This document shows, piece after piece, positions 1-64,000 of a stretch of 64,000 nucleotides of DNA (position 1 is its first letter; each line of letters begins with the position of its first letter). Below the pieces are notes generated by a model that saw only the letters and a list, made by a program, of their open reading frames with translations, was not told the DNA's origin and made no database searches. The translations under genes were made by a program, and so were the position numbers. The stretch covers positions 36,517-100,516 of the forward strand of contig NIVC01001985.1 of assembly GCA_002269645.1 (NCBI GenBank), in the 5' to 3' direction. This DNA is from Macrostomum lignano (taxonomy: Eukaryota).

Positions 1-132
1 TTCTTCTGGAAGTGGGAGCGCCTCGCACTTCGAGTTCAGGAAGTGGAAGGTCTTGCCGTCCGTGCGGATCAGCCAGCGGCCGCGGCCGGGGTAAACCTTG
101 AAGCCGGAGAAGCTGCACAGTTCGAGCTTCAT
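1..132 (-). CDS. RPL24: 60S ribosomal protein L24 (eL24), N-terminal part, runs off the window edge; apparent 1-bp insertion at 21
   Basis: Minus-strand ATG at 132 reads [37 protein letters not shown], the classic eL24 N-terminus (MKxELCSFSGxKxYPGxG...RTDGK.F.FLN.KC). Skipping base 21 restores RSHFQK(K), which fits the family continuation towards KRNPR. Too short for the ORF track. Confidence 0.92.
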
Positions 133-224
133 GCTTGAGATGCTTTGAGCATCAATGGAGGGTTGCGCGAGACCGTTCGATTGGCAGATTAGCAACAAGG
201 TTAAACTGGGGGCGATCTGGGGTG

Positions 225-868
225 GGGGTGGCCCAGCAGCTGAGGATCTGGGAGGCTGGCCCAGCAGCTGAGGATCTGGGAGGCTGGCCCAGCAACTAGG
301 GATCTGGAAGGCTGGCCCAGCAACTGAGGATCTAGGAGGCTGGTGGCCCAGAAACTGAGGATCTGGGAGGCTGGCCTAGCAACTGAGGATCTAGGAGGCT
401 GGTGGCCCAGAAACTGAGGATCTGGGAGGCTGGCCAGCAACTGAGGATCTGGGAGGTTGGTCCAGCAACTGAGGATCTGAGAGGCTGGCCCAGCAACTGA
501 GGATCTGGGAGGCTGGTGGCCCAGCAACTGAGGATCTGGGAGGCTGGCCCAGCAACTGAAGATCTAGGAGGCTGGTGGCCCAGAAATTGAGGATCTGGGA
601 GGCTGGCCCAGCAACTGAGGCTCTGGAAGGCTGGTGGCCCAGCAACTGAGGATCTAGGAGGCTGGTGGCCCAGAAATTGAGGATCTGGGAGGCTGGCCCA
701 GCAACTGAAGATCTAGGAGGCTGGTGGCCCAGAAATTGAGGATCTGGGAGGCTGGCCCAGCAACTGAGGCTCTGGAAGGCTGGTGGCCCAGCAACTGAGG
801 ATCTAGGAGGCTGGTGGCCCAGAAATTGAGGATCTGGGAGGCTGGCCTAGCAACTGAGGATCTGGGAG
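225..868. repeat. Minisatellite, 28/31-bp unit (GGCTGGCCCAGCAACTGAGGATCTGGGA, with or without GGT)
   Basis: About 21 tandem copies visible by eye. Accounts for ORFs 201..527, 391..645 and 654..911. Confidence 0.95.
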
Positions 869-1269
869 AGCGGTGGTAGCTAGAAGTATGTTTAAACAAA
901 AAGTAACTCATTTTTCAATCAGTGCGATTGATGCAAAAAGAATAACTGCTGAGACAATTTACTTATGTATGAACGGAAAATAAACGGTTGTTGATAACAA
1001 AAACTGTAGCAAAAATGAGTAGAAATTGAACAAGCTAAAAAAAAAAATTTTTCCTCGCTAGTGCGATGCAAAATGCAAAACATCTTAACTAGCACACAAA
1101 GTAATTAACGCGAAAAAACGCTTGCGGTAATAAATTAATAAGCTTTAACTGACACCAGGAGGACAAGTACACAATCAGGGTTAGATTGTATATGAGCCGC
1201 TGATTAAGGGATCCAAAGGTAAACAATACTGTGACATAATAATAGCAGCAGGATTAAAGTATCGATGAA

Positions 1270-1535
1270 ACAGGGAGTGGCGGCAAGATCAAACGATCGA
1301 TAGGATAGGGAGTAGCGGCAAGATCAAAGGATCGATAAGATAGGGAGTAGCGGCAAGATCAAAGGATCGATAAGATAGGGAGTAGCGGCAAGATCAAAGG
1401 ATCGATAAGATAGGGAGTAGCGGCAAGATCAAAGGATCGATAAGATAGGGAGTAGCGGCAATATCAAAGGATCGATAAGATAGGGATTAGCGGCAAGGTC
1501 TAAACGCTGATAGACAGGGAGTAGCGGCAGGATCA
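1270..1535. repeat. Minisatellite, 35-bp unit (GATAGGGAGTAGCGGCAAGATCAAAGGATCGATAA)
   Basis: CGGCA recurs at 1316 and 1351 and onward, about 7 copies. Confidence 0.93.
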
Positions 1536-1573
1536 AAGGTATTAAACAAACGAACAAATTCTAGTTGGCATTG

Positions 1574-2109
1574 TCACTCAGGGAGCAGCCGGGGATCCAG
1601 ATTGAATTGATCAGCTGACCCAGCCAGACAGCTAAGCACCTCGGCTTGCGCCTCCAATTCAATCACGTTAGCATCGGCTTGCGCCAATTCGGCGCGTAGA
1701 TTAGCGCGCAAATCGCGGCACTCATTAAGCAGGCTGGCGCAGTGCTGACGCAGCCAGTCGTGATAGGCCAGCAGGTCGGCATAGGTGGCGTCGCGACAGA
1801 TAGCCCTGGGCCGATCTGGTCCAGGCAGATCCAGCGGCGGTCGCCATGCCAACCGGCCGTCGGGAAGCGGCCGGGCATTGGCCTGATCGAGTTTAGCGCA
1901 GCCAGCTTCAACTGACTCGCCAGCGTTATGTTGGCTAAAAACTCGGTGAAATCTGCCAGCACAGCTGACTGCATCTTGGCTAAATCGCAATCAGCAGGCA
2001 GGCGGTTGGCCAGACTGTCGCACACAGACTGCACAGTCAGCTCGCATTCTTGGCGAAGCTGATCAAAACTGCTAATGGCGTTGCCTGCACTGGCACTGTT
2101 GTCCGACAT
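1574..2109 (-). CDS. PMF1/Nnf1-like MIS12-complex kinetochore subunit (about 178 aa), single exon, 1-bp deletion frameshift near 1919
   Basis: ATG at 2109 (MSDNSASAGN...FLANITLA) joins ORF 1574..1990 at CTG GC GAG to give ...ESVEAGCAKLDQANARPLPDGRLAWRPPLD...YHDWLRQHCASLLNECRDLRANLRAELAQADANVIEL. The LD(x)n-AWRP motif followed by a coiled coil is typical of Nnf1/PMF1. A CTACAG acceptor lies 13 nt upstream of the ATG. Confidence 0.6.
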
Positions 2110-2744
2110 TTTGCTGGCAATTCTGTAGGTCAAAATTTTAAGCTGTTAACATAAGACTATTAGCATCTAGGTTTTTTGCACTATAGCTTGTGATGACAAA
2201 CTAATTTTGGCATCCTGAATTTGGACCCTAGATGCCAAATTGGCACCTAGCTTGTTTAACTTACACATTTTAGAATTCCTTTCTATAATTCATAGTTTAT
2301 TTGAACATATCTATGATTTTATCACTATTAGGATTCTTTGATATCCAGACTATATTCATAGATATTTGAATACTCATATAATAACTACTGTTGTATAAAT
2401 ATTCAAACTGGCAAGAGCATCGGGACCAAGGCTCTGTATGATTGGGCCAAGCTACAAGGCCTATCCATCATCTTGTGCCAGTGGTGACTTCAATTGGCAG
2501 CCACTTGATCTGGGCCAAGGGCTATTACCCCACCCAAAACCCATTCAAAACATTCTGCTGCTCACCTTGCAGGGCCCATTTAGGCAAGGTCATGCCCAAA
2601 CTTGTCAATACATGGACTGCCTACTATGCAACACTGGGGCACTTGCTCAACACTGCCAATTGGGCAGACTTAGTCTGTTCTCAGGCTCTGCAGCACACTA
2701 TCTAATATACCTTGCTCCATGACCTTGCATACTTTGTTGTTGTT

Positions 2745-3260
2745 AGAGTTCCACCTTAGCTATAGATATGGCTATAGGAAGTTATGGATACAAAGGTTTT
2801 TAGAAAAAGCATATAGATATAGGAACACATTTTCTCTAGTTCCCATATCTCAGTAACTGAGACTTGAAAAACCATTGGAACTATTGATCTGATATAGGTA
2901 GAGATAAATGAATATTGCCAGTTTCAAAGTGAGAGGAACTCTTAATAAGTCCCTAAAACTAGAATATAATATTTAAACAACAGAGATTTCAATACCATGT
3001 CTATATTGTAATTAGGTAATAAGACTAAAATTAAGATAAATGTTTCCATTTTCAAAGGGAAGCTATTAAGTTTCTATATAGATTTAGAAACTTTAACAAT
3101 AGAGTTTTGATATCACATATTATATGGCATAACATGTTATATTATAGCTAGGTTAACTGAAGGCTAAAATTAAAATGAATAATTTCACTTTCAATGTAGG
3201 GAGAGCTCTTATGTCTAGAGACTAGGATAGGGTTATGATAGAGCAAGGGGCAAATTTTTG
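2745..3260 (-). mobile_element. Unclassified dispersed repeat, copy A (homologous to 56590-57450)
   Basis: Reverse complement shares long runs with copy B, e.g. GGGACTTA..AAGAGTTCC.CTCAC.TTGAAACT.GCAA.ATTCATTTAT and ATCCATA.CTTCC.ATAGCCATATCT.TAGCTA.GGT.GAACT. Confidence 0.75.
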
Positions 3261-4053
3261 TTGTTAAAAAGTGGTTCAAAGTAGGGGTCACAAAATCCCA
3301 GTTTCTGTCAATCCAGGATCCCAGGATTAGGAAATGTCAAATCTTGGGATTGTGGGATTATCCTGAGATTGATATTTTTCTAGTATCATCCTTGTTGTAC
3401 CATTCTTATATGTTATAACAATGCTGCAAATTACTTTTTTTATCATGTGACTAATGTGAGAAAATTACTATGCAAAGCAATATAAATGTATATACATATA
3501 TTACATACTATATAGTAGCACTAGTAGTCTGCACATTCCAAAACAAATGCACATGACTTGTGGACATAGTCATGGAGTTGTTGGCCTGTGGAAGAGGCAC
3601 ACTCACAAGTCACAACCTACTACTGCTTGGGCATTCACAATGTCACTTGTCAGCCAAGAAGTTACTACTTTTTAATGCTATATGCATAAGCTAAATTAGT
3701 AAAAACTATCTAGAAATATTATTTTAACAGAAGCTGATAGATAATATATATTGGAGAATCTTCCTAAGCTAAATTAAATCCTTATAGAAATAGTAGTAGG
3801 TCTACTAGAAAATAGAAATATACATGGTATAATAGAAAATTCTAACATAAAATTGATATAAAAAAATGGTTGGCATAAAGTATCGCCATATTGGGTATAC
3901 AAAGTCTGCCAAAAAATTGAGCTATAAACCCGGCATATGGCATAGCCATTGGTATACAAAAAACTTAAATGTTGTAGGGGGCCTAATTCAAAAAAGTCTT
4001 ATATTGTTGCAATGCAAAAAAAGTCCTTTGTTGTTGCAACACTTTTCTGATAA

Positions 4054-4298
4054 GGCGCATGACCAAGACCACCACACACCAAGACCACCACAGCTATTAC
4101 TGGCTACTGATATTGAGGGAGAGCTACCAATCTTCTAGCATTGCTATTCCTCTCATAGCCATAGGTTCCTTTCTCGCTGCTGGCTCTCCTACCCACTCAT
4201 CTCCTCTCTAGCACCATCTAATAACACATAAATTCAAATTTCTCCCTTAGCTCCCCAAGTGTGGTGGTCTTGGTATGTGGCAGTCTTGGTCCTACACC
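4054..4298. mobile_element. MITE with GG...CC termini and 8-bp TSD (Merlin-like)
   Basis: Left end GGCGCATGACCAAGACC, right end (reverse complement) GGTGTAGGACCAAGACT. ACCAAGACCACCACA is duplicated within both TIRs. TSD TCTGATAA at 4046-4053 and 4299-4306. The superfamily label is inferred from GG termini plus the 8-bp TSD. Confidence 0.7.
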
Positions 4299-5165
4299 TC
4301 TGATAATATCCAGCATATTACCATATTATAGGCCTATTAATATATCATGAGTAAATTTGTTTTTCTAGTATAAACTTTAATCTAGATGCCTATGGCTATG
4401 CCATTTTCATTTAAATTATCTTTTCAACAAAGCTAGGGTAGGCCTAGACTTATTAACTTTAGCCCTCCCTAGGCCTACCTAGGCCTATACTCAAAAGCTT
4501 ACATAGTAGGCCTTTGCCAAAAAATTGACCCCGTACTAGGCCTACACCATAGGCTATGAGGCTACTGGCTACTGCATTATGCAGCATGCCTGGGTCCTGG
4601 GAAAAATGTAGGCCCTAGCCAATAGGGCCCAGGGCTGTGTAGGGCCTAGAAGAGGAAGGTGTAGTAGGCCTAGGCTTAGGCATACCCTAAGGCCCTACCA
4701 TGACCCTGGCTATATTTTAGCCTATATAGGTCTATTGGCCTATTATTATTAAACCAATATCATTTTTACATATTTATAAAAAAGGTGCTAGGCCCTGCTG
4801 CATGACTACTGCATGTCATGACATGACTTATGACTGACTGCTTTTGACTGAGAATCAAAACGACAAAAGCAAATTTTCATTAACGTTCACGGAAAACGGA
4901 AAACCGGTACAAGCAAAAAATAGTTTTTATAACAAAATATATACAATAAAAAGTAATTTATTAATAACTTCACATAATATTTTTTCTTTAAGCTTTTAAA
5001 ACTGCTTTAAGTTTTTTTGCAGCTAGATTTTTTTACTGTTATGGGAAACGACTGTTTGAATGAATATTTGACTTCTGTTTAAGCGCTCATTTTATTGATG
5101 ATTGGTGGTTCTTATTTATTTCACACATTCTTTTACGTTAAAAGACCGTGTGATAAGCTTTAAAA

Positions 5166-6807
5166 ATGGCAGAGTGTGATAACAGTCTAACTACAATGGA
5201 CTGGCTATCTGCAGTCGATGTAAACATCACTCCTGCAAAAAATGAGCTCCTGGAATCAAGCTTGTCGCTCACAAATCCATCAAGCTCGAAACACTTTGAG
5301 GATTTTCGACCAATCGAGCGAGAGACTGGGAAGCCATCCCACAGCTATTCTACTTTAATTAAATTTGCTATTTCAAGCACCAGATCGAAGCGAATGTCAT
5401 TGCGTCAAATATATAAATGGATCACTGACAACTTTCCATATTATAAGGATGCTCGAAATGGTTGGAAGGTAGGTATATTGTTATATTTTGACTGAATTTT
5501 TACATAAATGATTTTTTGCTTTTTTGAATGTTCTACTGACGCAACACATAAATACGTTTTTATTAATTGAAAAACTGGATTTGCAATTTTCTGAAAACGA
5601 TCACAACTTGATTGCATATTCGATTAAAATTTGATCAAGTAGATTTATAAAGAAAACTATTCATGTTTCGCATACAGAAGCCACCCAAAATAAATATTTA
5701 TAAACTTTTAGAATTCTATCCGGCACAATCTGTCTCTTAACAAATGCTTCATCAAAGTACCAAGAGACAAGGGCGACCTGGGTAAAGGCTGCTATTGGAG
5801 TCTAAGAGAAGGATTCCGACCCGAAAGCACGCAGGCCAGTTCAGCCACGCGGATGCCAACCATAACTGTGACAGACTCTGGCGACCAACATCCTCAGCAT
5901 GGAGTTGTCGATCTTGGCGCCGTTAAAAACGGCAACACTTCCTCCCCGGGATTTGCCAGCTTCATGAGCGAGGCACCGCAACAGGCCCCACTAGCGGCCA
6001 GCGGTGTCTCTGGCCAAGACGGACTTCTGACAGACAGCACCGTTGGCGCTTTGGCCGCACTCATGGGTAGCCAGAGCGACCAGGTGCTCGGAGCCGCCTT
6101 CGCTCCCGAGTCGGCCGGTGCTCAGGCGCCCAGCAGCTGCCAGCGCCGTCAGCAACAATGCAGCTTCCCAACCGGCCGGATCCGTCACCCTGTCTGACTC
6201 CGCCGCCACCGCCACTGTCACCACCGTCGGCTGGCACAACAGACCAGCTCAGTCTGAGCGCTTCTCTGCAGACAATCTGCCGCTCCCTGCTCGGCGAATC
6301 CTCCTCGGGTGGCAGCAGCGGCGCTTTTGCTAGCATCGAGATTGGCGGCGGCGGCGGCAGCGGCGGCAGCGGCGGCAGCAGCGGCAGCGGCGTTAGCGCG
6401 CCCTGCCAACCACCTGACCTGTCAGCTTCAACGCTGGACTTTGTGCAGCGAATGCTGCCACAGTTGAAGGACAGCTTCCAGCTGTCGGACAGCGCCCTGC
6501 ACGACCTGTGGGATCACTGCCGCTCCGGCTCGCGCCCGCCCGCCGCTGCCGAGTCCAACGTCTATCAAGGCGGCCTGGGTGGCGCCGGACCAGCGGCAGC
6601 GACGGCAGCCGTCATCCCGCTGCCGACTGTCGGCAGCGATGTGCAGCGGCGTCAGGCCCAAGCGACCGCTCGATCGCAGCCGCCGCCGCCGCTGCCGCCA
6701 CGCTGGGCCACCATCAGCCGCCAAGCCAGCAGCAGCCGCACCGGCCGGCTCACGATGCTGGCCAAGATGTTGTTGAAGACGACTTTAACTGGGATAGCAT
6801 CCTTTGA
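5166..6807 (+). CDS. FoxJ2/3: Forkhead transcription factor, FoxJ2/3 family; exons 5166-5468 and 5712-6807; two apparent frameshifts in exon 2
   Basis: N-terminal SLTTMDWL motif. The forkhead domain [16 protein letters not shown]...[13 protein letters not shown]|[29 protein letters not shown] is split by a phase-0 GT-AG intron (5469-5711). The C-terminal [10 protein letters not shown] (stop 6805-6807) matches the FoxJ2/3 DDFDWDSI tail but is only reached after frame changes near 6130 and between about 6600 and 6700. Confidence 0.85.
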
Positions 6808-7654
6808 TTTACTACTCGTCTACTAGCTACTGTCAGTAGTGCAAACGAGGTTTTTGTGCTTAGATTTCAAGAGTCTTATTCCCTTTAAAAAATCGTTAGC
6901 AAACTTTATTTGAAACTTTAAAGCAGATTGAAAATTGAAATTGAAATTGAGAAATATTTTTTTTTAGATAAACTCAAGCTACACATTCATCACTGTTTGA
7001 AAATAATTCCGTTGTAAACTCTCCCCATTTTCGTAGTGCAATTTTTTAAGTTTTTTCCTTTTGATTCTGCATGATAAAAGGAAAATAATCCAATATTATA
7101 TTTTTGCATGACTTCAAGACACTAGCCTGTTTCTGATAGACACATAACTTTACCCAAAATGGAACCTTTATCAACTTATCCGTCCATTCCGCAGTTTCTT
7201 TCTTTTCTTGGGAAATTTTTAAATTTTAAATTTTTTAATTTTTTTTAAAATTGGAGAAATCATGAAAATTTTTTTTTTCAGCCATAATTGTTGATATATA
7301 TTTTCCTATGTATAATCGAGCTATTAAACCAGCAGAACTGCAATTGTGCAAACGTTCTTCTCATCGGGTTTATCACCGCCTGTGCTCTTAATTTTTGGCC
7401 TTCAAGTGCGACACAAACTTTTTATTTGGTTCGGGTTTATCTGTGCTAAATATATGCCCCCCCCTGTCGATTTGTTCTTCTGGAGACCAATTAAATCTAT
7501 GTGTAATTTGCATTATTTTCTTTCCGATGATTAGCAGAAATTAGTCAGTCAATCAATTTATCGGTTAATAAATCAATTAAATATGCAGAGATGAAAATCC
7601 AATTAATTATGCCAATGAGATCGAAAAGAGAGAAAATGCGTCAATCAAAATAAT

Positions 7655-8150
7655 GACTTCAAAACAATCAGTGAGATTAATGAGATCGATGAGTTCACTG
7701 AGATCAATGAGATCAATAAGATCGATGAGATTTATGAGATCAATTATAACAATGAGATCGGTGAGATCAATGAGATCGATGAGATTTATGAGATCAATTA
7801 TAACAATGAGATCGGTGAGATCAATAAGATCAATAAGATCGATGAGATCTATGAGATCAATTATAACAATGAGTTCACTGAGATCAATGAGATCAATGAG
7901 ATCAATGAGATTTATGAGATCAATTATAACAATGAGATCAATGAGATCAATGAGATCGATGAGATTTATGAGATCAATTATAACAATGAGTTCACTGAGA
8001 TCAATGAGATCAATGAGATCGATGAGATTTATGAGATCAATTATAACAATGAGATCGGTGAGATCAATGAGATCGGTGAGATCAATGAGATCAATGAGAT
8101 TTATGAGATCAATTATAACAATGAGATCAATGAAATCAATAAGATTTTCA
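7655..8150. repeat. 9-bp satellite (ATGAGATCA) with 54/63/72-bp higher-order units
   Basis: TTATAAC marker at 7744, 7798, 7861, 7924, 7978, 8041 and 8113, with spacings that are multiples of 9. Accounts for ORF 7653..8153. Confidence 0.93.
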
Positions 8151-9000
8151 TGAAATCGATGGAATCAGTAACGGTTTAAATAGATCAATAATATGATACT
8201 GAATAATTTCAATATCAAGAAACCAATTACAATTTTACTTGATGAAAATTTTCTCCGTTCAAGTTTCAGCACGCGCTAAAAACAGCTCTAGAAAACGGTC
8301 CGCAAACAGCTGCATTGATGCGCGCTCTCTTTGACTGCAAAGGCGGCACCGTAAATGAAAAAAAATACAAATGGACCGAAGCACTAATAAAGATCAACAA
8401 TGCTTGATCCTTTTTAGTTGGTCTGCTTCGGTGCACAACAAAGGTCTATCAGCTATTGTCTATTAATATGAGAATAGCGTGACCAGAAAATGAAGAAGCA
8501 ACACACATACGAGTATTCTTATGTACTGCAGTCCATCGTGCTTATAATTATGTTTATCCTTATTGCTAATATTATTAATAATGTCTACTGAAAATCCTTA
8601 GCTTCAACCTCTCTGTCTGCTCTGTCTCTCTCCCTATCTCTCCCTTTCTCTCTCCCTCTCTCTTTTATTTACACTTCGCGTTCGTATTTGCAACATTGAC
8701 TTTTGTGCTCCCACTTCGATATCTGCATTTCATTTAATTGTTTACTTTGAATAAAAACACTTTTTAACACACTAAATATCCTTTCGATTAAAATGACTGG
8801 TTGAAGCCTCTGGGACAAGGTAGAGCTAGCTCGTAGATAGAACAGTTCATTAGATTTACATCCCTGATATCAACATCCGCTCATCGATTTTACCAGACTG
8901 TTATAAATCATACTTGAAAGACAAACTTGCATTGCATTGTACGCAATTTTTTGGCCTGACAAAGAGGCCAGACAAAGGCTTGAAACCAGTAGCCAGATCT

Positions 9001-9135
9001 CTGTCTCTCTCCCCCTCTCTCCCTCTCTCCCTCTCTCCCTCTCTTCTCCTCTCTCTCCCTCTCTCTCTCTCTCTCCCTCTCCCCCTCCCTCTCTCTCCCT
9101 CTCTCTCCCTCTCTCCCTCTCTCTCCCTCTCCCCT

Positions 9136-9222
<87 letters not shown>
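9001..9222. repeat. (CT)n / CT-rich microsatellite
   Basis: Directly visible. Accounts for ORFs 8908..9249, 8914..9273 and 8937..9236. Confidence 0.95.
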
Positions 9223-10089
9223 GCTATTCGGCTTAGCGGGGACTCTCAAGAATGGAAGCCAGTCAGCCGGTAACTGGGTGGCAGAAGGGCATGCAGGCTA
9301 GGTTAGGTTTGCCAAAGGTACAGCGAATCAAGAAATCTTGGGCGCGGCTCTTCTACAGTCCGGCAGCGCCTGCCTCGCGATCAGCAAAAAACCATTGGCT
9401 GTGGCTGCTTCTGAGTTGGTGTAAGCCCAACCCCAGCTCTAGGCTATGGACTTCTAGAATTATATTAGCTATCTGGAGTGGAAACTGACTGACTAAAGGT
9501 TTTCTTACTAATTTCTACTTGGGTTTCTCAAGTTCGTGACTCAGGTCAGGTCACGTTTCATCTAATTGATCTCATAGATTTCATTGATCTGATTGTATGC
9601 ATTGATCTCATTGATCTGATTGATCTTATTGATCACACTGACATACGAGTAGTTGACCTCAAAAGGTCTCACAGACTCTGGAATACGTTTAAACATCTTA
9701 TCTCATCTTTTTCTGACACGCAGATGGTTAATTAAGCACTTTTTAAAACTAATGACTTGCTGAACAATCAGCCTGAATGAGTGTGGCTGACTGGGGAATG
9801 TGTCAGGCTCAGCCAGTTCCCCGTCCAGTTGCTACATCCAGAGCTCCGCGTCCCGACCGATTTGCTGCCCTCCTGCCCGCGAATGAAGCAGCAGTGCGCA
9901 CCGATTTTCGCTTCTTGCTTCCGCTTCATTTTCGCCCCCTCTCTCAGCCTCCCCCCTGCTCAGCCTGAGCCATGGCCCGGGAGTAAGTGCAAGCACACAA
10001 AGGACAGCAGCTTCAGCACGTAGAGAGAGTCTCTTCAAATAGTAACCGAGCCAGATAGAGATCACCAGATCGATCGACAAAAGTTCGGC

Positions 10090-21043
<10,954 letters not shown>

Positions 21044-21204
21044 ATCAGCTGTCGGATAGGGGTTGGCGGTGCACTGTAGAACTGGTTTAGAAGTCCAGCT
21101 GTTGGAATTTTCATTTTAATTTGTGAGAACGGCGGCTAGTAATAATTGCGATCTGATCTCCCGATGAACAAGTGATAGGTAGTCTAGTTTCCAGTGACAG
21201 GAAA

Positions 21205-23085
21205 TACAGGTGATCGGGTGACAGGTGATCTACTGAGAGGTTTGATCCAGTGACATGTTTGATCCAGTGACAGGTGATCCATAGACATGTTTGATTCAGT
21301 GACAGGTGATCCAGTGACAGGTTTGATCCAGTGACAGGTGATCTAGTGACAGGTGATCTACTGAGAGGTTTGATCCAGTGACATGTTTGATTCAGTGACA
21401 GGTGATCCAGTGACAGGTTTGATCCAGTGACAGGTTTGATCCAGTGACAGGTTTGATCCAGTGACAGGTGATCCAGTGACATGTTTGATTCAGTGACAGG
21501 TGATCCAGTGACAGGTTTGATCCAGTGACAGGTGATCTAGTGACAGGTGATCTACTGAGAGGTTTGATCCAGTGACATGTTTGATTCAGTGACAGGTGAT
21601 CCAGTGACAGGTTTGATCCAGTGACAGATGATCTAGTGACAGGTTTGATCCAGTGACAGATGATCTAGTGACAGGTGATCTACTGAGAGGTTTGATCCAG
21701 TGACATGTTTGATTCAGTGACAGGTGATCCAGTGACAGGTTTGATCCAGTGACAGGTTTGATCCAGTGACAGGTTTGATCCAGTGACAGGTGATCCAGTG
21801 ACATGTTTGATTCAGTGACAGGTGATCCAGTGACAGGTTTGATCCAGTGACAGGTGATCTAGTGACAGGTGATCTACTGAGAGGTTTGATCCAGTGACAT
21901 GTTTGATTCAGTGACAGGTGATCCAGTGACAGGTTTGATCCAGTGACAGATGATCTAGTGACAGGTTTGATCCAGTGACAGATGATCCAGTGACAGGTTT
22001 GATCCAGTGACAGATGATCCAGTGACAGGTTTGATCCAGTGACAGATGATCCAGTGACAGGTTTGATCCAGTGACAGATGATCCAGTGACAGGTTTGATC
22101 CAGTGACAGATGATCCAGTGACAGGTTTGATCCAGTGACAGGTGATCGGGTGACAGGTGATCTACTGAGAGGTTTGATCCAGTGACATGTTTGATCCAGT
22201 GACAGGTGATCCAGTGACAGGTTTGATCCAGTGACAGATGATCCAGTGACAGGTTTGATCCAGTGACATGTTTGATTCAGTGACAGGTGATCCAGTGACA
22301 GGTTTGATCCAGTGACAGATGATCCAGTGACAGGTTTGATCCAGTGACAGGTTTGATCCAGTGACAGGTGAGCTAGTGACAGGTGATCTAGTGACAGGTG
22401 ATTTAGTTACATGTTTGATCCAGTGACAGGTTTGATTCAGTGACAGGTGATCCAGTGACAGGTTTGATCCAGTAACAGGTGATCCAGTGACATGTTTGAT
22501 CCAGTGACAGGTGATCTAGTGACAGGTGATCTAGTGACAGGTGATCTAGTGACAGGTGATCTAGCGACAGGTGATCTAGTAACAGGTGATCCAGTGACAG
22601 GTTATCCAGTGACAGGTGATCTAGGGACAGGTGATCTAGTGACAGGTGATCTAGTGACAGGTGATCTAGTGACAGGTGATCCAGTGACAGGTGATTCAGT
22701 GACAGGTGATCCAGTGACAGGTGATCTAGTGACAGGGGATCCAGTGACAGGTGATCCAGTGACAGGTGATCTAGTGACAGGGGATCTAGTGACAGGTGAT
22801 CTAGTGACAGGTGATCCAGTGACAGGTGATTCAGTGACAGGTGATCCAGTGACAGGTGATCTAGTGACAGGGGATCTAGTGACAGGTGATCTAGTGACAG
22901 GTGATCCAGTGACAGGTGATTCAGTGACAGGTGATCCAGTGACAGGTGATCTAGTGACAGGGGATCCAGTGACAGGTGATCCAGTGACAGGTGATCTAGT
23001 GACAGGGGATCTAGTGACAGGTGATCTAGTGACGTGATCCAGTGACAGGTTATCCAGTGACAGGTGATGTAGTTACAGGTGATCT
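21205..23085. repeat. 15/17-bp satellite (GATCCAGTGACAGGT and variants) downstream of TRPC
   Basis: About 1.9 kb array, becoming a pure 15-mer after about 22500. Confidence 0.95.
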
Positions 23086-23547
23086 AAACGCTGAATTGAT
23101 GCAGAAATGCTCATAGTCCTATTTTATTGTTATAAATTGCTTTTTATTATATTTTTCAAACATTGTTTGCTTTTAAGCTACTCTACTGTGCATGTATACG
23201 ACAGCGTAAAAACTGTTTTCACGGCTGCTTTCTGCTACGAGAAAGTAATCTGATACTAACGCATGTATACTCGTATTCCCGCCTCACCACACTATTTATT
23301 CTAGTTTAGATTGAACAGCCTACTCTAGTGAAAATATTGTAGCATTTGATACAAGTAGACCTTGTATTGTACTTATATTCGTATTGTATTTATATTCGTA
23401 TTGTACTTGACTATTTATGTAAACTGACTCTGTGGCCTGCTGCAATTTTTTCCAGTCCAGTTTTGTACTGTACTTACTGTACTGCACTGTAAGTTTGTCA
23501 TAGAGAAGCTGGATTCCAACTAAATAACATTCTCCTAGCGTCGGCTG

Positions 23548-23990
23548 CAGTGAGTGGCTGCAATGTCTCTCTACCCCCAAGACAGGTCCGCACCAGATGG
23601 GGTGGTGGGTGTTGGCCCAGTGAGTGGCTGCAATGTCCCTCTACCCAAGACAGGTCCGCACCAGATGGGGTGGTGGGTGTTGGCCCAGTGAGTGGCTGCA
23701 ATGTTCCTCTACCCCTAAGACAGGTCCGCACCAGATGGGGTGGTGGGTGTTGGCCCAGTGAGTGGCTGCAATGTCTCTCTACCCCTAAGACAGGTCCGCA
23801 CTAGATGGGGTGGTGGGTGTTGGCCCAGTGAGTGGCTGCAATGTCTCTCTACCCCTAAGACAGGTCCGCACCAGATGGGGTGGTGGGTGTTGGCCCAGTG
23901 AGTGGCTGCAATGTCTCTCTACCCCTAAGACTGGTCCGCACCAGATGGGATGGTGGGTGTTGGCCCAGTGAGTCTTTACCCCTAAGACAA
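23548..23990. repeat. 70-bp tandem repeat, 6 full copies plus a partial
   Basis: CAGTGAGTGG starts at 23548, 23618, 23686, 23756, 23826, 23896 and 23966, with no spacers. Confidence 0.95.
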
Positions 23991-24554
23991 CTCCGCACCA
24001 GGTCACTAGGGCGCCTCTGTATAAATTTTTATCAGTATATATATTATTTTTTACCTAGCTGGGATGCATAATGGATGTTTTGTCATTTTATGGACTCCAC
24101 TGCAGATTATTTTCCCCGCTGCCCGACCAGTACAAGATTTTCTAGCCAGCGCCTAATTGAATTTTGCTTTCTCTCTCTATTAGACTCCAATCCGTTGAGA
24201 GATCAAAGCTGAATAAAAATGATTTTAGAGCAACAGCCTACAGCCGGATGGCTGTTGACTTCGAATTAAAAAGTACATCCAGTTCATGCACTTTTGTCCT
24301 CGATCCATCTTCATTTTATACCTCGTTGATTTTAAAAGGAGAAAACGGCTCAAAGCAAAGATTGCAAATTGCTTGGAAAATACGGGACTCAATCGCGGCG
24401 TCTACTCGATGAAACAATAAAATGCCGTTTGGCTTAGCATGTTTACGGGTACCGCTCTCACAAGGTTAGTCTAAACAAGGTTAGTCCCTGCTAGCAATCG
24501 CTGTGATTGTGCATGAGATTCAGCCTCACCTGAAAAAAGAATCCGGCGAGTCAG

Positions 24555-24795
24555 TGAACCAGTGAATCCATGCAGTGAACCATGCATGGATTCAGTGAAC
24601 AAGTGAACCAGTGAACTAGTGAACTCTCAGTGTGCCAGTGAACCAGTAAACCGGTGAATCAGTAAACCGGTGAACTAGTAAACCAGTGAACTAGAGAACC
24701 AATGAACCAATCAACCGGTGAACCGGAGAACTGGTAAACTACTGAACCAGTGAAACGGTGAACTAGTAAAACTAGTAAACCGGTGAACCGCGGTG
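24555..24795. repeat. Degenerate 8-9-bp repeat (AGTGAACC / GGTGAACT)
   Basis: Visible short-period array. Confidence 0.8.
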
Positions 24796-25097
24796 AAAAC
24801 AAACCAGGCAATGCTTTTCAGTATCATCAGCTGTTTCTCAGAGTGTAATTTGTTTTTTCGAGTACCATAAGACACAATTTTCTTAAACGTATGAAAACTG
24901 ATTGAGGCAAGCAGAAATTTACAGATTATAAAGATTGGAACTTAGAAAAAGATAAAAAACAAACCTTAAACCGTTAAAAAACTAACTACGAGCTACACAC
25001 GGTGAATTTTCGAGTCAATTCGTTACGACGATTGAAGATCAGCTAATTTTGTGGCAGCTAAATCGCAAAAAAGTTTTGGATTAAACTTTTTAAAAAT

Positions 25098-25685
25098 CAC
25101 TCTCCAACACACTCCATCACTTCCCAACACACTCAATCACTCACCAACACACTCAATCACTCACCAACGCACTCAATCATTCACCAACACACTCAATCAC
25201 TCACCAACACACTCAATCATTCACCAACACACTCAATCAACACACCAACGCACTCAATCACTCACCAACGCACTCAATCACTCACCAACACACTCAATCA
25301 TTCACCAACACACTCAATCAACACACCAACGCACTCAATCACTCACCAACACACTCAATCACTCACCAACGCACTCAATCACTCACCAACGCACTCCTTC
25401 ACTCACCAACGCACTCCTTCACTCACCAACGCACTCAATCACTCACCAACACACTCCATCACTTCCCAACACACTCAATCACTCACCAACACACTCAATC
25501 ACTCACCAACGCACTCAATCACTCACCAACACACTCAATCACTCACCAACACACTCAATCAACACACCAACGCACTCAATCACTCACCAACACACTCAAT
25601 CACTCACCAACGCACTCAATCACTCACCAACACACTCAATCACTCACCAACACACTCAATCACTCACCAACACACTCCATCACTT
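25098..25685. repeat. 20-bp minisatellite (ACTCAATCACTCACCAACAC)
   Basis: About 29 copies just downstream of the transporter gene. Accounts for ORF 25051..25698. Confidence 0.93.
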
Positions 25686-25735
25686 CCCTGATGACTAGTC
25701 CAAGCATCTTTTCAAATAACGACCCAAAACTAAGT

Positions 25736-25867
25736 CTACGGCTCGATCTCAATCTCTAGGGGATCGCTGGAGCCGCGCGTCGCCAGATGGGACACTGAGG
25801 ACGAATCCGACAGGTCGCTGAAATCCTCCCCGAAGTCGGAGACGCGTCGGCTCGAGTCGTCGTTTGA

Positions 25868-25906
<39 letters not shown>

Positions 25907-28228
25907 GCCGTTAGCTGTTCCGCCAGCGCCGCCAAGATCTGAGCCGGAGTTCAGGCGAAGCTTCGGGACCTTGAAGCCGGCGCCCGTGCCCGCAGCCTTG
26001 GAACCGGCGCCGCCCGTCAACTGCGCTGTCGCATCCGCCGCCACACCCTCCTTGACGACTGCCTCGCCAGCCGGTTGACGCGGCTGACTTCGACTTCGAC
26101 AAAGCCGACGACAAGCGTCAGCGCCGGCTGCTCCGGCGGCGTAAAGTCGATCGACAATTCGGCTGCCTGCGCACAGCTGCTCGGCCTCCTCCAGGCTGTC
26201 CGGCGGCCGGCTCTGCCGCGTCTCCGGCAGGAACAGCGCCAGGCAGCAGCCGGCCGTGGCCAGGAGGCCACACAGCAGCGGCGGCAGCGGCCGCCAGACT
26301 CCGGCCAGGAGGCCCAGCTGAGCGGCGACTACGCCGCCGACTCTGGCGGAGGTCGAAGCGACGCCGACGCAGGAGTTCCTGGCCGGCGTCGGGAAAGCTT
26401 CGCTGGCGTGCAGCCAGGCCGCCTCAAAGGCCAGCAGGAGGCCGAACCGGCCGAACAGCGCCGCGGCCAGCCGACCGGCGAACCCGGGCGCGCCGGCCGC
26501 TAGCGCAAGCAGCGCCACAGCGCCGACTCCGTTGGCGGCCAGAAGCAGCGATACCCGGCCGCAGCAGCCGCCCGCTGCCATGCCGGTCAGACGGGCGACC
26601 ACCTCGGCTCCGGCGGCCATCGCCGCACCAGCGAAAGCGCCGGTTTCGCCTCCGCCACCACTGCGCTGGACGAGCAGGTCGGACCAGCCGAGCGCCAGGC
26701 CGTAGTAGCCGGCGCTGACCAAGGCGAAGGTGCACCAGACCGTCAGGGCCAGCTGGCGCAGCGGCGGTCGGCGCAGCAGGCTGAGCAGCGGCAGCGCTGC
26801 CGTGGCGTTAGCTGGAGACTTTTGCTTCGGCGCTGTCTGTTCGCTCTGTTCTGCAGGCTGATTCGGTTCGTCTGGGGCTGTCAGGCTTCTGAAAATTGGA
26901 AAAGCCAGATTGCCATAACTTTTGTTGTCATTAAAAGAGCCTATCATTATACAATAAGACGCAATTATGAATTGATATGACTCTTGAGGAGTGGATAGAA
27001 TGGACGAGGCTGAAAGACCCGAAAAGAGACGAGAAAGGTAAACTTGAGTAGAGTAGAGTATAATAGTAGAGTAGAGTAGAGTAGTTCGTCTAAAGAAAAA
27101 TTTGAGTAGAGTAGCGTAGAGTAGATTAGGTTAGAGTAGAATAGAGTAGTGTACAGTACAGTAGAGTAGATAAGAAACTTATGGGGAGCAATAATAAAAC
27201 TTATTTAACGCTTCAGACCCCGCTCCCCAACCTGGCTGCGAGCGGCTGCTCGGACTGTTCCACCTGTTGCTCCTCTTGCCGCTGTACCGGGCGCTGTTCC
27301 AACAGGCGCTGCAGCCGGCCGGCCGACCGGTTGACGCGGGCGATCCGGCGCAGTGCCGCCTCGGCGGCTGCTGCCCGACCGCGCATCAGCAGCCAGCGCG
27401 GCGACTCGGCGGCGAACAGCCACGCGGGGGGCAGCAGCAGCAGCGCAGGTGCCGACGCCAGAAGCTCCGTGGTTCGCCAGTCGCGAGTCCACATGGCCGC
27501 CCCGGCCAGGGCGAGAAGGCCCAGACTCCAGCCATTCTTCATCAGCAGGCTGAGCAGAAACCGGTCGCCATTGTGCAGAGTCTCGGCGTGCCAGGTGTAG
27601 CTGACGCTGAGCAGGCCGGCCGAGGCGAAGCCGGCCAGGCAGCGGAGGGCGGCGTAGGTGATGACGTCCTTGGAGACTGCGCCCACCGAGCCTGCGACGG
27701 CGAGGTTCGCGCAGGCCGCGGCGAAGGCGCCCCGGCGGCCGCACCGGTCCGACAGCAGGCCGTAGCAGGTGCTGCCGGCCAGAAAGCCGAGCATAAACAT
27801 CACCTTGACAACCGTTGCTAGGTAGTCTCGGTCGCACACGAGCTGAAATGTTTCTAGCGCCGTTTCTGTCATCTGACGATCGCTAAAGACCAACCGTTGG
27901 CAACTTGTGCCAGTCCAGTTTGCTGTGCAGGCGTCCATGACTCCAGCAGTGAAGTTGTAAGCCATTGCTGCACCGGAGCTATTCCGGATATCCGGGTCAT
28001 CAGCAGCCGCTGACGCGCACACGAACGGCCTGCGCAGTAAAGTGAAGTTGACTGACAGGGTCTGCATAGCCGGCAGGGCCGCCGCCAGCGCCATCAGGCA
28101 GAGAAAGCCGGCCTGGTAGGCGCGGCGACGGCCCACGGCTTCTAGGAGCTCCTCGCATGTTGGCGGCCGCTGCGGCTGCTGCTGGGCAGGCGGCTCAGCC
28201 AGTTTGAAGTTCGTATGGCAAAGCAGCT
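25736..28228 (-). CDS. SLC22-type organic cation transporter (MFS); exons 28228-27232 and 26888-25736; start exon unresolved
   Basis: Motifs FQLVCDRDY, MLGFLAGS...LSDRCGRR, LRCLAG, AESPRWLL, GRFG...F...W(LH)ASEAFPTPARN and LPETR are SLC22 hallmarks. A phase-2 GT-AG intron (27231-26889) joins ORFs 27213..28136 and 25736..26947. No in-frame ATG lies upstream of 28228; a possible micro-exon ATG GCG CCA CGA CTA G at 28608-28593 is phase-compatible but speculative. Confidence 0.88.
27045..27170. repeat. (AGAGT)n degenerate microsatellite in the transporter intron
   Basis: Directly visible. Confidence 0.85.
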
Positions 28229-28959
28229 CTGCAGAATATCCGGTAGCTCACTCTGACCTGGATGACCTTCCAGTCCGAATCCCCAATTGCCCTGGAGATA
28301 TAGCTAGGGCTTGGGACAAGAACGGGTGGGCTATGCGATCTGCTCCACTTATCACCCTGACCAATCAGCGCGGACTCAAATTCGTGAGGAGCAAAGGGTG
28401 AGTTGGATTTTCATAGCCTTCAACTACTTGGCAAATGTGCCTCCTATATAGCATAGAGAGGAGCCTGGAATCGCCTGGGAGACAACGGAGACGGCCGGCA
28501 CATGGGCAGCGTGTCAGTGCGTCCCCCCCCAATATTCTTCTAGTGGCTCCCGTTTCCCGCTCCTATCCGCTCTTCAGAGAGCTTTTCCGCACCTAGTCGT
28601 GGCGCCATCCTCCCCTCCTCGCAGCCCGGCAACTGGACTGCATGGGGCTGAATTTTATTCTAAGCCATTGTTTCCTCTGGACTAGAGAGAGGAGAGAGAA
28701 ATTGCCATTCTGCCCTTGTCCTGCCCGGCTCACAGCTGCTTATAACTAGCAAGATGCCATTTTCCTCTCGGGGGCTGCTGAAGAAGAAAAAAGCCCCGCC
28801 TGCTTGTCATAATTAGATTGCAGCGACTTCGGAATTTCAAATAAAGCAATCATGTCTTTTGACCGAGATGGATGATCCAAGTTCTCTATGTACATCGTAC
28901 AGTTTAAATACAGAGCCATGTTTCACCATAGACAAAACAGCGTCTAGAAAAATTGCGCT

Positions 28960-29640
28960 AAAGAACTTAGAACGCAATAGGGGGGTTGGCCATTACCATG
29001 TTTTCTCACTTCCAGGTAACTTCATTGGTCACTTTGTTCATCAGGATCAAATTCCCCTCCCCATCAGGAGTGGGAAGGGGGAATGGGGGTGTGGGGGCGA
29101 AGCCCCCTACTTACAACCATAGACTTTTATTTTACGCTCATAGACTGGTTCGTTTTCTAGAATGATATCCCGGTAAATTGCTTTATTGTTAATTTCAAAC
29201 AATGACTGGTCATTGCTTGAATGTCATTGCCTTAACGTAAATTACCATAGAAATTTTGAACAATGGATAAATAATCAGCGGTTCCAGTGTGTGATAACGA
29301 TTGTCTGGCAAGCGCCTTCTTGACAAACAAAGACAATAATATCTTGATAACCATATGCATCAATATTGAAAAAACCACACGCTTGCTCCATCTGGAATTC
29401 ACTAGTCCAGAAGGTGAGATATTGGAAATTCTGTACTTTAAAAAAGCGAAAAACTTGCCATCTTGCTAAAAATGCATTTCGCAGGAAATTTTCTGATCGA
29501 GAGGAGTAAGTTTCATTAAAATCCGTTGAATCGTTTTTCTGAAATCAATTACATAGCCACCTACCTACCTGGATACGGACAAACCATTTTAGTATAGTGG
29601 ACTAGCAATCTGCCCCCCGCTGGGGAGGCAACAAACAGAA
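28960..29640. mobile_element. Possible Helitron/Helentron-type non-autonomous element
   Basis: Contains AAGTTTCATTAAAATCCGTTGAATCG...(ACCT)n...CTAG followed by a GC hairpin TGCCCCCCGCTGGGGAGGCA and an A-rich tail, an architecture reminiscent of such elements. Boundaries are uncertain. Confidence 0.3.
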
Positions 29641-30772
29641 AAGTAAAAATTTTTGAATAAACTACATGTAGCTTTTAACCCACATGAGTCACAGCATTTC
29701 AGAAAACCCCCATGAGCCTTGACCTCTCAGTAATTCCCACATGATTACAGCATTCATTAGATAACAACACTGAGGACTTGTTCACACTGCCATCAAGTGA
29801 GCAATCAAATCGCATGACTGATGTACAAAGTGACGAAAAATCCGTGATGAGAAACATAAACACAGGAAAAAAATCACACACAGTCTCCAATCTTCAATCG
29901 GTGCATTTTCAAAATTTAAATTGGTCAACTTGCAAATTTAGCTTTTATATACTTTTATATTTTATATACTTTTATACTTTTATATACTATACTTGCAAAA
30001 TTTAAGTCCACAATCAGGTAAGAAATTGTTAATTTAGTGCTGTCCTGCTTGACTGGGCTTCGATCAGCCGACGTACCAGCAGATAGATAGGCTTCTCCAC
30101 GGCAAGCACTGTTTGATCAGCGTGTGAGAAGGAATTTTATCCAGAAACTTTTGTAGCCAATGGAAACGTGAAGGGTTGAACAAAAGCGCCCCCGAGGCAG
30201 ATTTAACTAGTAAAAGTCTTCGTCAAGCATTTACACTCATTTACAGGGGGTTGGACCCCCAAAGTTCATGGAAATTTTAAGAAACAAACACAAAAACAAA
30301 AATTTTTTAATATTAAAAAAGATTTTTCATCCGTAATTCGCATTTGTCTGTGACTCTTGTCAAGCAGGTTGCCCTGCAGGAATCAGTCGGTAGCAGGTAT
30401 AGTGAAAATTGTCTGAGCTTGAAACAAATTAAGGGGGGAAAGCAAAAAAGCGTTGTACTGCAACAAGTATTGAAAGGCGGGGGTTCACAGCGGGGGCCAG
30501 TCTAAGGGAAGCAGCAGTTCCCTCTGTGATGGCCAGACACTTTGCCCCAATCAATGCAGTAAAAGAACAAAGAATTTTCTGGGCGACTCTTCATAATTCA
30601 CGCAATTCTTTAGACTACTATGTACTTGAATACATGCGCGTGTGACTCTGGCTTTGTCCATGGACCTCTGAGCCTCTGGGAATGGCAGCGAGTTGGGAAA
30701 AATGTCTGACTGGATTTTGCGGAAAGTACATGGCTGTTGGTTTTTTTAGCCAACCGCCAGTACAAGTCAAGC

Positions 30773-31359
<587 letters not shown>

Positions 31360-31426
31360 GTAGCATTTGAGATTTTCTCTGCCTCGCTGCCGGTCCCCAG
31401 CAGGTTAGGGTGCGCAGCCACACCGC

Positions 31427-31813
31427 TCAGTCGAAGCAGTCCCGCAGACAGTGCAGGTAATCGTGGTACAGGTTGAACCAGCCCAGGGTGCTGTCACCGG
31501 ACTCGCGGACCGTGCCACCCGTCCGCTGGCTCGAGTAGTACTCGCGGAACCGGCGCATGTTGTCGCGCATCTCGGCGGTCAGCTCGGCCCGATGCCTGTC
31601 CTGCATTCGCTTGACATAGTTGCTGACAAGAAACGGCCGCAGCTCGGCGTCGGGACCGACAAACACGCGACGCGAGCCCGAGTGAAACCGGAAGGTGCAC
31701 CATTGGCGGCAGCGGATGTCGGACAGGCTGTTGATGTGATTGGCTGGCCAGCTGGCCCGAGCGCCTCCGATTGCAAGGATTAGCGATAGGCTTAGCAACG
31801 GGATCAGCCGCAT
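31427..31813 (-). CDS. Orphan secreted protein or peptide precursor, 128 aa, twin CxxxC
   Basis: Hydrophobic signal peptide MRLIPLLSLSLILAIGGARA, Cys at 35/39 and 122/126, dibasic sites R48R49, K68R69 and R87R88. GC-rich coding-like codon use. TTGTCTTCAG acceptor about 37 nt upstream of the ATG. Confidence 0.75.
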   Translation of the reverse strand: MRLIPLLSLSLILAIGGARASWPANHINSLSDIRCRQWCTFRFHSGSRRVFVGPDAELRPFLVSNYVKRMQDRHRAELTAEMRDNMRRFREYYSSQRTGGTVRESGDSTLGWFNLYHDYLHCLRDCFD

Positions 31814-32744
31814 GTCTTTCGGGGCTTCTCAACACTTGACTTTGACAGAACTGAAGACAAGGCAAGCGGGAGCAGAGCGGGCGGCGGGTCTCAGCTTGTG
31901 CAAACAGCCTGTGGCGCTGCGGGTTTTACCGAGGGCACGGCGTGTGGGTGAGGACTGAGCGGCCAGCTACTCAGCTCACACGGGGTGCTGATAAACTGCT
32001 GTGGGGAACTCGATAAGACTTCAGTAACCTGAATGACCGCCACCCCGGTGGGTGGGGGGGGGGCAGAACTCTGCTTTAGAGGCCAAAGGTGACACTGGAT
32101 AATTGTGTGCACTTGTGTGAAGCAACGGAAATCTTGCCTACTGCAATTTTCCTGATAGTTTTTCTTTGTACTTCTTGAGTTCTTTCTCAGTGCCGATATC
32201 AAAACAGAAGCGCTATTATTCTCTGTTGCTTCTCAGAGTTTCCGGCTCTTGTGAAATCGGTTTGATTTATCAGAGCGCTTTTTACCTCTTCTTTCCTGCT
32301 GTTTCAGGCCCTGCGCATGTACTCGAGTTGATTCTGCCCGATAGAGGCAGAGTCCTGAGCAGCAAAGCAGATTTCTCACAAGCTGCACACGCTAGCGGCA
32401 ACTTCATGGACAAATAAGGTTTCTAGATTAGATAGCTGGAGCAATCTGAATAGATGCCTTGAGCACCACCTAGCATGTTGTATTGAGATCAGGAGCCGCT
32501 GCCGTCTAGGTTAACAAGTGTGAAAGAAGTGTTCTTGCATTGGAGCTCAATTATTAACGAAGGGACGACTTGGAGTAGCAGAAGGACGAAACATTTCGTT
32601 TCTAAGAAACTGTTTACAAATTAGCTTCTCACGAAAAATGCTTCTATAGGTCTTTATTGGAAACACAGAGTAAATGATCATCTATTAATATTTTACATAA
32701 ATTGTCTGTTTTATTGCTTTATTGATTTTTTCCGCCTCGATCAT

Positions 32745-34670
32745 CTAACCCCATCTAGCCCCATCAACCTCATTTATCACCATCTAGCCCCATCTAGCCC
32801 CATCAACCTCATTTATCACCATCTAGCCCCATCTAGCCCCATCTAACCCCATCTAGCCCCATCAACCCCATTTATCACCATCTAGCCCCATCTAGCCCCA
32901 TCAACCCCATTTATCACCATCTAGCCCCATCTAGCCCCATCAACCTCATTTATCACCATCTAGCCCCATTTAGCCCCATCCACCCCATTTATCACCATCT
33001 AACCCCATCTAGCCCCATCAACCCCATTTATCACCATCTAGCCTCATCTAGCCCCATCTAGCCTCATCTAGCACCATCTAGCCCCATCTATCTCCATCTA
33101 GCCCCATTTATCCCCATTTAGCACCATCTAACCCCATATAGCCCCATCAACCCCATTTATCACAATCTAGCCCCATTTAGCCCCATCCACCCCATTTATC
33201 ACCATCTAGCCCCATCTAGCCCCATCAACCCCATTTATCACCATCTAGCCTCATCTAGCCCCATCTAGCCTCATCTAGCACCATCTAGCCCCATCTATCT
33301 CCATCTAGCCCCATTTATCCCCATTTAGCACCATCTAACCCCATCTAGCCCCATCAACCCCATTTATCACAATCTAGCCCCATTTAGCCCCATCCACCCC
33401 ATTTATCACCATCTAGCCCCATCTAGCCCCATCAACCCCATTTATCACCATCTAGCCTCATCTAGCCCCATCTAGCCTCATCTAGCACCATCTAGCCCCA
33501 TCTATCTCCATCTAGCCCCATTTATCCCCATTTAGCACCATCTAACCCCATTTAGCCCCATCAACCCCATTTATCACAATCTAGACCCATTTAGCCCCAT
33601 CCACCCCATTTATCACCATCGAGCCCCATCTAGCCCCATCAACCCCATTTATCACCATCTAGCCTCATCTAGCCCCATCTAGCCTCATCTAGCACCATCT
33701 AGCCCCATCTATCTCCATCTAGCCCCATTTATCCCCATTTAGCACCATCTAACCCCATATAGCCCCATCAACCCCATTTATCACAATCTAGCCCCATTTA
33801 GCCCCATCCACCCCATTTATCACCATCTAGCCCCATCTAGCCCCATCAACCCCATTTATCACCATCTAGCCTCATCTAGCCCCATCTAGCCTCATCTAGC
33901 ACCATCTAGCCCCATCTATCTCCATCTAGCCCCATTTATCCCCATTTAGCACCATCTAACCCCATCTAGCCCCATCAACCCCATTTATCACAATCTAGCC
34001 CCATTTAGCCCCATCCACCCCATTTATCACCATCTAGCCCCATCTAGCCCCATCAACCCCATTTATCACCATCTAGCCTCATCTAGCCCCATCTAGCCTC
34101 ATCTAGCACCATCTAGCCCCATCTATCTCCATCTAGCCCCATTTATCCCCATTTAGCACCATCTAACCCCATTTAGCCCCATCAACCCCATTTATCACAA
34201 TCTAGCCCCATTTAGCCCCATCCACCCCATTTATCACCATCGAGCCCCATCTAGCCCCATCAACCCCATTTATCACCATCTAGCCTCATCTAGCCCCATC
34301 TAGCCTCATCTAGCACCATCTAGCCCCATCTATCTCCATCTAGCCCCATTTATCCCCATTTAGCACCATCTAACCCCATCTAGCCCCATCAACCCCATTT
34401 ATCACCATCTAGCCTCATCTAGCCCCATCTAGCCTCATCTAGCACCATCTAGCCCCATCTATCTCCATCTAGCCCCATTTATCCCTATCTAGTCCCATCA
34501 ACCCTATTTATCACTATCTAGCCCCATCTAGCCTCATCTAGCCCCATCTAACCCCATCTAGCCCCATCTATCCCCATTTAGCCCCATCTAGCCCCATCTA
34601 GACCCATCTAGCCCCATCTAGCCCCATCTAGACCCATCTAGCCCCATCTAACCTCATCTAACCTCATCTA
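32745..34670. repeat. 10-bp satellite (ATCTAGCCCC) organised in 207-bp and 621-bp higher-order repeats
   Basis: TCTCC marker at 33091, 33298, 33505, 33712, 33919, 34126 and 34333 (period 207). Rare variants recur at a spacing of 621. Confidence 0.95.
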
Positions 34671-34674
34671 GTTT

Positions 34675-34995
34675 GTCATTGTGTCAGTGTCTGTCTGTCA
34701 GTGTCGTCTGTCATTTGATTACAGTGTCTGTCAGTGTCTGTCAGTGTCTATCAGTGTCTGTCAGTGTCTATCAGTGTCTGTCAGTGTCTGTCAGTGTCTG
34801 TCATTATCTGTCAGTGTCTATCAGTGTCTGTCAGTGTCTGTCAGTGTCTGTCAGTGTCTGTCAGTGTCTGCCAGTGTCTGTCAGTGTCTGTCAGTGTCTG
34901 TCAGTGTCTGTCAGTGTCTGCTAGTGTCTGTCAGTGTCTGTCAGTGTCTGCCAGTGTCTGCCAGTGTCTGTCAGTGTCTGTCAGTGCTTTCTGTC
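34675..34995. repeat. 10-bp repeat (TCAGTGTCTG)n
   Basis: About 30 copies directly abutting the previous satellite. Confidence 0.95.
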
Positions 34996-36073
34996 TAGCT
35001 CAGAAGTCTCACGGTTCAGTGGGCTCCAGCTGATTCTTTCAATCTTCTGTTATCGTCTTCCCCAAACGTGAATAACAGAACAAGCTCAGCTACAAAAACT
35101 GAACCCGAAAATGCTTTTGACCTCGAAATCTGCAGACGCCTCACGGGGTGATTGACAGCCAGATAGCAGGTGAAAAATTATCAAGAATCGACGCAGTTCC
35201 AGTTCGAATTCGAGATAAAAATGGTTCACTTTTAACAAATATTAACATGCAAAGTTATGTAATACGAAGTCATATTATTCAACATTTTACATACAGAGGA
35301 GAACAGAAATTATTATAACTGAAATTTGCGTTTCTCAAGAAATCAACTACTTTTAGTAGAAGCTTCGGATATCTTCAGCTAATTTTATTGGTCGCCAATA
35401 TTGAGCGTAGTTTTAATCGAATCGTAGTAGTACAATAATTATAGTCTCGCTTTGCTCATTTCTCGTTAGCTCGTTCTCTTCCTCTCGCACGCCCCTTGCA
35501 ACACACACACACGCACACTGGCAGTTCTCTCCCTCCTTTCATTTCTGATAAAAACCATAGCAGTGGTTGTCGGGTACTCGCAGCAGACCCCCCCGCACTC
35601 CACCGGCCCACCTGTACGATATTGACGCCTATATCTATCCTCTCCCACACTACCCACAGTACTCAGCCACCCTCCCTGCAGCAATAGTGAAATTTCTACA
35701 CATTTTCAAAAGCCAAGCTGCAGAGCAGGCAGAGAGACAGGGGAGGCAGGGGGGCAGATGAGCATTTTTTAACAAAGCAGAGATGCACAAGCAAGGAAGA
35801 AATTTCAGTGCAACATCAGGAGTGCCTCAGCCTTCTCCTCCTTCCCAGCTCAACCCTCTCTCCCAGTCGCCGTGAGCACAAGCCAGTCCAGCCCACCCCC
35901 ACCACCAGCCCGCTATCTCGTACTCTTCTTTTGAGCAAATCTTTAAGCAATTTTGGTTGCCAAGGGCCTCCCCACACCTTTCCAAGGCTCACAAAACACA
36001 GGGCGAGAGAGAGAGAGGGAGAGACGGGCAGACAGACGACACAGACAAGACGCTCTCGAGCCTGTCGTGTACC

Positions 36074-39000
36074 ATGGAGGACACAGAGCTCTACCGCCTC
36101 ATCTGCAATCCCAGCCGGGCGAACTATGCGCGAGCCCTCAGCCTGCTTGACGAGCTCGAGCTCACCGAGGTTCGGCGTCGATCCACCGATCAGCAGAACA
36201 GCTACCTGCACTTGGTGGTGCTAAATCTAAAGGCTCTGGCCGGCAGGTGCGGCGGCGACGTCCGGCCGGCGGTGCCGCTGCTGTACAAGCTGGCACTTCG
36301 TGGCTGCGACGTGAACGCGCAGAATCGAGTGGGCAACACGGCGCTGCACACCGCCTGCTTCAGGCCGCTGGGCGACCGGCTGGTGCAACACCTGATCCGA
36401 CTGGGTGCGCGCCAGTTATTGCAGTTTTCTTATCTATCTCTTTGAACGATTGGTTCTGACTGCTTTACTGCTTAATATGCCTGTTTTCATGTCTGTAAAA
36501 GGATTTCAGGTTTAGATAAAGTCTGTAAGAGTCTGTTAGATATAGGTAAAGTCTGTAAGAGCCTGTTAGATATAGGTAAAGTCTGTCAGAGTCTGTTATG
36601 TTAGATTTAGATAAAGTCTAAGAGTCTGTTAGATATAGGTAAAGTCTGTAAGAGTCTGTTAGATATAGGTAAAGTCTGTAAGAGTCTGTTAGATATAGGT
36701 AAAGTCTGTAAGAGTTTGTTAGATATAGGCAAAGTCTAAGAGTCTGTTAGATATAGGTAAAGTCTGTAAGAGTTTGTTAAATATATAGGCAAAGTCTAAG
36801 AGTCTGTAAGACACTCGTGAAGTCTGGTAGAGCCTGTGGGATATATGAAAGTAAATATTAGAATCGGTGGTACTCATCTGAGTACACGTTTAAGTCTGTA
36901 TGAATCCATTACGCGGCATCAATGCAGTCCGTACAAGTCCGTTAGCTACTCGTAACGTTTGCAAAAGTCAATTAAATGCGCACGAAGTCAAAGGCTGAAA
37001 GAGTGCATCCGAAAAACCTCCAACCAATCAGGCATCGACCCGGGCATCACGAACGAGATGAACTCGCGGGTCATCCACGACAACGCTCAGCACAAGGCCT
37101 GGCTGGTGCGAGGTCAGAAAGGTGCAAAGTGCAGCCTGTGGAGCGCAGGTGAGTGACGTCACCGGAAGAGACGCTGATCGAGCCGCATCATTATTCCGCA
37201 ATAAATAAGTGAATTCCTATAAAAATTTAATTTTAATATTGATCAAGAGCAGAATAACGACTTTAAATTCAAACAGCACATTTAAACATGTATTTTATAA
37301 GTCCAAAACACTGAAATTAATCCTAAAAAACTTTTATTCAAGTCTGCGACGGCATCTGGTATGCAGGTAAAAATGGTGTAATTTATTGTTGATTTGCAAA
37401 ACTGATCACAGGAAAATTTATATTGAACTCTTCGACTGACGTTTGTTTGACTCTATTTCATTGTATTGTTTGTTTTTTCATTTCTGTCTTTTCGTTTCTG
37501 TGCTCACACACTGTCTGTCACCGAACCGCATGCCCCACTGAAAGGAAGGTTGCTCATTATTTATGCTAATCATGCACGCAGCTTTTCGAATCTGGCAGTC
37601 ACCACCACTCACGGTCGCGAGCGCGCACAGTTTTTTCCTTTCGGGTTTCTGTCACGTGATCGAATTCTCGCATTTTCAGCTCAGGATTACAGGCTCATTA
37701 ATTACAGAAAAAACCTGTGTTCTGCATTTTTGAATGCTATAAATATAGCTTTATTTGACTTAATTTTGTTTGAATGCTCTCAAAAAGATCTTCTAGTCTC
37801 AAAATCGGTTTTAACTTATCTACCTAAATTATACGGGTAGTTTTATCTGTAGAAACATGTACTTTCATATCGGACAGAGGTGCATTTCAAGCTAGTAATT
37901 TACTTTACTTAGGACATCAATTACAGCTTCTATCTATCACTCGCATGCTTGTAAAATAAACAATCAATAGTTGCTCGAGAGGACAAAGAGTTAATGATTC
38001 GCTACCTGACGTCCTGGGTTCGAACCGAGTGTCGACGACGACGCAAGACCCTGATGGATTTGGCTTTCGAGACGGGAAACTACGAGATTGTTGAGCTGTT
38101 GAAAAAGTACACCAGCACTAATGAGCTGGTCTGCGCTGCGCTCGCCTGCGACGTCAAGCGGGTGAAGCAGATGCTGGCTCTGAAGTCCGGTGAGATGGGG
38201 CGCTCGTTGTAGCAACCTGGATACAGGGCGTTGCATTCAGGTTCATGAGTTAAATACCCTATTTCAATTAGCTATACAGCTCATGAGTTCAAGCAGTACT
38301 TTAGTCCAGAGTTCTGAAAAAAGGGACAGCCACTGCAGGGTGGGGTCTAGCTGTTCTCAAAGAGGAACAGCCACTGCAGGGTAGGGTCTAGTTGTTCTCA
38401 AAGAGGAACAGCCACTGCAGGGTAGGGTCTAGCTGTTCTCAAAGAGGAACAGCCACTGCAGGGTAGGGTCTAGCTGTTCTCAAAGAGGAACAGCCACTGC
38501 AGGGTAGGGTCTAGTTGTTCTCAAAGAGGAACAGCCACTGCAGGGTAGGGTCTAGTTGTTCTCAAAGAAGAACAGCCACTGCAGGGTAGGGTCTAGTTGT
38601 TCTCAAGGAAGAACAGCCACTGCAGGGTGGGGTCTACGCTCGTAGTTGTTCTCAAAGAGGAACAGCCACTGCAGGGTAGGGTCTAGTTGTTCTCAAAGAG
38701 GAACAGCCACTGCAGGGTAGGGTCTAGTTGTTCTCAAAGAAGAACAGCCACTGCAGGGTAGGGTCTAGTTGTTCTCAAAGAGGAACAGCCACTACAATCT
38801 CTAGGCGCTCCCAAAGGAAAACAAATATTACAGGATCTACGGGTTGTTAAGGGGATGGCAGCTCACTGCAAAGCTTGAACAAATTTAACCGTCCCGCTTC
38901 GCCAGACAAGCCGAATCTGCGCACTAAGGATACGTCGCAGAAGGTGCCGAAGCCTCTGCTAGCCGAGGTGAAGACCCTGTCTGGCATAGCCGAGGCTGAC

Positions 39001-41909
39001 AAAGTCTATCAGCTGCTCAAAGCGGCCGGTGCGATAGGCGAGGAAGAATACTTCGGTGAGTTCTGAAGTTCAAAGGCAACAGAAATAAAAGGGAATATGT
39101 TGATGTTAAGTATCTTCATCAGAAATATAATTTATCTGCTTTGTGCTTCATACCGACGCAGAGCAACTGGAGAGCAGCAAGAATGCCTTTCGATCCGCCA
39201 AATTTGTGGCCCTGGTGGAAGAAATGTCGGCCGACAGTCTGGAGGACGCCTGGCAGCAGTTGCACAATCACCGGGTGGATCTTGACTGCACGGACCCTGA
39301 GACTGGCGGCACCTATTTGCACTTCTTGGTGCAGCAGTGAGTCATATTTTTACAAGCTAGCTATTTTCAATTCAAGCCAGCTAAGTTCTATGCTTGTTGC
39401 TCCATTCCCTAATTGTTCCTAGCTACCTGGCAACGGAAGAGCTACAGCTGAAGCGCCTACTCATTCGCCTGATGTACAAGACCGCTCTCGAAGGTGTCGA
39501 TGTTCACGCTCGCAACAACAAAGGCGAGACGGTTCTTCTGGCAGCCTACAGTCAGCCGCCGGACCGCATCCTACTCGACCATCTTATCTGCCTGGGCGTG
39601 GACGCTTCGGTGCGCTCCAACAGCGGTCACGTGATCATGCAGAACACCTACGCCACCCGGGGCGACCTGGTACGCCAGCGCCGACACACCCGACGCCTGC
39701 TGCCGGGTCTGCACGTGGCAGTTGAAGACGGCGACTTGGAGCGGGTGCGCCACTGGCTTGGCTGCCTGTGCCGCGTCAACGTCTCCAAGAACGGGCGCAG
39801 CCTGGCCGAACTGGCGCGCGACATTGGCGACGAAGCCATCCAGCAGCATCTGGAGGACAGCCTGCACGGCTGCGAATTCGCGGCCGCGTCCATTGCCGGC
39901 GACCTGGATCGAATGAAGCACCACATTGCTATGGGCGCAGGAGAAAAGAAGGTCAACGCCTGCTACCGGTAGGTTGCATCTACTACATGTACTTGCAATG
40001 GCAGTCAAGGGGGTCGCATCTACTCATATAATGGTATAAGCTCAATAAGTTATGCGCTGATAATTCTTAAAGCATGATTTACTCTTGTAACACTCAAGAA
40101 CACAACATGTGGTGTAAAGTTCTTTGAAAGGCCCCTGTCGTCACTATTCCAGCTATTACTTTGCTGGCTTCACGGACGACTGGCGAGCCGAATTCGTGCC
40201 CCGCCCGCTCATAGCTAGCGTGATGGAGTACGGCTCTGCCAAGATTGCCAGTTTCCTGCTGCAGTTCGGCGCCCGGCTTGACGTCCAGTACGAGGAGTGC
40301 GCGCCGTGCGGACCCGTCGCCTTCTGGGCATTCAGAGACGACATCGCTAGCGACGTCACTGAAGCGATCGCGGCTCACGTGGACGTCCGACTGCGCGACG
40401 AGCTTGGCCGGACCATTCTGCACGCGGCCGTGATGAAGGACGATAATCCGGCTGCAAAGTGCCGGGTGGTTGAGCAGCTGCTCTCCCGCGGTGCCAATGT
40501 GGCCGCTCGGGACATGCGCGGTTGGACGCCTCGCGACTACTGCACCAAGGGAGGCGTCGTTGGAGGCTCCCGTCTCGGCCAGATCATCGATGACTTCGTC
40601 CTGAATCTGTCCTACGTGGGCGACATTGACGCCATCGAGCAGCTGATCATCGACGGCTACAATCACATCAACGACATTCGAGGCACGTCGCGAAACAAGA
40701 CCGCAAAAGAATTGGCCACGCTGCGGTACTACAAGGAGCTGCTTGAGCTGCTGGATGAGGAGCCCAAGTACCACGAGGAAATCGAGCTAATCCATACGGC
40801 CGTCATCAACGACGATCGCAAGGGCTTCGTCAAGTTCGCCAATGAGAAACGTGTGCCTCTCGGCGTTGACAGGCGTGGCAGGAATCTTCTCCACATGGCC
40901 GTGCTAATGGAGAACCACGACATGGTGGCGGCCATCTGCGAGCAGTTCCCCCAGATGATCTACAAAGGCGACAACCTGCTGAGGACGCCTGTGCACTACG
41001 CTGTCTGCATCCGCGATCAGCGCGCCACTCTATCTGTGATCTCAACTTCCAACAGCGTCGACATGTCAGCAAAAGATGCTGTAAGTAGTAGCGAATGGGA
41101 AATAATTTTAGATTCAAAATATAGTAATTTAGATCCATCATAGAAGGTGTGCTATCCAGTTAGGGGCTTGTAGCCTGGTGGTCAGAGCGTCGGACTCACG
41201 AATTGAAGGTCGGGGGTTCGATTCTCGACCAAACTCGGAACAGTTTGTGTCCTTGAGCAAGAAAGACACTTAACTCTGCATTGCTTCAGTCCACTCAGTT
41301 GTAAAATGGGTGCCAGCCTTGGACTGAACCCCCCCCCCAGGCCTTGGACTGAACCCCCCCCCCAGGCCTTGGACTGAACAGCCCAGGATAGCTGAATAGC
41401 TGCGGCAGATTTTATTATTATCCAAATCCTATTGGAATAATAATCGCATAAAATTTTCCTTCAACGACATTCAGTGTTAGTTGGCTGCATATGCTTCACA
41501 AACCTCGAGAAATTGTGGAATATTTACTTGAAAAGCATTTCTATCAATGCCTAAATTCACCAGAACAACCTGAGCGTGCTGGAATACATTGATCAGCTAG
41601 ACAGGCCCACGCCAACAAAGCTGAAAACTCGAGGCAGACGAACGCATGACTACAGGGTGAGGACAGATCGATTCAAGTTCATTTAAAAAAAAATTCTCTG
41701 TGATTACACAGATTAGTCACCCGTAATCCCAGGTCGGCGATCTGCTTGAGACTGAGCGCAACGAGACGCCTCAGTACTTAGCCAGGCTGGCGGCCGAGGC
41801 CGAAGCCAGGGCAGAAGCGGAAGAAGCGAGCGCGGACCGGCTTGGTGCCGAGGCAGTGGATCCGGGCTCTCCTCGCCAGCTGCGTGAGGCCATCGACTCT
41901 GCCGCCTGA
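36074..41909 (+). CDS. Ankyrin-repeat protein, 9 exons, 911 aa, with a tandemly duplicated N-terminal module
   Basis: Exons 36074-36404, 37032-37148, 37971-38189, 38906-39055, 39162-39336, 39423-39968, 40153-41080, 41564-41656, 41733-41909. All GT-AG and phase-compatible; total 2736 nt. Ankyrin motifs include DVNAQNRVGNTALHTAC, DVHARNNKGETVLLAA, DELGRTILHAAV, RDMRGWTPRDY, DRRGRNLLHMAV and DNLLRTPVHYAV. Confidence 0.85.
36490..36840. repeat. 30-bp minisatellite (TTAGATATAGGTAAAGTCTGTAAGAGTCTG) in ankyrin gene intron 1
   Basis: TTAGA recurs at 36536, 36566 and onward. Confidence 0.9.
38328..38795. repeat. 41-bp minisatellite in ankyrin gene intron 3
   Basis: CAGCCACTGCAGGGTAGGGTCTAGTTGTTCTCAAAGAGGAA, about 11 copies. 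Confidence 0.93.
41161..41420 (+). mobile_element. tRNA-derived SINE with CORE-like domain (copy 2, ankyrin gene intron 7)
   Basis: TAGCCTGGTG (A box), GGTTCGATTC (B box), TGTGTCCTTGAGCAAG..ACACTTAACTCTGCATTGCTTCAG..GTAAAATGGGTGCCAGC shared with copy 1. GCCTTGGACTGAAC is triplicated around poly-C, and the end AATAGCTGCGGC is shared. Confidence 0.85.
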
Positions 41910-42128
41910 AGTGAAGGTTGATCCAGCGTTTTTTGTTCGAAAGTTCCGACTGATGCTTATCTTTTTTACAGAAATCTATTTTCATTTTGATACTTTCCAG
42001 TTATTTTGTAACTCCCGCGTCGCTTCTCACAATTTTTCACAACAATTTTACTGTTTGTTTTTTGTCGCTTCGCACCCTACGATGGTAGCAGTCGCTCTTA
42101 ATTATTTGTTTATCATTTGCAGTTAAGG

Positions 42129-42334
42129 CAGGGGTCCTCAAAATCCAGCCCGCGAAGCCTCTCTATTCGACACGCGGGTCCTCTGAAACTTCACAATAGC
42201 AATCCGCCCCCCCGCTTAAGGTTTGTGTCTCTTCTTTTTCTCCTCTCCTCCTCACTCCCCTCCCCTCATCTCTCCTGTCTCACGTGCTAGATTTTATTTC
42301 TGGTCCTTACGTTAAAAAGGTTTGCCGACCCCTG
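42129..42334. mobile_element. hAT (Charlie-like) MITE
   Basis: Left CAGGGGTCCTCAAA, right (reverse complement) CAGGGGTCGGCAAA. Flanks AGTTAAGG and AATTAAAG form a 6/8 degenerate TSD. Confidence 0.7.
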
Positions 42335-43191
42335 AATTAAAGACTTGTTCAGATTTCTTGGGAGAATTTATTTGGGAGAATTTGGGAGATTAACAAATTT
42401 TCAGACGATCGAAACCATAATTATTATAAAAGCAGCCTGAAGTCCCAGTTTCAGTTGCAAAGCGCAATATCTACCTAAACCGAACTCTAATAGCCAGGTT
42501 GTAAGGAAAACGTTTTTTAAAAATGACTCAAACCCTGTTTTTCAGAAATTCGCAAACTTCGGATTGAAAATCGTTTGCAAAAGTTAAACAAATAATTATC
42601 CGCCCCTGCTAGCTATAGAAATATGAGAAACTGATGCCTGTGACACTAATTTGAGTCATAATCTTTGGGAATATTTTTAATAAGCCGCCTATTTTCAAAT
42701 AAACAAAATATTGGCAGAAAAAGTGCACTTTTTTAACAATAAAATTGACGAAACTGTAACGTGTCCGATATCAGAAAGGTATATTTAACTTTATTCTTCT
42801 TTTATTAATTACTTCATAGCAAATTAAATAGCTAGCGCTGGTGTTGCCAATACTCATGGCTCTGAATTGGTTATAGAAAGCCAAGTTTGATTTTACAGCT
42901 TCATCCCGACTAAACTGGTCAGTAGACATGAAAATTCCAGGAATTCTAGGATCGCACCAGCTTAATTATTATCTTCATCAACTATAATCAGTTAAATAGT
43001 CACTGGATTTAGGTAGCTTAATAACTTTTTTCACTGTTAATATCGTCAAACAGCAGCTCAAATTGAAAGAATTTCATCGGTAACGCTTCAGCCTTCAGTT
43101 CACAGTTTTTGTTTAACAAAGGTCGCTGTATTTTTCGGAGAGCGATAGAAGTGGGGGATTCGATCTCTAAGACAGACGCAGGATTGCCTAT

Positions 43192-43818
43192 TTATCCCTG
43201 CTGGAACGGCCAGACGTGGATGCGATCGCAGAACAGGCCGTAGGCGACGCACATTCGCACCTTCATCGGGAAAAGCAGATCGTCCTGCCGCTTATCAAAA
43301 AATCCTCGCTTTTTAAAGTAGTCGCGCTTGTTGATGAAGCCGCGCTTGTTGATGAAGCCGCGCTTGTTGATGAAGCCGCGCTTGTTGATGAAGCCGCGCT
43401 TGTTGATAAAGCCGCGCTTGTTGATTAAGCCGCGCTTGTTAATAAAGCCGCGCTTGTTGATGAAGCCGCGCTTGTTGATGAAGCCGCGCTTGTTGATAAA
43501 GCCGCGCTTGTTGATGAAGCCGCGCTTGTTGATAAAGCCGCGCTTGTTGATAAAGCCGCGCTTGTTAATAAAGCCGCGCTTGTTGATGAAGCCGCGCTTG
43601 TTGATGAAGCCGCGCTTGTTGATAAAGCCGCGCTTGTTGATAAAGCCGCGCTTATTAAAGTCGAGCTCCGTATCAACGCCTGCCTGCTCCTCCCAGTCAT
43701 GCAAGTTTGGCGACGCTGCCGGCATTGTTGTCCCCGATGCTTCCCTGCAGAGAATGGCACAGGCGGCAATGGTCGCCACTGCAATCAGCCAAGTTAGACG
43801 AACCAGCTGGGCAGTCAT
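43192..43818 (-). CDS. Achatin-like neuropeptide precursor (17x GFIN, 1x GLIN, 1x GFFD, KR-flanked), 208 aa
   Basis: Signal peptide MTAQLVRLTWLIAVATIAACAILCREASG, acidic spacer, 18 tandem G(F/L)IN-KR units, then DYFK-KR, GFFD-KR and a C-terminal Q...C-x6-C...QQG peptide. Repeat variation falls at third codon positions (TTC/TTT, ATC/ATT; one TTA giving Leu). A 5'UTR GT-AG intron lies at 43902-43825. Confidence 0.88.
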   Translation of the reverse strand: MTAQLVRLTWLIAVATIAACAILCREASGTTMPAASPNLHDWEEQAGVDTELDFNKRGFINKRGFINKRGFINKRGFINKRGFINKRGFINKRGFINKRGFINKRGFINKRGFINKRGFINKRGFINKRGLINKRGFINKRGFINKRGFINKRGFINKRGFINKRDYFKKRGFFDKRQDDLLFPMKVRMCVAYGLFCDRIHVWPFQQG

Positions 43819-46800
43819 GTCTCACTGTGGGAGGGACGAGTTTCACTGTGTGAATGGGCTTCATGCAGAAAGCAGTGCGGCAGAAGCTACAGTAGGACTC
43901 ACCTTCTGTCTTCAAGGGTGGCTGAGATGCTTTTTCCTACAGGTTTCCGAATGCGGCGCGAAGAATCTCTGGCGGTAGTCGGACGCTAGCCGAATATAAA
44001 CACAAATCCGCTGCCTCTGCCTCCCGGTTCTGACTGGATAAAGTTGATTAAATCAGATTATTCAACAGATTTGAATTTTTTCATTTTATTAAACTCATGC
44101 CAGATGAGGCCACAAGTTTAGCAGTCTGCTGCTAGACAGACTCAGTAATCTTTGGAAATCAAACATTTCAATTTTAGCCCCTTGTTTATCTCAGCCTCGA
44201 CTGAGGTTCAAACTGCATTAAAAATAGGAGATGCCTGGAGACTAATTTAATCCCGAACGTCAATTTCGAATGGCATAATTGAATTCTATTTCAAGACTGC
44301 GTGCGTGACGTCTTTTTGAGAGATTTAAAAGCATAAAAATGGATATGGGAACTGCGTCAAGACTGGCCCTGCTATTTTGATCAGCTAAACGTTAACTAAA
44401 CTTAGCGAGCCACAAAGCAGCAGAGATAAGTTACCGTTCAACCTGAAAGCTTGCAGGTAACATGCAAAATGCATTTTTTTTATCAAAATCGCACTATGAC
44501 AGTGTGCATGCAGATGCTAATGTACAGACCAACTCTATACTTGTGCTTTGTAGAGCACTGGGCTAGCTGCTATGTACAAGATAGTCTATTGGTAAGCCTT
44601 GGACATGTAGAGTACAGTTTTTTTGCATAGAAAATAAGCATACGCTCGTAGTCGTAGCTTTTTCTGTAAAACAAAACACTATTCAAGGCCAAAGCTGTAA
44701 GAAAGCACTTCAAACTATCAAAATATTGATTTGACAGTGGATTTATAACATACGACTGGCCTTTGAGACGCTAAAAAAGTAAGTATTGTCGTATTTTACA
44801 TTGCACTCGCATTTACGTACATGTATATAATGTTAAAATTTCAACAACTAATTATATACTGTATCTACTTGACAGACAGTCTCAGAATACACGTATGTAT
44901 ATTATTTATGCAACAAACTTTCCGGAATCCGGAAGTATATTTTCTACCCTTCAAAATTCGGCCTTCTAAAACTTAAAGGCACATGTTACTAAACATAGCA
45001 AAAACGATAGAATTAGATAATGCTTGTGTTTTCAATTTCACAAATTAGGTAGGAGATGCTGATTGCGCATGAGTGAGTAGCTACAGCCTTCATGACACCA
45101 TTTACTCGTACTAATTAGTTCAAGACAAGTAAGTGCCTCTCAACTGCTTCAATTCCATTAATCTGTAGCACAGCTCCACTGCTGCAATGCAATGGACTTT
45201 CGATCATAGTTGACACTATAGTTGTATAGCAAATGTAACAGTATATAACATCAAATCGCGCTCACTCACAGAAGTATAGTATAGCTGAAAAGAGTTGCGA
45301 GAAGAGTCAATGGCTCCTTTTGCTTGCCCGAGTGGCTCCACTTTCTACCAACTCAATCGGTAAAGTGGTTTTTGTCAATGGTGCAAACTCTCCGCTTGAA
45401 TGTCTGCCCCACGCCAGAGGCCGAGGTCGAGCGCTAGTGGATATATGTCAGGTGCAGTCTTGCTTTTTAGTTTATGGTATAAACCCCAAATTCGCAGCCT
45501 GTCCTGTGCGACTAAATCAATCAGCCATGGGTTGGAGTTTGTGTCACAGACGCTTTTCAGTATAGTAATGTCTATGGCTGAAACCTCAAGTTTTCCATAC
45601 CCTTGGCTGACTGGCAGCACTGAGTATTAAGCTTCATTTCCAGCTTAGGCAGTTTTAATTGATTTTAATCTTAAAATGTGCATGTACATTTTCGTTGGGA
45701 TGGTAAAGATTTTGGCAGAGCGTCTCGCTCTGTACACCGCCGGATGCGATGGTCATCAGAGCCGCGGCAGACATGCGGACCATCGCCATGCAGAATGAGT
45801 TACACTCACTTGGAGGCCACCGCTGATTTAGATGGTTGGGCAGCAAATGCCTGTGGACGCTGCTTACACTTTACCGGTGAGTGTCCGACTGAGTGCATGT
45901 AAGCCAGTCCAGCAGGCATGCACGAGCCCTGCTAAAGCTTCTCTGTGCCCGTATACTCACCCACGCACAGGTAACGCAGCGCAATCTGAATGGGCTGACG
46001 ATGGAAGCTAGTCACATTCCCGCCCCATTGGCCGCGGGCATCTCAGCAGTAGGATCAGCTTGTTCAGCTGCAGCAGCGGAGGAGGAGCAGTCGGCGACTT
46101 CGCAGCAGCTTCCAAAAACAATTGAAGAGAGCTTAGAGAGTCTGAGCATCATCTGGTTGGCTCTTTGGAGTCACACACAGAAAAATTCTGTGCCTTGCCC
46201 ATCGCTTTCACAAGCATTGCCGCACCCTTCGGCTTGTGCTGGAGGGGTCTGGCGCCAGCTGCATCAGAACAGCAGACGAGTAGCGTCGAGTCCGATGACG
46301 ACGACAATGGCGGCGACGGCTGCGGCAGTGGCAGAAAGGGATGGAACCAGTCCACGCTGGCTACAAGGGTGCATAGCAAACTAATTGAGTATATTGACCG
46401 CAAGTCAGAGCGCGGGATCCATGCGGGGCGGCGACTGGTCGGCCTAGGGCGCTATGAACTGCTTAACAATAGCCATGCGCAGTCTCGGGATCGCGACGCT
46501 GTACGATTTGACAGATGGACAACGCCAACGTCAGGCCATGATTGCTGCCCTTCGTGGTCAGCTGGTGACTCCGCGCACCGCTGCCAGGCGACCTCCAATT
46601 TGCCTTTTAAGCGGAGTACATGCTGGACAAGGCTGCCCGCCAGCGAGCCTACGAGAAGCGACACTTCACGACGCCGAACGCCGATCGTTAGGGATGCATT
46701 GTGAGGCCGGCTTTCTGCGACATGCTGCTGGATGCCGCTGGTGGTCGGGCAGACAGGGTTCCGGCCTGACGCGATCAGGCGCGGTAATAACGATGGGAGC

Positions 46801-47809
46801 AGCAGTATTGATTGAATTGGCCTTCATCAATTCCACTTTGACGACCCCATCGTCCGTCGCCGCATCGCTGGGGATGGGGTTCCCGCCTCTGGTGGCAGTG
46901 ACGCTGCCGTCGCCAAAGTCGCATTTCAGCCTGCCCATCCGGGAGGTGCCTCACAAAAAGACAGGCACCATTGAATGCGCCAGCCTGACCTTACCAAATC
47001 GACTGTGCTCCGATATCGCCGCGTTTCGTGACATTTTTTTGTTATAAGATAAAAAAGCGTAGTCGCGTCCCACGTGCTGCTGCGGAGGCAAGGCTTTTTT
47101 GACCCGGTCGGGTGAGGCATTTAGTCGGCTGGTGTCCGAGGGTGGGCAACGGATCACCCGACGCAGCTTGTGCACCCAGTACGTGGCAAACAATCCTGAG
47201 GATGTCGGTTTGTTCGCGAAGACAATGCCTGTTGGCGTCCATCTCCAGCCGAAATCCTACATACTGGGCGGCAAGTCTGCAATTCAACTGCAAGATTCTA
47301 CGATCAGCGGCATCATCAGATCCAACGGAAGGCGCCTACGGCAAAGAAGGCGTTTGTGTATGAACTAACATATGCTATGTACTAATAAAGCTAGCTGGAT
47401 AGATGAATTAGGCTTTGATGAGTCTTGAACTTTAAAAGTACACATTCGTATGGTGCGGGCACAACGCTTGATCTACGAGCTATGTAGTTTCTTGCTGATT
47501 CATATAATCAAAATTGGCTATCTCTTATATTTAGTATGATGCGCGCACCATCATCGACTTAAATGTACTTCGTACTCCCGGCGGGAAATGATTGTCCTAG
47601 CAAAATCTGCAATTCTGCCAACTGTACTACCCCAGTTATGCCAATTAGCACATTTTAATTGTCCTCAGCTGTCCTTTTCGGCACATTTGGCACAGTTATG
47701 ACACAATTAGGTAAATCAGCAGAACGACAATGTTCTATGGGGGGCATTTACGCTCGTAAGAGTGTGCGCACTAGCGTATATCCGCTTGGATATGCTAAAC
47801 CTTCAGCTA

Positions 47810-48254
47810 CAATGGCTACGCAACAACACGATCAACGTCACCTCATTCGCGCATATTTACTGTGAGCAACGCTGCCGTGCCTGGTTCGCGCAGTTCAATA
47901 AGGAAAGACACTGCAGAAGCTGCTCGGCTGGGCTGGGAAGTCATGCCCCGCCCTCCATACTTGCGCCTGATCTTGCGCCATCAGACTACCACTTGCACCT
48001 GTTCCGCTCTATGCAGAACCACATAAATGGCGTGACGTTAAAAGACGAGGAGGTGAAAGCCTGGCTCGAGCAATACTTCAAATTGCTGCCACTTGAATTA
48101 TCAAGAAGGGAATTCACGATCTCATCGCCAGATGGCAACAGGTCATTGATCAGGATCGTGATTATATCCTGGAATAGAAACTGTTATGAGATTGGAAAAA
48201 TGAATTCAAAGTTGAGTAAAAAAACGCTCGAAACTCTTGTTACAACCAAATAAT
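47810..48254 (+). mobile_element. Internally deleted, frameshifted mariner (Tc1/mariner) transposon relic
   Basis: Fragments in changing frames: MATQQHDQRHLIRAYLL (N-terminus), CEQRCRAWFAQF (HTH region), LGWEVMPRPPY.PDLAPSDYHL.FRSMQNH (YSPDLAPxD catalytic motif), GIHDLIARWQQVIDQDRDY* (C-terminus). Right TIR-like AAACTCTTGTTACAACCAAATAATA. No matching left TIR found. Confidence 0.88.
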
Positions 48255-48512
48255 ATATATAGTAATCTATAGAGTAATCTACCAGTCGTCTACGGGTAAA
48301 ATTCAGGGGTTTCTTTGTCTGGCTCTATTTTCTCTATTTTCTGGATTCTTGATTTTTAACTGGCTTATTCTCCCTTGTATGGGGCTGAGCGGGAACAGCA
48401 GCGGCTATGTCTATGGGAAAGTGGCTGGCGGTTAAAAATCTCTGATGAATTCAATAAAAAATGCTGTACAACCGCCTGAATCTCCGCAGCAGAACTCTGG
48501 CGGTCTGCATCG

Positions 48513-49214
48513 ATGGCAAAGCACTATCTCGCTATTCTGATTTGCTGCATCATGGTAGCCACGTCTGTAGCCTCTGTTAGCAGCCTCCACAAGGAGCAGA
48601 AGCAGCAGCAGCAGCAGGATTTCTGTACTAGCCGCGACGACAGCGACTGCAACAAAGTTCCACCCAAGTCAGACGTCGCCACTGATCGTTGCTCCGAGTG
48701 GGCCCGCGCCGAAGCCGCCTCGGAAACTGTGCCAGACTGGCTACACCGGCTGCGCATCCGCTATCCTTGTCCGAGCGATGCGGCCGCTGCTACTGCTGCT
48801 GTTAACGATGGAACCTGGCGGAGCGACTTTTGCTGCCGTGGCGCCGCGTCTAGTTCGACGAATGCAGGCTCATGGCTAGCAGCACCCAGCTGGCTGAAGT
48901 CCTGGCTGTGCGGCGGCCCAGACTGCGGCTTCCACATCGGGGCGGACTTCTGCGTGCGCAGCTGGCCGCTGGAGCTGCCTGACGGAACGTCGGCCAGGCA
49001 GCAGTGCTGCTACGACGATCATGGTCAGCTGCTGACGGACCCGACGGTTGGCGCCGGAACATCGGATCGACGAGCGGACATCTTCGGCCACTGGTCGGTG
49101 GATGTCCGTCCGTTTTTGGCCTGCTGCCAACTGACCGACGGAAGCAATAAGCTGGCTATGAAGAGTCCCAGCTGCGCTGTGTACTATAGCAGACGGCCAC
49201 CGAATTTCAAATGA
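48513..49214 (+). CDS. Secreted stand-alone AMOP-domain protein (isthmin-like, no TSP1 repeat), 233 aa, single exon
   Basis: Signal peptide MAKHYLAILICCIMVATSVAS. The pattern C.EW...YPCP...FCVRS...ARQQCCYDDHGQLLT...GAGT...H...DVRPFLACC...Y..RRPPN matches the AMOP consensus of isthmin/SUSD2/MUC4. Confidence 0.85.
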   Translation: MAKHYLAILICCIMVATSVASVSSLHKEQKQQQQQDFCTSRDDSDCNKVPPKSDVATDRCSEWARAEAASETVPDWLHRLRIRYPCPSDAAAATAAVNDGTWRSDFCCRGAASSSTNAGSWLAAPSWLKSWLCGGPDCGFHIGADFCVRSWPLELPDGTSARQQCCYDDHGQLLTDPTVGAGTSDRRADIFGHWSVDVRPFLACCQLTDGSNKLAMKSPSCAVYYSRRPPNFK

Positions 49215-49761
49215 GCAAATTCGACCGTTTATTAGCACCAACAATATTAAACTCCAGTAACATACATGTATAGGTACCGTGCAGGTTCTTGCAACGTGGT
49301 GTTTGCTTGATTTTCTCTTTTATAGCATATGAATTATGTGATAAAGTAGATTAAAAATCGTCAGGTTACGATTTGGACCGGGTCCTGATTGTCCAGTTAA
49401 TAGTCGCTGGAGGGTTGCGCCCGGGCACCCTGGCGCAACGCCTTCGGTAACATCGTCCCGCAACCAGCGCTGAATTCTTCCGCTGACTCCTCGATCAGCA
49501 CATGCAAGCGCGCCCATACTCTAAATAGGCACGCACTCATACACTCGCTCACACAGGGTGTACAGCGGCTCCGGCCTCTGAATCGTCAGGCATTCTCTGT
49601 GCCTCGGGGGGTTGGCCCTCATGGCTGTGAATCGCACGAAAAACCCACTGGTCAGTTTTCGAGCACACACAAGCCCACGAGCATACGAGCTCTGTGATCC
49701 ACAAGAATTTGACATGTATATGTGTGTCCTCGACCGGTAGATATTCGATGAGCCGTTGGAG

Positions 49762-50288
49762 CATCGGCGTAGGAACGGGGGGACAGTGGGGCCATGGCCT
49801 CCCTCCGCTTTTTAAATGGGGGCCAGTAATGGTATGTGCCCCCCCATTTTAAAAGTAAAATGTAGACTTCTTGCTTATTTTTGGTTTTTGCTGCTTTGCA
49901 TGAATGCATTTTGCTGCAGGGCAACAAAACATAGCGCCTGCAGCGCCAAAATGAGTGCCTGCGGCGCTAAAATGAGTGCCTGCGACGCTAAAATGAGTGC
50001 CGCCTAAAATGAGTGCCTGCGGCGCTAAAATGAGTGCCTGCGGCGCTTTATAAAATGAGTGCCTGCGGCGCTTTATAAAATGAGTGCCTGCGGCGCTAAA
50101 ATGAGTGCCTGCGGCGCTTTATAAAATGAGTGCTGACAAGACGGGATTCTGAAAAAATAATTGGTACATATAGTAATGTGCATTTTCCATATAAAAAAAT
50201 CCAACCCGGAAGCGTACCCTGTGCGCCCCCCCCCCCCTAATCCGCCACTGAACCTGCCCCCACTTTTTAAAACGTTCCTACGCTTATG
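49762..50288. mobile_element. hAT-type MITE with internal 21-bp tandem repeat
   Basis: TIRs CATCGGCGTAGGAACG and (reverse complement) CATAAGCGTAGGAACG, 14/16 identical. Perfect 8-bp TSD CGTTGGAG at 49754-49761 and 50289-50296. Internal GCGCTAAAATGAGTGCCTGCG array at 49935-50132. Confidence 0.88.
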
Positions 50289-51698
50289 CGTTGGAGAAAA
50301 TGGTCTGTAATTAATGCTCGGTTTCAGTAGAGAATTCAGTTTCCTTATTTTTACTGTTATTAGTACCGCTATGTCGAGTAGTAACTATATCTCGCAACTT
50401 ATGGAACCGGTTGGGAAAACCTGAATTAGTTACTGTAGTATGTTTACTTAAAGATTATTGTGTAAACGAATAGTAGAAAATATATTGCCGGGTTCGAATC
50501 ATGCTCTGTCTACTTTTAAGTACGAGTACTTCATGCACTCATAGAAAACTGAAGTAGACGAACGTACGCTATACCCAGAGAACATCGCGCGCTATTATAG
50601 AATTCCAACAAGTGCTGAGAAAGTGAAGCCGATCTTATTTTTATTCAGTCAGAATCGCTCCAAAAGCGATTGACAAGGCGAAAGAGGGAACTCGTGCAGA
50701 TTTTCGGCGACTGTTGAATTTGGCTGCAGCACATCTTACAGGCTACGCGAGGCATGCAGTGACCGGCATAACCATTCGAAGTAAGCAGATGTGCGAACAA
50801 AATACTTGTCTATGGCCAAAAGAGAAATTAAAGTAAGTGAAGCCATTTTCGCGCAGTCGGTCACTTCCCTTTTGACCATAGACAGTATTTTGCTGGCAGT
50901 TCTGCTTACTTTCCAATCAACTTAGCGATGCTAGTCGTCTACCAGGCAGAATGTAGACCATATGAACTTTTCCATTAGATCGCACATGACTGTTTAACTG
51001 TTTGATCAATTGTCATCCTGGTGTTTATGACCATAGACTATGGCTTCTGCTGCTATCAAGCATTAGCAATTAAAAGAAAAGCGAAGGACAATAAATTTAT
51101 TATTTATTATAAGCTAATACATTTATTAAAAGCGAAGAATGGATTTTTCCGTTGATTCAAGTTCAGGTCAACTTATGCGAGACTTTCGCGATGACTCCCA
51201 TGCTGATTAATGGTGTTCAGTAATGACCATAAAGTTCATTCCCACTGGCTCGGGCAGAAAAAAATGATAGAAAAATATGAATGGATTCTGACCGTACAGA
51301 GTTTTGTTTTCATTGGAAATATATAGTTGCTAGCTGGCTAGTTGGCAACTGTTCGAAAACTACAAACTAAAAAACTGCGACTCTTGTAAGTTTGTCTGAT
51401 TATTTGGTAACTGTGCTAGAAAAAGAATATATAGTCTATTATAATTGAGCTTTTTATGATTGGCATTTTGTTGGCCTGTTAAGTGGCTAAGATTGCTGGT
51501 AAACTAACTCAAAACGGAAACAAGCAGTTTAGCAAAAGGCTAACGTTTGATCATGTTTCGATAGAGGTATATTATCAATATCAATATCAACTAATCCAAA
51601 ACTGGATCGAAAACAAATTGCTCATAAGCATTAGAAACAAAAATAAACTGAAAATTAACAACTGATTTATTGCAAACCAGGGCAGACAGAGGCTAGGC

Positions 51699-52130
51699 CA
51701 AGGCTCAGCAAACTTTTTTTACTTCAAGGGCTAGGATAGAGAACATAGCGCATGATTGCGGGCCAGAGGAGGGGAGAGAGGAGAGGGAAGAGAGATAGGA
51801 GAATGGAGAGGAGAGGAGAGGAGAGGAGAGGAAAGAAGAGGAGAGGAAAGAAGGGGAGAAGAGGGAAGAGAGAGGAGAGGAGAGGAGAGGAGAGGAAAGG
51901 AGGGGAGAGGAGAGGAGAGGAGAGGAGAGGAAAGGAGAGGAGAGGAAAGGAGGGGAGAGGAGAGGAAAGGAGAGGAGAGGAGAGGAGAGGAGAGAAAAGA
52001 TGAGAGGAGATTAGAGAGAAGAGCTGAGAAGAGAGCCAAACCTTGAGCGGGCCGAATTGCTATTGTGAAATTTAAAAGGATCCGAGGGCCGGATACAGAG
52101 GCTTTGCGGGCCGAAGTTTGCCGACCCCTG
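51699..52130. mobile_element. hAT (Charlie-like) MITE carrying a (GAGAG)n expansion
   Basis: TIRs CAAGGCTCAGCAAACTT and (reverse complement) CAGGGGTCGGCAAACTT, 14/17 identical. Perfect TSD GGCTAGGC at 51691-51698 and 52131-52138. Purine microsatellite at 51770-52030. Confidence 0.9.
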
Positions 52131-53429
52131 GGCTAGGCCTATCCAATTGCAAAGCAGATATTACAAACCGATTTTTGGCAAAGATGAGTTTTCTATTAAA
52201 AATGCTTCACACAGGACACACTCGAGATTTTTCGAGCGTTCATAAAATCACAACAAAGAATATATAAAACGCGAAACTGCGTCCAGCTAACAATAAATAA
52301 AGAAGCCAACACATTGTTGTCAGAACTAGAAAAAAATGCAAACTGAACAAGAATGCCTCTTGGTCTATAGTCAGAGGGGCGCTACAGAGAAAAATGTAAC
52401 AATAATTAAATCAACATTATTTTTTCACAGAATGAATACCTGAAACTGAAAGTAGCATTAAAGTTAAACTATCAATCATTAGTCAATTAATGGTTAATGA
52501 TCTCGTCGAAACCCAAATCAATATTGTCAGTATTTTGACAACATTGGATAGCTTCCTGATCTGGTATGGAATTACAATTACTTTCCATGACTGGATCCTC
52601 TACATATCCTTCATCCCAGTCATCAACAGTGACTGGTAGATCTGCCTGTACAACACTAGGCCTAGCCATACTTGCATCACAATTGATGTTATTCTGTTGA
52701 GCAGCAGTAGCACTATACTCAACAACAATTGTTGGTCTCTTTAATGGAATATGAATTGTCTGCCACTGTAGTTGTTGATGCTCTTCTAAGTGAATGCCTG
52801 ATCGTTTTCGGCAGAACCTCATGGCAAATAAAGTCATTGACATGTTGCAGAATATGGCCTAGGCCTGGAAATTAAAAATTAAATAAGCAAAGTTGAATTA
52901 GTAGAGTACTACAGTTATATAGCATTGTTTGTAACTATCAATATATGGCACTATTAGCTAATTTGAATCTAGTGTACAATCCTATAAAAAATTAATCTTA
53001 AGTCAATCACTATTAGATAACAAAAATATTATATTCTTTAAGATTTATTGTTTGCTATAAATATCTATATATAACATATTATAATTTATATCAACTTTTG
53101 GATTTTTAATATCTTTCCATTTAGAACCAAACAAATAACTTATTAGAGTAAAGCTTTCTTAAGATTTGAGTCAAAGATTGTTATATACTACTATGGAAGT
53201 TTCTAGTTTCTTAGAAATGTTTTACTTGTAAATTTGTGAGAAAAAATGTTGTTTCAATTTGCAAAATATAATTAATATTTATACCTAAAGACTAAGGCTT
53301 TAGTGCTATGATTCTCTAATCTTGGTAATATCTAGGACTAGAGATAATATATACTAGGCCTATACTAATAATCCCAGCAGAAAATGGTATGGCGTTTTTC
53401 ACACTATAGGACACTTGTTGACATTGGGC

Positions 53430-55680
53430 CAAAATGACAATGTTGTGACAGTGCAAAGGGGTCTGCACCAACACTGCAAAATGACACTCCATGTGAAAAA
53501 GTAAAAAAAGTGACATTGAACTGATGGTGACTGACACTTAAAATATGATAGTGGTTATCACTGTTGAGTTTGGCTAAAACAACACTGCCTAACGACACTA
53601 GTCATCTGACACTTATCTGACACTTGTCTGATACTCATCCGATACTTGTCTGACACTCATTTGACACTGCTCAATACTTGTCTGACACTCATCTGACACT
53701 GCCCAACACTTGTCTGACACTCATCCAACACTCGTTTGACACTCATCCGACACTCGTTTGACACTCATCCGACACTGCCTGACACTCATCTGACACTCAT
53801 TGGACACTCATCCGACAGTCATCTGACAGTCATCTGACACTGCCTGAAACTGGTATAGCAAAGCTAATCAAGAAGTAGGGAATGAATTTTTGTATCCAAA
53901 GAAGTAAGTTTGCTTAGTCTGTCTATTAAGCAAATTGTGTATTTCTTTTTTATTCACTAAGTATTGCACAAAAAGATGTTGGGTCACAAAAAGATATTCA
54001 GGTCACTCGATACAGTCAGTGCATTTTAAGAACACTTCAGTAAGTTCCCGTGCAAGCCTTGCCACTGGCTTCACCTACCATATCAGCCTTGTTGCTAGCA
54101 TCATCTTCCTCGTCACTGTTGTCATCTGTCTTGTCGCCACCATCACTCGCCTTGTCGTTGATGTCGCCAGCCTTATCGCTGCCGTCACCTGCCTTATCGC
54201 CACCATCATCTGCCTATTGCTGCCGTCACCTGCCTTATTGCTGCTGTCACATGCCTTGTCATCGCCAATGTTCATCTTCTTTCTCACAGCTTCTGACGTG
54301 TGACTGTATAGATGCAGAATTCTGTGCAGACTGATGCTTTTCAGCCCCATTGAATCTAGATAAGATTCAATGGCTGTTATTTTATGTTTGTTGGCAGCCA
54401 GTCTGTTAGCGCCATCTTTGATGGCTCTTTTTTTGTAAGATGTTTTGGCCTTTTCCTTGGGTATGAAACATGCCCAGAGGAGAACTAATAGACCTCTGTC
54501 CAATGCTGTGGTATCAGACTTCTCTCAGCCTTTTTTTCCCTGCTTGATTGTTTTCTGGGAGTCACCTTTGTTAGAACTAGCAGATGCAACCTTTAAGTAC
54601 TCACAAAAAGCTCATTTTGCTGTGGCAAGGGTACTGGCTGGAATTTTGATATCTGCATTCAGGTTAACATAACTTGCCTGAGCCTGGTTTGAAGCATCCT
54701 TGCCAACTTCAAACAGACCACTGCTCTGTAGCAATGACATATCTTTTCCAGCACTATTGCTATTTGGGATGATGCTGCAGACCACTATACTCTCCAGCGC
54801 TTTTGTAGCCTCATGCAGTCTGGCAGTCATCTCCGGACTATGACTGAGTGACGGAGATTGTAGCTATGACTTTTTTGCTATCCTTGACAACATTTAGATT
54901 TCAAATCATAGCCAGTGAGGCATCAGTGAGATTCTACTGATAGCAGGTCAGGATGAGGCCTCTAGGATGCAGCACTCAGTCTCAAGCATCTTGACACTCC
55001 ATTTATACTTGTCTAGTATCTGTTCTGCACTTTGTCTGTTGGCGGCCACCAACAAGCGCAACTTCTCAACTTGTTCTTGCAACCACAAGATCTCTGCCAT
55101 GAACAGAGCAGAACAAGTCTTTGTCATGCAGCCACATGTTTTTCTCCATTTCGGTATACAAACTCAAAAGGTCTTGCTGCAGAGCAGGGCAACGAGTGCA
55201 GCCAAGTAGATGGTTGGTACTAGTGACTATAGCCTTCAGCACTTTAAGGCAACTTCCAATTCTCCCTTAGTGAAGTATGGGCCCTTGAAAATTGTGGCTT
55301 TGTGCAGGGCTTTGTGCAGGGCCTTGTAGATGAAAAAAGTCAACCACTGACAGTCTGATACTGACTGTTTTGCATGATTGGCAGCAAATTTCAGTTTACT
55401 TTCAAGTAAACAACAGTCAGTGTGTGTACTTAATGCCAAAAATATATACATCTAAGTTACAAGTGAGGTAGGAGCCAAATGACTGTCAGATGAGTGTTGA
55501 ATGAGTGTTGTAGGGCAGTGTCACATGTTAGCATGCCAGCAACAGTCTAGGCCAATGTTATATGGCAGTGTTGCATATCAGTGTCGTGCCAGCAACAGTA
55601 GAGATAAGTGTCATTTAGTGTCATTTCTAGAAAGCTGTGACAGTGCGAGTGTCCTTGAGTGTCACAACCATGCTAACCAT
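53430..55680. mobile_element. Foldback-like element with long degenerate inverted GACACT-repeat arms
   Basis: Left array (53598-53845, CTGACACTCAT..) and right array (55480-55680, TGACTGTCAGATGAGTGT..) are reverse complements when read from the inside. Outer boundaries are approximate. Confidence 0.55.
54075..55100 (-). pseudogene. Decayed ORF: coiled coil plus BEN-domain-like segment
   Basis: 55100-54948 reads MAEILWLQEQVEKLRLLVAANRQSAEQILDKYKWSVKMLETECCILEASS*. ORFs 54612..54830 and 54075..54503 share one frame broken only by TGA stops. LLVLLWACFIPKEKAKTSY...RLAANKHKITAIESYL resembles a BEN-domain pattern (by eye only). Confidence 0.45.
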
Positions 55681-56589
55681 TTTATGCCAAGAATATACTG
55701 CTTAGGCCTATAGAAATATACAAAGACACTATAGAATTATACTAAGATACTACTAAAACTATACTAGTTATGCTAATACATTGCTAAAAAAGTAGAATTG
55801 AACACTATAACAATATTGGTAATAGCTATGAGATCATACATGCGCAACCCCCCTGATTTACACTGGCCATGGGACTTACTTTTTTTACCAAAAATGCGAA
55901 ATACCTGTGAAAGAAACTAAAGCAACATTAACACAATTTTGGGTAAACGGCAGAAGTAACTATGACTGTCTTACAAGGGCTAAATGCCTCGTCATCTAAT
56001 TAGTATTACGTCTGTATTCTTTGGGGTGGGCATTTTTGCGACTTACCCCTGGTCCGCCACAATTTACGGTGGCCAGATTGGCTAGGTCGGCCAGCAGTTG
56101 CGCATGTATGTATGAGATGAGATCATTTATTAGGTAGAACAACAAGTACCATTACAATTTGGTATTGGTGATATCAACAGAATATACTATTGTACCACTA
56201 GTTTTTGGTTTCTAGTTCATTTGTCCATTGAGAGTTTGTTTGCTAGGTAGACAAAAAGCCTTCTTCTTCTAAAACTATTTGTCTGCACGGACCACATAGG
56301 TGAGGCCAAGGGCAAATGTCTTCTATTTTATCCCTTCTTCAATCTTGTCTATTTTTCCCCTCCTTTCTTTGCTATCTTTTCTCTCTCTTCTCTTTTCTGT
56401 TCCCCTTCTTATTACTTTCTCCTTCTTTCCTCTCTCCTTTCTCTTCCCTTTCTACGTTTTTCATATTGTTTAAGTAACTAATACTAAAGTAACGAAATCT
56501 CTAGTTCTTACCAAGATTTACAATGGCAATAGCCTACTTATCAGTTGGCTTCCAATAAGCCTCCTTTGCTATCTACCTTCTTTGATAGT

Positions 56590-57450
56590 GGCAGATACTA
56601 AGTGGCTTCCCCATTGTCTTCATTTATCTTAACTTAAACCCCTACCATTCCAACCCTAATGTGCATATAGTGTCAAAATTTTGTTCAAGTCCTTGACCCT
56701 AGGGACTTGAAAGCTCCCTTTGTATTGAAAGTGAAAACATATCTTAACTTTAACTTTCCCCTATTTTAATCCAACCTCAATGTGCATATAGTGTCAAACA
56801 TTTTTGTCTTATTTGCTTGAATCCCTAATTATAATGACTTAAGAGCTTCTCTTACATTGAAAATGAAAATAGGGCCTATTTATCTTAAATTCAATCTCTA
56901 ACATCCCAACTCCATCCTAGTCCCCAACCCTAGGAATTTAAGAGCACCCCTTGAAAGTGAAAACATTAGGCCCTAATCATAACATTAGCCCCCTACCACT
57001 TAACTACCATAGCATATATGCAGCATCAAAACCCTACTGCTAAGTCCCCAAATCCATGCAGAAGTAGGGACTTAAGACTTAAGAGCTCCCCTTTGAAAAT
57101 GAAAAAATCATCTTGACTTTAGCTCCTACTATCTAACCACAACATGGCATTGACAATCTATATTGATGCTTGAGTCCTAACTTAACTTCCAGGACTTATA
57201 AGTTCCCCTCACCTTGAAACTAGCAACATTCATTTATTTCTACTAGGCCTATCTTAACCTTATCAAATTAATAACTTTGATAGTCTTTAAATAACTAATT
57301 AAGTAATATTACTAGATATAGGAACTAGATATAAGAACTATGTGTTCCTGTAACCATAATCTTTATCCATATGCTTTGGCAAAAAACCTAAATATCCATA
57401 GCTTCCCATAGCCATATCTGTAGCTATAGTAGAACTATATATTTCACAAT
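56590..57450 (+). mobile_element. Unclassified dispersed repeat, copy B, with about five internal degenerate units of roughly 120-130 bp
   Basis: Recurring GGGACTT..AAGAGCTCCC..TTGAAAGTGAAAA..TCTTAACTT. The 3' part aligns to the reverse complement of 2745-3260. Confidence 0.75.
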
Positions 57451-60400
57451 ATATATCTAATATCTATAGAAAGAATAATAAGCTTGGTTAAAAACCAGTG
57501 GAGCAAGTAAAATTATAAAACATAAGAACTAAGCAACATATCAAAAAACCAGGGGTGAATCTAGAAACTTTTTGAGGGGGGGGGGCAAGCTATACCAAGC
57601 AAATAAACTCTAACACTAAAAATATACCTTGAATAGTTATAGGCCAAAAATTATGGCCCATTTTTGGCTCATGGCCACCTTGGCTTCTGTCAAAAACACA
57701 ATATGCTATGAGTTCAATATTGATTTACTTTGTCTTTAGTGGCATCACTAAATCAAGCTAAAAAACTAAAACCTGCACTGTACTCAAATTCATGTTGGTA
57801 AATAGTGTGAATGATTTGTTGTTGTTAATAGGGGGTGGAAAGCCAGGGGCTTACCGCAGATCAGCCTGAAAGGGGGCTCTACCGCAAGGATCTGAAAGGG
57901 TCATACTGCCAGGGGCATGTAGCCCAAGAGGCCACAATTGAGACCAGAGCTCAGGACTCTAGTGAGAGCCTAGTGAATTGGTGCTACTAGCCCAAACCTA
58001 TGGTACAAGACACCGCCAACCCAAAAAGTGGAATCAGGGATGGTGCTAGGACCGAGTCCACACAGGCCACCACCCAGCAGACAAGTCCTCGGGAGTGCGC
58101 AGAAAAAGTTGGAATTAGCGAAAAAAAGCTTGGGTTACTAATAAAAATGGTCCGAGAGCGGGGAAACCCCAAAGTCTATGGAAATGGCTTGTTTCCGAGG
58201 GCGAGACTCCAGACAGGAAGACCGTCTACCGGGTACAAACCCAAGGGTATCGCCTATCCAGTATCCAGCTCTGCTCAATATTGGAGGCCAGGCCAAGGGG
58301 TCGGTCGGGAAGGGGTACAAGGGGCAAGAGGACCCGGACTCAGCCGGTATCCCCGAATCGGGCAAACTCATTCCCCAGGACACCAGTCCACTGTCAGGAT
58401 GAGAGCCAGAGACACTTAGGCAGGGAGACAGCCAGAGGAGCCAGCAGATGGACCAAGGACAGCCAACAGCGAACAGCGCAGGATGGACCGGGCAGGGAGG
58501 GCAGAGGTTATAACTCCGGATAATTACAGTAAAGATTTACAGTAAAGATTATACTAAATTTCATCTACTCTGCAATCTTTCTGCAATCTGCAGAAAGGGG
58601 CCGAGGTTTTAGCTGATAGGCTAAAAACTTTCTTTGCAGTAAGGAACTATGAGCATACTTCATAGAAAACAGAAACTTTGAAATTTACTTTCTGAATTAA
58701 AACAGAAAATATATTGAATTTTGTAAAAATGAGTCAAAGGCAGTCCAGCTGAATATAAAACTCAATATTAAGAAAAATAATCATTTGAATAAAGCACAAT
58801 GGTGAGTCAGAATTGAATTCAGACTATTGATAGAAGTGTGTGGATTACTGACTAGTTTAAAGCGGAGATTCATCATTCAGGACTGGTCAGCAGGAGAATT
58901 TAATTTCAAAAGTCACTTATTTCGCTCACTTTGTCATCGGCTTAATTGAATCAGAGTTTTTGACAACTGAATCATGAAGATGTTGTCGTAGGCCTAGCGA
59001 TTGGCTATCTCAAAGTAAATTTTAGGAATGCTATTTCGCTTAAAAGCCTTAAATAAGGAATGCAAAAAACAAGAAGATAATTGCAAACATGTGCATTCTT
59101 TTCAATTGATATTGTTGACGAAAGTAGGCCTAGGCCTATTATGACAAATATTATGACGAATATTTTTTGTTTCACATGTGGAACTTGCAGCATTGTTGGG
59201 TGACAGTATTTTGTAATTGGAAGGTAATAAAATAAAAGTACGGGCCAAGAGTTTTGAAACAGGTTTAAGTAGGTCTAGGCCTAGCCATAGTAGAATAGTC
59301 AAAAGTTCAAAGAATAGTACTAGCCACCTTTCCTGTCAATTGTACATTTAGGGTTGGCTTTAACTGTTTGATATAATATACAGGGCTTCCAGCACATTTA
59401 GCTTGTGGTGGTATTGAATCTAGTCAATAGGCATAGGCCTAATTTTAAACTTCTGATCATTTATTTATTTTTAATGTTGATATATTGCATATTAGCAAAT
59501 GGTCATATATTTGTTATATGACTTAATAGAAGTTAATTTCTTATTTTAAGGCATGAAAGTGAGGCTTAAAAGAAAAAATTGGTGAGGCCTAATAGGATTG
59601 CATGGTTTGCACCTATACTATAGGGGCCTATTTATTCCTATATACAATTTTTTGGCACATAGGGCATGTGGATGTGCTCCCCTATTAAGTTGGATTTTTT
59701 TTTGGAAAATATGCATTATCTTATCATGTATATATCTTATGTATATATACAATATGTACCTTAGTAGGCCTAATCTCAAATTTGTACAGGCAGACTATGC
59801 CCCACTCCTTATTCAAAATTTTCTAGATCTATACCTAGTGGCAGAAACAGGAAGGTAGGGGTAACCAGCTGCCTCCCTCTTGCTATAGTTGGACTTGCAT
59901 GTATAATTATAAAGGAAGAATATTGCAATTTTTGGGCTTATTTTGGGCAAATCCAAAAAGTTACAGTAATCTCTCTTATTTTGGAAATCTTAGATGTGCC
60001 ACCCAAGGTGAAATTTATCCTAAAAACAATTAATATATTTTGCATAGAAAGTGAAAAATAGATGCATATATGCACATAAAACTTCATTAAAAAATTTCTT
60101 TGGTCCTAAAAAAGCTTTAATAAATTAGTATTAATACTAATGTTGCCATTGCTACATTTAAATCTAACAATATATGCACTCTTCTAGCAAAAATCCACTG
60201 TTCTGTGCACTTTTCTTTGTTAATTTTTTTGTTTTGCATGCTTGATGTATGAAGAATACCTTGGCCCACCATTGAGGGTAGGCCTATATATGCATATTCT
60301 GTATAAAAAACAAGCTAATAATGCCAATAGTTTAACCTACTCATTTATTTATTATTATTGTAAAAATGACTATGCCTAAAAATTGGGGGGGGTCTATTTT

Positions 60401-60899
60401 TTAATTTTGAACTTAATTTTTAATTTAGGCCTATAATTTAGCCTTGATAGTAAGCCTATCAAAAAGCAAACTGGGATACTAAATGCTAGATACCAAAAAC
60501 TAGACACTAAAAAACATCGATAGGCCTAGGCCATAGATACTAGAATTAGAATAACTAGATATGTCACTTACAAAAAATGCATTCAACTACTCTTTTTGTA
60601 GTACCGAAAGTAGCATTTTTTGAATTTTTTATATAAGGAATAACTTTTAATGCAATTAGAATCTTTTAACTATCTTAAAAAAATGTCCTGGTATGGTTTT
60701 TGCTAGGCTTTATTGGAACAGGGCTACCCAAATTATTATCTTTAAATGCAGAGACTTGTTAAAACCTACTTTTTTATTCTTTTGCTTTCAAATTTAAGAT
60801 AGCACACAAATTTCAAAACTAGAAAGATTGAGTAAGATTTTATTTAATTATTTCTGCATACACAAAGTAACAAATTAAATGGCTAAACATTTTCAAGTA

Positions 60900-62585
60900 G
60901 GGTTATTCCATGATAGGGTCATCAAAGGTATAGAAATTTTTTTAAAAATTATTTGCAAATGTGAATATTTCATTTTGCATATAATTATGTATAGTTTCAT
61001 TTTTATGTAGTTTCATACACATTTATCTACCTCTAGGTATATATATTTTGTTTTGATCATGGTACCTTTGCAAGATTTTAAATGTCCCGCGGGACATTAT
61101 AAAAAGTTTAATCTAGTTTTCAATAAGAAAAAAAGTTAATAAACATAATGCATCAAGTGCATAAATAATAAAAATCTTTCTTTCTTATATCTAAAGACTG
61201 AAATTATAAAATTCTATGATCTAATATAGTTCTATCTATCATAATTTTTTATTTCAAAAAGTTTGACTTCCCTTTTTTAAGTGTTAAAAACGACCATCAT
61301 TTTTTTTACAAAAAGTTGTTGTACTAATTTTCAAGAGGTTTATAAGTTGATAATTTTTTGCTAAAATATTTTCTGAGCCTATATTTAAGTTTATAGTCAT
61401 TTTTGTTAGTTTATGATAAGTGTAACATGCTAAAAAAACCCTGCAAAGTTACCTAACGACCATCATTTTCTGGTATTCTGAAATTTGTTGATCTTCATAA
61501 AACCTGAATTACTATCATTTATTCCTAAATTTTATACAAAAAACTGAATTTACTGATATTCTAAAATCATGTCTTTTTTAATGTGAATTACTTATTCAAT
61601 TTCTCTTTCAAAGTTTTTACAGTTTTGATTGTAAAGAAAAATATAGTGGAATTCAAGTCTTTTATTAAAAATGTATACTTTCAATTACTTGTTTGATACC
61701 TTAAAATCATTTTCAACCTGCACTATTAAAAAGGTTGTTCCAATTACTAACCATGCACCTAAAACTCTCCACTTTAGTTTGCAATGCACCTTAACACATG
61801 CCCCAATCTTCAGCATAAGTAGTCTAACTAGACTCAAGTTTTTACTATCCTTTGGTGCTACTGCTTATTGCCTAACAAATAATCTGTATTTGCCTTTGGT
61901 TTTATTAATTGTTATATTCTATTCTTTGAATTCTTGAATAGATTAGGACTGTCCATCTTTATGATCATATGTTGAGTTGTGCAATCATGAAGTGATGTTT
62001 TTGTTGAAGGTGCATAAGTACATTTGATCTGAAATGTGAAACAGGTATAATAAATTTTATGGTTAGACAAGCAAGTTATAGTTTTTATATGAACAACTAT
62101 GGATTATAAACAATCTTTTAACCAAGATTGTATCTAAAAATAAAGAATCCTAATACACTTTTTAAAACTGAAGGTCGTTTTTTTGAAACAAACGACCGTC
62201 AGTCAACGACCGTCATTTAAGAAAAAATGTGCAACACAGTTAAAGTTATCTACTAAAATGTAATAATTGTTTGTAACCATTCATCTAGCTATTGTTTACT
62301 ACAATTAATGATCAATTGAGACACAAGCTTGCCTGATTCGCAGGAATCTTAAACTTAAGTTATAAAGTTGGATACATAAACTTTCACCAAAAACGACCGT
62401 CATCAAAAGTTTCTCTCTGCTAAATCAACACAGTAAGACAAATGACTTTAAAATTTATCTCATCTTAATCTAGAGGTCACGCCCATAAATATAGAACTCA
62501 CAAAGTCTCAATTTAGTTTGTCTTTTGTATGATTACTGATTATTATTTGCTCCAACCCAACGACCGTCATCTCGTGGAATTACCC
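60900..62585. mobile_element. Non-autonomous DNA transposon with GGG termini and 4-bp TSD (Sola2-like)
   Basis: Left GGGTTATTCCATGA, right (reverse complement) GGGTAATTCCACGA, 12/14 identical. TSD AGTA at 60896-60899 and 62586-62589. Seven internal AACGACCNTCA motifs. Sola2 assignment rests on the known GRG termini and 4-bp TSD. Confidence 0.75.
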
Positions 62586-63324
62586 AGTAAGCAAAAATTG
62601 CTTAATTGCCTGAATGCTTAATAGTAATCTTGAAACATAAAAATTAGTTGCTTTTTTGCTTTTTAAATTGCACATCACTTGATGGCAGCAACTTGCAGTC
62701 TCCGCATCTTTTTGCAATACAAGTGATGCAACCATAAGCAAACAAATGTTTTGAAGATACTACAATATGCTTTATCAGAGTGTGAACTACATGTTGGAAA
62801 GTGGATTTCTTTAGAAAAAAGCTTTTTGATGATCAGTGCAGCTACTTTTAGATGTAAAATGTTGGTCTTAACTTGCACCACAAAGAAAGCTTCCATTTTG
62901 GAAAATGCTTTAAGGGTTGCAACTGATAGTTGCATCAATCTGCTAATTGTCTGTAAGTGCAGCTTGTTCTTTAAATGCACACCTAAAGGCCAGCGCCAGT
63001 CAGCAGCTCTTTGCATGCACAATAGTTGAGGACACAGCTGCTCTTGAGCACAAAGCTGCCTACATACTCGGTGGCTTCAGCAAGAATTAGATCTGTATTA
63101 GATGCAGGCTGCAATGCTTTCAATTGGACCCTGGTTGTTAAAGAGCCAGTTTAAGATACACAGCTGACATTTGCTGAAGCAGACTCAATAGAAATAGACT
63201 CAATAGAAGCAGACTCAACAGAAGCAGACTTGAGACCAATTGTAACAGCAGCTGGTGCATCCCTCATCTTCACAATTCCATGCTGCAGAATCAAGGCAAT
63301 TGAGTCTATTTGCTGTCACGGATT

Positions 63325-63583
63325 TAGTGGCATAGCCAGGAATTTCAATTGGAGAGGGCCAAGTTGGCCTGGCTGGCCATGCCTTATCCCATTGCCACTT
63401 TTAGTGCCATAGGCACTCATTTTGACACTGCAGGCACTCACTTTGGCACTTTGGCACTGATTTTAGTGCTGCAAGCATTCAATTACCTCATGGTTTTTGG
63501 TACCTGCCACACCCAACCTTACCCTCATCTCACCTAGGCGATTGGGGGGGGGGTGCTTCCCCAGCCCCCTGGCTATGCCATTG
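63325..63583. mobile_element. hAT-type MITE (CAGTGGCGTAGCC family), CpG-eroded
   Basis: Left TAGTGGCATAGCCAGG, right (reverse complement) CAATGGCATAGCCAGG. Flanks CACGGATT and CATGGATC form a 6/8 TSD. Confidence 0.7.
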
Positions 63584-64000
63584 CATGGATCTCAATGCTC
63601 CAATAAATGCTGTAAATTTGGGCTTCTCATAAAAACATTTCAGCCTCTGATGATGCTAAAGAGGTTTTGGAATGCATTGATATATAATACAATGCAAGTG
63701 ATTATATTCCAATGTGATTAATAGCCATTATTACTCATATTGATTTATATGCTCACTCACTTCTATATGATCTTGAATCAGCCTGCAAGTACAGATGAAG
63801 TCAAAGCCTTTATCATTGATCAGCACAGTTGACAGCTTGCATATTGCTATGGCTGAAAGGCACCAGGCCTCTTGAAACTTCATCTTGGACTTTTGTGCTT
63901 TGCCATTCCTAGGGAAAAACCCCAAGCTCTCCAGAAAGTCTTCAGCCTTGTGCAGCTCACTTATTTGGGCAGCAAGTGACTTAATAGGAGATTGGTTTCT

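Follow-up and report, generated by a model that had tools for sequence, protein, structure and literature searches.

The Question Raised by the Locus

On contig NIVC01001985.1 (216 kb) of the Macrostomum lignano assembly GCA_002269645.1, a called gene for a 208-residue protein is dominated by an 18-nt tandem repeat, and the question it raises is whether this frame encodes a precursor of achatin-type neuropeptides, some other secreted repeat precursor, or nothing at all. The window analysed here is a 64,000-nucleotide stretch of that contig (positions 36,517 to 100,516 of the forward strand), and all coordinates below are counted from its first letter.

There is firm evidence for achatin signalling in molluscs, annelids, nemerteans and hemichordates, among others, and the bilaterian achatins are "usually tetrapeptides". 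The forms known include GdFAD in Achatina, the apALNP peptides GFFD and GYFD (GdFFD and GdYFD) in Aplysia, GFGD in Platynereis, and GFGN in Saccoglossus, Branchiostoma, priapulids, Xenoturbella and nemertodermatids, the last of which may be the ancestral form; in known precursors they stand in strings such as RRGFGNKR and AGFGNKR. Achatin-type receptors have been identified for the Platynereis and Saccoglossus peptides, and the achatin-receptor clade corresponds to "b-unchar-3", which adjoins the vasotocin, GnRH and CCAP receptors. The D-residue has been described as conserved across protostomes and deuterostomes. In Aplysia, an extract of the central nervous system can isomerise analogues of GFFD whose second residue is Phe, Tyr, Trp or Leu. 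The isomerase is known as this extract activity and has no gene assigned to it, so it cannot be searched for by homology.

Anatomy of the Gene and Its Precursor

The reading frame lies on the minus strand, and its parts, together with those of the putative transcription unit around it, are the following (a slash within letters marks a boundary).

43192 to 43818, minus strand: complete coding sequence, ATG to TAA, 208 codons plus TAA, probably a single coding exon
43732 to 43818, minus strand: predicted signal peptide, residues 1-29, MTAQLVR / LTWLIAVATIAACAILC / REASG, from hydropathy
43648 to 43731, minus strand: acidic N-terminal spacer, residues 30-57, ending in a degenerate unit D-F-N-K-R (GAC TTT AAT AAG CGC)
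43324 to 43647, minus strand: spacer-less array of 18 x 18 nt, 17 GFIN-KR and 1 GLIN-KR, consensus GGC TTY ATC AAC AAG CGC
43414 to 43431, minus strand: the lone GLIN-KR unit (TTA for TTY), the sole non-synonymous change inside the array
43306 to 43323, minus strand: diverged unit DYFK-KR (GAC TAC TTT AAA AAG CGA), 6 nt off the consensus, basic pair kept
43288 to 43305, minus strand: diverged unit GFFD-KR (GGA TTT TTT GAT AAG CGG), a canonical mollusc-type achatin
43195 to 43287, minus strand: C-terminal tail QDDLLFPMKVRMCVAYGLFCDRIHVWPFQQG, 31 residues
43825 to 43902, minus strand: putative 78-nt intron in the 5' UTR, donor GAAG/GTGAGT, acceptor CTCGTCCCTCCCACAG/TGAGACATG, proposed from likeness to the GT-AG junctions of a TRPC gene in the same window
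43993 to 44000, minus strand: putative TATA-like element TTTATATT, some 90 nt 5' to the proposed donor
42790 to 42806, minus strand: candidate poly(A) signals some 390 nt past the stop, namely two AATAAA hexamers (42806-42801 and 42795-42790)

The original prediction had counted 17 GFIN-KR units, one GLIN-KR and one GFFD-KR at 43192-43818, and both the counts and the coordinates proved correct when the frame was split and a pattern search was run. Cutting after each KR leaves a 57-residue N-terminal piece, 17 GFINKR, one GLINKR, DYFKKR, GFFDKR and the 31-residue tail, while a mismatch-tolerant pattern search of the whole window returned exactly 18 unit copies, every one of them in the array, where 0.09 would be expected by chance. 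Tandem Repeats Finder describes the array as 18.4 copies of period 18 with 95% matches (43323-43653).

The N-terminus, whose signal-like segment reads MTAQLVRLTWLIAVATIAACAILCREASG and stands outside the repeat array, has a basic R7, a 17-residue hydrophobic core and the small-residue motif A-S-G at positions 27-29. The best 12-residue Kyte-Doolittle mean of the core is 2.69 (11-residue means reach at most 2.59), so that by hydropathy, the sole basis of the signal prediction, the protein begins as an achatin-type precursor does. The signal peptide is likely to be cut after A-S-G, a site placed by the -3/-1 rule, and is followed by the acidic spacer TTMPAASPNLHDWEEQAGVDTELDFN, and then KR. The window contains 88 ATG-initiated frames of at least 60 codons. 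The present one leads them with 21 KR sites, against 4 in the runner-up, and in no other do KR sites go together with a signal-like start. These two features support the architecture that had been proposed, a secreted, KR-processed precursor of many tetrapeptide copies.

The start codon at 43818 has a purine at -3 and the TAA stop occupies 43194-43192. Upstream, this frame is closed by a TGA two codons ahead of the ATG, and both remaining frames that enter from that side soon run into a stop. The proposed acceptor of the 5' UTR intron is the pyrimidine-rich CCCTCCCACAG; a short non-coding first exon would end at 43903, and removal of the intron would take out an out-of-frame upstream ATG at 43864. 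Alternatively, this acceptor may serve in trans-splicing. A second potential donor, AAG/GTGCGA at 43261/43260 (past codon 186), is probably unused, as the tail beyond it is exon-like in its codon-position GC and in its preferred codons.

The tail QDDLLFPMKVRMCVAYGLFCDRIHVWPFQQG is of interest in its own right, with a Gln directly past the KR, two Cys six residues apart and a Gly as the final residue before the stop, which are the hallmarks of a pyroglutamate, a disulfide loop and a C-terminal amide. By these features it may be a second bioactive peptide.

Several other loci share the window. A TRPC-like channel gene with TRP_2 and ankyrin domains has at least four exons at 10090-14214 on the plus strand, its introns almost filled by (GTTA)~141, (ATAG)~159 and a 21-nt minisatellite. 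Its best match among database proteins comes from M. lignano itself yet shares only 81% identity, pointing to a paralogue or to the copy of another subgenome. An MFS or sugar-transporter-like gene (Sugar_tr, MFS_1) with GC of up to 64% and two large ORFs lies at 25736-28136 on the minus strand, and a multi-exon ankyrin-repeat gene with a called product of 911 residues lies at 35957-41143 on the plus strand, directly downstream of the 3' end of the peptide gene. Two further frames have signal-like starts, namely a 233-residue ORF at 48513-49214 (plus strand) with an AMOP domain (Pfam E 2.3e-9), probably one of the exons encoding a secreted or adhesion-type protein, and a 128-residue ATG-ORF at 31427-31813 (minus strand), whose strongly signal-like N-terminus begins MRLIPLLSLSLILAIGGARA and which adjoins a perfect (ATCT)~147 microsatellite at 30773-31359.

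A Coding Repeat or a Minisatellite

Tandem repeats are abundant throughout the window, where 54 Tandem Repeats Finder rows reduce to about 30-35 distinct arrays of micro- and minisatellites, with repeat-rich stretches, for example, at 7653-8153, 15450-16178, 21206-23084, 25095-25684 and 32742-34671. Many of the periods are divisible by 3, and such arrays give rise to long, evidently meaningless ORFs, which calls for caution in ORF-based gene calling across the M. lignano genome.

Against this background it must be asked whether the peptide frame is itself no more than a minisatellite without coding function, open in one frame by chance, or else a pseudogene in decay. Several of the neighbouring arrays contain artefactual long ORFs of just this kind (7653-8153, 15450-16178 and 22492-23037), and the N-terminus matches no protein in any database searched. 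The variation within the array also speaks less clearly than had been supposed. The original prediction took the near-absence of amino acid changes between the copies as the sign of a selected coding repeat, and it is the case that the variation is limited to unit positions 6 (T/C/A) and 9 (C/T), both of them third codon positions, with TTT/TTC and ATC/ATT synonymous and the single TTA converting Phe to Leu. The order of the unit types, aabbcaababbcdabbbb, shows block duplication, and the variation among the units comes down to about three mutations, one changing Phe to Leu and the other two synonymous. With so few events the argument from synonymous variation is weak and is not significant alone.

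The conclusion that the repeat is coding nevertheless stands, the real evidence for coding constraint being the diverged flanking units and the codon usage. The GFFD-KR unit has diverged from the consensus at 7 of its 18 nucleotides; five of these changes are of the synonymous type and two alter an amino acid (I to F and N to D), leaving G, F, K and R intact. As a random single-base change to the consensus would be synonymous in only 20% of cases, five of seven has a probability of about 0.005 by a binomial estimate. Taken together, the DYFKKR and GFFDKR units carry 13 changes and have lost no basic residue (P ~0.03); both have stayed in frame and kept their KR. All six codons of the consensus GGC-TTC-ATC-AAC-AAG-CGC are the commonest synonymous codon in the confident exons of the same window. 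Over codons 187-208 of the non-repeat tail, GC by codon position is 0.64/0.41/0.86, where local exons have a GC3 of 0.85, and right past the stop GC drops to 0.39; from this exon-like composition and the fall beyond the stop, the tail is probably coding too.

Two alternative frames through the array were examined and rejected. The ORF on the opposite strand (43328-43978, with a TTG start and LLMKPR repeats) has neither an ATG nor a signal sequence, and there the array variation is non-synonymous (M/I); the other minus-strand frame through the array likewise has no ATG or signal and reads the variation as non-synonymous. An ATG that comes straight after an in-frame stop and opens a signal-like segment outside the repeat is likewise hard to reconcile with a minisatellite. 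With this ATG, the putative TATA element, 5' UTR intron and poly(A) hexamers make up a coherent setting for a gene, and the assembly has the same 208-residue product as a called gene. In light of these observations, a minisatellite or pseudogene origin is improbable, and the locus very probably encodes a real, secreted, KR-processed multi-copy peptide precursor of one kind or another.

The Search for Relatives

An exhaustive phmmer scan of 1.84 billion representative proteins gave 293 matches, all of them through the repeat region; none reached E<1e-30 and none involved the N-terminus. The best 150 of the 293 are nearly all unrelated proteins with a 6-residue periodicity, many of which rank above the one that is achatin-like. 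That protein, the uncharacterised Oratosquilla oratoria XP_076053535.1 (P0209; E 5.5e-7), is the sole neuropeptide-type precursor among those best 150. It contains KRGFGDKR four times and KRGFWDKR once and shares with the flatworm precursor the KR-ended 6-residue periodicity and the GF-x-D motif, a likeness that accords with an achatin assignment at the level of the motif. In contrast to the M. lignano array, its GFxD-KR units alternate with a 4-residue KR-ended spacer to give a 12-residue period, and outside the repeats this arthropod protein has nothing similar to the M. lignano precursor.

Other searches returned little. Neither the full ORF nor a de-repeated construct found a match in a word-index protein search, a negative that carries little weight because the query protein itself is absent from that collection. 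None of the 257 pattern matches in a scan of metagenome loci was confirmed, and a search for paralogous or allelic contigs by way of exact neighbouring proteins led back to the same contig only. A sequence search of the PDB returned only collagen, an artefact of the periodic Gly that reveals how non-specific a repeat with Gly at every sixth residue is. The Pfam results were of a similar nature. The full ORF (43195-43818, minus strand) scores 31.6 bits against PF23986 (Pam3_gp59, a phage family), above the cut-off of 27, and this match disappears for the repeat-free N-terminus and for the de-repeated construct and falls to 21.4 bits with three repeats, identifying it as a repeat-inflated artefact and a false positive above the gathering threshold. 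DUF5530 stayed below threshold.

The Pfam scan bears on a different reading of the gene, in which it would encode a repeat protein of non-neural glands, such as a prostate or seminal fluid, adhesive or antimicrobial protein, with furin-like processing or none. Nothing in the sequence specifies neurons, and gland secretions also contain dibasic-processed repeat precursors. The scan found no structural or adhesive domain, however, and the perfect KR after every fourth residue, the neuropeptide-sized products and the achatin motif fit a prohormone better, making a gland product an improbable explanation.

The literature was searched for the peptide as well. No paper in the searchable literature contains GFINKR, and none has GFIN together with "neuropeptide". 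The original prediction held that a D-amino-acid peptide system of this kind is not known to be described in flatworms, and no report of a flatworm achatin was found in the literature searched (to which the catalogues of McVeigh 2009 and Koziol 2016 do not belong). In the searched portions of the Thiel 2018 and De Oliveira 2019 supplements, GFINKR is absent, as are KRGF, GFFD, GFGD, GFIN, GFGN and GYFD from those of the Collins 2010 supplements. Conzelmann et al. 2013 recorded Schmidtea as having no recognisable achatin orthologue. The strings KRGF, GFFD and GFGD are absent from the planarian prohormone catalogue. As for the parasitic flatworms, achatin is reportedly not on Koziol's 2016 list of their conserved peptide families.

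Achatin by Descent or by Convergence

What, then, is the kinship of the precursor? In it, as in the known achatin precursors, a predicted signal peptide stands ahead of several tetrapeptides of the form G-F-x-D/N, non-amidated and set between dibasic sites; dibasic flanks, a Gly-Phe start, an Asp or Asn end and the lack of amidation are together the achatin signature on which the identification is based. The fit that had been claimed for the motif was confirmed: the GFFD copy has exactly the sequence of the achatin-like peptide of Aplysia, and GFIN conforms to G-F-x-N. The wider pattern G-[F/Y]-x-[D/N] with dibasic flanks is matched by the 17 GFIN units and by GFFD, while the GLIN unit departs from it at residue 2. 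The units read ...N-K-R and ...D-K-R and would thus leave a free, non-amidated C-terminus, as in achatins.

Arrays of near-identical short copies in tandem between basic sites, with unequal crossing-over, are also a feature of the FMRFamide-type and the flatworm NPP/FLP prohormones. Those peptides, in contrast, are amidated by virtue of a Gly that precedes the basic pair, and no repeat unit here has a Gly ahead of its basic site, whether GFIN, GLIN or GFFD; the motif differs as well. The sole pre-stop Gly of the precursor is its very last residue, outside the repeat units.

Other features set the M. lignano precursor apart from known achatins. An Ile at position 3 was found in none of them, although this is the position at which the family is already variable (A, F, G and W). 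The 18 array copies abut one another and are near-identical in DNA, whereas the achatin precursors compared have spacers between most copies. The Cys-containing and possibly amidated tail is a further difference, as is the occurrence in a phylum with no reported achatin. The Asn end is not among these distinctions. It was put forward in the original prediction as an uncharged novelty of this lineage, which does not hold, since GFIN shares it with the GFGN already present in hemichordates, amphioxus, priapulids and xenacoelomorphs. The accompanying picture of a GFIN expansion beside an ancestral acidic copy survives in part. The near-identical DNA of the GFIN units points to their recent amplification or homogenisation, and the GFFD copy is old, but the label "ancestral" cannot be attached to the acidic form when GFGN may itself be the ancestral one.

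The similarity to achatin precursors is at the level of a motif, namely four residues and the KR sites, and it is at this level that an independent origin has to be weighed. The gene could be a lineage-specific, secreted, KR-processed precursor that arrived at an achatin-like G-F-x-N/D by convergence and acts on some other receptor with no D-residue involved. Many clade-specific multi-copy peptide families exist in flatworms and xenacoelomorphs, achatin is reportedly absent from planarians, the Ile3 and the spacer-less array are atypical of achatins, and beyond the four matching residues no sequence similarity was found outside the repeats. The need for care is illustrated by Thiel et al. 2021, in which a glycine-rich sequence that is not a neuropeptide clustered spuriously with achatin precursors. 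Set against convergence is the co-occurrence of the tetrapeptide length, the N-terminal Gly-Phe, the non-amidated D/N end and the dibasic flanks in a single protein, in addition to a copy that is exactly GFFD and that, old as it is, has kept its G, F, K and R. Convergence is considered a possible, though rather unlikely, origin, and on balance the gene is judged somewhat more probably than otherwise to be an achatin-type prepropeptide and an achatin orthologue. From the shared motif and its setting, we infer common descent with the achatins. If the achatin identification is right, Macrostomorpha kept the achatin and the rest of the phylum lost it.

Proposed Processing and Signalling

As an achatin-type prepropeptide, the protein would enter the secretory pathway by means of its signal peptide, prohormone convertases would cleave past each Lys-Arg, and an enzyme of the carboxypeptidase E type would trim the basic residues. 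The predicted products are 17 GFIN, one GLIN, one GFFD, a DYF(K) fragment, the acidic spacer and the Cys-containing C-terminal peptide, with the tetrapeptides not amidated because no Gly precedes the KR. By analogy with the achatins, the tetrapeptides would be neuropeptides acting at a rhodopsin-type GPCR of the achatin-receptor clade, and an L-to-D isomerisation of residue 2 would probably precede their action on the receptor. The range of residues that the Aplysia extract accepts at position 2 includes both Phe and Leu, suggesting that residue 2 of GFIN and of GLIN would be permissive for such a step.

The array itself would have been expanded or homogenised through unequal crossing-over in the recent past, in a genome highly prone to tandem repeats, while the GFFD copy at its edge would be old and retained by selection. 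A more far-reaching proposal, and a tentative one whose several parts may well not all be right, is that M. lignano retains a working D-amino-acid achatin system that was lost in planarians and probably in parasitic flatworms, with a previously unseen GdFIN (17 copies) as the main ligand next to a conserved GdFFD, perhaps at differing receptors, and with a C-terminus that may yield a disulfide-bridged peptide capped by pyroglutamate and an amide.

Significance

The M. lignano precursor is a probable addition to the known achatin family, in a phylum that was thought to lack achatins. It reveals no new kind of system; what is unusual here is the Ile at position 3 and the spacer-less, recently amplified array of 18 copies. 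If confirmed, the finding would add the Platyhelminthes to the phyla with achatin signalling and would support the view that the early-branching macrostomids have kept ancestral bilaterian genes that planarians and parasites lost. It would also open the L-to-D isomerisation of peptides, a reaction whose enzyme still has no identified gene, to study in an animal that is genetically tractable and amenable to RNAi. Lastly, an old GFFD copy that sits beside a freshly amplified GFIN array amounts to a natural experiment on the diversification of ligands within one precursor.
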